DNA from: Patescibacteria group bacterium
GTDB lineage: Bacteria > Patescibacteriota > Minisyncoccia > Phycocordibacterales > UBA1550
Direction of reading: 5' to 3'
Length of the DNA: 64,000 nt
NCBI GenBank assembly: GCA_038057125.1
Contig: JBBUDU010000002.1
Location: forward strand, 85,240 to 149,239
In this document: piece after piece, positions 1-64,000 of the stretch
How the letters are laid out: each line of letters begins with the position of its first letter
How positions within the stretch are numbered: the stretch's first letter is position 1
Program-made: the position numbers and the translations under genes
The notes under the pieces: model-generated
Databases searched by the model: none
Seen by the model: the letters and a program-made list of their open reading frames with translations, nothing else
Told to the model about the DNA's origin: nothing

Positions 1-109
1 CTGCAAAGAAAGCAACATAAATAATCATTTCCACAAGAGTAAACCCGCTAAAATTTTTCTTTGAAAAATTTTGACGGGTAAACCCAGTTTGTTTTTGTTT
101 GCCATTCAT
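1..109 (-). CDS. prepilin-type N-terminal domain (pilin-like) protein, first 36 codons only; continues past window start
   Basis: Own translation of minus strand from ATG at 109-107: MNGKQKQTGFTRQNFSKKNFSGFTLVEMIIYVAFFA. It has a G/FTLVE class-III signal motif (Glu+5) followed by a hydrophobic helix. The ATG lies 2 nt after the stop of the 112-600 gene. Confidence 0.6.
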   Translation of the reverse strand, partial: MNGKQKQTGFTRQNFSKKNFSGFTLVEMIIYVAFFA

Positions 110-111
110 AC

Positions 112-600
112 TCAGTTTCCAAATAAGTTCAAAATGTACGTCTGTATTGATCGCGTTGTCGTACCAACGACAGGGCTCCACCATGACACAAACACATTAA
201 CTAGCTTAGTCTCAGGATCATACGTTCCCGATGTAGCAATATCATTATTTAAATCGCGCTTAACGTCTGAAATGGTGAACCCGCGCTCAAACTTTCCGTC
301 GACAAGTGTTACAGCTGTTGTCCTTTCCCAGTTTGTACCGTTCCATAAAAAATAGTAAGTGGTTGTTGTAGATAGGCTAAAAATGTTGCTTGTATAGTTA
401 GTGTCGCGAAAAATCTTTACCACCTCAATACCTTCTTCAAGGAGGTAATCTCCTTGAATTGCCGACCCCGTTACGTTACTTGCGCGAAGTGTCGCCTGAA
501 AAAAAGTTGAAATACCCAAAAGAGATACAGACAGTACTGCTGAAGCAACAACAACTTCAACAAGACCGAAACCACGTGTGTAATATTGATTTTTTTTCAT
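112..600 (-). CDS. pilin-like protein with prepilin-type signal
   Basis: N-terminus MKKNQYYTRG/FGLVEVVVASAVL has Gly-1, Phe+1, Glu+5 and a hydrophobic helix. It sits in an operon with pilC and two other pilin-like genes. Confidence 0.75.
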   Translation of the reverse strand: MKKNQYYTRGFGLVEVVVASAVLSVSLLGISTFFQATLRASNVTGSAIQGDYLLEEGIEVVKIFRDTNYTSNIFSLSTTTTYYFLWNGTNWERTTAVTLVDGKFERGFTISDVKRDLNNDIATSGTYDPETKLVNVFVSWWSPVVGTTTRSIQTYILNLFGN

Positions 601-606
601 TTGTTA

Positions 607-1071
607 TTAATTAATTGTAGCAACCCCCGTCTGGAGTATCAATACTGTGGTACTTGCGGTCGTCCCCGTGACCAAAAGTGTCGTCGTTGCATTTTGAGTC
701 GTCGCACCGGTTATTTTTTGAAAAACAACTTCAGAGCCGCCGCCGTTTATCGTTGTAGTTGCTATGGTAAGAGAGAGATCAAAAATGTGTTCTTCGTTTG
801 TTGTCGAGGTCGCCACATAAGTCGTCCCCTGAAACAACACTATTTTCCCGGACTCAAAATATACACCGAATTGATTGTCGTTTTTTGATGAAACAGACAG
901 GAGACGTGCGCGGTTGATAGTCGTCAACAGTTCTTGTGTTTCCGTGTTTAAAATACTTTTTTGTCGGAAGGTTACGAACGAAGGGATTATGGTTGCAAGA
1001 AGAATACCCAAAATTGAAATTACGATGACTATCTCGAGGGCGGTAAAACCAGAACGGGTGAAATATTTCAT
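607..1071 (-). CDS. pilin/pseudopilin-like protein with prepilin-type signal
   Basis: N-terminus MKYFTRSG/FTALEIVIVISILGILLA is the classic prepilin cleavage/methylation motif. The start lies 1 nt from the pilC stop. Confidence 0.8.
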   Translation of the reverse strand: MKYFTRSGFTALEIVIVISILGILLATIIPSFVTFRQKSILNTETQELLTTINRARLLSVSSKNDNQFGVYFESGKIVLFQGTTYVATSTTNEEHIFDLSLTIATTTINGGGSEVVFQKITGATTQNATTTLLVTGTTASTTVLILQTGVATIN

Positions 1072-1072
1072 A

Positions 1073-2287
1073 TTAGATATTACTCATCACGCTATACATC
1101 GGCGAAATCATCGAGATTGCAAAAAATCCAACCGATACGCCAATGACCACCATAAGAACAGGTTCTATAATCGTCGACATATTTTTTGTTGCCTCATCAA
1201 CTTCGTTCTCGTAAAAGAGCGCGACATTGAGAAGCATTGCGGAAAGCTTTCCCGTCTCCTCTCCCACTTCAACCATATCGCCTACTAAAATTGGATAAAT
1301 ATCATTACCCGCAAAAACCGACGAAAGCGGAATACCTTTTTGAACACGCTCGCCCGCAAGAATCATCAAGTCCTTGTAGTACGAATTCTGGAGAACATCT
1401 TTTGTAATGTTGATTGCCGCGACCATATCGACGCCTGATGAAAGGAGCGACGAAAGCGTGCGGGTTGTGCGTGCCGCATTCGACTGACGCACAAGGTTTC
1501 CAACAATCGGCAATCGAAAAGATATTGTCTCAAATGCGCGCTTTCCTTTCTTTGTTCTGAGTATCATAATGATAGCCGTCACGGATCCAAAAACAGCGAG
1601 GGCTACCAACAAAAAGTTGTTCGACAAAGTATCGGATATCCAAATGATAACTTTTGTGCTCGTAGGAAGCTCGGTATTAAGGTCTTTGAATGTCGCGGCA
1701 AGAGTGGGGACCACGAAAATAAACATGAGCACCGCGATAATGAGAAGCGTTACGATAACAACCGCCGGATAAATCATAGCACCCTTAATCTTTTTTTTCA
1801 GCAAATAGCTTTTTTCAAGCTGATCGCCTACAACCAAAAGTGAGTCGGAAAGTCCGCCCGACTCTTCTCCTGCACGCACCATGGAAATAAAAATTGGTGA
1901 GAAAACTTTTGGGAACTTTGCCATTCCCGCCGAGAGCGTGGACCCGCGGCTGATTTCACTTACCAAGGTTTCAATAGTTTTTTTAAACGCAAGGTTTTTT
2001 GTTTGCCGACCCAAAATAGAAAGACCGCGAGAAAGGGAGAGTCCGGCTTTCATTATCGCGCTCAAGTTGTGCGCAAGTACAATGAGCTCTTGCATCTTTA
2101 CGCGTGAAAACATCGCGTTTATAGAATCCATGCTGAGTGTGAACCCGCTACTCATCTCCTCGACAGACACGACAGATTTACCGCTACTTCGCAAGTCTGA
2201 TGCAACGGCAAAACGATCCGCGGCTTCCATCTCGCCCGCGGTCTCTTCTCCCGACAGCTCCCGCACTCTGTATTTAAATTTTGGCAT
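1073..2287 (-). CDS. pilC: type IV pilus assembly platform protein PilC (GspF family)
   Basis: 404 aa with an internally duplicated GspF-type domain; the signature occurs twice (RAGEESGGL and EVGEETGKL). Three TM helices. Followed by pilin genes. Confidence 0.9.
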   Translation of the reverse strand: MPKFKYRVRELSGEETAGEMEAADRFAVASDLRSSGKSVVSVEEMSSGFTLSMDSINAMFSRVKMQELIVLAHNLSAIMKAGLSLSRGLSILGRQTKNLAFKKTIETLVSEISRGSTLSAGMAKFPKVFSPIFISMVRAGEESGGLSDSLLVVGDQLEKSYLLKKKIKGAMIYPAVVIVTLLIIAVLMFIFVVPTLAATFKDLNTELPTSTKVIIWISDTLSNNFLLVALAVFGSVTAIIMILRTKKGKRAFETISFRLPIVGNLVRQSNAARTTRTLSSLLSSGVDMVAAINITKDVLQNSYYKDLMILAGERVQKGIPLSSVFAGNDIYPILVGDMVEVGEETGKLSAMLLNVALFYENEVDEATKNMSTIIEPVLMVVIGVSVGFFAISMISPMYSVMSNI

Positions 2288-2332
2288 TGATTATATACTC
2301 TACAGTATATCAAAGTTTATTATTTTTCATTA
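2262..2332. repeat. 71-bp perfect direct repeat, copy 1 (last codons of paralog + 32-nt spacer + first 9 codons of pilC)
   Basis: Identical base for base to 3631-3701. Contains the inverted repeat ATATACT-CTAC-AGTATAT and TATAAT 2 nt upstream of the ATG (minus strand). Confidence 0.95.
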
Positions 2333-3405
2333 GTTTTATAGATTTTCTTCTCCCCACTCGGCAGTTCATACTGCAGTTCGGTATCGGAGAGCCACTCGGG
2401 TTTAAACCAGAATATAGGTTCATTTGTTGTTTCTATGAGTTTTTTTTCTTTTGTAAAAAGGTTATAGAGATAGAGAATTGATTTTTTGCCTTCCCGCTTA
2501 TGTTGTTCTTTTAATTCTTGGTCGAATTCAACATCTCCTGTCCAAACCTGTCCTGGCTGAATTGGGAGATAACCGGTATTAACATTGAGCGGAGAACCAC
2601 CCATAGCGCCGTTCGGCGCTTCAAATATCTCAGCTTTCCAATTTTGAGTATCTATCCTGAAGTAGCCGTTAACATAGGCGCCGTCAAAAATATCACCCCA
2701 GAAGTATCTGCTGTCATCTGTCCACGTATCAAAACCGAAACTTCCTGCCATATTTGGATATTGATCAAAGGTTGATTTTGCCGACAAAACAAAGACGTCT
2801 TTCAGGGTTTTGAGGTCTTTGATGATGAGTGCGTAGTCATCCTGACCGAGGTAACCTTTCTCGAGGGCGATATATTGTTCAAGCGGGGAGACGCGGAAGG
2901 TGGGGGAATAGTTATTGTTATTAAGATTATCTTCTTTTCCAAAATCAAACAAAACCATCAATAATTTCCCTCCTTCATTATTATAACCGTACTGCCACAA
3001 TTCGCCTCTATAATTTGGTAATGGTAATCCTTTTCCGTTATCATAATTAAAATCTTGAATAAAATAAACACCACATTTATGTAATTCCATAGGGTACGCA
3101 GAATCTCGAACATTATTAATTCGAAAGCTCTTAATTGCCACTCCTGTGTTTCTATTTTTTACAAAAATCAGCGGAGACCTTTCTTTAGGCTGAGTAATCT
3201 CTGGGAACAAGCTCGCACGATCATAATCGGCTATTTCATTTTCTTCTAGACATCCGTTTGGTGATAATTCCTTTTGTGTAACTTGCGTTTGATTGTTGTT
3301 TGCTTGACTAGCTGGTTTTTTTGAAAAGACAGAATAAATAACGCTTGCACCAATAACAAACAGAGCGACAACAAGAATACTCAAGATTGTAGTTTTTCTG
3401 CTCAT
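2320..3405 (-). CDS. membrane-anchored hypothetical protein, paralog A
   Basis: 361 aa with an N-terminal TM anchor. Full-length similarity to the 3689-4762 product, with shared blocks FRVSP.EQYIAL.KGY, IIKD.KTLKDVFVL and WLSDTELQYELP.GEKKIYK.NEK. Confidence 0.7.
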   Translation of the reverse strand: MSRKTTILSILVVALFVIGASVIYSVFSKKPASQANNNQTQVTQKELSPNGCLEENEIADYDRASLFPEITQPKERSPLIFVKNRNTGVAIKSFRINNVRDSAYPMELHKCGVYFIQDFNYDNGKGLPLPNYRGELWQYGYNNEGGKLLMVLFDFGKEDNLNNNNYSPTFRVSPLEQYIALEKGYLGQDDYALIIKDLKTLKDVFVLSAKSTFDQYPNMAGSFGFDTWTDDSRYFWGDIFDGAYVNGYFRIDTQNWKAEIFEAPNGAMGGSPLNVNTGYLPIQPGQVWTGDVEFDQELKEQHKREGKKSILYLYNLFTKEKKLIETTNEPIFWFKPEWLSDTELQYELPSGEKKIYKTNEK

Positions 3406-3410
3406 GGTAG

Positions 3411-3656
3411 TTAATATTCAAACCCAAGCACTCCCGATTTTGTAGTCAGTTTAACAATCACCAGTCCGGAAAGTGTTTGCTTGGTTTCCTCCTCGCCATT
3501 CTTTTTAACTTTTATTTCCGTTTCATTCTTCTCGCGACTATACTTTGCTTTGATTTCAAAAGCCTCTTTGCTTTCAATTTTCTGCTCCAATTCTTTAATT
3601 TCGCCTTCGGTTTCATCTCCAGACAATTCGCGCACTCTGTATTTAAATTTTGGCAT
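3411..3656 (-). CDS. 81-aa chimeric ORF (duplicated PilC N-terminus fused to a copy of the C-terminal module of the 1036-aa protein)
   Basis: The first 13 aa, MPKFKYRVRELSG, equal the PilC start. The remainder aligns to the last ~68 aa of the 5490-8600 product (KELEQK; LSGLVIVKLTTKSGVLGFEY vs FTGLRILKLMTDKGNLTVEY). Confidence 0.4.
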   Translation of the reverse strand: MPKFKYRVRELSGDETEGEIKELEQKIESKEAFEIKAKYSREKNETEIKVKKNGEEETKQTLSGLVIVKLTTKSGVLGFEY

Positions 3657-3701
3657 TGATTATATACTCTACAGTATATCAAAGTTTATTATTTTTCATT
3701 A
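3631..3701. repeat. 71-bp perfect direct repeat, copy 2
   Basis: Identical to 2262-2332. Identity decays gradually on both sides. Confidence 0.95.
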
Positions 3702-4762
3702 ATTTTGTATATCTTCTTTTCCCCAGTCGGCAACTCGTATTGAAGTTCAGTATCGGATAGCCAATAGGGTCGGAAATAATAAGTAGGGTCAGTGGTTGTG
3801 GCGATAAGATATTTCTTTTTTGTAAATAGGTTGTAAATGTAAAAAGAGGAGATTTGCCCAGTTTGTATTGCTTCTTTTTGAATTTGCTGGTCAATTTCCA
3901 CAACTCCAGACCAAGGAGCAACATCTTCCCCATAAGTTAACATCCCATTGTTTATGTTAAGCGCATCGCCACCCATTGTCATTTTGGGCGCAGGAAGCAC
4001 CTCGTATGTCCAATCTATTGTATTGATACGAACGAATCCATATACCTCGGCACCAATGAACATATTGACCCAAAGATATTTACCGTCGGAAGTCCAACCA
4101 CCAGGATTAAAACCAATATCACCCGCTACCTCGGGATTCTTTTTTGTTACGTCTGTAATCGGTAATACAAAAACATCTTTCAGCGTCTTGATGTCCTTGA
4201 TGACGATGGAATGATCATCTCTGCCTCCATATCCTTTTATGAGAGCGATATATTGTTCAAAGGGGGAGACACGAAAACTACCAGTATAGTATGAAATAAA
4301 TTCTTTTGGTTTCTCTGCCATCAAAATAATAGGTTCCCCATTCCCAGAATAATTATATTTCCACAGCTCTTCTTTATATCCTACATCGTGCTTTCCTTTT
4401 TTGGGATCATAATTAAATATCCTAACCACATAAATATTACATTTAAATAGCTGCAGAGTGAAAAGTCCGGTAGAATTGCCACTTATCTGAAAATTACGCC
4501 TTTCCAAATTAGTTATTTTATCTTTTACAAAAATTGTTACGGGGGATGTTGCAAAATATCCCATATTCCCCTTTCCACGAAGTGCCGAATTTTCACCTAT
4601 TTCGTCATCCATTAAGCAAGCATCATCTATCGACCTGCTGTCCACGATGAACTCCTGCACCACTGGTGTAATCTTCCTAATACCCCAAACATAATACCCG
4701 CCCACAACAAAAGCAATGATGGCGAGGAGTACGATAATAAAAACATATTTACCAAATTTCAT
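3689..4762 (-). CDS. membrane-anchored hypothetical protein, paralog B
   Basis: 357 aa with an N-terminal TM anchor (VFIIVLLAIIAFVVGGYYVW). Paralog of the 2320-3405 product. Confidence 0.7.
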   Translation of the reverse strand: MKFGKYVFIIVLLAIIAFVVGGYYVWGIRKITPVVQEFIVDSRSIDDACLMDDEIGENSALRGKGNMGYFATSPVTIFVKDKITNLERRNFQISGNSTGLFTLQLFKCNIYVVRIFNYDPKKGKHDVGYKEELWKYNYSGNGEPIILMAEKPKEFISYYTGSFRVSPFEQYIALIKGYGGRDDHSIVIKDIKTLKDVFVLPITDVTKKNPEVAGDIGFNPGGWTSDGKYLWVNMFIGAEVYGFVRINTIDWTYEVLPAPKMTMGGDALNINNGMLTYGEDVAPWSGVVEIDQQIQKEAIQTGQISSFYIYNLFTKKKYLIATTTDPTYYFRPYWLSDTELQYELPTGEKKIYKINEK

Positions 4763-4763
4763 A

Positions 4764-4892
4764 TTAATAATCTATTGTTTGCGTATTGTTTGCACTTGGT
4801 TTTTGTGGAAACTGCTTACGCAGGTATACCACTGCGCCGGTGGTGAATAGAGCAAGGATGATAAGCGACGCGATGATGGTTTTCTTGGTCAT
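4764..4892 (-). CDS. possible 42-aa single-TM peptide
   Basis: Own translation: MTKKTIIASLIILALFTTGAVVYLRKQFPQKPSANNTQTIDY. Its ATG overlaps the upstream stop (ATGA) and it fills an otherwise empty gap in the operon. It is below the ORF-track size cut-off. Confidence 0.35.
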   Translation of the reverse strand: MTKKTIIASLIILALFTTGAVVYLRKQFPQKPSANNTQTIDY

Positions 4893-5485
4893 TTGGTAAA
4901 TTTAAAGGTGGAGAGAATACTCTTTAATCCTACCTCGTGCTGACCTTCTACGCCAAACAAAACAATAAATTCATGCAACGGGAAAAAAACGTCTACCATT
5001 TTCATCCCTTCAAAATCATAGCGATATTGAGTTCCAGTAATATTATCAATCATAATTTCAGACTTTTTAGCGTTCAATCTTTGCATATTGATTAGGTAGT
5101 ATTTTAAAAAATCCTGGGGCTGAGTAACTATACTAATAGAATCTTGCTGATTTGTATTTTCCCCATCAATCTTCATTACCGTCGTGTTAAATTTATTAGA
5201 TGGATCTGTGGATACATTCTCTTCCCACTCCCACCCCTCCGGATACCAGAACTCAAAACCAAACTCTTCATTGCGATAGAGTTTCATACCAGGATGATTC
5301 TTGCTCGTTTGCGGTTGTGTTGTTGACGAAGAAATGCTGGTCGTGCTTAGTGCTTGTGTAGAGGTCGCAACAATAACTCCGATGTTGTTGAGATAATTTG
5401 TCTGTTGATATCGATACACAATTCCTATTATCGTTAGCGTGCCGACCAATATCACTACCACCGCGATGATTATTTTCTTTTTCAT
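4889..5485 (-). CDS. membrane-anchored hypothetical protein
   Basis: The track ORF starts at a TTG (5500). The ATG at 5485 gives MKKKIIIAVVVILVG, a TM anchor followed by a Ser/Thr linker and a globular domain (FGFEFWYPEGW). Confidence 0.6.
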   Translation of the reverse strand: MKKKIIIAVVVILVGTLTIIGIVYRYQQTNYLNNIGVIVATSTQALSTTSISSSTTQPQTSKNHPGMKLYRNEEFGFEFWYPEGWEWEENVSTDPSNKFNTTVMKIDGENTNQQDSISIVTQPQDFLKYYLINMQRLNAKKSEIMIDNITGTQYRYDFEGMKMVDVFFPLHEFIVLFGVEGQHEVGLKSILSTFKFTK

Positions 5486-5489
5486 GGTG

Positions 5490-8400
5490 CTAATATTCAA
5501 CAGTTAAGTTTCCCTTGTCCGTCATCAGCTTCAGAATCCTCAATCCTGTAAAAGTTTCTTTGACTCCGCTGGTGTCGTCATCTTCATTGTTATCATTGTT
5601 CCCTTTGATTTTCTTTTTAATTTTTGTGGTGTTTTTCTTCGCATCATAGTGTGCCTCAATTTTTAGGGTACCCACCGTCGTTTTTTGTTCAAGTTCTTTG
5701 AGGTTTCCCGACTTATCCACAGACCATTCGTATTTTAGTGTAGTTTTAGGAATTGTGCTCGTTAATACACCGTTATAGACAAGTCCACCCAGCTCCAGTT
5801 TAATTTCTTTTTTCCCTTGCTTATATTTACTGAAAATGATTTGAAGGGTATTGTCTGATTTGTCGGCAACAATCGTGCTCGTGGCAGTGGTTGAGACCAT
5901 GGTGGCGGAAAGATTGTCGGTGCCGATGATATTCAATTTTTGCGTAACTACATCAAAGGTTAGGGTCGCCTCGGGAGGCGTGGTGTCAAGGGTGATGGAA
6001 TTGTCGGCTCCAACAACGACACCGTATCCACCGGTAACTGGTATTTGACTCAATGGAACATTTTGCGCCAGCGGGATAGTAGTACTACCGGCAGTGAAAT
6101 CAAGGGAGTAGGTTTGGTCGGGAGTTGTACTTGCCATCGGAGAAATCTGTATACGGTAGGTGCCTTGTTTGAGGACGGGAGAGTAGGCAACATCCTCGGG
6201 GTAGCCCTGTGGGTCTATGTCTATCGTAGTATACATAAGATCACCGGATGACCGAATGTATTCTTCGTCGGTTGAAACGCCGGCAGTATCAGAAACACTA
6301 TTACCATCTGGGTCGGTAACAGAAAGGTGTATTGGTGAATGCTTGGTAATAGCCATGGCGATAGTGGCATTTTTGGGACGACCAAAGGCGACAAAACCTG
6401 AAACTTGTTTGTATGAATTTTTTAACTTGCCTTCAATTTTTTTACCTGGTTTTGGTGCGCTAACTACATCAAAGCCCCCGCTCTCACCAACATACATAGC
6501 CTCATGGTCAATACGCCCATTTCCATCCCAATCAAAAAATAACAAATCCCCAGGCTGCAAATCTGACTCTGCTACTGGCTGTACATTGTTGTAATATTGA
6601 TCATTCGCACTTTCATATTTAATAAAATTAGAGACAAAGTTTTTATGTGGATTATTTGATCGATTGTATGACCATCCAATTAAACCGGAACAATCAACAC
6701 CATCCCCTATCCCAAAATCTCCCTTCCCTGGCGCCTTGGCATCAGGATTCCAGTATTTGTAATTTGTCTTTACGGTATTAGTGTCAGTAAAAAGTCTGTT
6801 TGCAAAATCCCACCCTTTACCACCCCAAAGATAGTTCTGGTTTAACAACTCCTTTGCCAAGTCCGCTGCTTTTATATTTAAAGGTACCTTCACCTCAAAA
6901 TCTACATTCCCCACCACACCAAACTCCTGCCACGCACTCGTATTCCCCTTGTCGTCCACCGCTCGCGCGCGCCAGTGATACGCACCTTCAGGAATAGAAT
7001 TTTCTGTGGTGGTGGCAATACCTCCAGAAACAACGAAACTGCTTTCTAAAAGATTTGTTCCATCAAACAGTTGGCTTGATTCTTTTAATTCTACTTGGAG
7101 CTTAATGTGGTCATTGTCGATGTCGGAGAGAGTTGCTTCAAAAACAACTCTTTGTTCGGCAGTCATTACTCCTTCATTAATTGTAGTTACGCCGTCCGAT
7201 TTAAATTGCAAAATATTTGAAATTGTCGGTGGTTGATTGACGGGAACCTTCCACCCATCCTGTGTTATCCACGGCAAATTATCCTGGTCGCCGTAGAAAA
7301 CATACGGTGAATCACAGAAGTTGTCACTGTTTGCATCATTGCAACCCTCGACTGGCGTATCGTAATCGCTCCAATAGTTGCCACTGACTGGAGAAACAAG
7401 ATTGAATATGTTGCCACTGCCACCACTAACATAAGTCTGCGTGGAGTTATTGATAAAATTGTTATTATAGATTTGATTACCACTGGAATAATAGAAATGG
7501 ATTCCATAGTAATTATTTGACACAGTATTGCTGGTTATGGTGTTGCCACTGGAATAGGAAAGATAGGTTCCTAAATAATTATTAGATGTAGTGTTGTTGG
7601 TCAGGGTGTTATTATTACTGAAATAGTATAATTCAATTCCGGAAACATTATTTGATACATTGTTGTTGGTCAGCATATTGCCCATGGAAGAGTAGAAAAG
7701 TAGAATTCCTCTGCTGTTATTATTTAACGAAGTATTACTGGTCAGTGTGTTGCCACTGGAAGAGTAGAGGAAGATTCCGATGTTATTATTTGATAGGGTA
7801 GTGTTACTAGTCAGTGTGTTTCCAGTGGAAGATTCAAGGTAGATTCCATGGTAATTATTTGATAAAATGTTGTTGGCTATGGTATTCTTACTCGAAAAGT
7901 AAAGATAGATTCCGAATGAAAATTTTTTAATAATGAAGTTTCTGACAGTAACGCCAGTTCTTCCGTAAAGATAGACACCGGTTCCAGTATTGCTTCCTGT
8001 CAGAGTGTGGCCGTTGCCATCTAAGGTTACACTATCACTATCTATCTGAATGGTCTCGGTTAAATCTATATTAAGTGTGCAGGTTTTAGTAGTGATATCC
8101 CAATTACCGATGAGGTAACAATCGCCGCCAGTGGTGTCGTCTTTGATAAACTTGGTGCTGTGGCGTGGCTGGATGAAAATTACATGATTGGTTGATATAT
8201 CTTGTGTATATGAATATGCTCCACTACCGTCCGATTTGAATTCGGTTAGATTATGATAATTATCCTCATATCTATAGTATATGGTGCTTGGTTGGAAACC
8301 ATGAAGGGTTATTTGGGTTGAGGTGGAGGAAGTTGAAAAAGTGGGTGGCCATATCATCATAGTTACCATCTCGGGGACTGATTCCAGTTTTAATTTGACG

Positions 8401-8600
8401 GATTCAGTGCTGTCTAAAGTAATATTAAGGTAGCTACTATCGGTAATAGAAAAACTTGTACCAATACCTTCTGTTGTGCCTGCTGGAGTAAGTACGAACG
8501 AAGGAGGTATAACTTGTGCAGAGGCAGTATTGGCAATCAAAAAAACAGAAGAAACGACAAATAAAAATGAGGTTAGTGCGAAATCGCGCAAGGAAATCAT
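5490..8600 (-). CDS. large exported protein: parallel beta-helix repeats + NlpC/P60-type cell-wall peptidase domain
   Basis: 1036 aa.
- N-terminal signal-like segment ending ANTASAQ.
- About 10 tandem ~22-aa Asn/Ser-rich units (N.L..N..GI.L..SS.N).
- Papain-like NlpC/P60 signature DCSGLIGWSY ... GRIDHEAMYVG.
- Ig-like C-terminal part. Confidence 0.85.
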   Translation of the reverse strand: MISLRDFALTSFLFVVSSVFLIANTASAQVIPPSFVLTPAGTTEGIGTSFSITDSSYLNITLDSTESVKLKLESVPEMVTMMIWPPTFSTSSTSTQITLHGFQPSTIYYRYEDNYHNLTEFKSDGSGAYSYTQDISTNHVIFIQPRHSTKFIKDDTTGGDCYLIGNWDITTKTCTLNIDLTETIQIDSDSVTLDGNGHTLTGSNTGTGVYLYGRTGVTVRNFIIKKFSFGIYLYFSSKNTIANNILSNNYHGIYLESSTGNTLTSNTTLSNNNIGIFLYSSSGNTLTSNTSLNNNSRGILLFYSSMGNMLTNNNVSNNVSGIELYYFSNNNTLTNNTTSNNYLGTYLSYSSGNTITSNTVSNNYYGIHFYYSSGNQIYNNNFINNSTQTYVSGGSGNIFNLVSPVSGNYWSDYDTPVEGCNDANSDNFCDSPYVFYGDQDNLPWITQDGWKVPVNQPPTISNILQFKSDGVTTINEGVMTAEQRVVFEATLSDIDNDHIKLQVELKESSQLFDGTNLLESSFVVSGGIATTTENSIPEGAYHWRARAVDDKGNTSAWQEFGVVGNVDFEVKVPLNIKAADLAKELLNQNYLWGGKGWDFANRLFTDTNTVKTNYKYWNPDAKAPGKGDFGIGDGVDCSGLIGWSYNRSNNPHKNFVSNFIKYESANDQYYNNVQPVAESDLQPGDLLFFDWDGNGRIDHEAMYVGESGGFDVVSAPKPGKKIEGKLKNSYKQVSGFVAFGRPKNATIAMAITKHSPIHLSVTDPDGNSVSDTAGVSTDEEYIRSSGDLMYTTIDIDPQGYPEDVAYSPVLKQGTYRIQISPMASTTPDQTYSLDFTAGSTTIPLAQNVPLSQIPVTGGYGVVVGADNSITLDTTPPEATLTFDVVTQKLNIIGTDNLSATMVSTTATSTIVADKSDNTLQIIFSKYKQGKKEIKLELGGLVYNGVLTSTIPKTTLKYEWSVDKSGNLKELEQKTTVGTLKIEAHYDAKKNTTKIKKKIKGNNDNNEDDDTSGVKETFTGLRILKLMTDKGNLTVEY

Positions 8601-8797
8601 ATGCCGTAACTCTAGGTAAAAAGTGGAGTGGTGTCAAGTGCAAAAAGAAACAATGAACAACTAATTATTTGCATCTAAACCCCTCGACTTTTTAATCAGC
8701 TGACGGGTCACCAGAGCCGTGTCTTGGGCACTGGGCTTGGACATAAACACCTTGAAGACTTCCAACTCGTTTTATTCCCACTATCTGACCGCCAATA

Positions 8798-8861
8798 TAA
8801 AATAAATATCCTGCATAATAAGTTCACGACCGTGAACTTATTATGCAGGATATTTATTTTA
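8798..8861 (-). terminator. 31-bp-arm perfect palindrome downstream of pilB
   Basis: Arms 8798-8828 and 8831-8861 pair at every position (checked base by base), with a 2-nt centre. AT-rich and followed by a T-run on the minus strand. Confidence 0.6.
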
Positions 8862-8989
8862 CTCCAACACATGATCAGCCACATGCCTCGTATACAAGGC
8901 ACAAATATCAAGTTTTCTTGAGGCGTACTTTTCGTACTGTGAAAGGAAACTTTATATTTGTAACAAAGTAGACGTGGATGTGTGACGGA

Positions 8990-10738
8990 TCATTCTGACA
9001 CCACACGCAATACTTCTTCTATTGTTGTCATTCCTTGCACTGACTTCAATATACCGTCTTCGAGCATCGTACTCATCCCTTCTTTTTTTGCATGCTCTTC
9101 AATGGCGACTGGAGTTTCTCCTTTCATGATGAGGTCGCGGATAGTAGGAGACATTTTCAAAACCTCGTGAATGCCCACACGGCCTTTGTAGCCGTCCTCC
9201 GACTCTTCTGATTTTTTGGGACGATAAAACGGAATATCTTTCCATGTTGCATTTGGCGCAACGATGTTTTCTTCTTTCAAAACTTTCATCACGCGGTCAA
9301 GGTCAACAGATTTTTTAAGCGCATCGACTTCGGCGGGACTAAGGAAATATTTTTCTTTTGAGGAGGCTAGTCGGCGCACAAGACGCTGTGCGATGATAAC
9401 ATTTACCGTTGAAACAATGAGGAACGGCTCGATATCCATATCGAGAAGACGTGGCATTGTGGCGGCGGCTGAGTTTGTGTGGAGCGTTGAAAGCACGAGG
9501 TGCCCCGTGAGCGCTGCATTCACCGCAAGCGACGCCGTTTCATTGTCACGAATTTCACCTACCATAATGATGTCCGGATCCTGACGAACGAGAGAGCGAA
9601 GACCGGAGGCAAAAGTGAGTCCTATCTCCGTCTTTACCTGCGTTTGATTTACGCGGGTCATTTGGTATTCAATCGGGTCTTCAATGGTGGAAATATTCAC
9701 ATCGGGCTCGTTTAAAATGTCCAAAATAGTATAGAGCGTTGTCGATTTACCGGACCCTGTCGGCCCCGTGGTGAGAATCATTCCCACGCGCTGTTTTGTG
9801 GCTGCATAAATACGCTCGAGCCCGGCGCCGTGAAAACCAAGACCCTCGAGAGTAAAACCAGAAACCGATTCACGCAAAAGACGCATAACCGTCTTCTCTC
9901 CGTAGTAGACAGGAAGAGTAGACACACGAAATGCAACTTTCTCTCCAGCCGATTCTATTTTGAAACGCCCGTCTTGCGGAAGACGCTTTTCATCGAGCTT
10001 CAAACTTGCAAGCACTTTAATGCGCGCGACAATTCCCGGAGCCGCGGTTTTTGGCAGAACCATCGCATCATGCAAAAGCCCGTCGATGCGATACCTTATG
10101 ACTACTTGCGAGTCCATCGGCTCAATATGAATATCTGACGCGCCCTGAATGATTGCGTGGTTGAGCAGAGTGTCCACTATCTTTACCACTGGCAAATCCT
10201 CGGCGAGTTTTTTCAAGTCCTCTTCGCTTTGCGCTTCATCGCCTTCCGCGACCATCTTGAGCGCGCTCGCCTCTTTTTCAATGATGTCACCAAACTCCGC
10301 CTTAAGACTCTTCTGATACTGGAGAAGCATTCCTTTAATAGATTCTTTGTCGGTGAGGCGTGGGAGAATCTTTAGTCCAACTTTCTTTTTGACGAACTCA
10401 ATAGCGCCGAGGTCGTCCGTGTCGAGCATCGCAACTTCAAGAGCGGAAGGTGTCTTCTTAAATGCGACAATATTGTGCTTGCGGGCGATCGGCTCCGGAA
10501 TAAGCGAGAGGATTTCAAAATCAATTTTCTGTCCTTTCAAATTTACAAAAGGAATACCGAGGATATATGCTTCCGTGCGACTGAGGTCGTCTTCGGAAAG
10601 TTTTCCTTCAGAAACGAGGATGTCCCCAAGGTACATCTTCTTTTCGACGGCACGCTTCTCGGCGTTTTCAAGCTCTGTGCGCGGTACGAGCCCCGAGTCG
10701 ATGATGAAATCCTTGAGCTGTTGATTGTTAACGGTCAT
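8990..10738 (-). CDS. pilB: type IV pilus assembly ATPase PilB (GspE family)
   Basis: 582 aa with Walker A GPTGSGKST, IIMVGEIRD, and His box LTGHLVLSTLHT. N-terminal GspE-N type domain. Confidence 0.92.
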   Translation of the reverse strand: MTVNNQQLKDFIIDSGLVPRTELENAEKRAVEKKMYLGDILVSEGKLSEDDLSRTEAYILGIPFVNLKGQKIDFEILSLIPEPIARKHNIVAFKKTPSALEVAMLDTDDLGAIEFVKKKVGLKILPRLTDKESIKGMLLQYQKSLKAEFGDIIEKEASALKMVAEGDEAQSEEDLKKLAEDLPVVKIVDTLLNHAIIQGASDIHIEPMDSQVVIRYRIDGLLHDAMVLPKTAAPGIVARIKVLASLKLDEKRLPQDGRFKIESAGEKVAFRVSTLPVYYGEKTVMRLLRESVSGFTLEGLGFHGAGLERIYAATKQRVGMILTTGPTGSGKSTTLYTILDILNEPDVNISTIEDPIEYQMTRVNQTQVKTEIGLTFASGLRSLVRQDPDIIMVGEIRDNETASLAVNAALTGHLVLSTLHTNSAAATMPRLLDMDIEPFLIVSTVNVIIAQRLVRRLASSKEKYFLSPAEVDALKKSVDLDRVMKVLKEENIVAPNATWKDIPFYRPKKSEESEDGYKGRVGIHEVLKMSPTIRDLIMKGETPVAIEEHAKKEGMSTMLEDGILKSVQGMTTIEEVLRVVSE

Positions 10739-10845
10739 CTGTTTCTATAGTATACCTCCACACCTACTTTTCGCATAGTGTTTTTGTTGTGTCTTTCAAG
10801 TAAAAACTTAGATTAGTTTTTTAAATAGATTTTTCAGTGAGCACA

Positions 10846-10873
10846 TTGACATATGCACAGGCTTTGATATAAT
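10846..10873 (+). promoter_or_regulatory. sigma70-like promoter upstream of nusA
   Basis: TTGACA (10846-10851), 16-nt spacer, TATAAT (10868-10873). Confidence 0.5.
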
Positions 10874-10936
10874 GACCTGGTTAATGTCCGTCTCGAAAAC
10901 GGGCAATTTTTATTAAAAATTTCCGGAAAATCAACC

Positions 10937-12145
10937 ATGTTAGACCTAAAAACAATGGGGTCGGCGCTTGAACAGCTTGAGGTGGAGCGCGGTATCCCTC
11001 GTGCGAAAATTATTGAGGCTATCGAGCAAGCGCTTGCGGCCGCGTATAAAAAAGACTTCGGCAAGAAGGGGCAAATTGTCCGCGCGGTTTTTGATATAAA
11101 TTCCGGAAAAACCGAATTTATTCAGGTAAAAATTGTCGTTGATGAAAATGCCGTGCGCATGCCCGAGGATACAGACGAAGACGCCGATGCAAAAGAGGTG
11201 GCACTAAATAAAGGCCTAGCCGAAGGCGAGGAAATTTCACTCCGTCGTTTTAGCCCTGAGCACGATATCCTACTTAGAGACGCACAGCGCATCAAGCGCG
11301 ATGCTATTTCCGGTGATGAAGTAATATTTCCTCTTGAGGCGCATGACGACTACGGTCGCATCGCCGCACAAACAGCAAAGCAGGTAATAATCCAGAGAAT
11401 TCGTGAAGCGGAAAAAGTTGCTATTATCAGCGAATACGGCACAAAACAGGGGGACATTGTCCATGGTACTGTCCAAAGAATGGAGCGTGGCAACATCTTT
11501 GTTGATCTTGGAAAAACAACCGGCCTCCTTGCCTATGAGGACCAGATTCCGAGCGAGCGATACAAACAAGGAGAGCGTGTAAGTGCGTACCTATACAAAG
11601 TTGAAGAGACTCCTCGAGGAATCGATGTGCGCCTTTCCCGTTCGCACCCAAAGATGATCGAAAAACTATTCGCACAAGAGGCTCCAGAAGTTGCAGTGGG
11701 CACGGTACAGATAAAAGCAGTAGCACGCGAAGCAGGATCACGCGCAAAAGTTGCGGTGACTTCCAGTGATACTCATGTTGACCCTATCGGCTCATGCGTG
11801 GGTCAACGCGGTGTGCGTGTTTCAACGGTTATGAACGAGCTCGGCGGTGAAAAAATCGACCTTATCTTGTGGTCAGAGGATGCAAAAAAGTTCATCCAAG
11901 ACGCGCTTTCGCCAGCACAGGTACAGTCTGTGGTGCTTGACGATGAAAAACACCAAGCGACGGTTACCGTATCTGCAGACCAGCAATCACTCGCTATTGG
12001 TCGCGGAGGACAAAATGTGCGCCTTGCCGCAAAGCTCACCGGATGGAAACTCGATATTGTGGGCGCAGCAGGCGAAGTAGTTGCCGAAGCTGAAGCTGAA
12101 GCCCCAAAGGAAGCAGCTTCTGAAGCTCCTACTGTTGCTCTATAA
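10937..12145 (+). CDS. nusA: transcription termination/antitermination factor NusA
   Basis: 402 aa with an S1 domain (GDIVHGTVQRMERGNIFVDLG) and two KH motifs (GSCVGQRGVRV, AIGRGGQNVRLA). Confidence 0.92.
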   Translation: MLDLKTMGSALEQLEVERGIPRAKIIEAIEQALAAAYKKDFGKKGQIVRAVFDINSGKTEFIQVKIVVDENAVRMPEDTDEDADAKEVALNKGLAEGEEISLRRFSPEHDILLRDAQRIKRDAISGDEVIFPLEAHDDYGRIAAQTAKQVIIQRIREAEKVAIISEYGTKQGDIVHGTVQRMERGNIFVDLGKTTGLLAYEDQIPSERYKQGERVSAYLYKVEETPRGIDVRLSRSHPKMIEKLFAQEAPEVAVGTVQIKAVAREAGSRAKVAVTSSDTHVDPIGSCVGQRGVRVSTVMNELGGEKIDLILWSEDAKKFIQDALSPAQVQSVVLDDEKHQATVTVSADQQSLAIGRGGQNVRLAAKLTGWKLDIVGAAGEVVAEAEAEAPKEAASEAPTVAL

Positions 12146-12173
12146 TTACTCCACTTAATTTTTTCAAACCACT

Positions 12174-12710
12174 ATGAAAATGAATCTCTGGCACGATGTT
12201 TCACTTGGTGAGAACGCTCCAAAAGAAATCAACGTAATTGTTGAAATCCCAAGGGGCTCGAAAAACAAGTACGAAATCAACAAGGAAACAGGGCTTATTG
12301 CGCTCGACCGCGCGCTTCATACGGCGCAGGACTATCCATTTGACTATGGATTCGTCCCACAGACTTTATGGGACGACGGCGATGCACTGGATGTGGTACT
12401 GCTAACCACTTACCCATTGTTCCCCGGTATACTCGTTGACGCTCGCCCTGTTGCCATTATGCACATGACCGACTCCGGCGAAAGTGACGACAAGGTGATT
12501 GCGGTGCCTATGAATGATCCGCGTTGGGACGATGTAAAAGACTTGGAAGATATAAACAAACATACTATCAAAGAAATGGAGCATTTTTTTACCACCTACA
12601 AAAAGATTCAAAAGAAAGTAGTTGAAGTATCTGGGTTTGAAGGGCGTGACGCAGCCTACAGTGCAGTCACAAAGAGTGTCGAATTATACAAAAAGAAGTT
12701 TGATAGATAA
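12174..12710 (+). CDS. ppa: inorganic pyrophosphatase (family I)
   Basis: 178 aa; DYPFDYGFVPQT...DGDALDVVLL signature. Confidence 0.92.
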   Translation: MKMNLWHDVSLGENAPKEINVIVEIPRGSKNKYEINKETGLIALDRALHTAQDYPFDYGFVPQTLWDDGDALDVVLLTTYPLFPGILVDARPVAIMHMTDSGESDDKVIAVPMNDPRWDDVKDLEDINKHTIKEMEHFFTTYKKIQKKVVEVSGFEGRDAAYSAVTKSVELYKKKFDR

Positions 12711-12720
12711 AAAATAGCAC

Positions 12721-12756
12721 AAAAGCCCCATTGTTCGGCTGAACAATGGGGCTTTT
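12721..12756 (+). terminator. rho-independent terminator after ppa
   Basis: AAAAGCCCCATTGTTC / GAACAATGGGGCTTTT 16-bp stem, 4-nt loop, T-run. Confidence 0.75.
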
Positions 12757-12957
12757 GTAATACTCACACTTATCCACCGTCTTCTGTTGTAGGTGATTAA
12801 GATATCTTATATACTATTATATGTATAAGAGAGAGATTATTAGAATTGATTACTAGTTTAAAATATAACTGGGTACAATATTTCGACGGCATTCGGACGC
12901 TGTGAATGAGATTACTCACCCACGCGCTCCTCACTTGTCGAAATAATAACGAAACAT

Positions 12958-13719
12958 ATGAAAAAAAATATCAGTATTGCCCTCGTTGCTCTTTTCGCGC
13001 TCGGAGGGATCACAGCAAGTGCGCAAACGACAGGTGCAACAGGCACAACCAACACGGACGCCACAGTAGTGACACCTCGCGACCGAGCATCAGGCCTGCC
13101 AACAGGAAAAAGACAGCATAAGCCACTCTCTGTCACCAATGAAGAGCGTGAGAGAAGGAACGCTTCGTCAACAGTGCGCAGAGAGTTTCGTGATGAAAGA
13201 AAAGGCAATCGCGAGGAAATGGAAGCTCGCGCAAAGGCTCTCCGCGCATCAACCACAGCGGCACGAGCAAACATTAAAGACGAACAGCGCAAAAAACGCC
13301 TCGAGCAAGCGAGCAAGAAAATGGAGATAATAAGCAAGCGTATGCACGGAGCAATAGAGCGTGTGCAGAAACTTTCTGACCGTGTTTCTGAAAGACTTAC
13401 AAAACTTGAAGCAGCGGGCGTTAATGTAGCTGTTTCTCGCGGGCACCTTGCAGAAGCCAAAGCAAAACTCGATGAAGCACGCACAAAAGCTGCTGCCGTA
13501 AAGCTCCTGCTTGAGACCGCACTTTCAAATGCGACAGCAAGCACATCCACAAGCACGGCACCCAAAAACATAGTAAAGGGTATGCAAGATGCCGTTAAAG
13601 ATACAGTAAAAACGATTCAGGAAGCGCATCGCCATGTTGCCCTTGCTATCTCGTCGGTAAAACCAGGACAAAATAAGCCGCGCCCAGCTACAACAACGAG
13701 CGCAACAACTACTCAATAA
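12958..13719 (+). CDS. secreted Arg/Lys/Glu-rich coiled-coil hypothetical protein
   Basis: Signal peptide MKKNISIALVALFALGGITASAQ. Preferred over the antisense 219-aa ORF, which has an odd S/A/R composition. Confidence 0.6.
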   Translation: MKKNISIALVALFALGGITASAQTTGATGTTNTDATVVTPRDRASGLPTGKRQHKPLSVTNEERERRNASSTVRREFRDERKGNREEMEARAKALRASTTAARANIKDEQRKKRLEQASKKMEIISKRMHGAIERVQKLSDRVSERLTKLEAAGVNVAVSRGHLAEAKAKLDEARTKAAAVKLLLETALSNATASTSTSTAPKNIVKGMQDAVKDTVKTIQEAHRHVALAISSVKPGQNKPRPATTTSATTTQ

Positions 13720-13740
13720 TTTTAATCTCACCACACAACT

Positions 13741-14037
13741 ATGGAACAGAACATGAACATGGGCACCCAAATGCCTGAAAAAAAACCAGTTGGGGCGACA
13801 GTAGGAATCATTCTTATTGTGCTTGTCCTCGCTTTCGGCGCATACTACTTCCTTAAGCAGGTTCCAGCACCGACAACAGAAGCTGGAACTCCGACCAGCG
13901 CCGAAGTACAGGCAGACCAAGTAATCTCTTCTCTCTCGACTCAAGGAACATCAACAGATCTTGCTGACATCCAAAAAGACCTCGATTCAACAAACTTCTC
14001 GGGTATCGATGCAGGGTTAAGCGATATCATAATCTAA
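13741..14037 (+). CDS. small single-TM hypothetical protein
   Basis: 98 aa with TM GATVGIILIVLVLAFGAYYF; followed by a strong terminator. Confidence 0.5.
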   Translation: MEQNMNMGTQMPEKKPVGATVGIILIVLVLAFGAYYFLKQVPAPTTEAGTPTSAEVQADQVISSLSTQGTSTDLADIQKDLDSTNFSGIDAGLSDIII

Positions 14038-14056
14038 TAATCTCTCACTTTATCTC

Positions 14057-14107
14057 AAAAAAACCCGCTGAGCACCAGAATGGTGCTCAGCGGGTTTTTT
14101 CTTTTTT
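14057..14107 (+). terminator. rho-independent terminator
   Basis: ACCCGCTGAGCACCA / TGGTGCTCAGCGGGT stem followed by TTTTTTCTTTTTT. Confidence 0.8.
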
Positions 14108-14148
14108 GTTTCTTGCCAAGTTTGAACGAAAAGTATATATTACGGCTC

Positions 14149-15165
14149 ATGACCGATATCAAAACAACACTTAAAAATACTTCCGAGGTTGAAATTGAAA
14201 TCCTCTGTGAAGTCCCGACGGATGTGTTTGAAAAAGAGCGCCCAATTGCACTTAAAAAAATTAGCGAAGAGGTTTCTTTGCCGGGCTTTCGCAAGGGGCA
14301 CGTTCCGGAAGCAATGCTTATTCAAAAGTTTGGTGAAGCGCTCATTCTTAATGAGATGGCTAACCTTGCAATGGACAGGGCTTATCCGGAGATTTTGAAT
14401 CGACACAAGGTTCATGCCATTGCTATGCCGCAAGTCGCGATAAAAAAACTTGCAAAAAGCAATCCATTCGAGTTCGCCCTTACTTTTCAAATAATGCCCG
14501 AGATAAAACTACCAGACTACAAAAAGATTGCAAAAGAAGTAATGTCTGTAGACGAAAAGACGGAAGCGACCGACGAGGAAGTTACAAAAGCGGAAAATGA
14601 ACTCATCAAACAATTTGCAACCAAGAACGCAGAAGGGAGGGAGGTTCTCCCAGAGATAAACGACGAGCTCGCGCAAAAATTCGGACCATTTGAAAATGTA
14701 GCCGCGTTCCGAGCGAAAGTTCGCGAATCAATTGCGCATGAAAAAACAAACCGTGGGCGTGAGAAAAAGCGAATGCAAACAATGGAAAAAATTGCTGAGG
14801 GTATTACAGCAAAACTTCCGAAGGTGCTCATTGATGGAGAACTCGAGCGAATGATTGGGCAGTTTCGCCACGATGTCGAGCAAATGGGTATGAAATTTGA
14901 AGACTACCTCGCCACGACAAAAAAGAGTGTCGAGGAAATGCGTAAAGAGTGGACATCTGATGCAGAGAAACGCGCCAAGGTACAAATTGCACTTAATGAA
15001 ATCTCGCTTCTAGAAAAAATAGATGTCCCAAAGGAAGACCTAGACCGCGAATCAAAATTCTTTATGGAAAAATATAAAGACGCAGAGCCGGGCCGTGTAC
15101 GTATGCACCTAGAAATGATGCTCACCAATGAAAAAGTCTTCCAGTTCCTGGAGTCACAGAAGTAA
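14149..15165 (+). CDS. tig: trigger factor-like chaperone lacking the PPIase domain
   Basis: Ribosome-binding N-domain motif PGFRKGHVP plus a C-terminal arm domain. Start moved to the in-frame ATG at 14149 because the track start overlaps the upstream terminator. 338 aa. Confidence 0.8.
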   Translation: MTDIKTTLKNTSEVEIEILCEVPTDVFEKERPIALKKISEEVSLPGFRKGHVPEAMLIQKFGEALILNEMANLAMDRAYPEILNRHKVHAIAMPQVAIKKLAKSNPFEFALTFQIMPEIKLPDYKKIAKEVMSVDEKTEATDEEVTKAENELIKQFATKNAEGREVLPEINDELAQKFGPFENVAAFRAKVRESIAHEKTNRGREKKRMQTMEKIAEGITAKLPKVLIDGELERMIGQFRHDVEQMGMKFEDYLATTKKSVEEMRKEWTSDAEKRAKVQIALNEISLLEKIDVPKEDLDRESKFFMEKYKDAEPGRVRMHLEMMLTNEKVFQFLESQK

Positions 15166-15211
15166 CTTACTCAAAACTTGCATACATAAATAAGTGTGGT
15201 ACTATCTGCCT

Positions 15212-15808
15212 ATGTCATACTTAATCCCAACTGTTATTGAAAAAACATCATCAGGCGAACGAGCCTACGATATTTATTCACGCCTACTCAAAGAGCGCAT
15301 CATTTTTCTGTCGGGTGCTATTGATGACAATGTTGCAAACATTACCATAGCCCAGCTCCTCTTTCTTGAATCCGAAGACCCAAAGAAAGACATTTATTTG
15401 TATGTAAACTCACCTGGTGGTTCAGTATCTGCAGGACTTGCGCTCTATGACACTATGCAACATATTAAGCCAGATGTTTCTACAATTTGCGTTGGCATCG
15501 CCGCGTCTATGGGCGCTGTACTCCTCTCCGCAGGAGCAAAAGGGAAACGCTTCATTCTTCCTAATGCAGAAGTGATGATTCACCAGCCCCTCGGTGGTAC
15601 AGAAGGACAGGCATCCGATATTGCAATCACCGCAAAACACATTTTGAAAATAAAAGAATCCTTAAACAAAATACTTGCCAAAAACACCGGCAGGCCTCTG
15701 TCGCAAATAGAAAAGGATACCGATCGCGACTTCTTTATGTCAGCCGATGAAGCAAAAAAGTACGGTATTATAGACGAAATCTACAAGCCGAAGAATCCAC
15801 GCGCGTAG
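15212..15808 (+). CDS. clpP: ATP-dependent Clp protease proteolytic subunit
   Basis: [24 protein letters not shown] (Ser), MIHQPLGG (His). Start set at the ATG at 15212. Confidence 0.92.
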
Positions 15809-15815
15809 GCAACAC

Positions 15816-15885
15816 TCGAGCCAAAACAAAAACACAGCAATAGTGTGCTATAGCACACTATTGCTGTGTTTTTGTTTTGGCTCGA
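15816..15885 (+). terminator. 70-bp perfect palindrome (35-bp arms) centred on GCTATAGC, after clpP
   Basis: TCGAGCCAAAACAAAAACACAGCAATAGTGTGCTA | TAGCACACTATTGCTGTGTTTTTGTTTTGGCTCGA. Confidence 0.7.
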
Positions 15886-16031
15886 CAATCACCAGAAACC
15901 AAGGTAATATGAAAGTGTACCCATTTGTAATTTAAATTGACACTTTTATTAGCAGTTTGGCATTAATCGCTCGCAGATCTGGAGAAAACGACTGATTTTT
16001 CAGTAATTTCAAGGCTTGGCGAGTAATAACT

Positions 16032-17564
16032 ATGGACATTAACATTGCACTCACGCTCGGCGGCGTGATGGCAATTCTGGTCGGTGCGACACTTGGCTAT
16101 CTTTTGCGCTGGTTTATCGCAATCAGCAAACGCGGATCAGTCGAAATTGAAGTAAAACAAGTCTTACTTTCCGCAAAAGAAGAGGCCCAAAAAATTACTG
16201 AAGAAGCCGACCGAAGAGCCGAAGTATACGGGCGCGAACTCCATGAAGAAGAGCGCGAACAATCTGAGCGCTTCAAAAAAACCGAGGAGCGCCTCATCAA
16301 AAAAGAGGGATTCCTCGACAAGCGTCAGGAAGATATTGACAAGGAGACAGCGCATATAAAAGAGAGGGATGATGAAATCAGGCTCATCCGTGAAAAAACC
16401 AACAAAGAGAAAGAGTTTGCGCACAAAGAGCTCGAGCGTATTGCGCGACTGAGTGCTATGGACGCAGTAGAGGAGCTCATCAAGCGCGCCGAGAAGCTTT
16501 ACGAAGAGGATATTTCGGTTCGAATAAAAAAAATTGAAACAGGTGGAGAAGAGAGGCTCGCACAAAAAGCGCGGGACATTCTCGCCACTTCGATTCAACG
16601 CCTTGCTACGTCAACAGCATCAGAAATGATGGCAACATCTGTCTCCATTGCTTCAGACGAAATAAAGGGGAAAATTATTGGTAAAGAAGGCAGAAATATC
16701 AGAGCTTTTGAGCGTGCAGCTGGCGTAGAGGTTATTGTTGACGATACTCCTGGTTCGATTCTCATCTCATCGTTTGACCCTATTCGGCGACAAGTTGCGC
16801 GTGTTGCGCTTGAGGAGCTCATCGCTGATGGGCGCATTCAACCTGCAAGAATCGAGGAAACGGTAGAAAAAGCGCGAGGAGAAATAAACAAAATAACGAA
16901 AGAACGAGGGGAGCAGGCGGCATACGAATGCGGTGTGTTCAACCTTGACCCGCGTATCATTGCAATCCTCGGGCGCCTCCATTTCCGCACGAGTTATGGG
17001 CAAAACGTACTCCAGCATTCGATTGAAATGGCGCATATTTCGGGAATAATCGCCGAGGAGCTTGGAGCAAATGTTGCTGTCGCGAAAGCTGGAGCGCTCC
17101 TTCACGACCTTGGGAAAGCGGTTGATCACGAAGTACAGGGTACCCATGTTGAAATTGGTCGTAGGATCCTGCAAAAGTTTGGCGTAGATACACGCATCAT
17201 TCAAGCAATGCAATCACATCACGAGGAATACCCTTATGAAACAATTGAATCAATTATTGTACAGACCGCTGACTCGATTTCTGGTGGCCGGCCGGGGGCT
17301 CGCCGTGATTCTGCGGAAAATTATATAGACCGCCTCAAGGACCTAGAAGCGATAGCAAAATCCTTCCCTGCCGTCGAAAAAACCTATGCAATTCAAGCCG
17401 GAAGAGAGCTTCGTGTATTTGTGAAGCCTGAAGAAATCACAGACATTGAAGCAAAGAAACTTGCGCGCGACATTGCAATGCGTGTTGAAAAGGAACTTAA
17501 ATATCCGGGTGAAATAAAAGTAGCGGTCATTCGCGAGTCACGGGCGATTGAGTACGCAAGATAG
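16032..17564 (+). CDS. rny: ribonuclease Y
   Basis: 510 aa with an N-terminal TM, coiled coil, KH motif (IGKEGRNIRAFE) and HD domain (LLHDLGK). Confidence 0.92.
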   Translation: MDINIALTLGGVMAILVGATLGYLLRWFIAISKRGSVEIEVKQVLLSAKEEAQKITEEADRRAEVYGRELHEEEREQSERFKKTEERLIKKEGFLDKRQEDIDKETAHIKERDDEIRLIREKTNKEKEFAHKELERIARLSAMDAVEELIKRAEKLYEEDISVRIKKIETGGEERLAQKARDILATSIQRLATSTASEMMATSVSIASDEIKGKIIGKEGRNIRAFERAAGVEVIVDDTPGSILISSFDPIRRQVARVALEELIADGRIQPARIEETVEKARGEINKITKERGEQAAYECGVFNLDPRIIAILGRLHFRTSYGQNVLQHSIEMAHISGIIAEELGANVAVAKAGALLHDLGKAVDHEVQGTHVEIGRRILQKFGVDTRIIQAMQSHHEEYPYETIESIIVQTADSISGGRPGARRDSAENYIDRLKDLEAIAKSFPAVEKTYAIQAGRELRVFVKPEEITDIEAKKLARDIAMRVEKELKYPGEIKVAVIRESRAIEYAR

Positions 17565-17623
17565 AATAAAATTACGAAACAATTTTCGAATCTTGACAAT
17601 ATTCCCAAAAATCCTTGCGCCTA

Positions 17624-17652
17624 TTGCGTAAAAAAACCTGTGGGGGTATACT
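17624..17652 (+). promoter_or_regulatory. candidate promoter of hup (TTGCGT-N17-TATACT, G5 run abutting the -10)
   Basis: TTGCGT at 17624-17629, a 17-nt spacer ending GGGGG, TATACT at 17647-17652. Same architecture as at 43857-43885. Confidence 0.4.
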
Positions 17653-17748
17653 TGTCTGCAAGGGAGCTTGGGTACACCTTTGCGCCCGAGTAACTCACTG
17701 AAGTTTTAGTATTACAAGAATTAAAAGAGGCGTTAATAAAATATCATT

Positions 17749-18021
17749 ATGAACAAAGCAGCTATCGCTGAAATTATTCACGAGAAGATGGGAGGGACCA
17801 AAGTATCTGCAGAGCAGACACTTGACGCAATCCTTGAAGGGATGGTAAGCACCTTGAAGAAAGGTGGAGAAGTGTCAATCGCAGGACTCGGTATCTTTTC
17901 TACAAAGGCTCGCGCAGCCCGCACAGCGCGTAACCCAAAAACTGGTGAGGCTATTCAAGTAAAAGCAACAACAGTTCCAAAGTTTCGTGCCGCAAAGGCG
18001 CTCAAGGACGCAGTGAAGTAA
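17749..18021 (+). CDS. hup: DNA-binding protein HU
   Basis: 90 aa HU/IHF fold sequence (GLGIFSTKARAARTARNPKTGE). Confidence 0.9.
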   Translation: MNKAAIAEIIHEKMGGTKVSAEQTLDAILEGMVSTLKKGGEVSIAGLGIFSTKARAARTARNPKTGEAIQVKATTVPKFRAAKALKDAVK

Positions 18022-18039
18022 AGACTGCTACTCCAAAAG

Positions 18040-18075
18040 AAAACCGAGCCTCCTATGGAGGCTCGGTTTTCTTTT
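18040..18075 (+). terminator. rho-independent terminator after hup
   Basis: AAAACCGAGCCTCC-TAT-GGAGGCTCGGTTTT followed by CTTTT. Confidence 0.8.
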
Positions 18076-18078
18076 GGG

Positions 18079-18235
18079 TGCGGGATGGGCTCTCGGTCAC
18101 GAGTTACTAAGTGTGCTCGTGTGAGTACACACTGCGCGCACTAAGTACTCTCGACCCCGCCTCACTGTCGCAGAGCGACATGTTCCGGCTTTCGATTCTC
18201 CACGCAAGGCGCGCAGGCGTCTTGCTCATCCCGCA
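18079..18235. other. tRNA-end-bounded structured element, Gly locus unit A (157 nt)
   Basis: - Starts TGCGGGATGGG, the same as the 3' end of the tRNA-Gly(UCC) gene in plus coordinates.
- Ends ATCCCGCA, the inverted complement of that start.
- First 81 nt are identical to unit B.
- Contains a long imperfect hairpin and the blocks TCGGTCACGA, TCTCGACCCCG and CTTTCGATT. Confidence 0.6.
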
Positions 18236-18237
18236 CA

Positions 18238-18279
18238 ATGTAAAAATCCCCAGACCGAAACGGTTGGGGATTTTTACAT
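18238..18279. terminator. 15-bp-stem hairpin separating units A and B
   Basis: ATGTAAAAATCCCCA / TGGGGATTTTTACAT, symmetric with A/T runs on both sides. Confidence 0.55.
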
Positions 18280-18281
18280 TG

Positions 18282-18418
18282 TGCGGGATGGGCTCTCGGT
18301 CACGAGTTACTAAGTGTGCTCGTGTGAGTACACACTGCGCGCACTAAGTACTCTCGACCCCGGCTCGCCTCTTCGCTACGCTCAGTATGGCTCCGCCTTT
18401 CGATTCTCCCATCCCGCT
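18282..18418. other. tRNA-end-bounded structured element, Gly locus unit B (137 nt)
   Basis: The 5' GCGGGATGGG pairs with the 3' CCCATCCCGC. The right end TTCGATTCTCCCATCCCGC is an inverted copy of the tRNA-Gly(UCC) T-loop, T-stem and acceptor 3' strand. Confidence 0.6.
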
Positions 18419-18430
18419 ACAAAATGCAAC

Positions 18431-18456
18431 AACGCCGAAGTTTTCACTTCGGCGTT
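18431..18456 (-). terminator. hairpin immediately 3' of tRNA-Gly(UCC)
   Basis: AACGCCGAAGT / ACTTCGGCGTT stem. Confidence 0.5.
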
Positions 18457-18465
18457 GGCATTTTG

Positions 18466-18536
18466 TGCGGGATGGGAGAATCGAACTCCCGCCAAGAGTT
18501 TGGAAAACTCCTATTCTACCATTAAACTAATCCCGC
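18466..18536 (-). tRNA. tRNA-Gly (anticodon UCC)
   Basis: Hand-folded 71 nt: acceptor GCGGGAT/ATCCCGC, D arm GTTT-AATGGTA-GAAT, anticodon arm GGAGT-TTTCCAA-ACTCT, T arm GGGAG-TTCGATT-CTCCC. CCA is not encoded. Confidence 0.9.
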
Positions 18537-18636
18537 GATTAAAACCTCTCAAGACAATAGCAAAAGCACAGATGTTTCGCAAATATGTCCCCAAAACATC
18601 TGTACTACTACATACTACGACTGAAAGCCTGCCACT

Positions 18637-19521
18637 CTACCCAACAATCGATCGCACCTTCGTCACGATCTCGTCAAGCGTGAAGTTTGCCTTTACCATA
18701 AAGTCTTTTGCTCCAAGCGCCATTGCTTTATCGAGGTCTTCTTTCTGACCAAGGTTGCTCAAAATAACAACGGGAACGTCCATAATCTTTGGATCTGCTT
18801 TAATCCGCGCAAGAATTTCAAATCCATCTGTGCCGGGTAAAATAAGGTCACAGAGAATCATATTTGGCTTACGCTCAGACAAAATTGCAAACGCCGCCAC
18901 TGCGTCAATTGCGTTTTGAACATCAAACCCCTCACTCGCAAGCTTGCGCACCAAAAGCTCGCGCAAAAATTTGTCATCCTCAATAACAAGGATAAACTTT
19001 TTTTTGCCACCAGTTGATGGTGTTGTAACATCTGTCACGCCTTGCGACATTTTATAGACTGGGGCCTCTGCCACGGCTTCTGAAACCCCTGAGCTGTTTA
19101 CATTTTGTGTGCGCACACCCCATTCCCCTCTAGGAGCCGCGGCAACTCCTCCGAGTACGCGCTCTACTTTTTCAAGGACTTCGTTTGGGTCAAACACTGC
19201 TTTGATCAAAAATTCTCGCGCGCCAAGCTCTTGTGCTCGCTTTATCTCCACTGGTTGACCGGAATTTGAAATAATAATAACTGGAATATCGCGAAGTGTT
19301 GGATCTGCATGTATCTCTTCCAATACCTCAATACCACCCTTGCGCGGCATAAGGATATCCAAGAGCACGCAATCAGGCCTGACGGCGCGAATCTTTTCTA
19401 TGGCGACAATACCGTCCTCTGCTATGTCCACAACATAACCGCTCTTTTCAAGTTTTTGTGCAAGGACATCACGGAGTACCGCGTCGTCTTCCACAATGAT
19501 AATTCTTTTTTTCTCTTCCAT
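18637..19521 (-). CDS. response regulator with two receiver domains and no output domain
   Basis: Two REC modules (IIIVEDDAVLRD...VLLDILMPRKGG and ILVIEDDKFLRE...ILCDLILPGTDG). Confidence 0.85.
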   Translation of the reverse strand: MEEKKRIIIVEDDAVLRDVLAQKLEKSGYVVDIAEDGIVAIEKIRAVRPDCVLLDILMPRKGGIEVLEEIHADPTLRDIPVIIISNSGQPVEIKRAQELGAREFLIKAVFDPNEVLEKVERVLGGVAAAPRGEWGVRTQNVNSSGVSEAVAEAPVYKMSQGVTDVTTPSTGGKKKFILVIEDDKFLRELLVRKLASEGFDVQNAIDAVAAFAILSERKPNMILCDLILPGTDGFEILARIKADPKIMDVPVVILSNLGQKEDLDKAMALGAKDFMVKANFTLDEIVTKVRSIVG

Positions 19522-19612
19522 GATGATTCTGTGTTATTGAGGGTACTATTATTATAGTATAAAATTGATGTCTACGCTATCAAATTAACCTTCTGTATTA
19601 CTCCTGATCGCA

Positions 19613-21517
19613 TCATATGTTCTCTTTTTCTACCGCTTTTACCAACTCTCTTGGTAAAAGTTTTGCGATGACCGGAACCACAATAGTAAACGTTGTGCCT
19701 CCCCCCTCCACTGAATCAACCCAAATTTGCCCACCGTGTCTCATAATGATACTTTTCACGATAAACAAACCGAGTCCGGAGCCATCTGTTTGCAAGTGAA
19801 TAACGTTTGAGGCACGGAAGAATTTTGAAAACAGTTTCGCTATGTCTGCCTTTGGAATACCGACTCCGGAGTCGCTTACTTTCACTTCTACGAAGTCCCC
19901 TTTCTTTTCAACAGCTATCGTAACTTTCCCACCGGGCAATGTGTACTTCATCGCATTGTCAACGATGTTTTGAAAAGCAATAAGAAGTTTCTCGGGATCG
20001 AATGAAAAGTTATGAATATCTCCTGCGTGATTCACAAACTGTACTTCAACATTGCGCTCCTTTGAAGGGAGCTCTGTGTTTTCAACGAGGGTATTCAAGA
20101 GCTTCATAAAATCATTCTCTTCAAAATTATAACCAAACATTCCATTCTCAATACGCGAAACATTCAAGAGGTCGTTCACCAACTGAATCATTTTTTCGTT
20201 CGTCTCATACCCGCGCTTTAGCATCCCCTTTTGGTCATCATTTATTGCACCCAAATCCCCGTCGAGCAGAAGCTTGAGCACCCATTTTACGCCAGAAAGC
20301 GGCGTGCGGAGCTGATGCGCAGCTATGGAAATAAAATCAGACTTCAGTCTGTCAATCTCGCCCAAGTTTACCACCATCGAGTTGAACACATCTCCAAACT
20401 GCCCAATCTCATCGTTTGAGGTATGTTCTACTTTTTGACTAAGGTCTCCATCCGCAATCTTTCGCGCAACAAATGAATATCGTCGAATAGGCCCCACTAC
20501 TTGTCGTTCAAGGATTATCGAGAGCACAATCACGAGTATAGATGTAAAGACAACGCCGACACCGAGCAACCGGACACGAAATCCGCTGACACGGTTCTCA
20601 TAAGCGCTCTTCAATAAATGAGACTCCGACACGCCGACGATGCGAGAACCTTTTGCATTTTCAATCTTTATTGGTTTCACATACACGACAACCTCGTGTC
20701 CTTCGTGAATGCGTTCGTATTGCATGCTTTCTTTCGCTCCGGTCGCTATGTCGCGACGCGCTTGTATTTGTTCTTGGGTATCATTATCAAATTTTCTTGC
20801 GCCTTGTCCCATGTTTGCGAGAACATTAAGACTCGTATCGAGGACGACAAAATCGTGAAAAAACCCAAATTCGTCAGTTTTATTTATTTTCCCAAGCTGA
20901 GAAGCATCGTCAATAATTTTTTGCAGATACTGTGATCCGTCCTCAATTGCAATGTTTATTGCTCGTGTACTTTGCTCGACACTGGCTGAAGCAAGGTCTA
21001 GTAAACGTCTTGCCTCCAAAACGTCTTGCGAACTCTTAGACCTAGTCTTTACCTCTGTTTCAATAATATTAATAATATTATTATTGCCATCAAAAACTGG
21101 TGCGTAATGTTCAATCCTGTAATAATTTTCGTTTGTATTTGTTTTTGAAACAACCGCCTTGTTTTTAACAACCTCATTAATGGCCGCAAGTTTTGCCGCT
21201 ATGTCTTGCGGTGCGTCGCTTGAACGGGTTGTGGCAACATCAACTCCCTTTGTATCCAAAACTTCTATGTAGTTTACTCCGGAGATACGGCTTGCAAGTG
21301 TGTCTACAATCTCTTGAAGCGATCCCTTCTGTGCCGAAATCTGCGTAAACATACGTTCTACGTCTTTACGAACCAAATCTGTAACAGTACTGGTGTTGTT
21401 GATAACTTCGGTTTTTATATTTTTTGACTCAATTGTATCAATGATCCAAAATCCAAGAGTAAGAATGGTAACGACGACCACAACGAGCACAAGATTTATT
21501 TTTGTACCAAGCTTCAT
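19613..21517 (-). CDS. sensor histidine kinase (TM-sensor-TM-HAMP-HisKA-HATPase)
   Basis: HAMP (IADGDLSQKVEHTSNDEIGQF), H-box SIAAHQLRTPL, ATP-binding DSGVGIP / GSGLGLFIVKSI. Confidence 0.88.
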   Translation of the reverse strand: MKLGTKINLVLVVVVVTILTLGFWIIDTIESKNIKTEVINNTSTVTDLVRKDVERMFTQISAQKGSLQEIVDTLASRISGVNYIEVLDTKGVDVATTRSSDAPQDIAAKLAAINEVVKNKAVVSKTNTNENYYRIEHYAPVFDGNNNIINIIETEVKTRSKSSQDVLEARRLLDLASASVEQSTRAINIAIEDGSQYLQKIIDDASQLGKINKTDEFGFFHDFVVLDTSLNVLANMGQGARKFDNDTQEQIQARRDIATGAKESMQYERIHEGHEVVVYVKPIKIENAKGSRIVGVSESHLLKSAYENRVSGFRVRLLGVGVVFTSILVIVLSIILERQVVGPIRRYSFVARKIADGDLSQKVEHTSNDEIGQFGDVFNSMVVNLGEIDRLKSDFISIAAHQLRTPLSGVKWVLKLLLDGDLGAINDDQKGMLKRGYETNEKMIQLVNDLLNVSRIENGMFGYNFEENDFMKLLNTLVENTELPSKERNVEVQFVNHAGDIHNFSFDPEKLLIAFQNIVDNAMKYTLPGGKVTIAVEKKGDFVEVKVSDSGVGIPKADIAKLFSKFFRASNVIHLQTDGSGLGLFIVKSIIMRHGGQIWVDSVEGGGTTFTIVVPVIAKLLPRELVKAVEKENI

Positions 21518-21576
21518 ATTACTTTACAGTATACACCACTAATGGAGAAAAATGATTGGTGACATGTGGAGAATTG

Positions 21577-21668
21577 TGCCCTCATGAGGAGTCTGCCAAG
21601 CGCTCGCTCGACCCGTTTTGTTAAACGGGTAAACCCGAGCTCACTTTCGACTCCTCGTTCGCGCTACA
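21577..21668. other. degenerate tRNA-end-derived element next to tRNA-Arg(CCG)
   Basis: Starts with a 17-nt copy (TGCCCTCATGAGGAGTC) of the tRNA-Arg(CCG) 3' end. Contains GCGCTCGCTCGACCC, a hairpin ACCCGTTT-TGTT-AAACGGGT, and an inverted T-loop copy TTTCGACTCCTC. There is no closing acceptor complement. Confidence 0.45.
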
Positions 21669-21712
21669 AAAACATACTCCAAAAATGCTTCGCATTTGTT
21701 TCGTTCTTTTTG

Positions 21713-21784
21713 TGCCCTCATGAGGAGTCGAACCTCAATTACAAGCTTCGGAAGCTTGTGTCCTATCCGTTGAACGATAAGGGC
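21713..21784 (-). tRNA. tRNA-Arg (anticodon CCG)
   Basis: Hand-folded 72 nt: acceptor GCCCTTA/TGAGGGC, anticodon arm CAAGC-TTCCGAA-GCTTG, T arm TGAGG-TTCGACT-CCTCA. Confidence 0.88.
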
Positions 21785-21835
21785 TTTTTGGTACTGTGGT
21801 CCGTTGTACCACGAGCGCAGGTTTGGAAAAGTAGA

Positions 21836-22915
21836 CTAATTAATCTCAATGTCGATATGCCGCACCGTGGGTATTTCTTTTTTAATCCGCGCCTCAAGCT
21901 CGTCGATGCGCGTACCGATAACGCGCGGCACACGATCGGTAAACTCCACGCAAAAGCGCACAAACTCCTGATAGTCCTCTTTTGCGATTTCATAATCCTC
22001 TTTTAGCATTACACCATTTGAAACTTCTCGAAAAAGAGCCGAGCCATTTATCTCCACCTCGCACTTTGCTCGATATTTTCCAAGCTCCACGACAGATGAT
22101 TTAAAATCGTACACACGCTCAATCATTGGGTCAGATACGAGCATTTCAATAATACGATCTTTCACTTCTTCAGGAATTGATTTCTCCACTAAAAAACGTT
22201 TATTTTTTAATATCAAAACTACCGCGACCCAAGCCAAAAGCCCGCCGATAACAATAGAACCCATTGCGTCCCAAACAGGGTTGCCGGTAACGTACGAGAG
22301 TCCGACAGAAACAGTGGCGACAAAAATGCCAAATACAGCAACACCATCTTCATACACAACAGCAAGAACCGTCGGGTCGCCATCGCGAAGCGTGTCGCCA
22401 AGCGTTGTCCCGTCCCCTCTCTGGCTCCGCAATTCACGAAATGCAATCAAAAATGTAATAAGCTCAACAATAAACGAAATTGCAAGAATAAAAAATATTA
22501 TCGGTTCAAACACAAGCTCACTTGGACTAAAGAGTGTTGAAACACCGTGGTATATAGTAATACCGGCGCCTACAAAGAAAACTCCGCAGGCTGAAATAAG
22601 CGCCCAAAAGAAACGTTCTAGTCCGTATCCATAAGAAGAGTCCTCGTCTGGAGCACGACGGCTCTTCACAATACCAACCATCAGAAGCGCTTGATTGGCC
22701 GTGTCTGCAAAACTATGCACGGCCTCAGAAAAAAGAGAGCTCGACCCTGAGATGGCAAAACCAATGGTTTTAAGGATCGTAATAACAAAATTACCCAAAA
22801 GTGCCGCAATAACTGAAACAAAGCCGGGCTCACGTCTGTGGATAACTGACGATTTACCAAATTTCATGGCTTGGCCATGAATTATTCCACTATTAAGTTT
22901 TTCTTTTTTCTTCAT
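21836..22915 (-). CDS. cation diffusion facilitator (CDF) family transporter
   Basis: 359 aa with six TM helices, a HSFADTANQ motif in TM2, and a C-terminal cytoplasmic domain. Confidence 0.85.
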   Translation of the reverse strand: MKKKEKLNSGIIHGQAMKFGKSSVIHRREPGFVSVIAALLGNFVITILKTIGFAISGSSSLFSEAVHSFADTANQALLMVGIVKSRRAPDEDSSYGYGLERFFWALISACGVFFVGAGITIYHGVSTLFSPSELVFEPIIFFILAISFIVELITFLIAFRELRSQRGDGTTLGDTLRDGDPTVLAVVYEDGVAVFGIFVATVSVGLSYVTGNPVWDAMGSIVIGGLLAWVAVVLILKNKRFLVEKSIPEEVKDRIIEMLVSDPMIERVYDFKSSVVELGKYRAKCEVEINGSALFREVSNGVMLKEDYEIAKEDYQEFVRFCVEFTDRVPRVIGTRIDELEARIKKEIPTVRHIDIEIN

Positions 22916-22950
22916 ACATCGCTCTTACGAGCTCTTCCGGTTAAAGCCCT

Positions 22951-23123
22951 TGTCGGGGTGCCCTATGTCCAAGACAAGATTCTACTGAATCTGAATCCCC
23001 GCCTGCCACCGCCCAAAGTTACATAAGTAAAATACAACACCGCCATTTATATTCCAACTGTTTGTAGTATTGAAACTAACCCAATTTGCGGTTAGGCTTT
23101 GGCGGGCAGGGAACTCGGCCTAT
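22951..23123 (-). pseudogene. tRNA-Pro 3'-part pseudo-copy interrupted in the T-loop
   Basis: TGTCGGGGTGCC (22951-22962) and GAACTCGGCCTAT (23111-23123) are exact copies of 23259-23270 and 23278-23290. They are separated by 148 nt instead of 7 nt. Confidence 0.55.
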
Positions 23124-23260
23124 TTTGACGAGAGAGGAGCGTGTGGAAGTGTACCCACTTACACAACGTCCGAGCGATGTTAAAATATTGTACCCGTTAT
23201 ATCTAAATTTCTTATGGAAATTTCCACGGAAGCATCCAATGCTTCCGATTAAAAACTGTG

Positions 23261-23331
23261 TCGGGGTGCCGAGAATCGAACTCGGCCTATCTGCTCCCAA
23301 AGCAGACGTACTACCGATATACTACACCCCG
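23261..23331 (-). tRNA. tRNA-Pro (anticodon UGG)
   Basis: Hand-folded 71 nt: acceptor CGGGGTG/CACCCCG, anticodon arm TCTGC-TTTGGGA-GCAGA, T arm CCGAG-TTCGATT-CTCGG. Confidence 0.88.
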
Positions 23332-23344
23332 ACACAATTTTTAA

Positions 23345-23460
23345 TCCCAAAGCAGACGTACTACCGATATATAACTGAATACAATATATTCTGCGCTCGC
23401 TCGGAAATTAAAACTTGCTAGTTTTATTTCGCTCACTCGCTTGAATATACTACACCCCGA
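23345..23460 (-). pseudogene. tRNA-Pro 5'-half pseudo-copy with a 73-nt insertion in the D-loop
   Basis: A 27-nt exact copy (23345-23371 = 23295-23321) and a 16-nt exact copy (23445-23460 = 23317-23332). ATATA is present on both sides of the insert but only once in the intact gene. Confidence 0.6.
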
Positions 23461-23508
23461 TTTAAACTGTAAGTCATATCTTTAGTCTCGCGTGAAACCG
23501 TTACGGAA

Positions 23509-23991
23509 CTATAGCACGATATTATCTAAAAATCTAATGCGCGCTCGTCGATTTTTTGCGTCAATCTCCACCGTAATAGCATCAAAAATCCATTCAGGCT
23601 CCCCTTTTGGGTACTTTTCAAGCAAGTAAACTTGAATTGTCCGTGCCAGTCTCTTCAGTTTATGCTGGTGAATGTTATCTTCTGGTCGATAACTGTCCGT
23701 TACTGAATTAGCAAATTCTGAGTCAGCAGACTTCACGCCTGGGGCGCAGACCCTTGGGCGCAGGGAAACATTCACCTTATTACATAGGTCCGACCTATGT
23801 AAATTTTCACGTGAAACACTTTTTACCTCAATAAAATGGAGGATTTTACCTTTTTTGGCAATAATATCGATTTCCCCACATTTTTTAAGATAATTTTGCC
23901 CAATTACTAAAAACCCCTTATTTTGTAAGTATTTTACGGCAATATCCTCCCCCAAACGCCCTATTTTCTGCTTTTCTGTAGGTTCAGCCAT
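23509..23991 (-). CDS. yraN: YraN-family (UPF0102) endonuclease-like protein with ~35-aa internal extra segment
   Basis: GRLGEDIAVKYL...CGEIDIIAKKGKILHFIEVKS ... FDAITVEID. The track start is a TTG; the ATG at 23991 is preferred. Confidence 0.75.
   Translation of the reverse strand: MAEPTEKQKIGRLGEDIAVKYLQNKGFLVIGQNYLKKCGEIDIIAKKGKILHFIEVKSVSRENLHRSDLCNKVNVSLRPRVCAPGVKSADSEFANSVTDSYRPEDNIHQHKLKRLARTIQVYLLEKYPKGEPEWIFDAITVEIDAKNRRARIRFLDNIVL
23803..23818. promoter_or_regulatory. parS-like site (14/16 to TGTTTCACGTGAAACA) inside yraN
   Basis: ATTTTCACGTGAAACA; its palindromic core encodes VSRE in the yraN frame. Confidence 0.4.
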
Positions 23992-24038
23992 TACTACACA
24001 ATTATACCCAATGTTCAATGATTAACATAAAAAGAGTG

Positions 24039-24054
24039 TATTTCACGTGAAACA
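24039..24054. promoter_or_regulatory. parS-like site (15/16 to consensus)
   Basis: TATTTCACGTGAAACA, intergenic, upstream of yraN. Confidence 0.6.
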
Positions 24055-24359
24055 CCTCGTTTTTAGACTATATTTAGGTCGAAAACAAGCATTTTTCTAA
24101 AAACTCCATATTTATCAAGGGTTTCTTGGGTTTTAGGTGACAATTTTCCAATGTCTTGAATCTTAGTCTACTGGCTTTTTATGTCCTTTATCAACAGTAT
24201 CCACATAGTTATCCACAGTTTTGAGCTTTTTTCCCCATATTTTCCCGCTTCTGACCGTTGACAGGCTGTGTCAGAATAGTGGTTTTTGTGAAAAATGTCC
24301 TTTACAAAAAACTTATTGTACTGGTGCGGCTCTCGATAACGAACAATTGATTTTTTATT

Positions 24360-24433
24360 TGGTGCGGGTACGGAGAATCGAACTCCGATCTCGTCCTTGG
24401 CAAGGACGCGTTCTACCACTAAACCATACCCGC
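24360..24433 (-). tRNA. tRNA-Gly (anticodon GCC), CCA encoded
   Basis: Hand-folded: acceptor GCGGGTA/TACCCGC, anticodon arm CGTCC-TTGCCAA-GGACG, T arm CGGAG-TTCGATT-CTCCG, 3' ACCA. Confidence 0.9.
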
Positions 24434-24477
24434 AAACTTTCTCAACCATTATACATTTTTTTTATCTTTTTGGAAGA

Positions 24478-24618
24478 GCGCCCGGAGGGATCGGTCACGA
24501 ATATTTTTCTTGTCGTCACAAGAAAAATTTCTCGACCCCGACTCGCCCGTTTTTTCTGCTGAAAAAACATGGCTCCGTCTTTCGATTTACTCACGCGAGC
24601 TTTGCTCGCTCGGGCGCA
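24478..24618. other. tRNA-end-bounded structured element, Arg(UCG) locus (141 nt)
   Basis: The 5' GCGCCCG... pairs with ...CGGGCGC at the 3' end; these are direct and inverted copies of the tRNA-Arg(UCG) 3' end. It shares the blocks TCGGTCACGA, TCTCGACCCCG, CTCGCC, ATGGCTCCG and CTTTCGATT with Gly unit B. The hairpins between the blocks differ in sequence. Confidence 0.6.
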
Positions 24619-24620
24619 GA

Positions 24621-24654
24621 AATAATAAAAACCCCATCAGGGGTTTTTATTATT
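24621..24654 (-). terminator. hairpin between tRNA-Arg(UCG) and the element
   Basis: AATAATAAAAACCCC-ATCA-GGGGTTTTTATTATT. Confidence 0.6.
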
Positions 24655-24656
24655 TG

Positions 24657-24729
24657 TGCGCCCGGAGGGAATCGAACCCCCAACCCCTTGGTTCGAAGCC
24701 AAGTACTCTATCCGTTGAGCTACGGGCGC
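24657..24729 (-). tRNA. tRNA-Arg (anticodon UCG)
   Basis: Hand-folded 73 nt: acceptor GCGCCCG/CGGGCGC, anticodon arm CTTGG-CTTCGAA-CCAAG, T arm GGGGG-TTCGATT-CCCTC. Confidence 0.9.
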
Positions 24730-24818
24730 AAAAATTTGACAGGTTTCTCGTGAAACCTACACAGAGAGCATACCGCAAATTGGTAAAAAAGCCAAAAATA
24801 CACTAGACTATAACCTAT

Positions 24819-26309
24819 ATGATAGGCGCTTCAATAAAAACGAATATCTCGTACAAAATCCCTAAAGAAGTTTCACATGTAACCGAAACCTTGCGAAATG
24901 CAGGGTTTGAGGCGTATCTTGTGGGTGGATGCGTGCGCGACATCTTGCAGGAAATCAAGCCAAAAGACTGGGACGCAACAACAAACGCAACACCGGAACA
25001 AATCCAAGCCCTTTTTGAAAATTCTTTTTACGAAAACGATTACGGAACAGTTGGTATAGTAAATGAAACAGATGATGAAACACTTAAGGTTGTTGAAGTA
25101 ACTCCGTACCGAAGCGAAGGCGCATACACTGACAAGCGACGCCCGGATAGCGTTTCGTTTCACGGGAAACTAGACGAGGATCTAAAACGTCGCGATTTCA
25201 CAATTAACGCAATAGCGTATGATGAATCTAAAGGACATCTAACGGACATGTTTGGTGGTATAAAGGACATAAAGGACAAAGTCTTAAGGACAGTAGGGGA
25301 TCCAAGAGAACGCTTCAACGAAGATGCCCTCCGTGTCCTTCGCGCCGTGCGCCTTGCTACCGATCTTGGTTTCACGATTGAGATAGAGACTCAAAATGCA
25401 CTCACTGAAAAAGCTTCAGACCTGAAACATGTCTCTATGGAGCGTATTCGTGATGAATTCACCAAAATGGTAATGACAAAAAATCCAATGGTTGGCATTG
25501 TAATGTGCCAGAAACTTGGCATCCTTAAATATATTGCGCCGGATATCGAACGTGGGATTGGCATTGAGCAAAATGGCGACCATATTTACACCGTATGGGA
25601 ACACAACCTCCGCGCGCTCCAGCACTCGGCAGACCGTGGATGGCCGCTCCATGTACGACTCGGAGCGCTCTTTCATGATGTTTCAAAACCGGAAACACGA
25701 CGCTGGTCTCCCGAAAAAGACGACTGGACCTTTTATGGTCACGACGTAGTTGGCGGACGTGTTGCAAAAAAAGCTCTGGAAAATTTAAAATATCCTAAAA
25801 AAATCGTTGAGGTTGTGTCCGCGCTTGTGCGTTATCATTTGTTTTTCTCTGATATCGAAAAAATTACGCTTTCTGCGGTACGTCGTATTGTAAAAAACGT
25901 CGGACCTGACAATGTTTGGGACTTGATGAAAGTTCGAGCGTGCGACCGTATCGGCATGGGTCGTCCAAAAGAAGCGCCGTATCGTTTGCGTAAATATGAA
26001 TCAATGATTGATGAGGCGATGCGCGCGCCGGTGTCTGTGGGAATGCTCAAAATTGACGGGCAAAAAATAATGGAAGTTACCCATGAAACACCGGGGCCAA
26101 AACTCGGTTTTATCCTCCACGCGCTCCTCGAAGAAGTGCTTGATGACCCGGAGCGCAACACGGAAGTTTTTCTCGTGAAACGAACACTCGAACTCGCAAA
26201 ACTTCCGATTGATGAATTAAAAAAACTGGGGGAGGAAGGTAAGGAGAAAAAAGAAGAGGAAGAGGAAAAAGAGCTCGCTGTGATTCGCAAGCGTCATGGA
26301 GTAAAGTAA
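24819..26309 (+). CDS. cca: CCA-adding enzyme / poly(A) polymerase family nucleotidyltransferase with HD domain
   Basis: LVGGCVRD, RRDFTINA, HD motif FHDVSKP. Lys/Glu-rich C-terminal tail. Confidence 0.88.
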   Translation: MIGASIKTNISYKIPKEVSHVTETLRNAGFEAYLVGGCVRDILQEIKPKDWDATTNATPEQIQALFENSFYENDYGTVGIVNETDDETLKVVEVTPYRSEGAYTDKRRPDSVSFHGKLDEDLKRRDFTINAIAYDESKGHLTDMFGGIKDIKDKVLRTVGDPRERFNEDALRVLRAVRLATDLGFTIEIETQNALTEKASDLKHVSMERIRDEFTKMVMTKNPMVGIVMCQKLGILKYIAPDIERGIGIEQNGDHIYTVWEHNLRALQHSADRGWPLHVRLGALFHDVSKPETRRWSPEKDDWTFYGHDVVGGRVAKKALENLKYPKKIVEVVSALVRYHLFFSDIEKITLSAVRRIVKNVGPDNVWDLMKVRACDRIGMGRPKEAPYRLRKYESMIDEAMRAPVSVGMLKIDGQKIMEVTHETPGPKLGFILHALLEEVLDDPERNTEVFLVKRTLELAKLPIDELKKLGEEGKEKKEEEEEKELAVIRKRHGVK

Positions 26310-26368
26310 AATAAAAATAAAGGACCGACCTTAAGAATTAAAAAAGGTCGGTCCTTTATTTTTATTTT
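26308..26368. terminator. bidirectional terminator between convergent cca and xth
   Basis: 23-bp perfect arms AAAATAAAAATAAAGGACCGACC / GGTCGGTCCTTTATTTTTATTTT. Confidence 0.75.
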
Positions 26369-27129
26369 AACTCTAGCACAATAGGGCAGTGGTCGGAGCC
26401 GAGAAAATCGCTCATGATGGTGACTTTTTTTACGCGAGGAAGGAGATCAGAGCTAATAAAAAAATAATCAATACGCCAGCCGACATTGCGATCGCGAGCA
26501 GAAGACTTTATATCCCAATATGTGTACGCATCGCGAACGTGTGGATGCAAGTGGCGATAAATGTCCATGTAGCCGTGATAGATAAGCTCATCGATCCACG
26601 CACGTTCTTCAGGCAAGAAACCGGTGCTTTTTTCATTTTCTTTTGGGCGGGCGAGGTCGACTGCTTCGTGTGCAGTATTCACATCGCCACATATGATAAT
26701 CTTTTTGCCACGCTTTCGAAGTTTTTCTATAAACTTCAAAAAATGGTCATAAAATTCAAGTTTGTACTTTAAGCGCTCTGGCCCGCCGCCCCCGTTTGGG
26801 AAATAGCAATTCAAAAGGACAAAGTCGGGATAATAAAGGACAATGAGTCGACCCTCTTGGTCCATGTCCTTTACACCCATTCCTTCCTCAACCTTTTCGG
26901 GTTTTGTTTTTGTGTACACCGCTACCCCGCTATATCCTTTGCGCTTTTTTGAATGTGAAAAATATGCGTGGTAGCCTCTTGGCGTGCGCACTTCTTCCGT
27001 AAGTTGTTCTGCCTCTACTTTTGTTTCCTGAAAACACAGGATGTCAAAATCTTTTTTAATGATGTCAGCAAAATTGCCCTTCTTGTGAATCGCGCGCAGT
27101 CCATTCACATTCCAAGAAATAAGTTTCAT
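26362..27129 (-). CDS. xth: exodeoxyribonuclease III
   Basis: MKLISWNVNGLRA ... SDHCPIVLEL. Confidence 0.92.
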   Translation of the reverse strand: MKLISWNVNGLRAIHKKGNFADIIKKDFDILCFQETKVEAEQLTEEVRTPRGYHAYFSHSKKRKGYSGVAVYTKTKPEKVEEGMGVKDMDQEGRLIVLYYPDFVLLNCYFPNGGGGPERLKYKLEFYDHFLKFIEKLRKRGKKIIICGDVNTAHEAVDLARPKENEKSTGFLPEERAWIDELIYHGYMDIYRHLHPHVRDAYTYWDIKSSARDRNVGWRIDYFFISSDLLPRVKKVTIMSDFLGSDHCPIVLELK

Positions 27130-27216
27130 GGCAATAGTATAGCCGATGGTTGTGCATTTTACGAATGCGGTCTACACTTACATCAGAGTCGTCACCACTT
27201 GATAAGGAGGTGCTCC

Positions 27217-27441
27217 ATGAGTACTTTTGACTCCCAAAAAGAAGACGTGCAGTACCTGATACTGCGGCAACGTTTTGAAAGTTTACAAACAATGGTAGTT
27301 AGTCGACGAAACACAATCCTTGCTTTGAAGACAGACATTAAAATAACAACCCAGAGGTTGAACCAAGAAGAGGCGAGTCTTACAAAAAACGAAATGGAGC
27401 TAAAACGTTTGCGCGCCCTGCTTCATCCTGACGAACAATAG
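27217..27441 (+). CDS. 74-aa coiled-coil hypothetical protein
   Basis: The ATG at 27217 is preceded by AAGGAGGTG. The longer track ORF (26968) overlaps xth antisense and is unlikely. Confidence 0.45.
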   Translation: MSTFDSQKEDVQYLILRQRFESLQTMVVSRRNTILALKTDIKITTQRLNQEEASLTKNEMELKRLRALLHPDEQ

Positions 27442-27492
27442 TTTCCAAACGAACCAAACACGCCATAATCTAATTATTTGGCGTGTTTTCTT

Positions 27493-27561
27493 TTATTGAC
27501 GACGTAGTGCGAGAAAGACATGAAAGTAAACTTTCATGTCTTCGAGCCGAGGAGTTAATAA
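27493..27561. repeat. conserved hairpin motif, copy 1
   Basis: TTATTGAC-GACGTAGTGCGAG-[13-bp hairpin]-CGAGCCGAGGA-GTTAATAA. It aligns with 30903-30965, with fully compensated stems. Confidence 0.55.
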
Positions 27562-27569
27562 AGTACTCT

Positions 27570-28505
27570 TTACCTCCCTTTACCATGAAACTTTTTATGC
27601 ACATTACGAAGCTCACTATCGGTGATGTGGGTATAAATTTGCGTTGTGGAAATGCTTGAATGACCGAGCATCATTTGCACCGAGCGAATATCCGCGCCAT
27701 TGAAAAGCAAGTCAGTTGCAAAACTGTGACGCAAAATGTGAGGTGTAACCTTATCCATAATGCCGGCTTTTGCGGCGTAGAATTTTACCATACGTTCTAC
27801 CGAGCGAGGACTGAGACGAAGTGAACCGTCATCGCGACCACGCTTCATTTCACTCACAAAGAGCGCATCATCCATGTCGGTTCTCTTTTTTAAGTATGCG
27901 TTAATTGCTTTCTTTGCTACGTCTGCAATAAACACAACGCGTACTTTTTCACCCTTACCGCGCACAGATATTTCGTCGCGGCTTAGGTCAATGTCACGTC
28001 CGAGCGCGCACAATTCTGAAAGACGAAGCCCTGTGGAAAAGAAAAGTTCGAGGATTGCTTTATCGCGAAGCTCTTTTATATCGTCGCCATTGGGCGCATC
28101 GAGAAGTCGTCTCAAATCCTCTCCAGTCAGAAGGTCAATCGTACGCTCGGCAACTTTTGCGAGTTCAATTTTTTCCGGAGCATAAGACTCAATTCCACGC
28201 TTGCGCAAATACTTCAAAAAACTTCGAATGGCGATGAGATAATAATTTTGTGTTTTCTTTTTGAGTGTTTCATGGCGACCTTCACGAACGCCTGCGTCTT
28301 GGCGGTTAAGCCACAATCTAAAAGAGCGTATGACATCGTCTGTAATATCACTTGGCTTTTTTGCGCCGCTTGCCATAAAAAAGCGAACGAGGTATCGTTC
28401 ATAGTTCTCAATGGTTTTTAAACTCCGCCCGCGCTCGATTTCCAAATATTCTAAATATTGTCGTGCGAGTGTGCCAAGGGGAGAGGATGGAATATTGTGC
28501 GACAT
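27570..28505 (-). CDS. tyrosine recombinase, XerC/XerD-like
   Basis: HILRHSFATDLL, LGHSSISTTQIYTH. The ATG at 28505 is preferred over the GTG at 28523. Confidence 0.85.
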   Translation of the reverse strand: MSHNIPSSPLGTLARQYLEYLEIERGRSLKTIENYERYLVRFFMASGAKKPSDITDDVIRSFRLWLNRQDAGVREGRHETLKKKTQNYYLIAIRSFLKYLRKRGIESYAPEKIELAKVAERTIDLLTGEDLRRLLDAPNGDDIKELRDKAILELFFSTGLRLSELCALGRDIDLSRDEISVRGKGEKVRVVFIADVAKKAINAYLKKRTDMDDALFVSEMKRGRDDGSLRLSPRSVERMVKFYAAKAGIMDKVTPHILRHSFATDLLFNGADIRSVQMMLGHSSISTTQIYTHITDSELRNVHKKFHGKGR

Positions 28506-28568
28506 GTAAATACAGTATACCACCGTAGACTACTAGCAAAAACGTTTCATCTACGCTAGAATCTTCTT

Positions 28569-28865
28569 ATGGCTAAATTAGACAACTATATCTTGGTCAC
28601 TGGATCGCGCAATTTAAATGATGACGCTAGTGGCTCTGACGAAAAGGCAATCGAGGACGATTCCGCATCGCTTCTTGTTCTAGAGGGGCAAGGAATATCA
28701 ATCCTTGAAGACGGGAATAGTCCGCGTGAGGACCGTAGTCCAAAAGAGCACGACAATGTTGGTTCGTCAGCAAACTTGGAGCCTCGCGACCAGATATCGC
28801 GCGAGCTTATGGATCAGGGCGGTATAGAAATTATCTCAAGTGATGAAGAAGAGTCATTTTTGTAG
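28569..28865 (+). CDS. acidic hypothetical protein
   Basis: 98-aa ORF filling the intergenic space; no recognisable motif. Confidence 0.4.
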   Translation: MAKLDNYILVTGSRNLNDDASGSDEKAIEDDSASLLVLEGQGISILEDGNSPREDRSPKEHDNVGSSANLEPRDQISRELMDQGGIEIISSDEEESFL

Positions 28866-28904
28866 ACGGTATAATACCACGCGAATCCGGCGCGTTATAT
28901 TTTC

Positions 28905-30317
28905 ATGATTGCAACATTTGTACTTATCTATATGTTGATGATGGTACCAATCGGTATCTACGCGTCACGCAGGGTAAAGTCCTCCGCGGACTACGCTGTT
29001 TCCGGTCGCAACTTGCCTTTTTCTTTAGCGATGGCAACCGTGTTTGCGACATGGTTTGGATCAGAAACATTTTTAGGAGCAGGATCGCGCATGGCGGAAG
29101 GTGGATTTTTATCCGTCATTCAAGATCCATTCGGGGCTAGCGTCTGTCTCATACTCGTCGGTTTCTTTTTTGCAAAAAAACTTTACGCGCGCCAAAACCT
29201 TACAATCGGAGATTATTTTCACGAACGATACAACAAAATAGTTGCAACACTACTATCAGTTGCAATCATTCTTACTTATTTTGGTTGGGTTGCCGCACAA
29301 TTTGTAGCATTTGGCGTCATCCTAAACATGCTTCTTGGTATCCCCACAATAACCGGAATAATTTTTGGGGCAATTGTCGTTGTTATATACACATATGTCG
29401 GCGGTATGTGGTCTGTGTCCATCACCGACGCCGTGCAAATGAGCGTCATTGTAGTCGGCCTCATTGTTATTTTGGTCGAAGTCCTCTGGCAAAATGGTGG
29501 TATTGGGACGATCATCGAAAATACGCCATCTGACTTTTTCAGACTTACGCCGGCAGATGCAACCACAAAAGACTGGCTCGCATGGGTAGCCGCGTGGGTT
29601 ACTATAGGACTAGGCTCTATCCCACAGCAGGATGTATACCAACGCGTGATGTCTGCAAAGTCTGCAACAATCGCAAAGTGGGCATCCATATCGGCAGGAT
29701 TTATGTATTTTACAATTGCACTCATTCCTCTTACTCTAGGACTCATCGCGCGCGCAAAATACCCGGAGCTTGTTATTAGCGACCCACAACAACTTCTTCC
29801 AACGCTTATTCTCGGCAACGCAAGCGCTATCACTCAAATCTTTTTCTTTGGCGCGCTTCTGTCGGCTATAATGAGTACCGCGTCCGGTGCGATCCTTGCG
29901 CCCGCAACACTCCTAGGAGAAAATATTATAAAGCCATTCTTTGCCAAAATTACGGACAAAACTCGGCTAGCAATCATGCGCTTTGCGGTTATTATTATTG
30001 CTTTGTGCGCGCTATTGCTCGCTTTAGCACAAGGAAGTATCTACGAGCTCATAATCGGAGCATACTCAATCACGCTTGTTTCAGCGTTCGTGCCACTCGT
30101 AATGGGGCTCTACACCACCAAGGCAAACAGTCTTGGCGCACTTCTTGCTATCATTTTTGGGGCCATTGGTTGGCAGTTTACAGAACTCTACGTCATTGAC
30201 CCAACTATCCCGCCAATTCTTGTTGGTCTTGGTTTAAGTTTTCTTGGAATGATTATCGGGATATTTACATGGGACAAAATCTATAAAATACGAGAAATCT
30301 TCACAAAAACGGCTTAA
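28905..30317 (+). CDS. sodium:solute symporter (SSF) family transporter
   Basis: 470 aa with ~13 TM helices; GRNLPFSLAMATVFATWFGSETFLGAGS. Confidence 0.85.
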   Translation: MIATFVLIYMLMMVPIGIYASRRVKSSADYAVSGRNLPFSLAMATVFATWFGSETFLGAGSRMAEGGFLSVIQDPFGASVCLILVGFFFAKKLYARQNLTIGDYFHERYNKIVATLLSVAIILTYFGWVAAQFVAFGVILNMLLGIPTITGIIFGAIVVVIYTYVGGMWSVSITDAVQMSVIVVGLIVILVEVLWQNGGIGTIIENTPSDFFRLTPADATTKDWLAWVAAWVTIGLGSIPQQDVYQRVMSAKSATIAKWASISAGFMYFTIALIPLTLGLIARAKYPELVISDPQQLLPTLILGNASAITQIFFFGALLSAIMSTASGAILAPATLLGENIIKPFFAKITDKTRLAIMRFAVIIIALCALLLALAQGSIYELIIGAYSITLVSAFVPLVMGLYTTKANSLGALLAIIFGAIGWQFTELYVIDPTIPPILVGLGLSFLGMIIGIFTWDKIYKIREIFTKTA

Positions 30318-30521
30318 AATCGAGGCAAAGGGGGTATGGTGGCATGACTTGCCCCAACACCTATCCTCATATCGCTTTTGTTCTGCCTCCTTAAAAACAA
30401 ATAGGCTTTGTGGAACCAGCAGTGTAGATACTCCCCTTAGATACTATTCCCAAAAGCAGAACAATGCGAGGAAAGGTGTACGGGCTTGCATTTTATGGCT
30501 GGATATGCTAAAGTACTAACA

Positions 30522-30785
30522 ATGATTACGACAAAGCAGAAACAGACTATTATCAAGAAAGCGCAGATTCATGCGACTGATACTGGCTCGCCTGAGGCTC
30601 AGGTTGCCCTTCTTTCGAAGAGTATTGACGAACTCGCTACCCACCTGAAGAAAAACCACAAGGATAATCACTCCAGACGCGGGCTTCTCCAGATGGTCGC
30701 AGATCGTCGCACGCACCTAAACTATCTCAAGCGCAAAAACAAAAGCCGCTACGAGTCGTTGGTCAAAAAAATCGGGCTAAAATAA
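30522..30785 (+). CDS. rpsO: 30S ribosomal protein S15
   Basis: TGSPEAQVALLS...HLKKNHKDNHSRRGLLQMV; start at the ATG at 30522. Confidence 0.92.
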   Translation: MITTKQKQTIIKKAQIHATDTGSPEAQVALLSKSIDELATHLKKNHKDNHSRRGLLQMVADRRTHLNYLKRKNKSRYESLVKKIGLK

Positions 30786-30786
30786 A

Positions 30787-30823
30787 AATAAGAAACTCCG
30801 CTCTGCGGAGTTTCTTATTTTTG
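30787..30823 (+). terminator. rho-independent terminator after rpsO
   Basis: AATAAGAAACTCCGC-TCT-GCGGAGTTTCTTATT followed by TTTG. Confidence 0.8.
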
Positions 30824-30902
30824 AAACTTCATGAGATACTATGAGTAGTTTCTTGTAATCATTTTTAATAACTTTCGCGCGCTTCGTGCGCGCACATTTT
30901 CA

Positions 30903-30965
30903 TTAGCGACGTAGAGCGAGCAGGATGCAAAAGTAATCTTTTGCATCCTCGAGCCGAGAAGCTAA
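30903..30965. repeat. conserved hairpin motif, copy 2
   Basis: TTAGC-GACGTAGAGCGAG-[12-bp hairpin]-CGAGCCGAGAA-GCTAA. It ends 18 nt before the NYN gene ATG and is preceded by the GC hairpin GCGCGC-TTCGT-GCGCGC. Confidence 0.55.
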
Positions 30966-30982
30966 TATAGTAACCTATATAT

Positions 30983-31573
30983 ATGGCAATCATTAAACAA
31001 AAAGAACAACGCGTTGCAATGTTCATTGACGCACAAAACCTTTACCACAGCGCTCGCAATCTCTATGGGGCAAAAGTAAATTTCGGCGCTGTCCTCAAAG
31101 AAGCGGTGGCAGGCAGGCACCTCGTGCGAGCTATCGCGTACGTAATCACCACCGAGGGTGAAGAAGAAAAAAGTTTCTTTGAAGCCCTCAACAATCTCGG
31201 TATTGAAACAAAAACAAAAGACCTCCAAATATTTTTTGGCGGAGCAAAGAAAGCCGACTGGGATGTCGGTCTCGCGGTTGACGCAATCCGCCTTGGGTCA
31301 AAGGTTGACGCCGTAGTGCTCGCGTCCGGCGATGGCGACTTTGTCCCTCTCGTTGAATACTTAAAGTTCATGGGAACGCAGGTCGAAGTTATCACCTTTG
31401 GACGCTCTGCCTCGGGGAAACTTCGTGAAGTGGCCGATGATTTTGTAGACATGTGCGATGATCAGCGCAAATACCTTCTCGGTTCTCGAGGTGGAAATAT
31501 TGGTGGTGGAAATCCTCGCCGTAGCGCACACAGGCAGCCGCTAGTCCGTCGCAAGGAAAACCCGAAAGAGTAA
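30983..31573 (+). CDS. NYN-domain (LabA-like) protein
   Basis: MFIDAQNLYHSA ... VLASGDGDFVPLVEYLK. Confidence 0.8.
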   Translation: MAIIKQKEQRVAMFIDAQNLYHSARNLYGAKVNFGAVLKEAVAGRHLVRAIAYVITTEGEEEKSFFEALNNLGIETKTKDLQIFFGGAKKADWDVGLAVDAIRLGSKVDAVVLASGDGDFVPLVEYLKFMGTQVEVITFGRSASGKLREVADDFVDMCDDQRKYLLGSRGGNIGGGNPRRSAHRQPLVRRKENPKE

Positions 31574-31616
31574 TTTGATTGCGGGAATCGTTAATTGTGG
31601 GTGATATAAATTAATA

Positions 31617-32621
31617 ATGGAACCAAAAGTACCTAATAAAAAACTTGAACCGAGCGTCTACAGCGGAAACCCTGGCACCACAGAGGCAAAGAACGGGGAT
31701 TTTTCTCCGCGCTTTATTCGCACAATGAAGATAGACGTGGCGGAAGCAATAAAAAAACAGAACGAAACATCTGTCTCGATCGCAATTGCCCAAGAAAAAC
31801 AGGTAGCGAAATCACGCGCGGACGATCTCGCATCACGACGCATGCAAGGCGAAGACGCTACTCCGGCGCCAAAAAAAATTGGGCGTGTGGTCATTGTGCT
31901 AGCCATCCTGCTTATCGTCTTCTTGTCTGTATTGGCGTATATGTTTATTTTGCCAAAAATTAGCGCAATACGAATACCGGGCATCCAACTCCCATCCTTT
32001 GAAAAATCTACGAGTACAAATGTTCTGCCAATAACAAAGGCAACGGAAACGCTTGCGCCATCAATTATTCCCGCGCAGTCCGAGAAACGTTTCAATATAG
32101 GGGAGGGTACACTAGCGCAAATAGTTGCTATAAACATAGAAAAACGCGCAAAGGGAATTTCAGCGGGGTCCATTAAAAATTTATACTTCACTGATAATAA
32201 AGACGGCGTTGCTGTTCCGCTGACCACGAATCGCCTGTTTGCATTTGTGGGCATTCAAATCCCCGACATCCTCGCGCGTTCACTTGAAAAACAGTTTATG
32301 ACAGGGTTCTTTGGAGAGAGAAACGGTGTGGCAACACCATTTCTCATACTAAAAGTTTCCGACAAGAACACAGGGATTGCCGGAATGCTTGAATGGGAGT
32401 CAAGTATCTCAGGATTTTTTGATACTATCTTTGGAACAAATATTGGAAGTGGCGCAAATATAAAGTTTCGTGACGTTGTTGTGTTCGGCAAAGATGCGCG
32501 TTTATTCGACACTTCTTCCGGCACGAAAATTATGTACTCATTTGCGAACCAAAACACAATCGTGATTGCGGGAAGCCAGAGCGCGCTCGAGGCATTGATT
32601 CCTCTTGCCACAAAAAACTAG
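31617..32621 (+). CDS. membrane-anchored hypothetical protein
   Basis: 334 aa with a single TM (VVIVLAILLIVFLSVLAYMFIL). Confidence 0.6.
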   Translation: MEPKVPNKKLEPSVYSGNPGTTEAKNGDFSPRFIRTMKIDVAEAIKKQNETSVSIAIAQEKQVAKSRADDLASRRMQGEDATPAPKKIGRVVIVLAILLIVFLSVLAYMFILPKISAIRIPGIQLPSFEKSTSTNVLPITKATETLAPSIIPAQSEKRFNIGEGTLAQIVAINIEKRAKGISAGSIKNLYFTDNKDGVAVPLTTNRLFAFVGIQIPDILARSLEKQFMTGFFGERNGVATPFLILKVSDKNTGIAGMLEWESSISGFFDTIFGTNIGSGANIKFRDVVVFGKDARLFDTSSGTKIMYSFANQNTIVIAGSQSALEALIPLATKN

Positions 32622-32631
32622 ACAGGTTACA

Positions 32632-33000
32632 ATGCTCGATATGACAAACATTTCTGAACTAAAAAATATGCTTCTCGAGGAAAAAGCCCGTCTTACAGGC
32701 GAGCTTTCCGGAGTAGGGCACAAGAATCCCGACATCCCAGGAGATTGGGAGCCGTCTGCTCCAAACTTGAACAATCCTGCCGCTGATCCAAACGATGTTG
32801 CCGACAGCATTGAAGCGTTTGAGGGAAACGCCGCGATAGAAGTAGAGCTTGAGGCTCGCCTTCTTGAAGTAGACACAGCGCTTGCACGCATTGAAGCTGG
32901 AACATACGGCACTTGCCACATTTGTGGTGCCGCCATCGAGGATGCGCGTCTTCACGCAAACCCTGCCGCCCCAACATGCATCGCACATCGCGAAGGGTAG
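32632..33000 (+). CDS. DksA/TraR-type zinc-finger protein
   Basis: Coiled-coil N-part plus CHICGAAI...TCIAH (CxxC-N17-CxxH). The ATG at 32632 is preferred. Confidence 0.7.
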   Translation: MLDMTNISELKNMLLEEKARLTGELSGVGHKNPDIPGDWEPSAPNLNNPAADPNDVADSIEAFEGNAAIEVELEARLLEVDTALARIEAGTYGTCHICGAAIEDARLHANPAAPTCIAHREG

Positions 33001-33023
33001 GTTAGCTCCACGCGAGGACGACC

Positions 33024-34565
33024 ATGCAATTTTCAAAACTATTTTCCGCTCAAGTAGTCGGGCTCGTTGCTCATATTGTTGACGTAGAGGTGGATCTCTC
33101 CAAAGGGCTCCACGCTTTTTCTTTGGTGGGATTACCGAGCGCATCGGTCGACGAATCACTCGACCGTGTCAGCTCTGCGATAAAAAACTCCGGTTTCACT
33201 TCACCGAAACAGAAAAATCAAAAAGTTGTTATATCGCTCGCTCCAGCGGAACTCAAAAAAGAAGGTTCGCATTATGACCTTTGTATTTCACTCGCATACT
33301 TGTTCGCATCAGGAGAAACAACATTTGAACCGAACGGGAAACTGTTTCTTGGAGAGCTTTCTTTGGATGGAGCCCTGCGCCCGATTCACGGTGCGCTACT
33401 CATAACAAGTGCCGCAAAAAACGCCGGTTTCACAGAAGTGTTTTTACCAAATGCAAACGCAGAGGAGGCTGCGCTCGTGGAGGGAATTACCATTTACGGT
33501 GTGCGCAATCTTTCTGAAGTACTGCACCATCTCGATAAAAATAAAAAGTTTACACTTACGAAAAGCGTGCGTGATATTTCCCGACTTGGTATGGAACCAG
33601 CTGGTTCGAAAATGATGGTTGACCTTTCCCACATCAAAGGACAAGAGTTTGCAAAACGCGCACTCGAAATTGCCGCCGCAGGAAATCACAATCTCGCAAT
33701 GTGGGGACCTCCGGGTACCGGAAAAACAATGCTTGCGCAGGCGTTTTCACATCTTCTCCCTGATTTACAAAACGACCATTCGCTTGAGGTTACCGGAATT
33801 CATTCCGTAGCGGGGACTTTGCGCGAAACTATTATGACACGCCCGCCTCTTCGCGCGCCACACCACACAGCATCATATCCTGCAGTCATCGGCGGAGGAA
33901 CAATACCAAAACCCGGAGAGATTACGCTTGCACACAGAGGCGTACTGTTCCTTGATGAGTTCCCAGAGTTCGACCGTCGTGTTATCGAGTCTTTGCGTGA
34001 ACCGCTCGAGGAAGGACACATACGCATTACCCGCGCAAAGGGGCACGACACTTTTCCAGCGCGTTTTATTTTACTTGCCGCAATGAATCCATGTCCGTGC
34101 GGAAAATACGGAAGCGAAGAAAGGTGTGTTTGTATGCCCGGCACTCTTGCATCGTATACACGAAAAATTTCGGGCCCCATTGTCGACCGCATCGAGCTTT
34201 GGGTCAAAGTTGCGCATATGAGTCATGACAAACTTTCTGAAGCAAAGAAAGGCGAGTCAACGGAAGTTGTGCGTAAACGCATTGAAAACGCGCGTAATGT
34301 ACAAAAGGCGCGCTTCTCAAACCACGCGCGCAAAATTACCACCAACAGCGAAATGCGCGCAGATGATATTGAAACTTTCATAAACCTCGCACCAAAACTT
34401 CGCACGCTTTTCAACACATCCGCTGAACGCTTGAAACTTTCCCCGCGTGCGCATCACAAGACGATAAAAGTCGCGCGCACCATCGCCGACCTTGCTTCAT
34501 CAGACGACATTTGCGAGGAGCATTTACTTGAAGCGCTTGCGTATCGCCCGACGGAGTTGAAGTAA
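33024..34565 (+). CDS. comM: Mg-chelatase-like ATPase YifB/ComM
   Basis: Lon-like N-domain, Walker A GPPGTGKT, VLFLDEFPEF, zinc motif CPCGKYG..C.C. Confidence 0.9.
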   Translation: MQFSKLFSAQVVGLVAHIVDVEVDLSKGLHAFSLVGLPSASVDESLDRVSSAIKNSGFTSPKQKNQKVVISLAPAELKKEGSHYDLCISLAYLFASGETTFEPNGKLFLGELSLDGALRPIHGALLITSAAKNAGFTEVFLPNANAEEAALVEGITIYGVRNLSEVLHHLDKNKKFTLTKSVRDISRLGMEPAGSKMMVDLSHIKGQEFAKRALEIAAAGNHNLAMWGPPGTGKTMLAQAFSHLLPDLQNDHSLEVTGIHSVAGTLRETIMTRPPLRAPHHTASYPAVIGGGTIPKPGEITLAHRGVLFLDEFPEFDRRVIESLREPLEEGHIRITRAKGHDTFPARFILLAAMNPCPCGKYGSEERCVCMPGTLASYTRKISGPIVDRIELWVKVAHMSHDKLSEAKKGESTEVVRKRIENARNVQKARFSNHARKITTNSEMRADDIETFINLAPKLRTLFNTSAERLKLSPRAHHKTIKVARTIADLASSDDICEEHLLEALAYRPTELK

Positions 34566-34627
34566 GGAACAAAAAAATCCTAACAATTATTTGCTATAGC
34601 AAATAATTGTTAGGATTTTTTTGTTCC
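34566..34627. terminator. 62-bp perfect palindrome centred on GCTATAGC between convergent genes
   Basis: GGAACAAAAAAATCCTAACAATTATTTGCTA | TAGCAAATAATTGTTAGGATTTTTTTGTTCC. Confidence 0.75.
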
Positions 34628-34649
34628 TGCTACTCAATATTCCAGTATC

Positions 34650-35903
34650 CTAAAACGGATTCTTCGCCCCGCGGACTTCAAAGTGAAGATGGTACCCTGT
34701 TGACCTGCCTGTATTGCCGACCTCTCCTATCCACTGACCTTTATCGACACGCACACCAACTTGGGTATACACAGAGCTCAGGTGTCCATACAAAGTCTGT
34801 GTGCCGTTTGGATGCTCAATGACAATATAATTGCCGTAACCTCCAAAACATGAGCGACCGCAAGATGCTGATTTAAATCGGCTCACGATTACCGTACCTT
34901 CAGCCGCTGCATACACTGGTGTTCCTGCTGGCGCGCCATAGTCTACTCCATTATATCCGTGAATGTTCTGTGTTTTGCGCCCACTTGGTACGGGGTGCGT
35001 ATAGTACCCATCGTATGATGGATATGAAGAAATGGTGCGAGAACGACTCGTACTCCTAACTCCTGACGATGAAACCACTACTTCTTTTCCATCAGGAATA
35101 ATGACGACATCTCCAACAGAGAGCTTTTGATCTGCTGTCATGTTGTTGAACTCAAGAATCTCACTAAGGTCTCCCTTGTATTTCTTTGCGATACCTTGAA
35201 GAGTGTCTCCTTTTTTCACAATATATTGTACGCCGTCAATAGGCAATATTACTAAGTGTTGTCCGTCGCGAAGACTTGTGCCTCGTGTAATATCATTTGC
35301 CCAAAGAATAGTGTCCACCGTAACATTAAACATTTTAGCAATCTGGGCAATCGTGTCTCCAGAACGAACAACATAAAGGCTTACTTTTCCTTGGTGGTCG
35401 TTTGAAACAATGTCCGCCCAAGTACCGGAGGGACCAACCTCGGCAGAAAACGCTTTGTCGTCCATTGTAATGTCGCCACCTCCTATCGCCGAGCTTGGAT
35501 CAAAATTGACTGCGCTCTCCAAAAAAGCGATACTCTGCGAGTTTTGGGGTTCTGAACGAACTGAAGAAACTGCGACATTGTTCGACTTGACTGATAATCC
35601 GAAATAAGCGCGAGCATAGACTGAATCTAGCGGAGCACCGAGCCCAAACAGGACAAAAGCAAAAAAGAACCCGGCGCTTGAAAACCCGCCAAAAGTCGCC
35701 CACCACGACTTTTTACGGGTGAACCTTGAAAAATATGAGTATTTCGCCCGACCTGCTTTCGTTTGCCCTCGGTCGAGGTCCTGAAGTTGTGTAGAAATAG
35801 GTCTATAGGATATGTATCGTTCTGCCTTGCTGTCTGGACGGGAAGTTCTCTCTTTTCTGTGAACCTGGGGCCAATCCCCAAAGTCTCTTAAATGGTAGCA
35901 CAA
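34650..35903 (-). CDS. LysM-domain M23 family metallopeptidase
   Basis: Two LysM repeats (YVVRSGDTIAQIAKMF, YIVKKGDTLQGIAKKY). M23 motifs HGYNGVDYGA and GNTGRSTGYHLHFE. The start (TTG) is uncertain. Confidence 0.85.
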   Translation of the reverse strand: MCYHLRDFGDWPQVHRKERTSRPDSKAERYISYRPISTQLQDLDRGQTKAGRAKYSYFSRFTRKKSWWATFGGFSSAGFFFAFVLFGLGAPLDSVYARAYFGLSVKSNNVAVSSVRSEPQNSQSIAFLESAVNFDPSSAIGGGDITMDDKAFSAEVGPSGTWADIVSNDHQGKVSLYVVRSGDTIAQIAKMFNVTVDTILWANDITRGTSLRDGQHLVILPIDGVQYIVKKGDTLQGIAKKYKGDLSEILEFNNMTADQKLSVGDVVIIPDGKEVVVSSSGVRSTSRSRTISSYPSYDGYYTHPVPSGRKTQNIHGYNGVDYGAPAGTPVYAAAEGTVIVSRFKSASCGRSCFGGYGNYIVIEHPNGTQTLYGHLSSVYTQVGVRVDKGQWIGEVGNTGRSTGYHLHFEVRGAKNPF

Positions 35904-35954
35904 AGGGGGGTCATCCGGTAGGGCAGTGTGGAAATACTGTGGATAACAAAAACA

Positions 35955-35983
35955 TTGACTTTTGTGTGTAAATTTGGTATAAT
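35955..35983 (+). promoter_or_regulatory. strong sigma70-like promoter with extended -10
   Basis: TTGACT (35955-60), 17-nt spacer ending TGG, TATAAT (35978-83). Confidence 0.6.
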
Positions 35984-36046
35984 TTTAAGACATCAATACT
36001 ATTAATTGTACGAAAATAAAAAAATGTGCGATAATTCAAAGCAACT

Positions 36047-38386
36047 ATGGAAAAACTCGAGAAACAAGCAGATGATGCACTACTAATCAAAGAATTTAGG
36101 CAATTACTTGGGACATCTCCAGAAGAAGCAAGCGCGGAAACCTTGGTTGGGCAGTTTACCCAAATTGAAGACAGTAGCATTCGAGGAGGCAGGGGGGGAA
36201 AGGGAAAGCCAAATGAAATCAGGAAGTCCGTAGATGAAGCCCGCAGAGAAGCGGTTCGTATCGACCACGATCTTACAAGACTAAAAAACGACAAGGAAGC
36301 GCTTCTGTTTATTGTTGCTGATTTGCGTGTCAAGGAAAGGCAAATGGTAGACAAAAAACTTACTAAAGAAACAGACTATTTCCGCGAGGAGATTGCCAAG
36401 GCGCTAAAAAAGCTCGAAGAGATTAACGGCGTGATCCCTGAAGCAAATATTTCTGAAGACCACAAAAAGGTTCAAAAAATCATAAGTGAGTGGAGCAGTG
36501 GAAAACGGGACTGGAGAAAGGAAAATGAGCAGTTCAAAGAAGCGGAAAAGAAACTGGAAAAAAATCCCGATGACCGTCGCGCGCAAGGTGACGCAAACCG
36601 AGCCCGTGCAGAGATGAAGGCAACTGGTGATGGTCTAGAAAGAGTCGCCAACGATGCAAAGGTTATTGAGGAAAATGAAGCCGCGACTCCAGCGCAAAAC
36701 GAAAGTGTTTTATATACACACGAACAGGCAGTCCTAGACCGCAAAGAATGGGAAAAGCGTCACAAAACAGAACAAGAGGAAGCGGTGCTTGAGGCTGTAC
36801 CTGTAGTGGAGCAAGTAGAAGTAGTCCCTTTAGCCGTACCTATACAAGAAGACTCTGTTCATACAGAGGCTCTCCAAGCTCTACAAGAAGAAATAGTGGA
36901 GGAATCCGTAAACCCTGTGCAACTTTCTCCGGAAGTTGAAGCAAGTCTATCTCCGGAACAATCAGCTCTAATCAAAAGATGCCGATACGGTCTGTCAGTA
37001 GCCGAGAGGGAGGTGAGGACGCGTGCAGAAAGGGCGAGTGCCGTTGATGCCGTCCGTAAAGTTGGTGAAGTTTATAATAAAATTCCTCGTCATTATAAAT
37101 GGCTATTCGCTGGAGGATTGCTTGTTTCCGGCGCTGGAGCAGTGGCTCTTGGAGCAACTTTCGCTGTTGGAGCGACTGGAACTCTTGCTGTTGTGATGCG
37201 CGGACTCGGTGGTGCAGGGCTTTTTGTTACATTTGAAAAAATGCTGAAGGGCGCCGAAGAAAAAAAGACTGGCTTACCGCGCTCAAAGAATGCGGAGCTT
37301 CGCCACACAGCAGAAGCAAGCGCTCTTGCCATTATTATCGGAGCGCTTCTTCCAAACATGATCCACGACACCGTGCTTGCTAGCGGCATCCCAGATGCTA
37401 TCAGTGAGTATTTTAATTCCACAGAAGATGTAGCGCCTCCAACTCAACCATTAATTGAAGAAATCCCTGAGGTTTCACCGAGCGAATACACTGGCGTGGC
37501 GGAAGCCGGAGATTCAAGGTGGAGCCTAGCGGAACGAGCGCTAACGGAAGGTCCATACAAGGATCAGTTTAATCAAATAACATCAAGGGGGCAAAGAATG
37601 TACATTATTGATTCAATAAAAGACAGACTTGTCGCAGGAATGACGGAGGGAGAGGCAGACACTTTAAGCATCGGTGATAAAATTGATTTCAAGGAAATTT
37701 TTAATGACAAGGAATTTATGGACAATGCTTTTGCTGGCGCACAAGGACTAAACCCGGAAGAAGCAACAAGTATTCATAATGATGGCGAGGCGCTAGGTAT
37801 CCCAGAAGTTGGCTTGACGCCAGTTGAAACTTTGGTGAGCACTCAAGAAAACATAACGTCACCAGAAAATAACGAAGATATGGCCTCTGGGCAAGGTCAG
37901 CCGCTTCTTACGGAGTTTACACCGCCGGAAAACGAAGTGACCTATGCTTCTGGGGAAACAGTTTCCTTTACGCCGGAAATTACCGACACAAATGCCGCGC
38001 CGGAAACAAATATCATGCCGCAAGAAATTTTACCGAACTCTTCGCAAGGAATCCTGATGGAGGGGCAGGAAACGACGAATAATCCGCAAGCAATCTCGCT
38101 TGCTAAAAAACAGGTTCACGATATCATAGAAAGTATATGGGGCAAAAAGGGTGGGTGGTTTGGCATCGGTTCATCAGACGGAATGGAAGTCTTTAGCAAC
38201 TTTAGCGACAAAACCGTCGAAGAAGTTATGAAGATGGACGCAACCAGCACAAATAAAGAAGTGCAGGACTTGCTAGGCCAAGCTTACGAACAAACACGAG
38301 TTAAGTCAGTACATGGAGAAAAAGTAATGAACTACTTAAACCGCGCTACCGCAGTCGGCATTGATAGGTTTCTAGAAAACAAGTAA
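36047..38386 (+). CDS. large hypothetical protein (coiled coil, central Gly/Ala-rich TM pair, acidic C-terminal region)
   Basis: 779-aa uninterrupted ORF. TM segments LFAGGLLVSGAGAVALGATFAVGATGTLAVV and ASALAIIIGALLPNMI. Confidence 0.65.
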   Translation: MEKLEKQADDALLIKEFRQLLGTSPEEASAETLVGQFTQIEDSSIRGGRGGKGKPNEIRKSVDEARREAVRIDHDLTRLKNDKEALLFIVADLRVKERQMVDKKLTKETDYFREEIAKALKKLEEINGVIPEANISEDHKKVQKIISEWSSGKRDWRKENEQFKEAEKKLEKNPDDRRAQGDANRARAEMKATGDGLERVANDAKVIEENEAATPAQNESVLYTHEQAVLDRKEWEKRHKTEQEEAVLEAVPVVEQVEVVPLAVPIQEDSVHTEALQALQEEIVEESVNPVQLSPEVEASLSPEQSALIKRCRYGLSVAEREVRTRAERASAVDAVRKVGEVYNKIPRHYKWLFAGGLLVSGAGAVALGATFAVGATGTLAVVMRGLGGAGLFVTFEKMLKGAEEKKTGLPRSKNAELRHTAEASALAIIIGALLPNMIHDTVLASGIPDAISEYFNSTEDVAPPTQPLIEEIPEVSPSEYTGVAEAGDSRWSLAERALTEGPYKDQFNQITSRGQRMYIIDSIKDRLVAGMTEGEADTLSIGDKIDFKEIFNDKEFMDNAFAGAQGLNPEEATSIHNDGEALGIPEVGLTPVETLVSTQENITSPENNEDMASGQGQPLLTEFTPPENEVTYASGETVSFTPEITDTNAAPETNIMPQEILPNSSQGILMEGQETTNNPQAISLAKKQVHDIIESIWGKKGGWFGIGSSDGMEVFSNFSDKTVEEVMKMDATSTNKEVQDLLGQAYEQTRVKSVHGEKVMNYLNRATAVGIDRFLENK

Positions 38387-38396
38387 TATTACCACT

Positions 38397-38705
38397 ATGA
38401 ACAATCAAGAACTTCGTGAAATTTTAATAAAAGAACTCGGTATCGGTGGTCTGCCGGAAGAGGCGCAGGACGAAATCGTTAGTAAACTCAGCGAAATTAT
38501 CTTGAAATCGCTTACCGTTGCCATATTTGAAAAACTTCCCGACAATGCGAGGGCAGAGTTTGAACAGATTGGCGCAAAAGGTGACCATGCTTTAATTCAG
38601 GAATTTCTTGAAAGAAACATACCAAATCTACACGCACTCATGGAAGAAGAGGTAAAGAAAACACTGCAAAATTTTGCAGCAAACGAAGAGAAGAAGAACG
38701 GATAA
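38397..38705 (+). CDS. small hypothetical protein
   Basis: 102 aa, begins 10 nt after the upstream stop. Confidence 0.5.
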   Translation: MNNQELREILIKELGIGGLPEEAQDEIVSKLSEIILKSLTVAIFEKLPDNARAEFEQIGAKGDHALIQEFLERNIPNLHALMEEEVKKTLQNFAANEEKKNG

Positions 38706-38783
38706 AATGTATGTAAGGACAACGGGGGCGCAATCGCGTAGCGACTGCGCCCCCGTTCCACATTTCTGTGCTAAAGTGTCTCG

Positions 38784-40781
38784 ATGGAACATCTCAAGCA
38801 CCTCAATGAAAAACAAAAGGAAGCGGCTCTTCACAAAGAAGGACCGATTCTCATAATCGCTGGCGCAGGTACCGGAAAAACAAGCACGCTCACACACCGA
38901 ATCCTGCATATTATTAAAGAAGGTGTCCCGCCAAGCGAGATTCTTGCAATCACATTTACAAACAAAGCCTCAAAGGAAATGCAGGAACGCGTGAACGAGC
39001 TTCTTTTAAAACACGGCTTCGATGTCGGTATTCGCTACGGCCTGCCCGCCACTGCCTATCGCTCAAAAGAAGAAGTAGGGCGATGGCAGGCTGGTGATTC
39101 GCGTCCTTTTATTGGCACATTCCACTCGCTCGGTGTTCACATTCTCCGCGCACATGCGCAGATTTTCGGTCTTACGAAACATTTTACTATCGTCGACAAA
39201 AATGGCGCAAGTTCACTTATTAAAGAAGCGGTGAAGGAGCAGGGTATTGATTCAAAACAATTTTCACCAGACCGAATCGCTGGTGTCATCTCACGCCAAA
39301 AAGGCGCGCTCATTACACTTAATCAATATAAAAGTGATGTCGGAAATGCATATTTTCCAATGATTGTTTCGGCAGTATGGGAAAGGTATGAAAAACTTTT
39401 GGCGCGCGAAAGGGCGCTAGACTTTGACGATCTTATTTTAAAAACGGTTATCCTTTTGCGCGACCATCCTGAAATACGCGAGGAATACCAAAGACGCTGG
39501 AAATATATTCACATAGATGAGTACCAAGACACCAACACTGTGCAGTACGAAATGGCGCGCTTGCTTGCGGGTGCAAAAATGAATATATGCGCGGTGGGAG
39601 ACGGTGACCAAAACATTTACAGTTGGCGTGGCGCAAACCTGCAAAACATTTTGAATTTTGAAAAAGACTATGCGGGCGCGCAAACAATTCTTCTAGAGGA
39701 AAATTACCGTTCAACGCAAACAATTCTTGCCGCCGCAAACGACGTCATTAAAAAAAATACGGTACGAAAAGAAAAAAATCTTTACACGAGAAACGCCGAA
39801 GGAGATAAAATTTCTCTTATCGAAAGTTACGATGAAGGCGGGGAAGCGCGCACTATAGGAGAAAAAATTAAAAATCTTATTGATAGCGGGACTAACCCAG
39901 AAAATATTGCGGTGCTATATCGTGCAAACTTTCAGTCGCGCGCGCTCGAGGAAGCGTTCCTTATCATGGAAATCCCTTATCAAGTCCTCGGTGTGCGTTT
40001 TTTCGAACGAAAAGAAGTAAAGGACATTCTCTCCTTCATTCGCGCGGCGCTAAACCCCGAAAGTCTATCGGACATTAAGCGCATCATCGACTCGCCACCC
40101 AGAGGAATCGGCAAAGCGACACTTGTGAAAATGTTTGCAAAAGACGAAGCGAGCCTGACTCCCGCTGCGCAAAAACGCGTGAATGAATTCTGGGTACTCC
40201 TCGCTTCTATCCAAGAGTACGCACTTGTAGAAAAAACTTCAAAGCTCATTAAATTTGTTTCAGAAAAATCAGGAATTGAAGCGTCGCTTAAAACAGGGAC
40301 CGATGAAGACAATGACCGTCTAGAAAATATCCACGAGCTCGTGACCCTTGCGACCAAGTATGACATTCTGCCTCCCGAAGAAGCAGTTGAAAAACTTTTA
40401 GGTGACGCGGCGCTTGCGAGCGACCAAGACTCAATGATTAAAAGCTCGCGCGCTGTAAAACTCATGACCGTCCACGCGGCAAAAGGGCTTGAGTTCCCTT
40501 ATGTATTTGTCACGGGGCTTGAGCAAGACCTTTTTCCTCATAAACGAATGAGTTCGGGGACTGTATCAAAAGAAGACAGTGAGGAGGAGCGCAGACTTTT
40601 CTACGTCGCCATCACGCGCGCAAAGAAGAAACTTTATCTCTCATATGCATCCGTGCGCACGATTTTCGGACAGCGTCAGGTCAATGCGCCATCAGAGTTT
40701 CTCTCCGACATCGACGACGCCTACACCGAACGCGAAGTTGTAGACAACGACAGCGAACCAATAGTACGGATAGATTGGTAG
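38784..40781 (+). CDS. pcrA: UvrD/PcrA-type DNA helicase
   Basis: AGAGTGKT, DEYQDTN, ENYRST, VHAAKGLEF, YVAITRAK. Confidence 0.92.
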   Translation: MEHLKHLNEKQKEAALHKEGPILIIAGAGTGKTSTLTHRILHIIKEGVPPSEILAITFTNKASKEMQERVNELLLKHGFDVGIRYGLPATAYRSKEEVGRWQAGDSRPFIGTFHSLGVHILRAHAQIFGLTKHFTIVDKNGASSLIKEAVKEQGIDSKQFSPDRIAGVISRQKGALITLNQYKSDVGNAYFPMIVSAVWERYEKLLARERALDFDDLILKTVILLRDHPEIREEYQRRWKYIHIDEYQDTNTVQYEMARLLAGAKMNICAVGDGDQNIYSWRGANLQNILNFEKDYAGAQTILLEENYRSTQTILAAANDVIKKNTVRKEKNLYTRNAEGDKISLIESYDEGGEARTIGEKIKNLIDSGTNPENIAVLYRANFQSRALEEAFLIMEIPYQVLGVRFFERKEVKDILSFIRAALNPESLSDIKRIIDSPPRGIGKATLVKMFAKDEASLTPAAQKRVNEFWVLLASIQEYALVEKTSKLIKFVSEKSGIEASLKTGTDEDNDRLENIHELVTLATKYDILPPEEAVEKLLGDAALASDQDSMIKSSRAVKLMTVHAAKGLEFPYVFVTGLEQDLFPHKRMSSGTVSKEDSEEERRLFYVAITRAKKKLYLSYASVRTIFGQRQVNAPSEFLSDIDDAYTEREVVDNDSEPIVRIDW

Positions 40782-40842
40782 TGTGCGAAGACATAAGACA
40801 TATGTTCAACATATCCCGCAAAGTGGTTCCAAACTATTGAAC

Positions 40843-40902
40843 CATTACTGAGCATTACACAACACTGTATAACGCTGTATGACATTGTATAACATTATAT
40901 AA
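40843..40902. repeat. six phased 10-bp degenerate repeats (CAnTGTATAA)
   Basis: cattactgag / cattacacaa / cactgtataa / cgctgtatga / cattgtataa / cattatataa. Confidence 0.7.
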
Positions 40903-40903
40903 C

Positions 40904-40943
40904 AACAGAGCAATAGTATGCTATAGCATACTATTGCTCTGTT
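40904..40943 (+). terminator. 40-bp perfect palindrome centred on GCTATAGC
   Basis: AACAGAGCAATAGTATGCTA | TAGCATACTATTGCTCTGTT. Confidence 0.6.
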
Positions 40944-40968
40944 ATGCAAAACACTCTATACTGTTGTT

Positions 40969-41562
40969 ATGATAAAAAATACTAAATCACGAAAAAAGGG
41001 TGGGTCAGGACAAAAACGCCGTAGCGCCATGCAAAAGAAAATTCTTCTTCTTCTATATGGTGGACTAGCTCTCGGTCTAACCAGAAATCCAAATCAGTAT
41101 TTCAGGATCGTACGCGAGATAAACCGAGAGTGGGATGACATAAGCCGCAATTCACTTAACCGCGCGATTCGAACTCTCTATGAATCAAAGCTGGTTTCGG
41201 TTAAAGACAATCGAGACGGAACATCTACTCTCGTACTATCCAAAGAAGGGGAGCGCCTCAGTCTTACTTATGATATTGAAAACATAGGAATACAAACCCC
41301 CGCACAATGGGACGGTAAATGGCGCATTGTCATGTTCGATATCCCAGAACCTCTTAAGCGCACTCGCGAGACCATCCGCATGCACTTCAAAAACATGGGG
41401 TTCTACGAATTTCAAAAATCTGTTTTTGTGCATCCATACCCATGCGCAAAAGAAATCGAATACCTCATGGAATTCTATCAAGCACGGCGGTTTGTACGTT
41501 TCATCGTTGCAAAAGAAGTAGATAACGCTCTTGAGCTTAAACGGCACTTTCATCTTGTCTAA
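40969..41562 (+). CDS. PaaX-like regulator (winged-helix N-part + Cas2/PaaX_C-like fold)
   Basis: WRIVMFDIPEPLKRTRETIRMHFKNMGFYEFQKSVFVHP resembles the Cas2/PaaX C-domain beta-alpha-beta signature. Call made from memory of the family. Confidence 0.6.
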   Translation: MIKNTKSRKKGGSGQKRRSAMQKKILLLLYGGLALGLTRNPNQYFRIVREINREWDDISRNSLNRAIRTLYESKLVSVKDNRDGTSTLVLSKEGERLSLTYDIENIGIQTPAQWDGKWRIVMFDIPEPLKRTRETIRMHFKNMGFYEFQKSVFVHPYPCAKEIEYLMEFYQARRFVRFIVAKEVDNALELKRHFHLV

Positions 41563-41573
41563 GTGTTCCATGC

Positions 41574-41617
41574 ATAACCGAGCAATAACATGCTATAGCA
41601 TGTTATTGCTCGGTTAT
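41574..41617 (+). terminator. 44-bp perfect palindrome centred on GCTATAGC
   Basis: ATAACCGAGCAATAACATGCTA | TAGCATGTTATTGCTCGGTTAT. Confidence 0.6.
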
Positions 41618-41661
41618 TGTTTCTGTTGCTGTTCTTGCAGAGTAGTTGGTATACTTGGTTT

Positions 41662-42459
41662 ATGATTCACGCGAAAAAATCACTCGGGCAGAATTTTTTG
41701 AATTCGAAAGCGGTCGCACGTGACATCGTGCGTGAGGCCAATCTTTCACCATCCGACACGGTGCTAGAAATAGGCCCCGGAAAAGGTTTCTTGACGTCAG
41801 AGCTCCTAGCCTCTGGCGCGCACATTATTGCAGTCGAGATGGACAGTCGAATGATTCCGATTCTTCAAGAGAAGTTCGCCGAGGAAATAAATAAAAACAA
41901 ATTCACGCTTATCCATGGCGATATTTTAAAAGAACTCGTGAAAAACACGATAGGGCTTCCAGAGAAGTACAAACTCATTGCGAACATTCCTTATTACCTG
42001 ACGGGACAAATAATACGAACATTCCTCGAAACAAGTTTACAGCCGGAGCGAATGGTTATTATGGTACAAAAAGAAGTCGCAACACGCATCGTGGCGCGCG
42101 ATAAAAAAGAAAGCATTCTCTCCATCGCCGTAAAAGTATATGGCACGCCAAAGCTTATAAAAAAAGTTCCTGCGCGTTACTTTACCCCTGCTCCAAAAGT
42201 TGACTCGGCAATTCTATCTATTGGAAATATTTCTCACAAAAACTTTCCAAGTCAGGTTTCCGAAAAAGTTTTTTTTGAAATCGTACGAGCCGGATTTGCA
42301 CACAAGAGAAAAATTCTTGCAGGAAATCTGAAAGAAATTCTTGGTGAAAAAACGCTTTATATTCTAAAGGAAACTGGAATCAAAGAAAACACTCGCGCAG
42401 AAAATCTCTCCCTTGACCAGTGGCTTGTCATCACATCGAAGTACCTACACTATCAATAA
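41662..42459 (+). CDS. rsmA: 16S rRNA dimethyladenosine transferase
   Basis: KKSLGQNFL, VLEIGPGKG. The ATG at 41662 is preferred because the track start lies inside the palindrome. Confidence 0.9.
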   Translation: MIHAKKSLGQNFLNSKAVARDIVREANLSPSDTVLEIGPGKGFLTSELLASGAHIIAVEMDSRMIPILQEKFAEEINKNKFTLIHGDILKELVKNTIGLPEKYKLIANIPYYLTGQIIRTFLETSLQPERMVIMVQKEVATRIVARDKKESILSIAVKVYGTPKLIKKVPARYFTPAPKVDSAILSIGNISHKNFPSQVSEKVFFEIVRAGFAHKRKILAGNLKEILGEKTLYILKETGIKENTRAENLSLDQWLVITSKYLHYQ

Positions 42460-42814
42460 TCCCGTCAGGACTGACGAACTGAATACAATCAGGTCCAGAA
42501 ATTTCCAGACAAACACCACCTGTGGTGTACGTTCCTAATGTCCAAGATCCAGTGCTAAATAAATTATAATGTTCATAAATAGTAGTTGTCGGCTCCCACA
42601 TAAAAACGCCGGGTGTTGGAGTTCCCACGACGATGGCAATATTATCACTACAGGTACAGGTTATTACATCTTCTATTTGCCCGCCAAAACCCAACAGGGC
42701 TTTGCTTGGTGTGGCCTTTATACTAAAAGAAGTAACGATCAGTAACAAGACAAAGCCGGTGCCAAACAACACTTTATATTTTTTTAGATAATGAAGAAAT
42801 TTCATATATTTCAT
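42431..42814 (-). CDS. small exported Cys-containing hypothetical protein
   Basis: 127 aa with an N-terminal TM/signal. Its 3' end overlaps the rsmA 3' end by 29 nt. Confidence 0.5.
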   Translation of the reverse strand: MKYMKFLHYLKKYKVLFGTGFVLLLIVTSFSIKATPSKALLGFGGQIEDVITCTCSDNIAIVVGTPTPGVFMWEPTTTIYEHYNLFSTGSWTLGTYTTGGVCLEISGPDCIQFVSPDGIIDSVGTSM

Positions 42815-42856
42815 TCTTTCATATTAATGCTGGCACCGCAACCACACATGGATAAT

Positions 42857-43828
42857 TTAAATTTCTAAGGTGTAGCTCTTTGCATTGCTAACGCCATTTT
42901 CATTTATTACATAAGCGCGCACCGGCAATGAAATCTTTCGCGTGCGCGCAAGAGAAGAGGTGCTTGCCTTTAAGATGTTTACTGGAACAGAAAACGAAAG
43001 TGTGGTGCCGTCTACGGACGAAACGTCATTGATAATTCCCGCGCCATAACGTATGGTATTACCGCTAGGAAGAAAGCCTGTACCTTTGATTGTTGCGCTT
43101 CCTCCTCGCATCACACGTTCCGGAGTAATACTTTCTATTTTGGGCTCTTGTGTCACACCGTCCGTCACAACAAAAAACTGTTTTTTATCACTCTCACCGC
43201 GAGCATTTTTTACAGAAATAGAGTAATTTCCTTTTGGAATTACTGGGATCTTGAACGTGATGGACCGACTGTTCCACGATACCGCTTTTTCGACAGCGTG
43301 GGTATCCCCAAAATAAATAGTGTTATCCGTGGCAGTGAAACCAACACCGGATAGAGTGATTATCGTACCGGGTTTTCCAGAATACACAGAGGGGAACATC
43401 AAAATTACTTTTCCTTTTTCGACAGGAAGTGCGGGAGTAGTGGTAGCTTTTTTCGGTGTCGTCACCACAGGCACTGGCGCGATACTTGCAAGCGAATTTA
43501 CTTTCGCGCGCGTCTTTTCACCAAAAAATCCTGTACCGTTCGTTAATCCAATAGGCGCAAGTATTTCCGCGCGATATTTTTCTTGAAATTTTATAACCGC
43601 CCTTTTTGTTGCGTTGCCAAAGTAATCAGTTTCATTTCCGGGAGACCCTGCTCCGGCATCGGCAATGCGAGTTTCGGCATCAGTGTTGAGAAACTTTTGA
43701 AGCCCTGTTACATCATCTCCGCGCATCCCCGAAAAAAGAGTGCGCGTAAAAATATCAGACGAAGCAAGTGCTAGTGGTGGAATCGCACATACACAGACAA
43801 ACAAAAGTATACGTAGCTTAGTATTCAT
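42857..43828 (-). CDS. exported protein with peptidoglycan-binding domain and IPT/TIG-like repeats
   Basis: Signal peptide, PG_binding_1-like LQKFLN...YFGNATKRAVIKFQEKY, and two Ig-like repeats (ITLSGVGF, ATIKGTGF). Confidence 0.7.
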   Translation of the reverse strand: MNTKLRILLFVCVCAIPPLALASSDIFTRTLFSGMRGDDVTGLQKFLNTDAETRIADAGAGSPGNETDYFGNATKRAVIKFQEKYRAEILAPIGLTNGTGFFGEKTRAKVNSLASIAPVPVVTTPKKATTTPALPVEKGKVILMFPSVYSGKPGTIITLSGVGFTATDNTIYFGDTHAVEKAVSWNSRSITFKIPVIPKGNYSISVKNARGESDKKQFFVVTDGVTQEPKIESITPERVMRGGSATIKGTGFLPSGNTIRYGAGIINDVSSVDGTTLSFSVPVNILKASTSSLARTRKISLPVRAYVINENGVSNAKSYTLEI

Positions 43829-43856
43829 GAATAAATGTTACCACACGGACTATCCA

Positions 43857-43885
43857 TTGCATAACTAAATGAGCGGGGGTATACT
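43857..43885 (+). promoter_or_regulatory. candidate promoter giving a leaderless mRNA for the 43892 gene
   Basis: TTGCAT (43857-62), a 17-nt spacer ending GGGGG, TATACT (43880-85). The ATG at 43892 is exactly 7 nt after the -10 hexamer, and there is no SD sequence. Confidence 0.45.
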
Positions 43886-43891
43886 TAAAAG

Positions 43892-45541
43892 ATGGACAAT
43901 ATTAGAAATATCATACAGGGTGTTTTGCAAGACGAAAAAAAGAAGAAAATTTTAATTATTGGAATCGCCATATTTTTACTTATTATTGGTACTATATTTT
44001 TCTTAACAAGAAATTCAAACGGTCCACAGGATGATAGTCAGCTTTTATCAGACATTGCCGGATTGGCGCCAAGGGACACACTTTTAAACAGGAACTTTCA
44101 GCTGTCACCCACCATCGAGCTGTCTGCGGAACCAGCAGCCATCGCCCCAGGACAGACATCAAAAATTTCATGGGTCTCTTCCAACGCAACAAATTGCGTT
44201 GATGGAAACGGTGACACCATAAACCTAGAAGGAGACCGTTCCGTTTCACCCACGGAACCCTACACTTTTGAAGTTAGTTGCGTTGGCCCAAAAGGAACTG
44301 AAATACAGTCAATAACCGTGATTGTGACAACAGCGCCAATCATCAACCTGGTCGCAACGCCAAAATCAGTTATTCCCGGAGCACAATCATTAATATCGTG
44401 GAACACAGTTAACGCAGACAGATGTGTTGACAGTGCCAGCAGTACTTTGCGTTTAAGCGGCAGTATGTTTGTCTCACCTAAAAAGCCCTACACCTTTAGC
44501 ATGAGTTGTGTTGGGCCAAAGGGCACATCGGTAAAATCAGTCACGGTCACTATAGCGGCGGCACCGCCAAAATACGTCAAGAAGCCGACCTCTCCTTCAA
44601 GGGGAAGCACGCCGGTGTATGACACACCTACAATAATAGTAGGACCCCCAGACCTTGAGGATCCTCCAACTCCCGCAGGAAAAGCAAAGATTACCTTGTC
44701 CGCAAGCCCGCTAAGGGTCAAGTACGGGGAACCATCTGTTATCTCATGGCAAACAGAAGGTGCGACAAACTGCACAGGAACAACCCCGACCGGTCTTGAA
44801 ATGTTCAACCCAGACACTAACGAAAGTATTATCCTGCAACCAGGATACCCGCCAATACCTCTTCCTGAAAATGGGAAAATGTCTATCCGTGTTTTGGGTG
44901 ACAAAACTATCGCCACACTTACTGTTAAATGTTTTGGCGCTGACGGTACTATAACGGAACGCTCAATAACGGTTAGAAGCGATCCGCGCATACCGGGTGC
45001 GTGTGAAGGCACTATTCGCCCAACGTTCACAAGTTTTTCTGCACTTCCCACAGTTGTAGAGAATCCAGGAGACCCATCTGTTGTGACATGGAATAGTAAA
45101 TGCGCAACAAGCTGTGTCGCCACCGTTGTTCCTAATGGGGACCTTATTACTTACCCCGACACAAGCACAATACCTGACTATGTTGAGGGTCAAGATTACA
45201 ATAAATATACCCCAACGAACGGCATACCAAATTTAGCGGTAAACACGACCGGTGGTATACGTATCCGCCCAGGAGCTGGAGACAAAAAACCTTCTATAAT
45301 AGACAGGCTATGTGCTATTGGAGATTACTGCACGTCATCATCAAAGTCGACCGCCTCCGTTACTGTCAAGTGCACCAATGTCAACACTGGGTTCTCAATA
45401 ACAAAATCAGTGACCGTGGGCATAACGCCGAAAAAAGGTAAGTGTAAAAACTTTTTCTGTAAGCTATACGCAGCGGTGCTTACGGTAGCTGCTATAACCA
45501 CAGTACCGGGTGTGGCACCAGCAGCACAACAGTCGCTTTAA
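43892..45541 (+). CDS. membrane-anchored protein with repeated Ig-like modules
   Basis: 549 aa with an N-terminal TM and at least four ~75-aa repeats of the pattern L.A.P..I.PG..S.ISW...NA..C. Confidence 0.65.
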   Translation: MDNIRNIIQGVLQDEKKKKILIIGIAIFLLIIGTIFFLTRNSNGPQDDSQLLSDIAGLAPRDTLLNRNFQLSPTIELSAEPAAIAPGQTSKISWVSSNATNCVDGNGDTINLEGDRSVSPTEPYTFEVSCVGPKGTEIQSITVIVTTAPIINLVATPKSVIPGAQSLISWNTVNADRCVDSASSTLRLSGSMFVSPKKPYTFSMSCVGPKGTSVKSVTVTIAAAPPKYVKKPTSPSRGSTPVYDTPTIIVGPPDLEDPPTPAGKAKITLSASPLRVKYGEPSVISWQTEGATNCTGTTPTGLEMFNPDTNESIILQPGYPPIPLPENGKMSIRVLGDKTIATLTVKCFGADGTITERSITVRSDPRIPGACEGTIRPTFTSFSALPTVVENPGDPSVVTWNSKCATSCVATVVPNGDLITYPDTSTIPDYVEGQDYNKYTPTNGIPNLAVNTTGGIRIRPGAGDKKPSIIDRLCAIGDYCTSSSKSTASVTVKCTNVNTGFSITKSVTVGITPKKGKCKNFFCKLYAAVLTVAAITTVPGVAPAAQQSL

Positions 45542-45587
45542 GGTAGGGTACTGTCTCCTATACTTACTGCTTAGCTCTATTTAGATT

Positions 45588-45630
45588 AAAATACCGCCAC
45601 GACTTTCATTCAAGTCGTGGCGGTATTTTT
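45588..45630 (+). terminator. rho-independent terminator
   Basis: AAAATACCGCCACGACTT / AAGTCGTGGCGGTATTTT 18-bp stem, followed by a T-run. Confidence 0.8.
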
Positions 45631-45697
45631 ATAAGCAAGAAAATTGACTATGCAAAAAGTATGCGTGGGGGTATAATGCATATGAGGAAAGCGCGTT

Positions 45698-46495
45698 ATG
45701 GATCGGCGATTTAAAAAAATTTTTTCTGTCCTGTTCGCGCTCCTCATTGGGATTGGTGTTGTTTTCTTTGCGTGGAAAAGCGGGACAGTAACATACACGG
45801 GAAATGTGCCAAGCGACAACTCATGGAAGGACACTTTGAACGTTGTTCCTCAGGTTGATTCCTTGAAAACCTTAATTGCTTCTCAAGAAAGCTTTGTGGG
45901 AAGTGACGCAACGACCACAGTAGACATCGTTGCGCGCAACCTGCTTACAAGCTATGCTCTCGCGCAAAGAAACAACCTGTCCACGACGACACTTCGAGAC
46001 AATGACATCGAGGCAATAGCAGAGGAGGCTGTCAGTAAAATAGCACTACCTCAGGCAACACAGTTTACAATAAAAAATCTTAACATTTCAAGCGACAACA
46101 GCCCTTCCGCGATTGACGCGTACATGAAAGAACTTGGCACTGCTGTTAAGACATTCGCATCGTCCCAAACACAAAGCGACACAGATGTTGCGTTTGCAAT
46201 ACCGAAGACGGGCGACGACACAAAAAGGTTTCTAGGTATCGCGAGGAATATTTCCAACTACGAAAAACTTATAAGGGGGCTACTCACCATAAAAACCCCT
46301 TCCGTCGTCACACAACCGCACCTGCACCTTGTACAAAAATATGCAAATATCCAAGCGAGGATAAAACCAATGGCGGACATTTTCACGGACCCACTCCGTG
46401 GACTCGCAGCCCTTGCGGAGTACAGGGGAGAAATCGCGGGTTTCAACATTATTGCGGAGGAATACACGGATTACATTTCTAGACACCAGCAGTAA
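45698..46495 (+). CDS. membrane-anchored hypothetical protein (first gene of T4SS-like cluster)
   Basis: 265 aa with TM IFSVLFALLIGIGVVFFAW. Confidence 0.55.
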   Translation: MDRRFKKIFSVLFALLIGIGVVFFAWKSGTVTYTGNVPSDNSWKDTLNVVPQVDSLKTLIASQESFVGSDATTTVDIVARNLLTSYALAQRNNLSTTTLRDNDIEAIAEEAVSKIALPQATQFTIKNLNISSDNSPSAIDAYMKELGTAVKTFASSQTQSDTDVAFAIPKTGDDTKRFLGIARNISNYEKLIRGLLTIKTPSVVTQPHLHLVQKYANIQARIKPMADIFTDPLRGLAALAEYRGEIAGFNIIAEEYTDYISRHQQ

Positions 46496-46496
46496 C

Positions 46497-48023
46497 ATGA
46501 ATCACTATTTAAAAATATCAAAGATACTAATCATAGCACTGATTATTGTTCCTCTTTTTTCTGCGAGAGTTGCGTACGCAGACGACCATGACTCCAAGGA
46601 AATAGCCGGATGCGTAGTGACGGGGGTTGTCGCTTCATATGCCGTGAGCACAGTCGCCGAATACTTTCCCAGCAGCAGCGCAACACAAAGAAAGGTTGCA
46701 CGGAAGACGGATGAAACCGCAACCACACGCACGGAAACGCAGGCCGACACGGCAAAAACAGAGTCAACTTCGGTAGCTGTACCAATCACTGATGCAGTTT
46801 CTAATGTTTACTTGGGCACAATCGACGGTGTTACCGCCGCCAGCGCCTCGTTTCAAGACGTTGGAAAAATGAATCTTGATGCATTTGCTTACAAAGTTGC
46901 CCAATGCATACTTTCTCAGTTGACCAATAACATCGTAAGTTGGATCAAGGGCGGCTTCAACGGTAGCCCAAAGTTTGCTGTTGACACGCGCAGACTTTTT
47001 GAAGACATAGCAGAGGGAGTTTCCGCAGACTTTGTAAGACAAGTAAAAGGCCTTGGGGTCTGTAAATTCACGCCAACCTTTGTAGACGATCTTACAAACT
47101 CTATAGACCGCTCCAATAAGAGCAAAAGACAGCTACCAATTAAATGTCCTTTCCCTGAGCAGGTTGTAAAAGCTTCGCAATTTTATAATGACTTCAGCAC
47201 ATACGGGTGGAAGGGAATGCGAATGGCCCTCGAAGACGGAGGCAATCCGTTTAGTGTTAATGTTATCACGAGCCAAGAACTTGCGAGCCGCCAAGCGGAA
47301 GCCAAGACTGCTGAAGATCAAAAGAAGAGCTGGTCAGGCGGATTTGCCGATATTATAGACACAGAAAACTGCGCATTCCCTAGCGATGTTTATGATGCAA
47401 TGCAAGAACCCGACATCTCTTCTCAGCAAAGGGCTCATTACGAAAGAACTTATTGCCCAACAACTACTCCTGGGAAGCTCGTGGGGGACCAGCTCACGAA
47501 AACCATTGGCGCCGAGCAAGATCGCCTCGGCCTTGCGGACAATATGAACAAAATTATTTCAGCGCTTATCGGACAGCTTACCAAAGAATCCATAAAGGGT
47601 ATCTTTAAAGCGGTAAACAATGCCGACGGAGGTGGTGGAAGTGGGGGGGGTGGTACTGGTGGTGGAGGCGGAAGTGGAGGTGGTGGTACTGGAGGAGGGG
47701 GAGGAACTGCTGTTCCGTATGTTTCCACAAGCGTAAGCGGTGTAGCACGAAACGGAGTAGTGCTAAACGCGCACATCAGTCCCACGACTCTGTCCGGTAC
47801 TACATGGTTTGAGTGGAGCACATCGCAAGACCTCCTCATACAGTCCCAAGGAACAATCACGCCGTCACAGTCCTACGGAGTTAGTCCGGCACTGGCAACT
47901 TACAGTTACCAGCTTGACGGGCTTACTCGCGGGGCTACATATTACTTCCGCGCAACAGGAAGAACCTCACAAAAGGTCGTCTGGTACAGCGCTCCGCAAG
48001 CCTTTTCTACTCTTACACGCTAA
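46497..48023 (+). CDS. exported hypothetical protein with 26-aa Gly linker
   Basis: The ATG at 46497 lies 1 nt after the upstream stop. Signal peptide IIALIIVPLFSARVAYA. GGGGSGGGGTGGGGGSGGGGTGGGGG linker followed by a C-terminal beta-rich domain. Confidence 0.6.
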   Translation: MNHYLKISKILIIALIIVPLFSARVAYADDHDSKEIAGCVVTGVVASYAVSTVAEYFPSSSATQRKVARKTDETATTRTETQADTAKTESTSVAVPITDAVSNVYLGTIDGVTAASASFQDVGKMNLDAFAYKVAQCILSQLTNNIVSWIKGGFNGSPKFAVDTRRLFEDIAEGVSADFVRQVKGLGVCKFTPTFVDDLTNSIDRSNKSKRQLPIKCPFPEQVVKASQFYNDFSTYGWKGMRMALEDGGNPFSVNVITSQELASRQAEAKTAEDQKKSWSGGFADIIDTENCAFPSDVYDAMQEPDISSQQRAHYERTYCPTTTPGKLVGDQLTKTIGAEQDRLGLADNMNKIISALIGQLTKESIKGIFKAVNNADGGGGSGGGGTGGGGGSGGGGTGGGGGTAVPYVSTSVSGVARNGVVLNAHISPTTLSGTTWFEWSTSQDLLIQSQGTITPSQSYGVSPALATYSYQLDGLTRGATYYFRATGRTSQKVVWYSAPQAFSTLTR

Positions 48024-48026
48024 CAA

Positions 48027-50015
48027 ATGACTAAACTCTTCCAAAAAAGAACCTTGTTCGTCTCAATCCTCTTCGGCCTTATTTTATTCTTTGGCGGAAT
48101 GTCGACGGTAGCTGTAGCCCAAGAAAATGAAACTCCTCCTTCGGATTCTACAGAACGCACTACTGATGAAGAAGACAAGATTTATAAACAGCTTAATTGT
48201 TTATCCCTAGGAATACCACCTGAACTCAATATTGCCGATTGTGGCGCTGTGATAGTTTATTATGTCATATATAGACCAGCGGCACTTTTTCTGGCAGGCA
48301 CTGGCTACATTTTTGACGTAGCACTTTCGCTCAGTACAGACAACAGCAAAAAAATGGTTACTCCGGATTTTATCGGTTCCTCGTGGACTGTCGTACGCGA
48401 TTTCTCTAATATGCTTTTTATTTTCGTACTTCTTTACACAGGAATAATGACCATGTTTGGCGCTGCCGACTGGAGAAAAGTGGTCCTTCAGGTGGTCATC
48501 GTCGCCCTCCTTATCAATTTCAGTCTTTTCTTTACAAAGGTCGTCATTGACGCGGGGAACATTCTTGCTGTGGGTATCAGGAGCAGTATCAGTCCGGGTC
48601 AAAGTATTTCGGAAGGCCTCGCCAGTGCCTTTCAACCACAACAATTCCTCATCACGGCGGGAGAGAAAGTCGACGCGGGAACCTCAATCATTATATTCCT
48701 CGTTGCTGCCGTCGTTAGCGGATTCGCAGGTTATTATTTTTTCAAAGCGGCCTTGCTTTTCATGGGGCGGCTCATTGCTTTTTGGGGACTTATGATCATA
48801 TCTCCGTTTGCTTTTATTTCTATCACTCTGCCTAAAGCTAATATTTTTGACAAATGGCTTAGCACTCTCCTTAGTCAAGCATTCGTTGCACCCGTATTCC
48901 TGTTTTTTATTTATCTCATTATGCAGGCCATATCAGCTGGAAATGGGATACTTGGAAGTTTTGATAGAGATGGTGATTGGTTTGACAAGCTTATCGGCCC
49001 TGTCATTGTTGCAACACTCCTTGTCCTTGCGCTCAAAAAAGTGCTTAACATTGCAGAAAATATGGCTGGCGAATTTGGCAAGGCTGGTTCAAGCTTTGTA
49101 AGCGGAGCGCTTGGAGTTGCAGCTGGGGTAGCGATGGGTGGTACAGGCCTTGTGGGACGCGCAGTAGGAGGGCGCCTCGCGCAAAGAATCCAAGAAAGCG
49201 GAACATTCCAAAAAATGGCGACAGGGGAAAATGCGCTTGGGAGGTTTGCAGGTCGCCAAGGAATTGCCTTGACTGACAAGGCGCGCACTGGTACGTGGGA
49301 CGCCAGAGGACTGGGCCTTGTGCAAAAAGGGGCGCAGGCGGCCGGAATTAAAATAGAGAAGCCTGGGGAAAGCGTGAAGGGTGGTTTTGAAGGAGCTATG
49401 AAGAGGCAAGAAAAACAAACAATGGATGAGGTGAAGAAATATAAAGTAACCGAACAAGAAAAAGCAAAAGTTGAAGGATACGCACCAAAAGAAAAAGCGA
49501 AGGAGGCAAAAGAAGCGGTGGCGACAAGCGGGAAGAGGGTCGCAGAAGCTACTCAAAAAATGAATGACGCGCAAACTGCGCATGACACAATGCGTAATTC
49601 CGGGAAGCTTGATCCGAATATGTCTAAATTTCTTGATGCAGCCAAAAAAGAAAAAGCTGCCGCAGATGAAGCTCTTGCAAAGGCAGAGGAGGTGTCTAAA
49701 AAAATCGAGGATGCCAGTGACACCATAGAAAAGGAAAATCAACGCCGTAGAAGGAAATATGCAGAACATCTCCAGAGCAAGGTTCGAACAGGGATAGTAC
49801 TTGCAACAGGAAACTTGGCATACAGTCACGACCAAGCCAATCGCAGCGCAGACAAAATTCTAAAGAACACCATTGAGAAACAATTGGAGGAGGAAAAGGA
49901 AAAAAAGAAGGAAGACCGCGCCGAGAAGTTTGAGAAGATTATGGATAAAGATGAAGGAAAAGGGGTTGAAAAAGAGGCAAAGAAGGCAAAAACAGAAGAT
50001 GAAAAACCTCATTAA
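48027..50015 (+). CDS. polytopic membrane protein, VirB6/TrbL-like, with Lys/Glu-rich C-terminal tail
   Basis: 662 aa with a signal-like N-terminus and at least 6 TM helices in aa 60-400, then a ~230-aa charged coiled-coil tail. Its position in the cluster with VirB4 supports the call. Confidence 0.65.
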   Translation: MTKLFQKRTLFVSILFGLILFFGGMSTVAVAQENETPPSDSTERTTDEEDKIYKQLNCLSLGIPPELNIADCGAVIVYYVIYRPAALFLAGTGYIFDVALSLSTDNSKKMVTPDFIGSSWTVVRDFSNMLFIFVLLYTGIMTMFGAADWRKVVLQVVIVALLINFSLFFTKVVIDAGNILAVGIRSSISPGQSISEGLASAFQPQQFLITAGEKVDAGTSIIIFLVAAVVSGFAGYYFFKAALLFMGRLIAFWGLMIISPFAFISITLPKANIFDKWLSTLLSQAFVAPVFLFFIYLIMQAISAGNGILGSFDRDGDWFDKLIGPVIVATLLVLALKKVLNIAENMAGEFGKAGSSFVSGALGVAAGVAMGGTGLVGRAVGGRLAQRIQESGTFQKMATGENALGRFAGRQGIALTDKARTGTWDARGLGLVQKGAQAAGIKIEKPGESVKGGFEGAMKRQEKQTMDEVKKYKVTEQEKAKVEGYAPKEKAKEAKEAVATSGKRVAEATQKMNDAQTAHDTMRNSGKLDPNMSKFLDAAKKEKAAADEALAKAEEVSKKIEDASDTIEKENQRRRRKYAEHLQSKVRTGIVLATGNLAYSHDQANRSADKILKNTIEKQLEEEKEKKKEDRAEKFEKIMDKDEGKGVEKEAKKAKTEDEKPH

Positions 50016-50024
50016 AACAAACTA

Positions 50025-50756
50025 ATGGACAACGAAACAGAAAAAATTATTAAGGAGCAGGCAAGGAAACTTCCAGCAGAAGTTATTGCATTTCTTTTGT
50101 CCTCAAACTGGAGCGAAAGCCTTGATGAAATAAGCTCTATCTACAACTTCTCAGATGAAGAGCGTTTTGTTTTCAAGCACGAAGTGGTCCTTGTTTTAAC
50201 AGGGCTTACATACCCCGACGAACTCCTAGAAATGCTCGTAGAGCGAGTGCCGACAAAACGAAACACTGTCCTTGAGTCCGTTGTTGCCGATGTGGAAAAG
50301 AAAATTTTTGCACCTATACGTCCCGCTCTCGTTGATTTTTTTGACAGGGAGGCGGAGGCATATGAGAAAGAGACTAGAAGTGAGGCGCCTGTGGCAACAG
50401 AAGCCCCGATAGAAAAATTAGCTCCTACGGCTCACATGTGGGAAAAAATATCAGGTGCAGTTCCAGAAAATCTTCCTATTTTGGAATCGATGAAACCACT
50501 CATGCCGCCTATCCCGCCAAAAACACCGAACTCAGAGGCTAGGCCTATGGCTGTGGGTGAAGTGCCCGCACATCCGTTTGAAGAAAAGATGAAGAAAGTT
50601 TTTACCGCGGGACAACAATCAACGGGCGACCTCGTTATTAAGTCAGAACCCGCATCCGCACCTTTGTCAGTTGTTCCCCCTGTTCCCATTGTCCAAAATG
50701 TCCCCATTGCTCCGAGTACATATCGCGCGGACCCATACCGCGAAGCGATTGAGTAA
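50025..50756 (+). CDS. hypothetical protein (Pro-rich C-terminus)
   Basis: 243-aa ORF, co-directional with the cluster. Confidence 0.5.
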   Translation: MDNETEKIIKEQARKLPAEVIAFLLSSNWSESLDEISSIYNFSDEERFVFKHEVVLVLTGLTYPDELLEMLVERVPTKRNTVLESVVADVEKKIFAPIRPALVDFFDREAEAYEKETRSEAPVATEAPIEKLAPTAHMWEKISGAVPENLPILESMKPLMPPIPPKTPNSEARPMAVGEVPAHPFEEKMKKVFTAGQQSTGDLVIKSEPASAPLSVVPPVPIVQNVPIAPSTYRADPYREAIE

Positions 50757-50770
50757 TATATCTTCGCAAA

Positions 50771-50811
50771 ACTACGGGCGGTTTTGTTTGAAAAACAAAA
50801 CCGCCCGTAGT
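50771..50811 (+). terminator. terminator-like hairpin inside the T4SS-like cluster
   Basis: ACTACGGGCGGTTTTGTTT-GAA-AAACAAAACCGCCCGTAGT, 19-bp stem. Confidence 0.65.
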
Positions 50812-50836
50812 CAATTGTGCCATCGCTGTGTATAAT
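50808..50836 (+). promoter_or_regulatory. candidate promoter giving a leaderless mRNA for the PrgI-like gene
   Basis: TAGTCA-N17-TATAAT (50831-36). The ATG at 50843 is exactly 7 nt after the -10. Confidence 0.4.
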
Positions 50837-50842
50837 GTATGT

Positions 50843-51292
50843 ATGCAGTTTCACATTCCTCAATACATCGACATCGAGGATAAACTTTTTGGACCGCTTA
50901 CTCTGAAGCAGGCTATCTATGTGGCTGGCGGAGCAGGTGGAATCTATTTGGTGTGGCGACTCGTTCCATACATTTTTATCTCTGCGCCCATTATTGCGGG
51001 AATTGCGGGGCTCACGTGGGCGCTCGCGTTCTTTCCAAAAGAAAAGCTCGGGAAACCATTTATTGAAATCCTAGAGGCCGGTTTCAATTATATGAGGCGT
51101 GACAAACTCTACACGTGGAAAAAAACAACAAAGGAAGCCACCGCAGGGAAAGAAGAGAGGTTTATTTCTTCACTTCCAGCTTCTACCCCCATCATACCTT
51201 CCGGCAAGCTGTCTAGCGCTTCATTCAACCTCGATGTTCGCGGTGCCCCAAAGGTCAAAGAAGAAAAAGAGCTTGGTAACAAGCCCCTATAA
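50843..51292 (+). CDS. PrgI-family / VirB3-like small membrane protein
   Basis: MQFHIPQYIDIEDKLFGPLTLKQAIYVAGGAGGIYLVW plus a second TM. It lies immediately upstream of the VirB4-like genes. Confidence 0.65.
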   Translation: MQFHIPQYIDIEDKLFGPLTLKQAIYVAGGAGGIYLVWRLVPYIFISAPIIAGIAGLTWALAFFPKEKLGKPFIEILEAGFNYMRRDKLYTWKKTTKEATAGKEERFISSLPASTPIIPSGKLSSASFNLDVRGAPKVKEEKELGNKPL

Positions 51293-51300
51293 ACCAAACT

Positions 51301-51960
51301 ATGGCAGTCAAATCAAAAGCAGCGCAAGATTTTGTCCCCGTCAAAGAAATCCGTGACGGTGTGGTGATATTAAGAGATGGCACCATCCGCATGCTTCTTA
51401 TGGCGTCATCGGTCAACCTTGCGCTCAAATCTTCGGACGAACAAAAGGGGGTTTTGATGCAATTTCAAAGTTTTCTAAACTCGCTTGAGTTTTCAACACA
51501 AATTTTTATCCAGTCACGCCGTCTTGATATACGTCCGTACCTCATACTCCTCGAGGGGCGCCTCAAAGAAGAAGTGAACGACCTTTTGAAGATTCAGATT
51601 CGCGAGTATATGGGTTTCGTAAAAACAATAGCGCAGTCGACGAATATCATGAGCAAGCTTTTTGTTATAGTCGTTCCGTATGCACCGCCGAAGTCTGTCA
51701 CCGCAAGCACGCAGTCGTCTGGTGGTGTCCTATCGAAACTTTTTGGTAAAAAGGAGGCGACAAGTGCGGCGCCATCGCAGAGCGCCATCGAAGCATTTGA
51801 AGAAGCGCGAACACAGCTTGAGCAACGCGCGGGGATTATAAGCCAAGGGCTCTCCCGCACGGGGGTGCGCGTAATACCGCTCGGCACCGAAGAGCTCACT
51901 GAGCTGTATCACCGCCTATTCAACCCTGGAGAAGCGGAAAAGAAGGTCGATGTAAGATAA
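51301..51960 (+). CDS. VirB4-type protein, N-terminal portion as a separate ORF
   Basis: QDFVPVKEIRDGVVILRDGTIRMLLMASSVNLALKSSDEQ resembles the N-terminal entry of Gram-positive VirB4 homologs (from memory). Its stop is 14 nt before the next ATG, in a different frame. Confidence 0.5.
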   Translation: MAVKSKAAQDFVPVKEIRDGVVILRDGTIRMLLMASSVNLALKSSDEQKGVLMQFQSFLNSLEFSTQIFIQSRRLDIRPYLILLEGRLKEEVNDLLKIQIREYMGFVKTIAQSTNIMSKLFVIVVPYAPPKSVTASTQSSGGVLSKLFGKKEATSAAPSQSAIEAFEEARTQLEQRAGIISQGLSRTGVRVIPLGTEELTELYHRLFNPGEAEKKVDVR

Positions 51961-51974
51961 TAAATACAAAAATA

Positions 51975-53810
51975 ATGATTAATTTTTTTGGAAAAACAAA
52001 AGATACTGGTATGGAAGCGACAGACAACACTGTCCCTGTCCTCCCGCAAGACCTATACAGCGACACTGGGCTCAACTTGGCTGATGTTATCGCACCATCT
52101 GCGGTAAAAGTAAGTTCTAAGGAGCTTATTTTGGGAGAAAAAATTGTACGGTCATTTTTTATCACATCGTATCCGAGCGTTGTTTCTGACAATTGGCTTT
52201 CTCCACTCATAAACCTCGACAAAGTTTTTGACATTGCAATCTACATTCACCCTGTCGATACTGCGGCGATAATGAAAAAGTTTGAGAAAAAAGTTGCCGA
52301 AGTGCAAAGCCAAATAAGTGTGCGTGAGAGCAAGGGCTTTGTGCGCGACCCGATGCTTGAGTCCGCATACCGCGACCTCGAGGAGCTTCGCGACCGCCTC
52401 CAGCAAGCGCAAGAAAAAATGTTTGATGTCGGACTCTATCTCTCTCTTTACGCCGATACAGAGGAAGAACTCAATCATGCCGAGGCGGAAATCAAATCGA
52501 TGCTTGAATCACGCCTCATATATATCCGCCCAGCTCTTTTTCAACAAGAAGAGGCGTTCCAGAGCATCATCCCCGTTAACGACGACAAAATTGCCGTCAC
52601 AAAAAAAATTAACTCTGAACCACTCTCGAGCTTTTTCCCTTTTGTGTCATTCGACCTCACTTCCGACAAAGGCATTCTTTATGGAATGAACCGCCACAAC
52701 TCATCGCTTGTGCTTTTTGATAGGTTCTCTCTCGAGAATTACAATTCCATTACCTTTGCAAAATCCGGCTCCGGTAAATCATTTTTTACAAAACTTGAAA
52801 TCCTCCGCTCGCTCATGTTTGATATCGATGTTATCGTCATCGACCCCGAGCGCGAGTACGAGGCAATGGCAGAAGCTGTGGGGGGGCGCTACTTCAACAT
52901 ATCGCTCAATTCCGAGCACCACATAAATCCGTTTGACCTGCCAACGCCACGCGAAGACGAATCGCCGTCCGATGTCCTACGCGCCAACATTATTTCGCTA
53001 GTTGGGCTTTTCCGCATCATGCTTTCCGGCCTTACCGCCGAAGAAGACGCTCTCGTAGACCGCGCAATAGCCGAAACATACGCACTAAAGGACATAACGC
53101 CTGACTCGGATTTTTCCGCCATCGAACCACCGCTTCTTTCTGACTTTGAAATGGTATTGTCGGGAATGGAGGGGGCGGAGGGAATACTCACCAAACTTAC
53201 AAAGTACACGCGTGGATCATGGTCGGGCTTCATCAATCAACCATCAAATGTAGACATCAACCGAAAATTTATTGTCTTTTCTGTTCGCGACATGGAAGAC
53301 GACCTAAAGCCTGTTGCAATGTATCTCGTTACGCACTTTATCTGGAATGCTATTCGTCGCACACTAAAAAAGCGCCTCCTTGTCGTGGATGAAGCGTGGT
53401 GGATGATGAAATCCGAAGACACAGCCGCCTTTCTCTACGCACTCGCAAAGCGCGGACGTAAATACTATTTGGGTATTGCAACAATCACTCAAGACGTAAA
53501 TGACTTTTTGAAATCGCCATATGGTTTACCCATTATGACCAACTCGTCTATTCAAGTTCTCCTCAAGCAGTCGCCGACATCAATTGATGCAGTACGAAAA
53601 GCCTTCAACCTGACCGATGAAGAAAAGTTCCTCCTACTTGAGTCAGGGGTAGGGGAAGGTATCTTTTTTGCGGGAATGAAGCATGTGGCTATTCGCTCCA
53701 TTGCATCGTATACCGAGGAGCAGATTATCACCTCGGACCCGGGGCAGATTCTCGCTATCAAAAAGGCCAAGCGAGAGCTTGCCGATGCGGAAGGCGCCCC
53801 GGCGGTGTAG
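51975..53810 (+). CDS. virB4: VirB4/TraC-type T4SS ATPase
   Basis: 611 aa with Walker A FAKSGSGKSFF and Walker B LLVVDEAWWMM. N-domain pattern YPSVVSDNWLSPLIN. Confidence 0.88.
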   Translation: MINFFGKTKDTGMEATDNTVPVLPQDLYSDTGLNLADVIAPSAVKVSSKELILGEKIVRSFFITSYPSVVSDNWLSPLINLDKVFDIAIYIHPVDTAAIMKKFEKKVAEVQSQISVRESKGFVRDPMLESAYRDLEELRDRLQQAQEKMFDVGLYLSLYADTEEELNHAEAEIKSMLESRLIYIRPALFQQEEAFQSIIPVNDDKIAVTKKINSEPLSSFFPFVSFDLTSDKGILYGMNRHNSSLVLFDRFSLENYNSITFAKSGSGKSFFTKLEILRSLMFDIDVIVIDPEREYEAMAEAVGGRYFNISLNSEHHINPFDLPTPREDESPSDVLRANIISLVGLFRIMLSGLTAEEDALVDRAIAETYALKDITPDSDFSAIEPPLLSDFEMVLSGMEGAEGILTKLTKYTRGSWSGFINQPSNVDINRKFIVFSVRDMEDDLKPVAMYLVTHFIWNAIRRTLKKRLLVVDEAWWMMKSEDTAAFLYALAKRGRKYYLGIATITQDVNDFLKSPYGLPIMTNSSIQVLLKQSPTSIDAVRKAFNLTDEEKFLLLESGVGEGIFFAGMKHVAIRSIASYTEEQIITSDPGQILAIKKAKRELADAEGAPAV

Positions 53811-53902
53811 GGTTTTACAAAGACAACCATTTGAAATTTAAAAGTGTGAGACTTTGTGAAACAGTTGTGGTACAGAGCCTCATTTCACGCTATACTATTA
53901 TT

Positions 53903-55027
53903 ATGTATCCTTTGCGTTTTATCGCATTAAGTTTCTTTGTTGCCGTACCTCTTTTTGTGTTTGCGCAAACAACGACAGAGGCTGAGCAACCAACACGAAC
54001 AGACGAGTTGCTTAGGCAACAAATAGACGAGCTCACTACGAGCCGACTAAACATTATTCCTAAAATAGAAGACATTAGGTCAATCGCCATTCGTGATCTT
54101 TTGGACGTAAAAATCATTCCGTCAAACCCTGGCCCAAACGAAACGGTGCGCATTACGATAGAGAGCTATCTTTCCAATATGAACAAAGCGACGATATCAT
54201 GGTCTCTTAATGGCATTGTCGCAATGCAGGGCATCGGAAAAACATCATTTAGTTTTAAAAACGGCGCTGCCGGAAAAACTACGTCTCTTGTTGTTTCGAT
54301 TTTAACAAACGACGGAGAGAGGGTTGTTAAAGAGTTTTCGTGGACTCCTGTTGGAATTACGCTTCTCTGGGAAGCAGGCACTTACACGCCACCGTTTTAC
54401 AGAGGAAAGGCGCTACTCTCGCCACAAGCGCAAGTAAAAATGACTGCAATCCCCGATAACACCGGAACAAGAAACGCACTCAGCGCGGGAAATCTCGTAT
54501 ATGTCTGGGAAAGAAACGGGGCTGTCATATCAGATGCTTCCGGTTATGGGAAAAATTCTTTTTCATTTGTCGGACCAAAACCATATGATGAAACGAATGT
54601 TAAAGTTCGAACGTCCTCAATAGACAATACCGTAAACTCTGAGTCGCGCGTATACCTTCCACTTTCCAACCCGCTTATCTTGTTTTATGAAAAGGACCCG
54701 CTCCTTGGTGTCTGGTATAATAAACCATTAGACACTGAGGCAATGTTAAAGAAAAAAGAGCTCTCTATCAGCGCAGAGCCGTATTTCTTTTCAGGCGAAG
54801 CGCGGGTTGGCGAAAATGCATCGACACTTAAATATATTTGGTCAGTCAATGGAAATGAAGTGCAAAATTATGGCCGCACCATCACGCTTAGAAATGACAC
54901 GGGTGCCAAAGGCAAATCTCTCGTGTCGCTTACGATGCGCGGAGTCTCCAAAACATTCCAATCCGCAAACCGGAATCTCCGAGTCAACTTTACAGAAAAC
55001 GATTCGGATTCGCGTCCAACATTTTAA
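53903..55027 (+). CDS. exported hypothetical protein
   Basis: The ATG at 53903 gives the signal peptide MYPLRFIALSFFVAVPLFVFAQ. Confidence 0.55.
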   Translation: MYPLRFIALSFFVAVPLFVFAQTTTEAEQPTRTDELLRQQIDELTTSRLNIIPKIEDIRSIAIRDLLDVKIIPSNPGPNETVRITIESYLSNMNKATISWSLNGIVAMQGIGKTSFSFKNGAAGKTTSLVVSILTNDGERVVKEFSWTPVGITLLWEAGTYTPPFYRGKALLSPQAQVKMTAIPDNTGTRNALSAGNLVYVWERNGAVISDASGYGKNSFSFVGPKPYDETNVKVRTSSIDNTVNSESRVYLPLSNPLILFYEKDPLLGVWYNKPLDTEAMLKKKELSISAEPYFFSGEARVGENASTLKYIWSVNGNEVQNYGRTITLRNDTGAKGKSLVSLTMRGVSKTFQSANRNLRVNFTENDSDSRPTF

Positions 55028-55033
55028 ATTAAT

Positions 55034-55468
55034 ATGAAACATCTTCCAACAATCTTTGCTTTCACTCTCATCTCTCTTGGTACAGGAGTGCTCGTCGCGC
55101 ATGCGCAAGGTTATGTTCCGCTCGCGCCTCTCCCAGGCACATTTTCATCATCAGGGGGCACAAAGAGCGCAAACATCGGCGGATACCTCTCGGGGATGCT
55201 CAAGCTTCTAATCGCCCTCGGCGGAGCACTGGCGATCCTTATGGCCATTATTGGTGGCACACAATACGTTGCAGCAGGGATTTCTCCCGACGCCAAGAGT
55301 AGCGCAAAGGCGCGCATCGCAAACGCATTCATCGGTCTTGCGCTTATTCTTTCTTCCTATCTAATCCTAAATTCCATCAACCCAAAGCTTGTGGCGTTTG
55401 ATTTGTCGCTTAAAACGGTGTCCAACCCGCAAAAGACTCCATCGGCAGGTGCCGGAGGTGCCCAATAG
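55034..55468 (+). CDS. T4SS pilin-like protein (TrbC/VirB2-like topology)
   Basis: 144 aa with a signal peptide ending AHAQ, a conserved PLAPLPG, and two hydrophobic helices (LIALGGALAILMAIIGG; FIGLALILSSYLIL). Confidence 0.7.
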   Translation: MKHLPTIFAFTLISLGTGVLVAHAQGYVPLAPLPGTFSSSGGTKSANIGGYLSGMLKLLIALGGALAILMAIIGGTQYVAAGISPDAKSSAKARIANAFIGLALILSSYLILNSINPKLVAFDLSLKTVSNPQKTPSAGAGGAQ

Positions 55469-55489
55469 TGAAATTAATCACAATTAAAA

Positions 55490-56875
55490 ATGACTAGTCG
55501 AAAAATCATCATCATATCAGTTCTCATCCTAGGCGCAATCCTTGGTGGAGCGTACTGGTATTTCTCAAATAGAGTAGCCGGACCACCAGGTATTGGAGAA
55601 AAGTTCCCTGGCGAAAGCAGAACGAGTACTGGAAAGCCAAAGCCCGCAGTGACGGCAGAGGAGGATATCGATACCACGCCGGTGTTCACACCTGGGTCTG
55701 GAGCAACCCTCCCACGTCTGTATGAGCTTCATAAACTTCCTGTCGCAGGTGCCGGCTTCATAGAAACGAAGAACAAAAAAAATGTTACTACGGGAATTGC
55801 GGCTCGCTACATTGAGCGTGGCTTGGGTTATGTTTTTGAAACATCGCTTTCAACATTGGCTTCGTCGCGCATCGTCAACGAAACACGGCCTCGCATCTCG
55901 GAAGCGCTTTGGGGCAACAATAGCAAGAGTGTCGTTATACGGTCAATTGACGAGAAGGATGGGAACATGATAAAAACACAAATCTTAAATATTGGCGCGC
56001 CAATAATTTCTTTTGCGAAAAGCACTACGACAGAAACCACGCAAAGTAGTTTCTTGAAAACTGAAGTAATCTTCCTCCCCAACTCCATCCCATTCGCGGC
56101 AACATCCGAGGACAGCGCGGACAAGCTCTTTTACCTTGAAAACAACTCTGATGGGTCAGTGGGATCTGTTTCAACATTCAAAAATTCCGGTGTTTCAAAA
56201 ATCTTTACCTCCTCATTTACAGAATGGCTCCCTCAGTTCGTAAATGAAAGACTTGTAACCATAAACACAAAACCTTCGGCGAAAGTAGCTGGACATTTAT
56301 TCTTTGTTGACACAAAAACAAAGTCAGTCACAAAAATCCTTGGAAACATAAATGGCCTCACCACACAGACAAGCCGTGACGGAAAGTTTGTCCTTTACTC
56401 AGAAACCAAAAGTGGTCGTCCGGAACTTTCAGTACACGACATCGCAAAAAACACGCCGCGCTCCCTCTCTCTCCAGACACTGCCGGAAAAATGCGCGTGG
56501 GGACGCAAAAATTTGTCTCTGGTGTACTGCGCAGTACCTCAAGCTATGCCTTCGGCAGACTACCCCGACAAATGGTACCAAGGAATTGTCTCTTTCTCAG
56601 ATGATGTGTGGGAAATCAACACCACGACTCTAATCAGTCGAAAAATAATGTCACCAAAAGAACTCGGAGTATCCACCCTCGACATTATAAATCCGACACT
56701 CTCATCGGATGATGGATACCTGCTCTTTGTGAACAAAGTCTCCGGAACACCGTGGGTATACCGTATTACCGAAGCCATTCCTGTAAAAGCGGTTACTTCG
56801 GTCTCAACCGCCACAACAACAAAAACAGTGGTGCCACCGTCTGCGGTAACCCCTGACATGAAGAAGCTTAGGTAA
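55490..56875 (+). CDS. membrane-anchored hypothetical protein (beta-rich ectodomain)
   Basis: 461 aa with N-terminal TM IIIISVLILGAILGGAYWYF. Confidence 0.55.
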   Translation: MTSRKIIIISVLILGAILGGAYWYFSNRVAGPPGIGEKFPGESRTSTGKPKPAVTAEEDIDTTPVFTPGSGATLPRLYELHKLPVAGAGFIETKNKKNVTTGIAARYIERGLGYVFETSLSTLASSRIVNETRPRISEALWGNNSKSVVIRSIDEKDGNMIKTQILNIGAPIISFAKSTTTETTQSSFLKTEVIFLPNSIPFAATSEDSADKLFYLENNSDGSVGSVSTFKNSGVSKIFTSSFTEWLPQFVNERLVTINTKPSAKVAGHLFFVDTKTKSVTKILGNINGLTTQTSRDGKFVLYSETKSGRPELSVHDIAKNTPRSLSLQTLPEKCAWGRKNLSLVYCAVPQAMPSADYPDKWYQGIVSFSDDVWEINTTTLISRKIMSPKELGVSTLDIINPTLSSDDGYLLFVNKVSGTPWVYRITEAIPVKAVTSVSTATTTKTVVPPSAVTPDMKKLR

Positions 56876-56876
56876 T

Positions 56877-56940
56877 GCAAAAGACAAGAGAAAATGCCGA
56901 GCACCAGTACTGGTGCTCGGCATTTTCTCTTGTCTTTTGC
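56877..56940. terminator. 64-bp perfect palindrome between convergent genes
   Basis: GCAAAAGACAAGAGAAAATGCCGAGCACCAGT | ACTGGTGCTCGGCATTTTCTCTTGTCTTTTGC. Confidence 0.75.
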
Positions 56941-56947
56941 TAAGGCC

Positions 56948-57676
56948 CTAAGCCTTAATCTCCTTCGCCTTACGCGCCACATAAAGCTCGTGCCCGATAG
57001 AAAACAGGTTGCTTGTGGTCCAATAGAGCGCCACCGCCGCAGAGATGGAGTAAGAAATACCAAAGACAATGACCGGTAGCATGTATCGCATTTGGACATT
57101 AAAACTCCTTGCAAAGTCGTCTTTAAATGATGGCTTTGCGCCTTTTTCAGCCGGTGCCATCGCTGGAATAGAAAGCTTGATTTGATAATACTGGGTAATA
57201 GCCGCGAGGAGCGCGAGGATGATACTTTTTTTTGAGAGCATTATGCCCAAAAACATCATGCTAACAACAGAGGGGAGCTGTACAAAAGAATATAGGTGCT
57301 CGGCATTAAGGTTGGGGAGGCCCTTGAAGAACACAAAGTAAAGCGCAAAAATAATCGGCAACTGCACCAAAACAAGAAGGCATCCCGAAAATGGATTTAT
57401 TCCGTGTTCCTTATAGAGCTCCATCGTTTTACGAGCCTGCTCTTTTTTGTCATCTTTGTGTTTTTCTTTGAGTTTTTCAAGGTCTGGAGCGAGAGAGCGC
57501 ATCTTTGCCTGAGACACCACAGACTTGTGCGAGAGGGGGAGGAGCACTGTGCGCACGACCACAGTAAGAAGGATGATGGCTATTCCAACATTCGCGCCCG
57601 GAACAGCCGAGAGTATAAAAACAAGGGTATTATAAAGCGGTTGATAAAAAACTGTTCCAAAAAATCCTTGTTCCAT
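56948..57676 (-). CDS. yidC: membrane protein insertase YidC (short form)
   Basis: 242 aa, polytopic. Lies in the conserved rpmH-rnpA-yidD-yidC order. Confidence 0.88.
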   Translation of the reverse strand: MEQGFFGTVFYQPLYNTLVFILSAVPGANVGIAIILLTVVVRTVLLPLSHKSVVSQAKMRSLAPDLEKLKEKHKDDKKEQARKTMELYKEHGINPFSGCLLVLVQLPIIFALYFVFFKGLPNLNAEHLYSFVQLPSVVSMMFLGIMLSKKSIILALLAAITQYYQIKLSIPAMAPAEKGAKPSFKDDFARSFNVQMRYMLPVIVFGISYSISAAVALYWTTSNLFSIGHELYVARKAKEIKA

Positions 57677-57729
57677 TTCGCCAGTCTACATTAAATCAGG
57701 GTTTTTAGGAAGCACTACTCTATGTAAAT

Positions 57730-57960
57730 CTACAAAAGTGGGTCAATGTGATCCTTTTGCCATGGATGACAACGAAGGATTCTTCGGAAACCCAGGAAAA
57801 GTCCTTTAAATGCGCCGTACCTTAGAACTGCTTCTTTGGTGTATTCCGAGCAAGTTGGATAAAAAACACAAGTTGTGCCTTTTTTGAGCGAAAAAACACC
57901 GGTGTCCAAAGAAAGAAACTTTTGATAGAAATTTATAAAGGAAATAATGACTTTTCGCAT
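57730..57960 (-). CDS. yidD: membrane protein insertion efficiency factor YidD
   Basis: CVFYPTCSEYTKEAV motif. Confidence 0.88.
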   Translation of the reverse strand: MRKVIISFINFYQKFLSLDTGVFSLKKGTTCVFYPTCSEYTKEAVLRYGAFKGLFLGFRRILRCHPWQKDHIDPLL

Positions 57961-57963
57961 AAT

Positions 57964-58299
57964 TTAAATGATTAGCTTTTCCTTGCGTAACACAGACTCA
58001 ATCTCAGTTTTTAAATATGAGAAATCGACTGTTGCCGTTTCTTTTTTAGGGTAAAATACCAAAAATCCTTGCTGTGTAAAGCTTTTTAGGTTTGGATGGA
58101 GGATCTCATAAAATCTTCGGCGAATGAGGTTGCGGGTGACCGCTGTTTTTGCGGTTTTTTTCGAAACCACGATTGCGACACGCAATTCCCCTTCATTTTT
58201 ATAAAACGTGCCGGAAAATAGTGGCGAGAAAACACGTAATCCCTGCCTTTTGGGGGCAGGGAAGGCTTGTTTGGATATTCGGTTCTTACGAGGAAGCAT
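57964..58299 (-). CDS. rnpA: ribonuclease P protein component
   Basis: 111 aa, basic; positioned between rpmH and yidD. Confidence 0.85.
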   Translation of the reverse strand: MLPRKNRISKQAFPAPKRQGLRVFSPLFSGTFYKNEGELRVAIVVSKKTAKTAVTRNLIRRRFYEILHPNLKSFTQQGFLVFYPKKETATVDFSYLKTEIESVLRKEKLII

Positions 58300-58317
58300 A
58301 AATAAGCTCCCAAAGGG

Positions 58318-58455
58318 CTAAACCGTTGTTAGGCGCTTGCGGCCTTTTTGGCGTCGCGCTTTCAGGACGTTGCGACCACTCTTGGTTGCCGAACGAACAA
58401 GGAATCCATGCGTAGTTGCGCGCTTTTTCTTCTTTGGCTGGTATGTTTGTGACAT
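58318..58455 (-). CDS. rpmH: 50S ribosomal protein L34
   Basis: Own translation: [45 protein letters not shown]. Below the track size cut-off. Confidence 0.9.
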
Positions 58456-58601
58456 AATTTCTTACTCTACACTATAATTCCCAAAAAATCTAGTCCCTTG
58501 CCCACCCAACTTTTCAGTATTGTAATGATCAATAAGCTTTCCAAAACAGGACTCTTTGTCATACAATACCCTAGTTAATAGGTAAAAAGTTGGGTGGGTA
58601 A

Positions 58602-58621
58602 ATATCCACAAGTTATCCACA
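58602..58621 (+). promoter_or_regulatory. two tandem DnaA boxes upstream of dnaA
   Basis: ATATCCACA (58602-10, 8/9) and TTATCCACA (58613-21, 9/9). Confidence 0.6.
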
Positions 58622-58652
58622 CCCTATTCACCGACTCGTCCACCTTGCCTCT

Positions 58653-58681
58653 TTCACTATTTGTTTGACTAAGAATATAAT
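58653..58681 (+). promoter_or_regulatory. candidate dnaA promoter
   Basis: TTCACT-N17-TATAAT (58676-81). Confidence 0.4.
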
Positions 58682-58705
58682 AGGGAAACGGGAATAAACA
58701 CTCTT

Positions 58706-60064
58706 ATGATAAACAACGCGCAACTTTGGGAAAAAACACTGTTCGATCTTGAGGGAGAACTTTCCCGAGCAAATTTCAGTACATGGTTTAAAAATACCGC
58801 AATATTAAAACAAGATGACGGAATGATTATTGTTGGTGTTCCAAATGAGTTTGTAAAAGATTGGCTTCAAAATAAATTTCATAAAACAATACTGCGTTCT
58901 CTTCGTAACCTCTCCGAAAACATACGCAGTGTAGAATATTCAGTTTGCAAAATAGAAGAACCTAAAACAGAAAAGAGGGTGGTGGAACAAATAAAATTTC
59001 CGCAAGGTGCCGAGCTACCATTGGAAAATCTTTATATTAATAAAGAAGATGGGCTAAACCCCCGCTACACATTTAATAATTTTATTATTGGTGCTTTCAA
59101 CGAGCTCGCATATGCCGCATCGCAAGCAATCCTAAAAAAGGTCGGCACCAATGTATACAACCCGCTATTTATATATGGGAACACTGGTCTCGGAAAAACG
59201 CATCTTATTCAAGCAATCGGAAATGAGGTTAAGAAACATTATCCGAACAAGCGCGTTTTTTACACAACCTCTGAAAAGTTCTCTGTTGATTACATAAACT
59301 CTGTTGGGCAAGGTTCAAAAGCGATGGCTATTTTCAAGAATAAATATCGTGTATATGACCTCCTTATTATGGACGACATTCAGTTTTTGTCGAACAAAGA
59401 AAAAACACAAGAGGAGCTTTTTCACATCTTCAACGAGCTCTATCACAACAATAAACAAATTATTTTCTCGTCCGACAAGCATCCAAACTACATCCCCGCT
59501 CTTGAGGCTCGCCTTAAATCGCGTTTTAGTGCGGGAATGATTGTGGACATTCAAGAGCCGGAGTACGAATCCCGTCTCGCAATTTTGCGCGCAAAAGCAG
59601 AAACTCAAAAGTTTTTCCCTCCGGAAGAAGTTATCGAATACCTTGCTTCTTCCGTGCAAGGGAACATTAGGGAGCTTGAGGGTCTTTTAAATGGGATCAT
59701 TTGTCAATCACAGATTAAAAATAGGAACCTTACATTGAATGAAATAAAGCCATTCATTAAAAACACCGCAAAACCCAAAAAACTCTTATCGGTAAAGGAA
59801 ATAGTGAAGGTTGTGTGTGATTTTTACAGCATTGAGGAGTCATTTGTGTATGAAAAAACAAGAAGGAAGGAGATATTGAAACCGCGGCAAATAGCGATGT
59901 TTATTCTTCGTGAAGACTTCAATATCTCTTATCCAACGATTGGTCAAAAGCTTGGTGGTCGAGACCATACCACTGTAATGCATTCTTGTGAAAAAATAAA
60001 AATTGATATCAAAAACGACCTCTCTCTTATGCAGGAGGTTGACCAAATACGAGCGATGTTTTAA
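58706..60064 (+). CDS. dnaA: chromosomal replication initiator protein DnaA
   Basis: 452 aa with GNTGLGKTHL, LLIMDDIQFL, and domain IV RQIAMFILRE...GGRDHTTVMH. Confidence 0.95.
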   Translation: MINNAQLWEKTLFDLEGELSRANFSTWFKNTAILKQDDGMIIVGVPNEFVKDWLQNKFHKTILRSLRNLSENIRSVEYSVCKIEEPKTEKRVVEQIKFPQGAELPLENLYINKEDGLNPRYTFNNFIIGAFNELAYAASQAILKKVGTNVYNPLFIYGNTGLGKTHLIQAIGNEVKKHYPNKRVFYTTSEKFSVDYINSVGQGSKAMAIFKNKYRVYDLLIMDDIQFLSNKEKTQEELFHIFNELYHNNKQIIFSSDKHPNYIPALEARLKSRFSAGMIVDIQEPEYESRLAILRAKAETQKFFPPEEVIEYLASSVQGNIRELEGLLNGIICQSQIKNRNLTLNEIKPFIKNTAKPKKLLSVKEIVKVVCDFYSIEESFVYEKTRRKEILKPRQIAMFILREDFNISYPTIGQKLGGRDHTTVMHSCEKIKIDIKNDLSLMQEVDQIRAMF

Positions 60065-60316
60065 TTATATACGTTATCTTGTTAAATTAGTGTTGATAAG
60101 TAAAAATGTTTATGTGTATAACTATAAAAAAATAATTAGTAAACCTTTATGAATAAATTTTATAAACAAATTAACAGTAATTATCCACATAAACCTATTT
60201 TTATAAATACCAATTAATACATACAACAAAAGCGTATTAATGACTTATCCACTTATCAACATATATAATAGTAATAATAAGTATTTATATATAAAATATT
60301 AAATACAATAAATAAT
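60065..60316. promoter_or_regulatory. candidate oriC (DnaA-box cluster + AT-rich unwinding region)
   Basis: - Boxes: 60091-99 (reverse TTATCAACA), 60113-21 (reverse TTATACACA), 60181-89 (TTATCCACA, perfect), 60245-53 (TTATCCACT), 60253-61 (TTATCAACA).
- The stretch 60262-60316 is almost pure A/T. Confidence 0.7.
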
Positions 60317-61417
60317 ATGAATTTTACCTGTAATAGAGATAGTATACAAAAATGTGTAATGAGTGCTGATAGGGTAACTGGAAAAAATTTATCATTACCA
60401 ATTCTTAATTCCGTATTTTTAGAAACAAATAAAAAATCATTAATTATTAGGGCTACAAACCTTGAAGTTGGTGTAGAATTCCAAATTCCAGCGGAAATTA
60501 AATCAGAAGGAAGTACTGCAATACCAGGATCTCTTTTTTATAATATACTCGCGAGTCTTCCTGATGAAGAAAATATAACCATTTCAGTTTCAAATAATGT
60601 TTGTAAAATAATAACAAAAACAAAAAATATAACTATCAAAGGTTTTATTCCTGATGATTTTCCAACAATACCAATTATTACAGAAGGGGAAAGTTTAACA
60701 ATATCATCACAAAATTTTATTCATGGAGCCAAATCGGTTTTAATGAGCGCGGCAATATCCGACATTAAACCAGAAATTTCAAGTGTTTATATATATCAAA
60801 ACGGAAAATCATTAGTATTTGTGGCCACAGATTCGTTTAGATTGGCGGAGAAAAAAATAAACTACACGGGAGAACCATTTTCACATGGTGTAATTGTTCC
60901 AATAAAAAACATTATTGAAATAATAAAAATTTTTGAGTCAGTAAATGAAAATATTTTATTTAAAATAACAAAAACACAAATTTCATGCGTTAGTAAGTCT
61001 GTATATGTAACATCAAGGGTTATTCAAGGTGTATATCCGGATTATGAGCAGATTTTACCAAAAAACAGCACAACGGAGGTTATTATTTTAAAACAAGACC
61101 TTATTAACACACTTAAATTATCAACACTTTTTTCCGACAAGTTCAATAAAATCCAATTCATCGTCGACCCTGCGCAAAAAAAATGTTTAATTACCACAAA
61201 AAATTCCGACATCGGTGAAACAGAAGCAAGTCTTACGGCAACAATATCCGGAGAGCCGATAGAGATTTCATTAAATGGAAAGCATTTATTCGATTGTTTA
61301 AATGCAATAACGGAAGACAGTATCACGATTCAATGTAGTGGGGCAAGTAAACCGGCAGTAATTCGTGGTGTAGGGGATAAATCGTTTACATACCTAACGA
61401 TGCCGCTTACGCGCTAG
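60317..61417 (+). CDS. dnaN: DNA polymerase III beta sliding clamp
   Basis: 366 aa with three-domain clamp length and the position after dnaA; LEVGVEF, ATDSFRLAE. Confidence 0.92.
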   Translation: MNFTCNRDSIQKCVMSADRVTGKNLSLPILNSVFLETNKKSLIIRATNLEVGVEFQIPAEIKSEGSTAIPGSLFYNILASLPDEENITISVSNNVCKIITKTKNITIKGFIPDDFPTIPIITEGESLTISSQNFIHGAKSVLMSAAISDIKPEISSVYIYQNGKSLVFVATDSFRLAEKKINYTGEPFSHGVIVPIKNIIEIIKIFESVNENILFKITKTQISCVSKSVYVTSRVIQGVYPDYEQILPKNSTTEVIILKQDLINTLKLSTLFSDKFNKIQFIVDPAQKKCLITTKNSDIGETEASLTATISGEPIEISLNGKHLFDCLNAITEDSITIQCSGASKPAVIRGVGDKSFTYLTMPLTR

Positions 61418-61430
61418 TAACAAACCCACA

Positions 61431-61685
61431 ATGCTCCAGTTAAACCAACTTCTTGAACGGTTTAAAAACCTTACAAATAGTGAAAAAGTAAAAAAACAGT
61501 TGATCGTTGAGGTTTTGGTAAACAACAAAATCCCCGCTAGTGTAAGCCAAGTATCCCTGTCAAAAAACACACTATTTATAAAAACTCAACCAATCATAAA
61601 AACAGAGGTACTTCTCAAAAAAGAAATAATACTTAAACAAATACAAAAAATCCCCGGATTATCTATCGTTTCAAATATTCAATAA
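61431..61685 (+). CDS. DUF721/DciA-like small protein (tentative)
   Basis: 84 aa, immediately after dnaN, where DUF721 genes commonly sit. Sequence support is weak. Confidence 0.45.
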   Translation: MLQLNQLLERFKNLTNSEKVKKQLIVEVLVNNKIPASVSQVSLSKNTLFIKTQPIIKTEVLLKKEIILKQIQKIPGLSIVSNIQ

Positions 61686-61704
61686 GTAGTGGGTCAAGCA
61701 ATAC

Positions 61705-64000
61705 CTACTCCACTCGCAATTGCGCCGAATAAACTCCTTTATTTAAAATCGAATCGTAGGCGATAGCGGTAATCGTATTTAAGGTTGAAATGGAAGCAAC
61801 ACCCCTTGGGTTGAAAGAAAAAATAAATGGCGCTGCAGTTCTTTTACCAACAAGTTCGTCGTTTACAAAAAACTCAACACTGCTGATGGGGTATCTGCTT
61901 GAGACAGAAACTGTCGCAGTCATGTTCTCGTCCGCCGAGTGTGTTGAAACGAAGTCAATTCCGGAAACAGAAACAACAGGAATAGACTCTGGTGTACGAC
62001 TGGTGTCATACCCAGTAGGAATACCGCTACGGTCGCCCTCACGGATGTTTTGAGAGAGAACCCACTCACGCACCGGTATCTCCCAAAGATTGTACTGAGA
62101 ATCGTTTTGGGGGGTTGCTGGCGGTAGTCCTCGGGGATCTTCCTTTCTGACCCAATGAAGAATATTATGCACTTCTGGCACAACCACAACACCCTTCATT
62201 TCGACGGGAGTTAACGGTGTTGCAAGCCCACCAGAAGACTTGTCAATAATATATTTTTCACCACCTTGCCATACGCCCTGAAGTGGAGCAGGAAGAACAG
62301 TCAAGTCTTCTTTTTCCGGAACAATAAAACGCTCAGACGGAATAAGTTTCATTGCCTCTTCCATAAACGCTCGCCAAACAGGGGTAATAATGAATCCGGC
62401 AGTATTTTTGTGCATAGGTGAGTTGTTGTTATTGCCGGCCCACATGCCAACCACGATATTAGGCGTATATCCTATTGTCCACACATCACGGTAATCGTTT
62501 GTTGTACCGGTTTTTACAGCCACGTCTTTGCCTGGGAAATGAAGGGCGGAGTTGACGCCGAACATCGGAGTCCTCGCCGCATTATCTGAAAGAATGTTAG
62601 TTATTTTCCGCGCAACTTCAACAGGGATGACTTCCTCGCTCGACTCTTTAAACTCCTCGATAAGGTTTCCATCCTTGTCTTCAACACGGAGAATTGTTTC
62701 TGTTTTGTTGCGCACACCGTCGTTTGCGAAAACACTGTATGCTCCAGTAATTTCAAGAAGTGAAACTTCGCCTCCGCCGAGGACAAGCGTGAGCCCGTAT
62801 TGTGCCGGATTGGTCAAGCTCGTAATACCCATCCGCTTAACGGTATTCAAAGAGTCCTGTATACCTGCAAGGTAAAGTGTTTTAACCGACGGAACATTGA
62901 GCGACTGCGCGAGAGAGCTCCGGAGAGAAACCGGCCCGCGATATTTACCATCATAGTTTTCCGGCACGTAGCAGTCTTCCGGCTTTATGTTTGGGGAAAA
63001 CGGAATACCTTTTGCGTCGCAGTTTGTACTGAAGTTTGTTCGAAGGTCAAAAAGGACAGTTTCCGGTGTGTACCCCTTCATAAACGCAGTCGCGTACACA
63101 AATGGTTTAAAGGTAGAGCCGGGCTGACGGTTTGGCGCAAGGGAAACATTGAAGTTACCTTCATTTTTCATGTCAAAATAGTTTCGCGAGCCGACCATGG
63201 CTAGCAATTGTCCGTTTTTTGGGCTGATGGCGACAAGCCCCATATTCTTTGCCTCAAAATTCTTTTCCATGCTTGGTCCAAAACGGTCAACTGCCTCCTC
63301 CGCCTTTTTTTGGAGCTCATAGTCGAGTGTGGTGATGACCTTGTAGCCATTTTCCTCGACAGCGCGCTCCCCGTATTTTTCAACAAGTTGCTCCTTGACC
63401 CAGATGACAAAATGCGGCGCCTTAACACCCTTTGATTCTCGTGGCAGGAATTCAACTTTTTCCATGCGGGTGGCTTCGTACTCAGCGGTGGCAATAAGGC
63501 CGAGCTCGTGCATACGACGCAATACAAGATTTTTTCGATCATCAAGTTTATCGCGGTTGTTGCCATAAGGGGAAAAGTAGGTAGGAGCGTTGGGGATTGA
63601 CGCTAGGTAGGCAGATTGCGCAAGCGTTAAGTCTTTTGCGGTCTTTCCAAAAAAAGTAAAACTTGCCTCGCCAATACCATAGATACTTCCACCGTACGGT
63701 ATCTCATTTAAGTAAAGCGTAAGAATCTCGTCTTTTGTAAATGCTTGTTCAAGCCTGAAAGACAGAATAATTTCTTTTAGCTTGCGAGTGATGAGTTTCT
63801 CGTCGGTAAGAAGCGTTTTCTTTATTACCTGTTGTGTGATCGTGGATCCACCACCACGTGTTCCACCGTATAGTACTGCACGCGCAATACCGCGAATACT
63901 AATACCGCCATGTTTGTAAAACTCAAAGTCCTCAATCGCAATTACCGCATTTTTAAGTGATTGCGGTATCGCGTCAAAAGGAACAATTGTACGTTTTACA
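61705..64000 (-). CDS. class A penicillin-binding protein (PBP1A-type), N-terminus beyond window end
   Basis: The reading frame stays open upstream of the track Met (63522) to the window edge. Own translation there gives the GT51 motifs EDFEFYKHGG and GGSTITQQ. Transpeptidase motifs STFK, SLN and KTGTT are present. Confidence 0.9.
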   Translation of the reverse strand, partial: VKRTIVPFDAIPQSLKNAVIAIEDFEFYKHGGISIRGIARAVLYGGTRGGGSTITQQVIKKTLLTDEKLITRKLKEIILSFRLEQAFTKDEILTLYLNEIPYGGSIYGIGEASFTFFGKTAKDLTLAQSAYLASIPNAPTYFSPYGNNRDKLDDRKNLVLRRMHELGLIATAEYEATRMEKVEFLPRESKGVKAPHFVIWVKEQLVEKYGERAVEENGYKVITTLDYELQKKAEEAVDRFGPSMEKNFEAKNMGLVAISPKNGQLLAMVGSRNYFDMKNEGNFNVSLAPNRQPGSTFKPFVYATAFMKGYTPETVLFDLRTNFSTNCDAKGIPFSPNIKPEDCYVPENYDGKYRGPVSLRSSLAQSLNVPSVKTLYLAGIQDSLNTVKRMGITSLTNPAQYGLTLVLGGGEVSLLEITGAYSVFANDGVRNKTETILRVEDKDGNLIEEFKESSEEVIPVEVARKITNILSDNAARTPMFGVNSALHFPGKDVAVKTGTTNDYRDVWTIGYTPNIVVGMWAGNNNNSPMHKNTAGFIITPVWRAFMEEAMKLIPSERFIVPEKEDLTVLPAPLQGVWQGGEKYIIDKSSGGLATPLTPVEMKGVVVVPEVHNILHWVRKEDPRGLPPATPQNDSQYNLWEIPVREWVLSQNIREGDRSGIPTGYDTSRTPESIPVVSVSGIDFVSTHSADENMTATVSVSSRYPISSVEFFVNDELVGKRTAAPFIFSFNPRGVASISTLNTITAIAYDSILNKGVYSAQLRVE

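Follow-up and report, generated by a model that had tools for sequence, protein, structure and literature searches.

Patescibacteria carry, at the 3' ends of their tRNA and tmRNA genes, a phylum-wide family of non-coding, tightly folded cassettes that is apparently undescribed: no description of it was found in the literature. Each unit has a core that folds into a conserved three-way junction with strong covariation, and the T-loop, T-stem and acceptor 3' strand of the neighbouring tRNA, as far as position 57, are copied at its two ends, inverted at one and direct at the other. Our tentative reading, to which we give slightly less than an even chance, is that the units are insertion cassettes specific to the 3' ends of these genes.

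Units in the Window

The window, as we call the whole stretch of 64,000 nt that was analysed, holds three full units and one decayed unit, each 3' of a tRNA and in the same orientation (Table 1). A first-pass annotation had described two of them beside tRNA-Gly(UCC), had counted four copies, and had proposed either a processed small RNA closed by a mimic of a tRNA minihelix or the relics of a mobile element. Its description of the locus held. ARAGORN and Rfam both place tRNA-Gly(UCC) on the minus strand, and the spacers are strong hairpins as claimed. The shared start TGCGGGATGGG stands first in unit A (18079), in unit B (18282) and at the tRNA 3' end (18466). Unit B ends in CCCATCCCGC (18408-18417), and its whole right end, TTCGATTCTCCCATCCCGC, repeats the T-loop, T-stem and acceptor strand of the tRNA in inverted form; unit A ends in CATCCCGCA, with arms of 13 nt and one G.T. 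The first parts of the two units, said to be identical, show 1 difference in 86 nt and a 70-nt identical stretch (shuffled sequences give 0), and the motif CTTTCGATT is common to both. The covariance model recovered the four copies: three score 72-82 bits (18082-18207, 18285-18415, 24480-24598), the fourth 13.5 bits (21581-21662), and there is no fifth copy within the 64-kb window. The units also match no known RNA family, as had been noted: ARAGORN and Rfam give only five true tRNAs and nothing over the units, and Rfam 15 gives no match at the gathering score and, with E up to 5, microRNA-model hairpin noise.

The spacer H1 passes as an intrinsic terminator (GC-rich hairpin and T run) on both strands; a T run follows the spacer hairpin in 25 of 67 loci by a crude test that is too coarse for direction. 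Together with the flanking copies, H1 forms a long palindrome with arms of 32 nt that are 81% complementary, and H2 with the flanking acceptor copies has 29-nt arms that are 97% complementary. The hairpin P4 is absent from unit B. Originally tRNA-Gly(UCC) was flanked by the bidirectional terminator of the HU gene, which the two cassettes have since displaced. Direct repeats derived from the target are 11-19 nt long in the window, where a tRNA-Pro also carries a 308-bp insert bounded by repeats of the same kind. The distal-end remnant 3' of tRNA-Gly(GCC) has weak model matches at the same position in L121 and L124.

Table 1. Positions of tRNAs, units and spacers in the window
Feature	Position	Strand	Remarks
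tRNA-Gly(UCC)	18465/6-18536	minus	ARAGORN; Rfam RF00005, 69 bits; 3' end (C56-N73) is the segment copied into units A and B
Spacer hairpin H1, between tRNA-Gly(UCC) and unit B	18419-18464	.	terminator-like on both strands
Unit B	18282-18418	minus	covariance model 76 bits; fold z -6.2
Unit B, direct copy of tRNA-Gly(UCC) 3' end	18282-18292
Unit B, P2	18298-18359
Unit B, P3	18362-18396
Unit B, inverted copy of T54-C72	18399-18417
Spacer hairpin H2, between units A and B	18236-18281	.
Unit A	18079-18235	minus	covariance model 72 bits
Unit A, direct copy	18079-18089
Unit A, P2	18095-18156
Unit A, P3	18159-18188
Unit A, T-loop/T-stem copy	18191-18201
Unit A, P4 hairpin	18202-18226
Unit A, acceptor copy	18227-18235
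Bidirectional terminator of HU gene	18033-18077	.	HU gene 17749-18021
Decayed unit, spacer and tRNA-Arg(CCG), block	21575-21784	minus
Decayed unit	21575-21670		model 13.5 bits, E 0.09
Decayed unit, 19-nt direct copy TGTGCCCTCATGAGGAGTC	second occurrence 21711-21729
tRNA-Arg(CCG)	21712-21784	minus
Distal-end remnant of a unit, GGTGCGGCTCTCGATAACGA	24323-24342	minus	3' of tRNA-Gly(GCC)
Arg(UCG) unit, 3' of tRNA-Arg(UCG)	24478-24617	minus	covariance model 82 bits
Arg(UCG) unit, direct copy	24478-24490
Arg(UCG) unit, P2	24493-24537
Arg(UCG) unit, P3	about 24541-24578
Arg(UCG) unit, TTCGATT	24581-24587
Arg(UCG) unit, P4	24593-24610
Arg(UCG) unit, acceptor copy	24611-24617
Spacer hairpin, between Arg(UCG) unit and tRNA-Arg(UCG)	24619-24655	minus	in block 24618-24729
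tRNA-Arg(UCG)	24656-24729	minus	ARAGORN

Distribution of the Family

Further copies beyond the window, which the first-pass annotation had proposed to look for, were found by covariance model, nhmmer and pattern scan. The combined search gave at least 123 units in at least 97 loci, and all named sources are Patescibacteria. The pattern scan contributed at least 120 loci, about 92 of them true among the matches listed; of its chance matches in other phyla, none recurs among the model matches for L001-L100 and none has the P2 hairpin. Among the matches listed, 89 of the 123 units are found on the 3' side of a tRNA or tmRNA gene at a distance of up to 130 nt, with more than 30 anticodons represented; four of the 123 are tandem units, and the orientation is the same in all. 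tmRNA genes also serve as targets. Units are rarer at TTCAA T-loops (2/86 versus 14/89, p = 0.003), and decayed copies are common. In the sampled loci at least one cassette accompanies about half of all tRNA and tmRNA genes, a biased figure given that the loci were chosen for containing a unit; many tRNAs in unit-bearing genomes have none. tRNAs that have a unit and those that have none are alike in how the downstream gene is oriented, and a link to convergent downstream genes was rejected.

Fold and Covariation of the Core

On the tRNA strand the elements of the core follow one another as (A)AG, P3, GGGG, P2 and GUGAC. The units of the window fold better than their shuffles (z from -4.6 to -6.6). 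Across the alignment 89.8% of the cells are paired, against 71.4% in shuffles, both sides are changed in 432 cells against 158, and the covariation score is 0.461, compared with 0.134 for shuffles and at most 0.12 for slid controls. The fold is under purifying selection.

Wobble pairs proved uninformative as an indicator of the strand: the variable helices contain 45 G.U and 47 A.C, that is, Watson-Crick pairs only with no G·U excess, which fits a constraint at the DNA level or on both strands. It is on the tRNA-sense strand only that the conserved unpaired bases are purine-rich (AAA, GGGG, GGA/GA, GA/GU) and an invariant G.U is present. The same strand is the more stable one in 92/92 cores, largely owing to the invariant motif that the search pattern demands.

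The two tRNA-derived copies are predicted to pair and to close the three-way junction. T-loop bases 56-60 are paired with the inverted copy, and the helix then opens into the P2/P3 junction. The 25-nt hairpin P4 often splits the inverted copy at the border of acceptor and T-stem, a position that corresponds, in the tRNA sense only, to the exit of the D and anticodon domain (acceptor 7/T-stem 49). Closing helices of the acceptor-like kind, at least 7 bp long, were found in 16% of 67 units, compared with 10% in shuffles. Such a helix belongs to the copies of the window (10 bp in unit B, the 13-nt arms of unit A, 7 bp in the Arg(UCG) unit) and not to the family. The proposed minihelix mimic fits the three copies of the window but is not general, since in the family such helices occur in 16% of units against 10% in shuffles, the T-loop is replaced by a three-way junction, and the units follow terminator-like hairpins and have no promoter-like site.

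Ends Derived from the Neighbouring tRNA

That the end sequences should track the neighbouring tRNA had been set beforehand as a test, and across 63 homologous units they do. The T-part agrees with its own tRNA at 5.6-5.9 of 7 positions and with other tRNAs at 3.6-3.8. The acceptor part is identical at 7/8 positions or more in 49% of the distal and 27% of the proximal copies, against 1-2% for other tRNAs. Complete direct repeats stop at N73/C74. At orthologous loci the unit ends and the tRNA acceptor stem change together, and beside two tRNAs with a TTCAA T-loop the unit junctions read TTGAA and CAA, not TCGAA and CGA. An earlier estimate of complementarity from a permissive gapped alignment (89%; 290 versus 7) was withdrawn, as random tRNAs score 0.78 by that measure, and was replaced with the strict match test. 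A tandem tRNA duplicate with an insertion in its T-loop was rejected: the proximal arm is the reverse complement of the T-loop (AATCGAA, ACTCGAA, AGTTGAA), not a copy of it. The idea of a primer-binding site was likewise dropped, there being no TGG (the complement of CCA) before the arm unless the gene encodes CCA.

Gain, Loss and Conservation in Place

Strains with identical RNase Y were compared, and the copy number is 0, 1 or 2 among near-identical strains. Between L126 and L127 the difference amounts to 177 bp and involves a perfect 18-nt repeat, TGCGGGATGGGGGAATCG (C56-N73). The window differs from L130, a near-identical strain that carries unit B only, by 203 bp that separate unit A from the repeat of unit B and are absent in L130. 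Where the site is empty, in L122/L123 and L127, nothing separates the HU terminator from the tRNA. L126 retains a hairpin homologous to H1, with compensatory changes, so the difference between L126 and L127, the one that could be dated, looks like a deletion; no fresh insertion was seen among the strain differences compared. L130 also has an intact tRNA-Arg(CCG) of another allele, replaced in the window by the whole block that holds the decayed unit. Cassettes are gained and lost as discrete units, with the 18-nt direct repeat that runs from T-loop to discriminator as their boundary.

Cassettes accumulate in tandem: stacks occur in L016, L025, L026, L056, L011 and L129, including other core families with the same ends, and L129 has a 1.3 kb ORF-bearing insertion bounded by the same repeats. 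Related cores stand beside unrelated tRNAs, each with ends that match the local tRNA to T-loop position 57. At a core similarity of at least 75%, a lenient threshold given that about half of the core is invariant motif, 65 of 72 unit pairs lie beside different genes. The cores of a tmRNA unit and a tRNA-Gly unit are 89% similar, and Asn and Gly units have the same P4 with tRNA-specific sequence on either side of it. Near-identical copies at different tRNAs were absent from every genome examined, so there is no sign of recent bursts.

In place, the core is retained while the neighbouring intergenic DNA becomes unalignable. The Gly units of the window and L124 are 90% identical with two compensatory pair changes, and their ends follow the acceptor change from GCGGGAT to GCGGGTA or GCGGGTG. 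The mobile-element reading of the first-pass annotation is closer to the evidence from strain indels, tandem stacks, tmRNA targets and similar cores beside different tRNAs, though "relics" was the wrong word for it, as the core is conserved across the phylum, covaries and is kept in surroundings that no longer align.

Searches for a Linked Gene or a Known Class

The cassettes are too small for an ORF. Clustering of the ORFs of 95 loci linked no transposase, integrase or reverse transcriptase to the units; the most recurrent cluster of neighbour genes, found at 10/95 loci, is housekeeping, and the tyrosine-recombinase box II motif was found in 0 of 894 ORFs by a crude test. A phage, plasmid or virus origin was set aside after blastn against phage and plasmid collections and a pattern scan of IMG/VR gave no match. 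No promoter-like site was found at the units. A MITE was rejected, the inverted ends being copies of the local tRNA and the copies within one genome being dissimilar, and so was an integron attC, as the junctions NN-TCGAA and CGA-NN are copied from the T-loop and are not R/L boxes, and no recombinase is nearby. Of the features of PATE, REP and BIME elements, the cassettes show hairpins and a fixed orientation, but they also have an 18-nt direct repeat, where those elements make no target duplication. As in the islands recognised by Islander, the target is regenerated and the displaced 3' fragment stands as a direct repeat at the far end; an internal tyrosine integrase was not found in the cassettes.

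Possible Origins of the Units

On the tRNA strand a cassette begins with the tRNA's own 3' end (C56-N73) and continues with a hairpin able to act as tRNA terminator, an inverted copy of the acceptor strand, the T-stem strand and the T-loop that P4 often splits, the conserved core, and a direct copy of C56-N73. If the units are insertion cassettes, entry would take place at the T-loop by strand exchange or copying, with the end sequences taken from the target gene, and the hairpin brought or left behind by the cassette would keep the tRNA intact. A factor encoded elsewhere in the genome may recognise the folded core, which would fold on the tRNA-sense strand as single-stranded DNA or RNA, and loss may follow from recombination or slippage between the direct repeats. 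We know of no mechanism that writes direct and inverted copies of a target onto an incoming element. Several observations count against an insertion cassette: the loci show no linked transposase, integrase or reverse transcriptase, the phage, plasmid and IMG/VR collections gave no match, recent bursts have left no trace, the dated strain difference resembles a deletion, the long-term conservation in place fits a functional RNA equally well, and the purine-rich unpaired bases and the G.U occur on the tRNA-sense strand only.

A bolder proposal, on the doubtful side in our judgement, is that the family represents a novel type of non-autonomous genetic element, one that takes the sequence of its terminal helix from the target every time it inserts. 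It could be a single-stranded "dumbbell" circle of about 190 nt, in which the copy of the tRNA 3' end, the hairpin, the inverted copy and the three-way junction would follow one another. Its stem would imitate the double-stranded end of a tRNA gene, and any tRNA or tmRNA gene could receive it at the T-loop, through exchange by a host-encoded enzyme. An equivalent form would be an integron-like cassette platform on tRNA genes that takes up small genes (L121, L124, L129).

Insertion cassettes have to be weighed against a functional, tRNA-like small RNA, which we consider rather unlikely. Transcription that reads through the spacer hairpin would produce it on the tRNA strand. It would be cut by RNase P 5' of the acceptor-like strand, finished by RNase Z and the CCA enzyme after the copied discriminator, and would act through the three-way junction, for example as a protein-binding RNA, decoy or scaffold. 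The units are always co-oriented with the tRNA, the purine-rich junctions and internal loops and the invariant G.U lie on the tRNA-sense strand, and that strand folds better in all 92 cores (largely through the pattern-imposed motif). P4 branches off at the point at which a tRNA has its D and anticodon domain, in the tRNA sense only, the direct copy ends at N73/C74, which is the RNase Z boundary, the copies of the window have acceptor-like closing helices of 7-13 bp, and compensatory changes accompany the conservation of the core in place. Across the family, however, the acceptor-like helix is not general (7 bp or more in 16% of units, 10% in shuffles), and the T-loop, which RNase P, RNase Z and the CCA enzyme need to measure a minihelix, is replaced by an extension of the helix and the junction. 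A terminator-like hairpin precedes each unit and a promoter-like site is absent, the variable helices have no G.U excess, near-identical strains carry 0, 1 or 2 copies, decayed copies are common, and this reading gives no reason for a trans-acting RNA to copy its neighbour.

Improbable in our view is a cis-acting 3' flank of the tRNA, in which the inverted copy would pair with the tRNA 3' end in read-through transcripts or single-stranded DNA. The spacer hairpin, lengthened in this way to about 30 bp, would control termination, 3' maturation or precursor degradation, for example as a substrate of RNase III, and the core and distal copy would be an alternative pairing partner. The long palindromes do take in the tRNA end (arms of 32 and 29 nt), the sequence of the inverted T-part varies with that of the local tRNA, and ends and tRNA change together in orthologues; but in a tandem array the second unit would lack a tRNA as its target, just 27% of units keep an intact acceptor part in the inverted copy, unit-free tRNAs are numerous in the same genomes, the downstream-gene orientation is no different, and a three-way junction kept phylum-wide exceeds the needs of a pairing partner. 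Very improbable to us is the view that the units are att-site remnants (attP arms) of internally deleted integrase islands or prophages at tRNA and tmRNA T-loops. It accounts for the regenerated target, the displaced 3' fragment as a T-loop-to-3'-end direct repeat and the tmRNA target (PMC4383910), and for gene-bearing insertions with the same repeats (the 1.3 kb of L129, the 308 bp at tRNA-Pro of the window). Yet no integrase adjoins any of about 95 loci, a single sequence family is found beside more than 30 different tRNAs and has ends fitted anew to each of them, covariation of hairpins is unexpected of double-stranded protein-binding arms, the core is conserved in place, and the phage and plasmid collections hold no match.

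Relation to Known Systems

Williams reportedly named the T-loop in 2002 as an integrase crossover sublocation in tRNA genes. By the Islander definition, an island regenerates the target gene and leaves its displaced 3' fragment as a direct repeat (PMC4383910). The cassettes resemble such islands and prophages, placed in tRNA/tmRNA genes by tyrosine integrases, and their integrase-free miniature (CIME-like) derivatives in their insertion in the 3' part, a regenerated gene, a direct repeat starting at the T-loop and tandem accretion. They are unlike them in being 100-200 bp long and without integrase, in forming one family at more than 30 tRNAs, and in having an extra inverted target copy and a covarying three-way junction. 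Folded single-strand recombination sites are known from integron attC and from CTX-phi attP, whose hairpin mimics dif and uses the host XerCD. With these the cassettes share a non-coding nature defined by structure, a hairpin that imitates the double-stranded target, the purely Watson-Crick pairing to be expected of DNA hairpins, a recombinase that need not adjoin the site, and arrays that grow at one site; unlike them, they have no R/L core boxes or dif-like sequence and their target is the tRNA T-loop, and the strongly conserved core sequence sets them apart from attC. REP/BIME elements and the IS200/IS605-derived PATEs are mobilised in trans by a single-copy Y1 (HUH) transposase. They too are short, non-coding, hairpin-rich, intergenic and fixed in orientation, with structure conserved on one strand, but they have their own ends and make no target duplication, whereas the cassettes have the 18-nt direct repeat and target-derived ends.

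tRNA-like RNAs excised from longer transcripts by tRNA-processing enzymes include mascRNA of MALAT1 (PMC8457004) and the bacterial Y RNA YrlA (bioRxiv 10.1101/312249). By analogy, a helix that imitates acceptor and T arm may allow release by RNase P and RNase Z. mascRNA and YrlA keep the T-loop and elbow and copy no neighbouring tRNA, in contrast to the cassettes, which have the exact sequence of the neighbour, a replaced T-loop and often no acceptor helix. Group I introns, common in Patescibacteria tRNA genes (PMC13011429), are a further comparison. Like the guide pairings of self-splicing introns (group I IGS/P1-P10, group II EBS-IBS), the units have internal sequence that co-varies with the flanking host gene at each site; unlike introns, they lie outside the mature tRNA, which is complete without splicing, and have no intron core or Rfam intron match.

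Significance

Patescibacteria have some of the smallest bacterial genomes, yet cassettes of 100-200 bp accompany roughly one in two tRNA and tmRNA genes of the loci sampled, which is a biased sample. If the units are mobile, every tRNA gene would be targetable and yet left intact, by an element whose ends adapt to each target and which has no gene of its own; mobile-element biology would gain a new mode of targeting, with a possible use in programmable insertion. Should they instead be RNAs, they would be a large undescribed class of tRNA-linked structured RNAs in a phylum with almost no known small RNAs; TM7x, according to its transcriptome paper, has no validated ones. On either reading the cassettes explain the recurrent tRNA-fragment repeats of Patescibacteria genomes and should be masked or annotated in their assemblies, and they point to hot spots at which tRNA alleles and small genes are exchanged.

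Units in the Window

The first-pass annotation described units A and B as tandem structured elements 3' of tRNA-Gly(UCC), and this description is correct, since the end sequences, repeats, hairpins, folding, and Rfam result all agree with it. Over their first 86 nt the two units differ by one base, with an identical stretch of 70 nt; shuffled sequences gave 0 such matches. Three strong hairpins, each different, separate tRNA-Gly(UCC), unit B, unit A, and the HU gene; with their flanking copies, the one between the units and the one next to the tRNA form palindromes with arms of 29 and 32 nt. On either strand the hairpin adjoining the tRNA resembles a terminator, and neither unit A nor unit B has a promoter-like site upstream. 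The window units fold much more strongly than shuffles (z -4.6 to -6.6) and matched no Rfam family. A covariance model built from 69 units recovered the four copies proposed for the window, as three full units (72-82 bits) and a decayed unit (13.5 bits), and nothing further over the 64 kb; in the other loci compared it found additional copies.

Features of the window discussed in the text
Feature	Position	Strand	Remark
Copies of TGCGGGATGGG	18079, 18282, 18466	plus	18466 copy is the 3' end of tRNA-Gly(UCC)
Unit A	18079-18235	minus	End sequence CATCCCGCA
Unit B	18282-18418	minus	End sequence TTCGATTCTCCCATCCCGC
Hairpin H1	18419-18464		Between tRNA-Gly(UCC) and unit B
tRNA-Gly(UCC)	18465/6-18536	minus	ARAGORN and Rfam
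Decayed unit	21575-21670		3' of tRNA-Arg(CCG); first 19 nt are the reverse complement of its own tRNA's 3' end
Fragment GTTGTACCACGAGCGCA	21803-21819		17 nt; 5' end of L130-type tRNA-Arg(CCG) allele
Insertion 3' of tRNA-Pro(UGG)	22951-23270		308 bp; 12-nt repeat TGTCGGGGTGCC at 22951 and 23259
Long hairpin of the insertion	~23000-23110
Internal tRNA copy of the insertion	23111-23123		13 nt; equals 23278-23290
Second copy of tRNA-Pro 5' half	23345-23460		23345-23371 equals 23295-23321; 23448-23460 equals 23320-23332
YraN/UPF0102 ORF	23509-24018		169 aa
Cluster of palindrome TTTCACGTGAAA	23804-26181		9 occurrences in 2.4 kb
Further full unit	24478-24617		3' of tRNA-Arg(UCG); first 13 nt are the reverse complement of its own tRNA's 3' end
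tRNA-Arg(UCG)	24656-24729		Allele type common with L121

Distribution of the Family

The three full copies of the window have TCGGTCACGA, TCTCGACCCCG, and CTTTCGA in common, and their intervening hairpins are unrelated in sequence. An exact motif scan of one genome per GTDB species returned at least 120 loci. Among the matches listed about 92 are true units, and every named one comes from Patescibacteria: Saccharibacteria, Moraniibacteriota, and Paceibacteria with Kaiser-, Wolfe-, Yonath-, Taylor-, Lloyd-, Nomura-, and Zambryskibacteria. The matches outside Patescibacteria lie within genes and do not have the P2 hairpin of the units, and the covariance model recovered none of the other-phyla matches among loci L001-L100. 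The searched literature held no description of the family.

The proposed check, whether homologues always sit 3' of a tRNA, held for most. Among the matches listed, nhmmer found 123 units in 97 loci, 89 of them no more than 130 nt 3' of a tRNA or tmRNA gene; the remaining 34 comprise 4 behind another unit, 6 with a tRNA 131-500 nt away (other cassettes intervene), 11 at a locus edge, and 13 with no detected tRNA. The orientation relative to the tRNA is always identical, and the unit-bearing tRNAs represent more than 30 anticodons.

Several solo units, those with no detected tRNA (L115 ~1186, L110 ~2282, L005, L067, and L012), have a T-loop-like GGTTCGAG on the tRNA side, followed by non-tRNA sequence such as GGTTCGAGCAAAGGCTAATATATCACCGCA; these adjoining sequences had no match in Rfam and may represent disrupted tRNAs or a different RNA gene. 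Recent work has described group I introns in the anticodon loop of Patescibacteria tRNA genes (PMC13011429). The 198-381-nt anticodon-loop insertions that ARAGORN placed in tRNA-Met, tRNA-Asn, and tRNA-Thr of L003, L048, L087, and L107 are consistent with such introns, and these tRNAs carry units too. A LOOT RNA (RF03000, 64.5 bits) was found on a Saccharibacteria contig (L002, 3852-3985).

Anatomy and Covariation

On the tRNA strand, a cassette (a unit with its hairpin) runs from the tRNA through the spacer hairpin H, an inverted copy of the acceptor 3' strand, the optional hairpin P4 (typically 25 nt) at the acceptor/T-stem border, an inverted copy of the T-stem strand and T-loop, (A)AG, P3 (base GNC/GNC, internal loop GGA/GA), GGGG, and P2 (GUC-GA-GAG ... 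CUC-GU-GAC) to a direct copy of C56-N73, the tRNA from T-loop to discriminator. Pairing of the two tRNA-derived copies forms P1 and closes a three-way junction. In a 69-sequence alignment, 89.8% of cells are paired (71.4% in shuffles) and 432 are changed on both sides (158 in shuffles), counts that overstate independent events because the hairpins form a limited number of subtypes. The covariation score was 0.461; shuffles reached 0.134 and slid partners no more than 0.12. One of the P3 pairs is C-G 24 times, A-U 23, G-C 17, and U-A 2 times. The first four variable pairs of P2 are Watson-Crick in 69/69 sequences, and each of them takes two to four forms.

The acceptor-stem helix that had been proposed to close the units is present in the full units of the window but is not general in the family: a helix of at least 7 bp between acceptor-derived ends forms in 16% of 67 units and in 10% of shuffles. 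The universal closing helix consists of the T-stem part and paired T-loop bases. In the Gly lineage of the window the T-stem part is damaged, as marked by mismatches to the model, and closure of the fold falls to the acceptor part.

Ends Copied from the Neighbouring tRNA

The proposal that the ends track the neighbouring acceptor sequence was borne out by a strict ungapped comparison of 63 units with their own and other tRNAs. In the acceptor part (66-73), at least 7/8 positions matched the own tRNA in 49% of distal direct copies (8/8 in 25 units) and 27% of proximal inverted copies, against 1.3% and 2.1% for other tRNAs. In the T part (N59-65), the proximal copy matched 5.9 of 7 positions of its own tRNA and 3.8 of others, and the distal copy 5.6 and 3.6. 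Complete direct repeats end at N73 or C74. Only two unit-bearing tRNAs have a TTCAA T-loop, and their units read ...TTGAAAG and GUGAC-CAA... rather than TCGAAAG and CGA; the apparent 'TCGA' motif of both junctions is thus a copy of tRNA sequence too, at least to position 57. Units are also less frequent at TTCAA tRNAs (2/86 against 14/89, Fisher p = 0.003). At syntenic loci with 85% identical RNase Y, the Gly(UCC) unit carries a shared derived GCTCTCGG where the T-loop copy would be, and its ends follow the acceptor stem of each genome (window, GCGGGAT; L121, GCGGGTG; L124, GCGGGTA).

Loss, Stacking, and Exchange

Strains differ by whole cassettes. At L122 and L123 the HU terminator directly adjoins tRNA-Gly(UCC), leaving empty sites. 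L126 and L127 have the same RNase Y protein and nearly identical flanks; L126 carries a cassette of 177 bp whose direct repeat, TGCGGGATGGGGGAATCG (C56-N73), is perfect over 18 nt and whose inverted copy spans 19 nt, and L127 has none. The L126 hairpin is homologous to H1, with compensatory changes, and therefore this cassette is old and L127 most simply a precise deletion. No fresh gain was seen among the strain comparisons. L130, a near-identical strain with the same RNase Y as the window, has unit B only, a 203-bp difference between the two 86-nt repeats. It also has a different, intact tRNA-Arg(CCG) allele (5700-5790) with no unit; in the window most of this gene is replaced by a block of leader, new tRNA-Arg(CCG), hairpin, unit, and distal copy, beside GTTGTACCACGAGCGCA.

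In L011, L016, L025, L026, L056, and L129 two or three cassettes are stacked in tandem, and these stacks contain other core families with the same ends. A second family (L129 6205-7600 and the tRNA-Gly UCC flank of L016), GGAGA-CGCTTCGCTATCTCACTCC...GGAAAC..., likewise has tRNA-derived ends. In L129, 12-nt repeats of the tRNA-Gly 3' end bound ~1.3 kb of DNA with small ORFs.

Units inside one genome are unlike each other, each being similar to units in other genomes. At a lenient threshold of at least 75% core similarity, 65 of 72 unit pairs lie beside different genes; the best pairs are clear, one of them joining a tmRNA and a tRNA-Gly unit (89%). In another, a tRNA-Asn and a tRNA-Gly unit have nearly the same P4 and core, with both P4 flanks tRNA-specific, a pattern that would not easily derive from simple recombination at conserved motifs.

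Some other differences were noted around these tRNAs. The insertion 3' of tRNA-Pro(UGG), absent from the syntenic site in L121, L122, and L124, has a different core, and a second copy of the tRNA-Pro 5' half lies upstream of that tRNA, its D-loop broken by ~76 nt of unrelated sequence. At one syntenic position tRNA-Arg(UCG) occurs as two unrelated alleles, one in the window and L121, the other in L122 (16953-17025) and L124 (18465-18538), each type with its own matching, partly decayed unit. In both L121 and L124 a single small gene separates HU from the unit.

Neighbouring Genes

The units have no linked enzyme gene. The genes near the window units are tig, clpP, rny, hup, a two-component system, a cation-efflux gene, yraN, and cca, with no integrase, transposase, or reverse transcriptase. 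No protein family recurs beside units, 0 of 894 ORFs of unit loci have a tyrosine-recombinase motif, and viral, phage, and plasmid collections gave no match. Units show no preference for convergent downstream genes. The palindrome TTTCACGTGAAA (one mismatch allowed; 0.46 occurrences in shuffles) clusters around yraN, tRNAs, and cca and may be an operator or promoter motif. Of the YraN ORF only residues 23-73 match the profile, over positions 1-47 of 80; an inserted segment or a disruption of this gene is possible.

Interpretation

Purifying selection acts on the core in place: the units of the window and L124 agree at 90% identity and show two compensatory pair changes, whereas the intergenic DNA beside them is unalignable. 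The first-pass annotation had proposed a processed small RNA or relics of a mobile element. A tRNA-like processed RNA is possible, if rather doubtful. In the tRNA sense, purines make up the conserved unpaired bases and an invariant G.U lies in P2; this strand folds better in 92/92 cores, which amounts to one observation because the search pattern fixed those positions. P4 lies where the D and anticodon domain exits in a tRNA, in this sense only. Variable helix positions hold G.U 45 and A.C 47 times in ~1,250 cells, and no bias is seen where the tRNA end mismatches its inverted copy. The pattern suggests that Watson-Crick pairing itself is constrained, as for DNA hairpins or where both strands matter, and speaks against selection at the RNA level. 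That the units act in cis as pairing partners of the tRNA's 3' end, which their inverted copies follow, seems to us improbable.

Our leading, still tentative, reading is an insertion cassette that requires a factor supplied in trans and builds its ends from the target; we rank it first because the units bear the signature of tRNA-gene integration together with four features for which we know no precedent. Classically, such integration leaves a regenerated tRNA and displaces a 3' fragment that begins within the T-loop, and the units are alike in both, and likewise in the tmRNA target, tandem accretion, and exact strain differences (PMC4383910). Plain remnants of ordinary islands are, in our judgement, the least probable explanation. 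To our knowledge, the small size, the lack of an enzyme gene, the one conserved structured core at all tRNAs, and the ends re-matched to each target in direct and inverted orientation are all without precedent. What the data show is the family with its structure, ends derived from tRNAs, differences between strains, stacking in tandem, and no linked gene; the mechanism of insertion, the nature of a folded intermediate, and any function for the host are inferred. Insertion of a cassette would depend on a factor acting in trans and would take its ends from the target tRNA.

Follow-up and report, generated by a model that had tools for sequence, protein, structure and literature searches.

The segment at 21574–21671, lying behind the tRNA-Arg(CCG) gene of the window (the whole stretch of 64,000 nucleotides analysed here), is supported as a decayed and internally deleted tRNA-tail element, i.e. 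a degenerate derivative of type A and not an intact member. Under the name of tRNA-tail elements we describe a family of non-coding sequences of ∼130–150 nt which were shown to occur just 3′ of tRNA and tmRNA genes of Parcubacteria (CPR), and on the same strand as these genes. All coordinates are given for the plus strand, and the tRNA and the element are both read on the minus strand.

The family is best introduced by its full copies. The window contains five tRNA genes, every one of them on the minus strand, and three full copies of the element, which were scored with a covariance model designated R1. Copy E1 (18282–18417, minus strand), located behind tRNA-Gly(UCC), reached 92.7 bits and a fold z-score of −5.9. 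Copy E2 (18079–18234, minus strand), delimited from the sequence and arranged in tandem with E1, reached 96.8 bits and carries an extra hairpin, P1a, which sits at the boundary between acceptor and T stem. Copy E3 (24478–24617, minus strand), located behind tRNA-Arg(UCG), reached 51.5 bits and a fold z-score of −6.0. The folds of the full copies thus beat those of shuffled sequence with z-scores around −6, and the tRNA-sense strand folded better than the opposite strand. Each unit in the window follows the same order, namely a terminator-like hairpin, the tRNA 3′ end in inverted form (X′), a conserved core and the same 3′ end in direct orientation (X). X′ is the Watson–Crick complement of tRNA positions 54–73 and X a direct copy of approximately positions 56–74, and the two pair over up to 16–20 bp, which correspond to acceptor stem, T stem and four T-loop pairs. 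The resulting X′:X stem is a replica of the acceptor-T helix in the adjacent tRNA and carries the core, which contains a long hairpin P3 (GGGUCGAGAGUACUUAG...CUUAGUAACUCGUGACC) and a short one, P2, whose GNA/GA internal loop is invariant. Many copies have X′ split precisely at the acceptor/T-stem boundary by a conserved hairpin (AGCAAG..CUGC..CUUGCGU). In several genomes a conserved purine-rich variant, GAGAGC, stands in for the T-part of X. A search of positions 17500–25500 against Rfam 15 with E-values up to 5 gave the five tRNAs as the only convincing matches, the others being spurious microRNA-type hairpins far below gathering scores.

The tRNA-Arg(CCG) gene itself (21712–21784, minus strand) was identified by ARAGORN and by the Rfam tRNA model (57.5 bits). 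It has the acceptor stem GCCCTTA/TGAGGGC and the T arm TGAGG-TTCGACT-CCTCA, and does not encode CCA. A 40-nt spacer (21672–21711, minus strand) follows, and the short hairpin that the sequence-only reading had placed 3′ of this tRNA was found in it as AAATGC-GAA-GCATTT, enclosed by an imperfect outer CAAAAA...TTTTTG pairing whose arms are part of the inverted repeat I1; this spacer corresponds to the terminator-like hairpin of the full copies. The adjoining X′ (21646–21671, minus strand), in which the tRNA 3′ end is imperfectly copied in inverted orientation, was recognized from the inverted repeats I1 and I4 and from the tRNA-Arg(CCG) alleles of relatives. Over its whole length I1 (26 nt, 21646–21671) is imperfect and 73% complementary, and within it TTCGACTCCTC at 21646–21656 (read GAGGAGTCGAA on the minus strand) is an exact 11-nt complement of the T loop and the 3′ strand of the T stem. 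Hence the inverted copy of this tRNA's own T-loop variant, noted before, is exact and includes the T stem. The same block forms an 8-bp stem with 21586–21593 (I4), the exact arms of which are GAGGAGUC and GACUCCUC. The acceptor part of X′ reads GCGCGAA and does not match the acceptor stem of the present tRNA-Arg(CCG). The earlier statement that a closing acceptor complement is lacking therefore stands as far as the present acceptor is concerned, but not in general, as GCGCGAA appears to be the complement of a different acceptor stem; on comparison with the tRNA-Arg(CCG) genes of the relatives L146, L001 and L003 it resembles their GCGCTCG/GCGCCCG-type alleles. We infer that X′ of this copy is a mosaic left by a tRNA-Arg(CCG) allele which occupied the locus before.

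Between X′ and X lies a reduced core of 52 nt (21594–21645, minus strand), defined by the covariance-model alignment, the fold and the inverted repeat I5. It holds AAAGUGAGC, the expected 8-bp hairpin (I5, 21611–21630, with arms at 21611–21618 and 21623–21630), CGGGUCGAG, and CGAGCGAGCGC at 21600–21610. P3 is down to ∼7 bp and P2 is without its 3′ half; the fold has a free energy of −41.4 kcal/mol and a z-score of −4.1. X (21574–21593, minus strand; direct repeat D1) is an exact 20-nt copy of the tRNA 3′ end which spans part of the T loop, the 3′ strands of the T and acceptor stems, the discriminator and 3 nt of the trailer. The 17-nt exact copy reported from the sequence alone proved to be the core of this longer repeat, TTGTGCCCTCATGAGGAGTC, which is present at 21574–21593 and 21710–21729 with 20 of 20 positions identical, the two copies being separated by 116 nt containing no open reading frame. 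As, by our own arithmetic, only ∼0.002 repeats of 20 nt would be expected in 64 kb, chance is excluded. The string GCGCTCGCTCG at 21600–21610 was found again at 23393–23403, within the insert of the tRNA-Pro pseudo-copy, as had been stated; allowing one mismatch, it has six matches compared with 0.69 expected, a number reached in none of 100 shuffles. Apart from the segment itself, the motif pair AGTGAGC...CGAGCGAGCGC is present only in this tRNA-Pro insert of the same genome. A 19-nt fragment, GCGCTCGTGGTACAACGGA, from the 5′ end of a second tRNA-Arg(CCG) allele was detected at 21800–21818 (minus strand) in alignment A3.

Model R1 was built from 38 full copies and the whole window was scanned with filters off. 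The stretch 21584–21657 was ranked fourth, directly after the three full copies, with 18.7 bits and an E-value of ∼0.002, although E-values of this model are rough and the score is partly due to a generic hairpin; the next-best score elsewhere in the window was at most 12.1 bits. In the R1 alignment the segment retains the inner closing stem P1, UCGAAAG, GAGC and CGG-GUCGAG, and is missing 43 distal positions of P3 together with the 3′ half of P2. Thus, at the junction and in P2, UCGAAAG and GAGC are there and the 3′ half of the internal loop (CGAG-NC) is absent. Of P3 only CGGGUCGAG...CGCUUGGC is left and the CUUAG/CUUAG motif is absent, and because of this the segment was classified as a degenerate derivative. 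Members of the family are expected within ∼50–150 nt 3′ of a same-strand tRNA or tmRNA gene and behind a hairpin, and the position of the segment agrees with this and with that of the full copies, the element running from 21671 to 21574 (minus strand) behind a tRNA ending at 21712 with a hairpin in between, and its ends close by an 8-bp exact stem and are accompanied by the 20-nt direct repeat. The view that this is a degenerate copy of the same element was supported by the model score, by the shared P1, UCGAAAG and GAGC, and by the copies that relatives carry at this locus. The copy is probably inactive.

It is very improbable that the segment is plain spacer with a terminator and resembles the full elements by accident. 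Such a reading could point to the inner 50 nt, for which nhmmer (E-values up to 10) and BLAST gave no family similarity, and to the AGTGAGC...CGAGCGAGCGC pair, which is common to only one other place in the same genome. Against this, a 20-nt exact direct repeat and an 11-nt exact inverted T-arm copy lie within 140 nt, the segment ranks fourth among the model matches of the window, its position, strand and layout are those of the full copies, and recognizable family members occur at orthologous loci. The spacer reading is already refuted by the model score, the alignment and the repeats.

The structure of the core was examined in an alignment of 38 sequences (A4), in which 91% of the cells of the named structure were paired. 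The covariation score of A4 was 0.242, compared with 0.113 for shuffled alignments, none of 500 of which reached the observed value, and with at most 0.072 for slid controls. The base of P2 consists of three pairs, the middle one of which is C-G in 27, G-C in 22, U-A in seven and A-U in 21 of 78 copies, with a single mismatch; in the internal loop above it GGA or GCA stands opposite GA, and the 3′ GA is retained in 77 of the 78. The lower half of P3 is nearly invariant and contains a G-U pair, an A/G mismatch, a bulged A and a U/U mismatch, and the tip is variable. The G-U pair is strand-specific and was found in all 38 sequences. An ungapped count of G-U versus A-C in the P3 tip was uninformative owing to register errors. 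The pairing, the covariation and the strand bias of folding together show that the fold is under selection on the tRNA-sense strand, whether as RNA or as single-stranded DNA.

The ends of the elements follow the tRNA next to which they lie. Among the metagenome copies, X′ blocks and T loops were paired as AATCGAA/TTCGATT, ATTCGAA/TTCGAAT, ATTTGAA/TTCAAAT, AATTGAA/TTCAATT and ACTCGAA/TTCGAGT, and an X′ block GCTCGAA was seen as well. Where the acceptor or T stem of the tRNA contains a G-U pair or a mismatch, 14 X′ blocks were found to complement the 3′ strand, and one agreed with the tRNA's own 5′ strand. The earlier proposal of a T-loop-like block copied from the local tRNA therefore gained support both from the tracking of T-loop variants and from this ratio. 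The complement of discriminator and CCA was present in X′ only where the genome encodes CCA, so that X′ is no copy of the mature tRNA. X usually extends from C56/G57 to one to three bases beyond the gene and rarely continues into the trailer; it measured at least 15 nt in 25 of 83 copies, and the direct repeat reached at least 5 nt beyond the tRNA in only five of the 83. On these comparisons X′ and X were both taken from the gene and not from the mature tRNA, and the unit is not a tRNA duplicate minus its middle.

Several modes of origin were considered and rejected. Copying from a mature tRNA by reverse transcription, in analogy to a primer-binding site, disagrees with the occurrence of TGG before X′ only where CCA is encoded and with the inclusion of trailer sequence; a tRNA gene that was duplicated and then lost its body disagrees with an X′ that follows the complement of the 3′ strand and not the 5′ strand. 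Likewise, a fold-back duplication of the original flank is contradicted by the five of 83 copies repeating 5 nt or more past the tRNA and by the hairpin, which comes with the insert, and a ligation at restriction sites (TCGA) by the right junction, which is CCGA.

When metagenome contigs were scanned for the conserved P3 pattern, at least 120 stretches matched. Among the matches listed, 86 of 123 had a same-strand tRNA within 600 nt upstream, typically 75–140 nt away, and the tRNAs in front covered all 20 amino-acid specificities except Ile. Four more of the matches listed follow tmRNA 3′ ends, which were read by eye, ARAGORN in its tRNA-only mode being silent; the remainder of those listed lay mostly in tandem arrays or at contig ends. 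Among the matches listed, a hairpin usually stands between the tRNA or tmRNA and the element, and hairpin families as well as P3 tips were common to elements behind different tRNAs.

Judged by its flanking cation-efflux gene, the window belongs to Candidatus Yonathbacteria-like Parcubacteria, and the same tRNA cluster was recovered in eleven syntenic loci. In these relatives some tRNA 3′ flanks were empty, and the others carried this type of element, a variant of it or a unit with a second type of core ('type B'); all 16 model matches in the related loci were on the tRNA strand. At the Arg(CCG) locus, L009 has a full variant (42.9 bits), L149, which among the relatives sharing the tRNA allele is the closest, has a copy truncated in the 3′ half of P3, L001 and L004 have type B units, and L002, L003 and L146 have no element. 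At the tRNA-Gly(UCC) locus a copy is present in the window (E2) and in L003, the flanking protein of which is 81% identical, and these orthologues keep the fold despite changes on both sides. At the tRNA-Pro locus, relatives carry 35-nt duplicates of the tRNA 3′ end.

The sister strain L146/L147 encodes a 99% identical efflux protein and shows three differences from the window, all of them at tRNA 3′ flanks. L146 and L147 possess the second tRNA-Arg(CCG) allele in intact form and are without the tRNA-Arg(CCG) of the window and its element; the first 19 nt of their allele survive in the window at 21800–21818, and the downstream flank CAATTCTCC is common to both. Behind tRNA-Gly(GCC) they carry a 172-nt type B unit between 15-nt repeats (TCTCCGTACCCGCAC), where the window presents a clean empty site; this unit comes with its own hairpin, and the distal repeat retains the original CCAAAT flank. 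The hairpin behind tRNA-Arg(UCG) also differs between L146/L147 and the window. Differences of whole units between strains whose flanking genes are 99% identical show that the units are gained or lost whole, as cassettes, via the repeated tRNA end.

Direct repeats of a tRNA end could have another source, and it was considered whether the repeats are attachment-site scars of deleted integrase islands or prophages with random remnants in between. Tyrosine-integrase islands duplicate the same kind of T-loop-to-3′-end segment on integrating at the T loop of a tRNA, and integration at tRNA and tmRNA genes reportedly leaves direct repeats extending from the T loop to just beyond the gene end, a classic signature which the elements share; the 35-nt duplicates at the tRNA-Pro locus of relatives and the replaced tRNA allele at the Arg(CCG) locus would also fit. 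The likeness to tyrosine-integrase islands and prophages extends to the targeting of tmRNA and to an incoming DNA that supplies a new 3′ end while the old one is displaced distally. However, a conserved covarying structure and not random sequence lies between the repeats at no fewer than 120 places, simple integration yields no inverted copy of the tRNA end, and the P3 pattern had no match in viral contigs, phage records or plasmid records. At the Arg(CCG) locus the direct repeat of the gene's 3′ part is present, and neither an integrase nor cargo was found between the repeats. Unlike an island, the tRNA-tail unit measures only ∼130–200 nt, is without integrase or cargo, and adds an inverted copy and a structured core; moreover, one core family lies behind nearly all tRNA specificities with ends matching each of them. 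The scar reading, which we consider improbable, is largely refuted by the conserved core.

The best explanation overall, which we hold tentatively and with a probability of about 0.45, is that the tRNA-tail element is a small non-autonomous cassette which recombines via the duplicated tRNA 3′ end and folds in single-stranded form. Such a cassette would enter or leave by recombination inside the duplicated T-loop-to-3′-end segment, the incoming hairpin bringing the proximal X and the distal X retaining the original flank. The conserved fold would then represent a single-stranded form, either a single-stranded DNA recombination site or a read-through RNA, recognized by some trans-acting factor. 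The strain polymorphism, the tandem arrays, and the hairpins and P3 tips common to the units of different tRNAs speak for cassette behaviour. By analogy with the integron attC site and with the hairpin of the CTX phage attP site, the latter used by XerCD, in both of which two inverted arms ∼100 nt apart pair on a single strand as a stem mimicking the target, the folded form recognized might be the X′:X stem together with the core. These sites are also alike in being strand-specific, in having unpaired bases and G-T pairs, and in occurring as cassette units and tandem arrays, and single-strand recombination of the tRNA-tail elements may be proposed on this analogy. They differ in that no IntI-type or dedicated recombinase was identified for the tRNA-tail elements, and in that the arms of the latter equal the local tRNA end with no fixed consensus. 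No transposase, integrase or reverse transcriptase adjoins any copy. A Xer-like recombinase is encoded at 27570–28523, outside the repeats, ∼3 kb from the tRNA cluster and ∼6 kb from the Arg(CCG) locus, and is probably the housekeeping one. Further points weigh against the cassette. The matching of X′ and X to all tRNA specificities requires a retargeting or copying step which has to be assumed, and the placement of P1a, the GAGAGC variant and the fold-keeping orthologues look like RNA-level selection for tRNA mimicry.

The latter point belongs to a rival which is possible and nearly as likely as the cassette, namely that the elements are genes for tRNA-like small RNAs, processed by RNase P and RNase Z, whose ends are matched to the tRNA by gene conversion and compensatory change. 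Transcription would start either at the tRNA promoter, by read-through, or at an unrecognized promoter, the products would possibly be CCA-tailed, the X′:X stem would serve as an acceptor-T minihelix, the three-way junction would bind a protein or serve a host function, and the tRNA-Arg(CCG) copy would be a pseudogene. A CCA-adding enzyme is encoded at 24819–26309. Much of the structural evidence can be read in this way: covariation is strong and the unpaired nucleotides are invariant, the G-U pair of P3 is specific to one strand and the tRNA-sense strand folds better, co-orientation with the tRNA is constant, the extra hairpin is inserted exactly where the tRNA body leaves the acceptor-T stack, the tandem arrays look like tRNA operons, the tRNA-Gly(UCC) copy persists with its fold in the window and in L003, and the purine-rich stem variant is conserved. 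Nevertheless, tRNA and element are usually separated by a terminator-like hairpin with a U tract, which arrives with the element, and a promoter scan between the tRNAs and the elements found none. Whole-unit differences among near-identical strains would be unusual for a needed RNA, an X′ that is a perfect complement despite G-U pairs in the tRNA and reaches the discriminator and trailer points to copying at the DNA level, and the same platform is used by several unrelated core types. Acceptor-T helices on non-tRNA RNAs that are cleavable by RNase P and RNase Z are present in MALAT1 mascRNA, the tRNA-miRNA units of gammaherpesvirus 68 and the tRNA-snoRNA dicistrons of plants, which likewise are located beside or behind real tRNAs. 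In contrast to the tRNA-tail elements, these handles come from eukaryotes or viruses, possess a true T loop and are no copies of the neighbouring tRNA's sequence, whereas the tRNA-tail element has a three-way junction in place of the T loop and usually a terminator-like hairpin in front.

Among bacterial repeats, REP/BIME, Correia and Rickettsia palindromic elements and the palindromes derived from IS200/IS605 are similarly short, non-coding, multi-copy, hairpin-rich and intergenic, are often located near terminators and vary in presence between strains, but they have fixed ends and do not depend on tRNA genes. We know of no bacterial miniature repeat that carries both orientations of its target's sequence. 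In E. coli, 178-bp repeats lie behind tyrT, each of them ending in 19 nt of the tRNA-Tyr 3′ end. These resemble the tRNA-tail elements as tandem units behind a tRNA with a direct 3′-end copy in each, and differ in being confined to one locus of one species, without an inverted copy and without a core common to different tRNAs.

Other identities were considered and, apart from a link to IS200/IS605, rejected. A MITE is contradicted by terminal inverted repeats that vary by copy and equal the local tRNA end, and no autonomous relative was present in the loci examined. The layout of a retron ncRNA, with a closing stem and a short and a long hairpin, only resembles that of the element, and no reverse transcriptase is adjacent, the neighbours being a histidine kinase and a cation efflux protein. 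With respect to a link to IS200/IS605, no transposase was found among the 27 of ∼60 window ORFs that were scanned against Pfam. Since tRNAs can be followed by ribozymes, the self-cleaving ones (hammerhead, HDV-like, twister and others) were considered as well; they gave no model match, and none of their conserved cores is present. The sequence and the silence of ARAGORN and Rfam led to the rejection of tmRNA, Y-RNA-like RNA and RNase P RNA; for a group IIC intron or an IS110 bridge RNA the size is wrong and the defining motifs are absent, and TIGR-Tas arrays are unrelated. The single pieces, i.e. duplication of tRNA 3′ ends, folded recombination sites, tRNA-like handles and miniature repeats, are all known. 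A literature search found no description of tRNA-tail elements, and on that basis the combination appears to be new, with one core behind nearly all tRNA specificities and tmRNA, flanked by inverted and direct copies of the local 3′ end.

Taking the two leading explanations together, it is conceivable, if still doubtful, that the elements represent either a class of tRNA-specific companion small RNAs or a mobile element that rewrites both of its ends for each tRNA entered. As a companion molecule, the element may have a closing stem that is a base-for-base replica of the acceptor-T arm of the tRNA, tipped by the conserved three-way junction, and it may act as a processed minihelix mimic, CCA-tailed or charged, or as a sensor or decoy for the 3′ half of the tRNA. 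The Arg(CCG) copy matters mainly as a fossil which points to the family, and its mosaic inverted block records an allele replacement. If the family is as it appears, structured elements that copy the neighbouring 3′ end in both orientations occupy the tRNA 3′ flanks of a large group of ultra-small, mostly uncultured bacteria, raising the mechanistic question of how the ends of an element are matched to each tRNA. In practice, such units would produce spurious tRNA fragments, long palindromes and structural variation between strains right at tRNA genes, with effects on the annotation and assembly of CPR genomes. If they act as RNA, they would constitute a new tRNA mimic in organisms with a reduced RNA-processing machinery, and if they act at the DNA level, a new route by which a tiny cassette may land at tRNA genes.

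Comparison of the window with L146, a stretch from a sister strain whose flanking genes are 99% identical, revealed that the entire tRNA allele has been exchanged at the tRNA-Arg(CCG) locus. Just upstream of the present tRNA-Arg(CCG), the minus strand retains at 21800-21818 a 19 nt piece from the 5' end of another tRNA-Arg(CCG) allele, of the GCGCTCG type. This second allele is complete in L146 (4081-4228), which at the same locus carries neither the present tRNA-Arg(CCG) of the window nor its tRNA-tail element.

The sister strain also carries a 172 nt element of the second core type (type B) behind tRNA-Gly(GCC), placed between 15 nt direct repeats at about 1370-1545 of L146, and the window shows the corresponding clean empty site at 24360-24375. 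The core of this element reads GGGGTCGGGGAA...GTGGAGGAA...ATAGCGAAGCGT, and the same core type is present in L001 and L004. The orientation of tRNA-Gly(GCC) itself is opposite to that of its neighbours in four related genomes (L002, L003, L009 and L011). In L009 the tRNA gene and its element were inverted jointly, and as this inversion includes the element, tRNA-Gly(GCC) and its tail constitute one moving block.

Partial self-copies surround tRNA-Pro on the minus strand (22950-23460). A 5' pseudo-copy interrupted by a 73 nt insert lies upstream of the gene, and a 3' copy, whose T loop is broken at TTC|GA by a palindromic insert (CCTGCCCGCC...GGCAGGCGGG), lies downstream. The tRNA-Pro loci of relatives (L003, L004, L006 and L009) possess 35 nt duplicates of the 3' end, with or without inserts. 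A further small palindromic repeat, CAGAATTTGCTNATTC, was found within the YraN/UPF0102 gene (23509-24018, minus strand), which exceeds the length suggested by its Pfam domain by about 50 residues. The repeat is contained in the in-frame extra stretch (around 23690-23770), resembles the in-frame palindromic elements of the Rickettsia type and recurs in L002, L004 and L005; a related palindrome (GAATCAGCTGATTC / GAATCAGCAGATTTG) is situated inside tRNA-tail elements of L004, L006, L009 and L122.

Elements were also observed behind the 3' ends of putative tmRNA genes, identified by eye, in L052, L060, L109 and L135, and there the CCA is encoded in the genome and its complement forms part of the inverted block. 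Tandem arrays of units occur in L083 (about 2800-3300), where P3, the long hairpin of the core, repeats at a spacing of about 240 nt with no tRNA nearby, and in L087 (13500-14000), where the next X' (the inverted copy of the tRNA 3' end) directly follows X (the direct copy) with no hairpin in between.

Among the 27 ORFs scanned, the sole recombinase was a Xer-like tyrosine recombinase with a Phage_integrase and a SAM-like N-terminal domain (27570-28523, minus strand). Its gene lies roughly 3 kb away from the tRNA cluster, and the protein is probably the housekeeping enzyme. The heptamers GCGAAGC and GCGTAGC are recurrent at the hairpin tips of many copies of the element (for example at 18370-18385 in the window) and at the type B 3' end. 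GCGAAGC forms an unusually stable DNA mini-hairpin, and the presence of these heptamers at the tips may hint that the fold of the element forms in single-stranded DNA.

Follow-up and report, generated by a model that had tools for sequence, protein, structure and literature searches.

A complete tRNA-Pro gene, raised on a stalk of paired leader and trailer, lies inside the anticodon loop of what reads as its own predecessor, and this arrangement, stacked in up to three layers, recurs across many Patescibacteria. The anatomy of the nest, its recurrence, and the empty and filled sites of the small inserts within it are shown by the comparisons presented here. How the nest arose is inferred. The reading that we favor, at a probability of about 0.58, is that a stalked tRNA-Pro cassette was inserted in a resident tRNA-Pro gene and that small elements followed. 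The scars generally known at tRNA genes are tandem and are left by large integrase-bearing elements, and nested tRNA genes are not described in the literature that we searched. In the tiny genomes of Patescibacteria, the persistence of non-functional DNA is not expected.

Anatomy of the nested tRNA-Pro locus

The window, by which we mean the whole 64,000-nt stretch of DNA that was analysed, belongs to a Yonathbacteria-like Patescibacteria contig from a groundwater ultra-small bacterium. A phage origin of the window was rejected, as megablast of positions 20000-27000 against a phage collection gave no match and the encoded proteins are ordinary bacterial ones, including RNase Y, a two-component system and a CCA-adding enzyme. 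The intact tRNA-Pro(UGG) gene, which does not encode its CCA, sits between UPF0102 and a cation-efflux gene, and relatives with the matching gene order were used for comparison. The parts of the locus are listed in Table 1 in the order in which they would be transcribed.

Table 1. Features of the nested tRNA-Pro locus, with positions in the window
Feature	Position	Strand	Basis or remarks
Promoter-like extended -10 box, TGcTATAGT	23508-23516	-	By eye; overlaps UPF0102 stop codon
Outer (shell) 5' copy, part 1	23445-23460	-	tRNA positions -1 to 15: acceptor 5' strand, D stem
73-nt D-loop insert in shell	23372-23444	+	Antisense to tRNA; flanked by 5-nt duplication ATATA
Outer (shell) 5' copy, part 2	23345-23371	-	D loop to anticodon loop; ends TTTGGGA, after G37/A38
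Inner leader, 5' strand of stalk helix	23332-23344	-	Inverted repeat I1
Intact tRNA-Pro(UGG)	23260-23331	-	ARAGORN; 23261-23331 by Rfam, 61.9 bits
Inner trailer, 3' strand of stalk helix	23247-23259	-	Inverted-repeat pairing
Hairpin H1 (CGGAAGCAT TGG ATGCTTCCG)	23227-23247	-	Directly after stalk
Hairpin H2 (GGAAATTTC CATAA GAAATTT), then AGAT	23205-23225	-	Fold and comparison with relatives
Second ~90-nt copy of the 73-nt family	23117-23207	-	tRNA-sense orientation; between H2 and shell 3' copy; nhmmer E = 4e-23
Outer (shell) 3' copy, part 1: ATAGGCCGAGTTC	23111-23123	-	Variable loop, T stem 5' strand, T-loop start
113-nt palindromic insert, shell T loop (CCTGCCCGCC...GGCAGGCGGG)	22998-23110	.	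Predicted hairpin -37 kcal/mol
GATTC, remainder of shell T loop	22993-22997	-	Genuine T-loop bases
Two-hairpin module, 30 nt (GATTC AGTA GAATC; TGTC TTG GACA)	22963-22992	-	Shell T arm
Outer (shell) 3' copy, part 2: GGCACCCCGAC	22952-22962	-	T-stem end, acceptor 3' strand, discriminator; exact copy of 23260-23270
Outer trailer and small hairpin (GAGCTCGTAAGAGC)	22916-22951	-	Matches outermost trailers of L020, L022
Cation-efflux gene	21836-22915	-	Pfam Cation_efflux; start codon directly after outer trailer/hairpin

The first-pass annotation, made from the sequence alone, had placed the intact gene amid exact partial copies of itself, and this held in a repeat search with blastn and with ARAGORN and Rfam. 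Upstream in the sense of the tRNA, 23345-23371 repeats 23295-23321 exactly over 27 nt and 23445-23460 repeats 23317-23332 over 16 nt; downstream, 23111-23123 repeats 23278-23290 over 13 nt (extending to 24 nt at 79%) and 22951-22962 repeats 23259-23270 over 12 nt (extending to 29 nt at 83%, 3' trailer included). The tRNA 5' parts are thus found upstream only and the 3' parts downstream only. An exact tRNA match of at least 12 nt arose in 0.2% of 5000 flank shuffles, and the locus holds four, collinear and with the correct polarity. The further claim that the outer pieces lack only the 3' anticodon-stem strand held in part: the rebuilt outer gene is without GCAG of that strand, but it is also without 2 nt, TC, of the 3' strand of the T stem. 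The shell cannot yield a tRNA because these nucleotides are missing, and the same gap recurs in relatives. A reading of the outer pieces as a functional tRNA with several introns was rejected for this reason, as anticodon- and T-stem nucleotides are missing in every species.

The inner tRNA stands on a 14-15 bp leader/trailer helix that emerges directly after G37/A38 of the outer copy and extends the acceptor stem to ~22 bp (inverted repeat I1, 23247-23268 with 23325-23346, 22 nt, 95% complementary). Beyond the stalk and hairpins, the AGAT that follows H2 overlaps shell tRNA positions 40-43. A motif TGnTAT(A/G)(A/G)T was recognized by eye at the end of UPF0102 in most relatives, and the corresponding box of the window is the likely start of a single transcript spanning the whole nest, an inference made by eye and untested. 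A terminator scan of the locus found none between the tRNA and the cation-efflux gene, and the counts of the promoter/terminator scan were not above shuffles. We infer that the whole region forms one transcript, with RNase P, RNase Z and probably RNase III as the enzymes that process it.

The small inserts can be followed from genome to genome. The 73-nt insert, which carries only a central hairpin, belongs to a dispersed family of ~75-90 nt with the pattern ATATAAC..TACAATAT..CTCGGA..hairpin (nhmmer family match at 23364-23451 on the plus strand). Its D-loop site is empty, with the 5' copy uninterrupted, in L013, L022, L030 and L147, and is filled also in L024, L027 and L090. The second family copy is 76% identical to window positions 12863-12945 and is absent at the equivalent site in L007, L020 and L022; the known members are window 12859-12946 and 23117-23207 and those in loci L007, L013, L024, L027, L064, L090, L102 and L147. 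With dispersed copies, a target-site duplication and empty sites in relatives, the 73-nt insert passes these MITE-type criteria. The 113-nt insert, a long imperfect hairpin, meets those of dispersed copies and empty sites: a 55-nt relative occupies the matching T-loop position in L027, a further copy lies in frame within a UvrD helicase gene (window 39041-39095), and the site is empty in L013, L020 and L090, without a clear duplication. The two-hairpin module occurs in L013, L020, L024, L027, L029, L031 and L090, where its stems change in a compensatory way and its variation is confined to loops and wobble-compatible positions. The palindrome is lineage-specific, and the module is older and conserved among relatives. 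Rfam searches for known RNA families at the inserts, at the gathering threshold and at E <= 5, returned tRNAs only, or spurious hairpin matches far below threshold.

These comparisons also settle most of what the first-pass annotation had proposed for the inserts. Its 73-nt insert flanked by ATATA, a motif present once in the intact gene, held, and a hit in the D loop is supported by the 5-nt duplication, the empty sites and the related copies elsewhere. The 148 nt said to split the downstream pieces were confirmed in part and are a composite of the 113-nt palindrome, GATTC and the 30-nt module; a single T-loop hit accordingly failed. The proposal that an older gene was split in the anticodon loop by a ~210-bp segment with a fresh copy is supported by cross-species comparison, with the size refined: the inner segment is now 221 nt, including the later ~90-nt insert, and the original cassette would have been ~146 nt. 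The wider survey described below agrees with the general idea that insertions are repeatedly targeted to the loops of tRNA genes. Sister genomes show empty sites, further copies of the inserts were found, and three assemblies exclude a mis-join.

Recurrence and conservation in relatives

The relatives display what can be arranged as stages. Simple tRNA-Pro genes occur in the same gene order in L023, L025, L026 and L028. A clean single nest is present in L022, running from outer leader and 5' copy through the inner leader, tRNA, trailer and hairpins to the 3' copy and outer trailer; here the outer leader is complementary to the outer trailer, and the inner pair is likewise complementary. L027 and L135 carry two- and three-layer nests, in which leader/trailer pairs match in nested, onion-like order. 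In the one-sided forms L030 and L031 the leader no longer matches the trailer, possibly the product of recombination between repeats, and L147, which is without the 3' copy, has lost the cation-efflux gene. A matching layout is found at tRNA-Pro(CGG) and tRNA-Pro(GGG) in L099, L115, L111 and L118. RNAfold of the L022 nest predicts a double-decker (z-score -11.2): within the outer stalk and the acceptor stem of the outer copy lie the inner stalk and cloverleaf, H1, H2 and the outer T arm. The layout is common to species whose flanking protein is only 72-87% identical, and derived changes are partly shared; it is not a recent accident of the window genome.

The nest is also conserved as a unit. 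Aligned with its counterpart in L090, the nest of the window shows 86-96% identity from one end of the shell to the other, against 32% for the spacer immediately upstream and 43% for fourfold sites in the neighboring gene, showing that the whole unit is far more conserved than its neutral flanks. Old 5' copies share a derived change, GCGTGGGG, yet remain near-identical to the inner tRNA at positions 1-30. In L122 the shell and inner tRNA parts are identical and the flanks unrelated (a 50-bp stalk versus none). In L135 and L078 the shell and inner alleles differ by compensatory pairs, and the shell halves remain mutually complementary. The 5' copy of L007 is decaying in the D-loop region. A view of the nest as a pure relic is inadequate because the shell and hairpin modules are far more conserved than neutral DNA and the 5' copies are near-identical to the inner tRNA. 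To account for this conservation one must invoke gene conversion, horizontal spread, or selection acting on a composite RNA that has a function.

Selection at the RNA level keeps the stalk. Across 32 loci, 14 of its 15 pairs change on both sides, and non-Watson-Crick cells are G·T in 50 cases and A·C in 7 (p = 4e-9); the selection criterion treats both strands alike, and the excess of G·T over A·C thus indicates selection on RNA. The stalk is a property of tRNA-Pro, being absent from the tRNA-Arg and tRNA-Gly of the same loci, and it is not essential, as L030 and L031 lack it. H1 can be folded in ~20 loci with differing sequences, and compensatory changes among L007, L022 and L013 were noted by eye.

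Of 90 distinct tRNA-Pro loci, 16 have 5' parts upstream, 16 have 3' parts downstream and 11 have both, and none has a wrong-side fragment. Upstream 5' copies accompany 16/90 tRNA-Pro loci and 1/151 other tRNAs (Fisher p = 7e-7), demonstrating that these copies are specific to tRNA-Pro and that their polarity is strict. A 27-nt tRNA-Pro pattern was used to gather the metagenome loci, which are thus not a random sample. The lone non-Pro case, at the tRNA-Gly of L116, was discarded as an A/T-rich chance match.

Origin of the nest and rival explanations

Our inference is that a cassette, possibly one from another lineage, was inserted to create the nest. In this view, the starting point was a resident tRNA-Pro gene flanked by a leader and trailer that complemented each other; it would have been broken at the 3' edge of the anticodon loop, after G37/A38, by a cassette of ~146 nt comprising leader, complete tRNA-Pro, trailer and hairpins H1 and H2. 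The cassette tRNA would have taken over the function, leaving the halves of the old gene on either side, the 5' shell upstream and the 3' shell downstream, and in the transcript the inner leader would pair with the trailer to give the ~22-bp extended acceptor stem. Later, a member of the 73-nt family would have entered the D-loop position of the shell with duplication of ATATA, a second member would have inserted ahead of the 3' shell, and the 113-nt palindrome would have entered the T-loop position, where the older two-hairpin module already sat. Homologous recombination between the direct repeats could then delete one side or the whole nest, and such forms exist in relatives.

No machinery for the insertion was found. 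The cassette contains no ORF; positions 22916-23508 hold no integrase ORF and none was seen in relatives, and the nearest integrase-like gene (Phage_integrase, 27570-28523) is 4 kb away, outside the repeats. Pattern scans of viral contigs for a viral or plasmid carrier of the cassette gave no match, and no kilobase-sized body separates tRNA and 3' copy in ~120 loci. There is no clear target-site duplication at the cassette, only AGAT or GGG microhomology with 3-6 nt of target missing. The inner and outer leader/trailer pairs are related in sequence pattern, so that an origin by local duplication remains a possibility that cannot be excluded. Two more specific proposals were dropped. A cassette copied from a primary transcript, start site to terminator, conflicts with the promoter-like box, which lies 16 to ~95 nt before the outer leader in L020, L023, L026 and L028; with the box well upstream, the left end of the cassette is not a transcription start. 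For L029, a cassette bounded by the base of the stalk, like an RNase III product, is conceivable. An opposite nesting order of two cassette types was rejected as proof of mobility, since the outer trailer of the window corresponds to the outermost trailers of L020 and L022 and not to the other type.

Among the rivals to cassette insertion, it is possible that the composite is a functional RNA, a conserved double-decker precursor built from the shell halves, stalk, H1, H2 and two-hairpin module and maintained by selection regardless of how it arose. The outer acceptor/T-arm top half and the stalk would direct cleavage by RNase P, RNase Z and RNase III, and might have a part in forming the 5' end of the mRNA downstream. 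Supporting this idea, the stalk, H1, H2 and the module keep their pairing despite sequence change (judged partly by eye), the module varies in loops and at wobble-compatible positions, the unit bounded by the shell is 86-96% identical between window and L090 against 32-43% at neutral sites, the shell acceptor halves of L135 and L078 stay complementary while differing from the inner tRNA, and the predicted folds are very stable. However, many relatives manage with simple genes or one-sided forms, the L007 5' copy shows decay around its D loop, the stalk is dispensable in L030 and L031, expression data are lacking, and high identity across hosts would also be expected from horizontal spread. This explanation is compatible with an origin by insertion. 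Local tandem duplication, which would have produced two or three copies with their flanks followed by deletion of the upstream 3' half and the downstream 5' half and by gene conversion, is unlikely. In its favor, inner and outer leaders and trailers share the pattern GT[CT]GAA..T..TGT, and the exact identities of 27, 16 and 31 nt fit gene conversion. Against it, at least two duplications and two deletions ending exactly at the stalk base and the H2 end would be needed, repeatedly; the 90 loci contain no wrong-side fragment; tandem full copies of the same isoacceptor were not seen in this gene neighborhood; L122 combines identical tRNA parts with unrelated flanks; and the alleles layered in L135 and L078 are heterologous.

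The pieces could alternatively be att-site scars, left by integrase-mediated integration of prophages or genomic islands into tRNA-Pro and exposed when the elements were nearly all deleted. Integration classically takes place at tRNA genes, where it usually leaves a copy of the 3' part downstream. Such a direct repeat is present downstream of the intact gene (22952-22962, 22993-22997, 23111-23123), there are documented cases of tRNA fragments that integrating elements have left behind (PMC9897764, PMC3293823), and other tRNAs here have short downstream copies of their 3' ends. We nonetheless regard this rival as very improbable on topological grounds: a crossover in the anticodon loop with a tRNA part borne by the element gives the order tRNA, element, 3' copy, one with a complete element-borne tRNA gives two chimeric tRNAs, and neither outcome yields an upstream 5' copy with leader/trailer pairs in nested order. 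There is, moreover, no integrase beside or within the repeats, no kilobase remnant in ~120 loci and no viral match. An assembly artefact, in the form of a chimeric or collapsed contig, can be all but ruled out. Two assemblies do break inside the tRNA (L002, and L005 as judged from coordinates), as repeats would cause. However, three contigs run across the whole 593-nt intergenic region, namely that of the window (ERZ1292624), one from a second Hainich sample (ERZ1292616, L004) and one from a Logan assembly (ERR3858110, L006); L004 and L006 are mutually identical with 2 SNPs against the window, so that three assemblies from different samples and assemblers agree within 2 SNPs, and homologous layouts occur in >20 other genomes.

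Relation to known systems and possible significance

The favored cassette insertion shares several features with tRNA-targeting integrative elements such as prophages, ICEs and islands: both target a tRNA gene and strike it in the anticodon loop and T loop, function is rescued by sequence borne on the insert, the old part is kept as a direct repeat, and events stack. It differs in that the insert is ~146 nt, free of genes and without an associated integrase, that it brings a complete tRNA with paired leader and trailer rather than a 3' part only, and that both old halves persist, making the result nested and not tandem. The tRNA-Thr(GGU) locus of Caldiarchaeum subterraneum (Sugahara et al. 2012, PMC3293823) is similar in having a 5' fragment upstream of an intact gene and variation at the population level. 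That locus is archaeal, however; its intervening 1.8 kb encodes a recombinase, its introns are removed by the archaeal splicing system, and it has neither nested leader/trailer pairing nor a 3' shell. Interruption on the 3' side of the anticodon loop, with a helix closing the insert, is also seen in tRNA introns at the canonical 37/38 position of archaea and eukaryotes and in group I introns in the tRNA anticodon loops of Patescibacteria (Nakagawa et al. 2026, PMC13011429). Unlike either, the outer exons here cannot be joined into a tRNA, given the missing nucleotides, and the insert itself holds a working tRNA; by Rfam, the locus has no group I core. In split and permuted tRNA genes of archaea and red algae, by comparison, there is no intact copy and the pieces are spliced in trans or in cis into the sole functional tRNA, whereas here an intact tRNA-Pro separates the pieces.

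The stalk resembles the rRNA leader-trailer helices cut by RNase III (PMC10250234), where a long helix encloses a stable RNA, and ~22 bp is the size of an RNase III substrate, although here a single tRNA is enclosed. To our knowledge, a leader-trailer helix is not a usual feature of bacterial pre-tRNAs, and the binding of RNase P is reportedly hindered when additional pairing lengthens the acceptor stem (PMC9433436). For the small inserts, Rickettsia palindromic elements and bacterial MITEs (Ogata et al. 2000) offer a comparison. Like them, the 113-nt and 55-nt elements are short, non-coding and dispersed, with one palindrome copy in the UvrD gene and others in an RNA-gene remnant, and for the 73-nt element a 5-nt duplication and empty sites are known. 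The sequence families differ, and mobility is here inferred only from presence and absence; the 73-nt, 113-nt and 55-nt elements are not known to have a transposase.

If the cassette moves, it would be a minimal element of replacement type and a new route for the horizontal exchange of essential RNA genes. If the composite is functional, it would be a new architecture of bacterial pre-tRNA, and would raise the question of how RNase P, RNase Z and RNase III process it in organisms without many of the standard RNases. In either case, tRNA half-copies and loop inserts break assemblies and can mislead tRNA annotation of metagenome-assembled genomes. A bolder reading, which we offer tentatively, is that the stalked tRNA-Pro cassette is an unrecognized selfish or self-propagating unit. 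By breaking the resident tRNA-Pro at 37/38 and supplying its own tRNA, it would leave the host unable to lose it. The nest, once assembled, could pass between genomes and gain layers, with the half-tRNA shells serving as homology arms toward any intact tRNA-Pro gene for homing by homologous recombination or, alternatively, with a dedicated loop-specific activity performing the insertion, and the double-decker precursor would be cut by RNase P, RNase Z and RNase III.

Short copies of the 3' end also lie downstream of other tRNAs here, and 3'-end "minihelix" elements stand behind about a fifth of the tRNAs other than tRNA-Pro. Under the bolder reading, these elements might belong to the same biology.

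Layout of the nested tRNA-Pro locus

An intact tRNA-Pro(UGG) gene sits inside a broken outer tRNA-Pro copy, the shell, whose 5′ copy lies upstream and whose 3′ copy lies downstream. The first-pass annotation had described an intact gene nested between interrupted partial copies of its own 5′ and 3′ parts, and this held: all four copies were recovered by repeat search and small-word blastn, and an exact match of at least 12 nt to the tRNA arose by chance in 0.2% of 5000 flank shuffles. Read on the tRNA strand, the locus starts with a 5′ piece (positions −1 to 15), a 73-nt insert and a second 5′ piece (11 to A38), continues through a 13-nt leader, the intact tRNA, its trailer, two hairpins (H1 and H2) and a ~90-nt element, and proceeds with a 3′ piece (variable loop to T-loop start), a 113-nt palindromic insert, GATTC, a 30-nt two-hairpin module, GGCACCCCGAC, the outer trailer and the start codon of a cation-efflux gene.

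Features of the window discussed in the text
Feature	Position	Match or context	Method
Intact tRNA-Pro(UGG)	23260/23261-23331 (-)		ARAGORN, Rfam
Shell 5′ copy	23345-23371	23295-23321, 27 nt exact	repeat search, blastn
Shell 5′ copy	23445-23460	23317-23332, 16 nt exact	repeat search, blastn
Shell 3′ copy	23111-23123	23278-23290, 13 nt exact, or 24 nt at 79%	repeat search, blastn
Shell 3′ copy	22951-22962	23259-23270, 12 nt exact, or 29 nt at 83% with trailer	repeat search, blastn
Element family copy	23372-23444	73-nt D-loop insert	nhmmer
Element family copy	23117-23207	tRNA-sense, before 3′ shell	nhmmer
Element family copy (third)	12859-12946 (+)	directly upstream of ORF 12958-13719	nhmmer
Palindromic relative, 55 nt	39041-39095	inside helicase ORF 38784-40781 (+)
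UPF0102 gene	23509-24018 (-)	directly upstream of tRNA-Pro
Tail	24478-24655	behind tRNA-Arg(TCG) 24656-24729
Tail	21578-21711	behind tRNA-Arg(CCG) 21712-21784
tRNA-Gly(GCC)	24360-24433	simple gene, encoded CCA

The flanking protein lies on a 305,862-bp contig of the Hainich groundwater metagenome (0.1 µm fraction), and its homologues bear Yonathbacteria, Parcubacteria or Patescibacteria names. Mis-joins were checked as a possible source of the layout. The 593-nt intergenic region, 2 SNPs from the window, is spanned by L004, a contig from another well, and L006, an independent Logan assembly (L-numbers denote loci of strains or relatives), while two more assemblies end inside the tRNA, where repeats would cause breaks. 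An assembly artefact is ruled out.

Nests in relatives and conservation of the unit

Sister genomes, to which the first-pass annotation had pointed, share the gene order UPF0102, tRNA-Pro, cation-efflux gene and display the whole series from simple genes to multi-layer nests, or onions. Simple genes (L023, L025, L026, L028) have a leader complementary to the trailer (GTCGAAATTCTTGT / ACAAGGATTTTGAC). L022 is a clean single nest, in which an outer leader and a 5′ copy ending ..CTGCGTGGGG are followed by the inner leader GTTGAAGCTTTTGT, the tRNA, the inner trailer AAAAGCTTTAAC, H1, H2 ending ..TTTAGAT, a 3′ copy from AGGCCGAG to CCCCGAC, and the outer trailer. Its outer leader pairs with the outer trailer and its inner leader with the inner trailer, and the nest is predicted by RNAfold to fold as a double-decker (z = -11.2). 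The leader/trailer pairs of onions (two layers in L027, up to three in L135) match in onion order. One-sided forms retain the 5′ copy only (L030) or the 3′ copy only (L031), and the working tRNA's leader and trailer no longer match, exactly the outcome expected if a shell piece recombined homologously with the inner gene.

The survey set comprised 119 loci retrieved by scanning metagenomes for the tRNA's 27-nt 3′ part, and polarity was counted by strict block matching in the 90 distinct tRNA-Pro loci whose flanks were long enough. Upstream 5′ parts were present in 16, downstream 3′ parts in 16 and both in 11, and no wrong-side tRNA fragment was found among the 90. A 5′ copy occurred at 16/90 tRNA-Pro loci vs 1/151 other tRNAs (Fisher p = 7e-7). 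tRNA-Pro(CGG) and tRNA-Pro(GGG) are also nested or carry 5′ and/or 3′ partial copies (L099, L115, L111, L118), and nests are not confined to this gene neighbourhood (L101, L122, L135, L146); in all of these the 5′ copy stops at TTTGGG(G/A) and the 3′ copy restarts at about position 40. The nest layout is polar, tRNA-Pro-specific and widespread. The lone 5′ copy at a non-Pro tRNA was rejected as a genuine case, being an A/T-rich chance match. Separately, the 5′ copy loop of L099 and L115 is of UGG type (TTTGGGG) though the inner tRNA is CGG.

The same nest is found in the window and L090, despite 72% identity of the cation-efflux proteins. Neutral references between the two are 43% (fourfold sites of the cation-efflux gene) and 32% (spacer just 5′ of the shell). 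High identity runs from the first to the last shell nucleotide, with 86% for the shell 5′ copy including its D-loop element, 92% for the inner leader, 88% for the trailer with hairpins, 93% for the first 60 nt of the ~90-nt element and 96% for the shell 3′ part. Conservation of the unit greatly exceeds the neutral level, which a pure decaying relic does not fit; selection acts on the composite RNA, the shell-bounded unit has been transferred between lineages, or both apply.

The leader and trailer next to the intact tRNA form a helix, the stalk, of 14-15 bp that continues the acceptor stem to ~22 bp in total. The stalk flanks tRNA-Pro in 12/14 species with conserved gene order, whose tRNA-Arg and tRNA-Gly genes at these loci have no comparable helix, and in about a third of collected tRNA-Pro loci, including every anticodon-loop nest. 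Since the 32 stalk loci examined were selected for pairing, the percentage paired alone is no evidence. Among them, 14 of the 15 stalk pairs changed on both sides. Under a both-strand-neutral criterion that requires strict Watson-Crick pairing at ≥10 of 15 positions, the other cells hold 50 G·T vs 7 A·C (p = 4e-9), an excess indicating that pairing is selected in the tRNA-strand transcript. The stalk is thus an RNA-level feature. H1 and H2 fold in ~20 loci despite differing sequences. RNase P is reported to be hampered when pairing continues beyond the acceptor stem (PMC9433436), and at 22 bp the helix has the size of an RNase III substrate, as rRNA leader-trailer helices do (PMC10250234). By analogy, RNase III may process the stalk.

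Origin of the nest

We lean towards an account in which a resident tRNA-Pro gene would have received a leader-tRNA-trailer(-H1-H2) cassette in its anticodon loop, with insertion repeated in some lineages and nests afterwards collapsing through recombination. Because it most simply accommodates the nested topology, strict polarity and matched leader/trailer pairs, we place it ahead of its rivals, at a probability of about 0.58. Shell and inner alleles of L135 and L078 differ by compensatory pairs, the shell halves remaining mutually complementary, and L122 has identical tRNA parts in shell and inner gene with unrelated flanks. These alleles tentatively favour cassettes from another lineage; compensatory inner-gene evolution is not excluded. 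An existing nest may also spread and gain layers by homologous recombination in which both half-tRNA shells serve as arms. Searches of the locus, the collected loci and viral contigs turned up neither a recombinase nor a viral carrier nor a large remnant, and the maker of the first nest is unidentified.

Rival routes fare worse than cassette insertion. Crossover with an element-borne tRNA part, as in integrative elements, is highly improbable, since it would yield tandem, not nested, arrangements. Tandem duplication followed by deletions is unlikely: numerous endpoints would have to coincide, and wrong-side fragments would be expected, of which none were seen. The nest shares a replacement logic with tRNA-targeting integrative elements, but their defining features are unmet, as it has no integrase, is nested rather than tandem and carries 5′ copies. 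An intron was rejected (incomplete exons, no group I core), as was a split tRNA (the locus has an intact copy). In copy number, duplication and empty sites, the small inserts match MITE or palindromic elements. Among published cases found, the nearest is in Caldiarchaeum, where a tRNA-Thr 5′ fragment adjoins a recombinase-bearing element (PMC3293823); no description of nested tRNA genes was found in the literature searched.

Inserts, neighbouring genes and tails

The proposed 73-nt insert with its ATATA duplication also held. ATATA lies on both sides and once in the intact gene, and the D-loop site of the 5′ copy is empty in L013, L022, L030 and L147 and filled in L024, L027 and L090. The insert belongs to a ~75-90-nt family with further copies in the window and several other loci, often immediately 5′ of genes; the family pattern is ATATAAC..TACAATAT..CTCGGA..hairpin. 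The family's central hairpin shows compensatory changes between species. The element could act as a portable promoter and leader, or as a small RNA gene. One copy in L007 lies immediately 5′ of the CCA-adding enzyme gene. The two copies at the tRNA-Pro locus, inverted relative to each other, bracket the inner cassette, are paired together by RNAfold, and also co-occur in L024, L027 and L090.

Further copies of the T-loop insert were sought, and its 113-nt part, a long imperfect hairpin, has relatives in the window and in L027, where a 55-nt form occupies the corresponding T-loop site. The window relative lies in frame (~18 codons) within a UvrD/PcrA-type helicase ORF; the family, including this copy, is reminiscent of Rickettsia palindromic elements. 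The 30-nt two-hairpin module recurs in the outermost 3′ copy of L013, L020, L024, L027, L029, L031 and L090, its stems changing by compensation and its loops variable, and is old. Arrays of very short hairpins of the same type (GAATC AGTA GATTC; CATC TTG GATG) lie between the UPF0102 stop codon and the nest in several relatives (L020, L022, L024, L028), and L147 has such hairpins downstream.

By eye, a UPF0102 gene (YraN-like, PD-(D/E)xK nuclease fold) directly precedes tRNA-Pro in nearly all Patescibacteria loci read, nested or simple, as judged from the conserved CDS 3′ end, and a TGnTATAGT box resembling a promoter element overlaps the UPF0102 stop codon. The Pfam match of the window ORF is limited to residues 23-73 (profile positions 1-47 of 80). 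Encoded CCA is absent from 4/5 window tRNA genes, tRNA-Gly(GCC) being the sole carrier, and a CCA-adding enzyme gene adjoins the cluster (18465-24729 and 24819-26309).

Tails of ~115-185 nt follow ~19% (28/151) of non-Pro tRNAs in collected loci; two lie in the window and others in L013, L022, L025, L057, L099 and elsewhere, and some tRNA-Pro genes also have one (L133, L131, L120, L067, L080, L076). In examples read, a tail usually contains a terminator-like hairpin, then repeats the tRNA's T loop and T stem, and in some cases its acceptor strand, in antisense, continues through a conserved structured core (e.g. GGGAAGGGGTCGGGGAAAC..GTTTCCCCGTGGAGGAAGG), and ends with a sense copy of the tRNA's last 14-17 nt. 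It looks like an acceptor/T-arm minihelix that holds a large insert and is matched to the individual tRNA; Rfam gave no family match. At tRNA-Gly(GCC), L004, whose identity to the window is 99%, has a tail-type element of 175 nt (2289-2463) between 15-nt direct repeats TCTCCGTACCCGCAC; the window has only the simple gene there, a clean presence/absence difference that arose via recent gain or precise loss.
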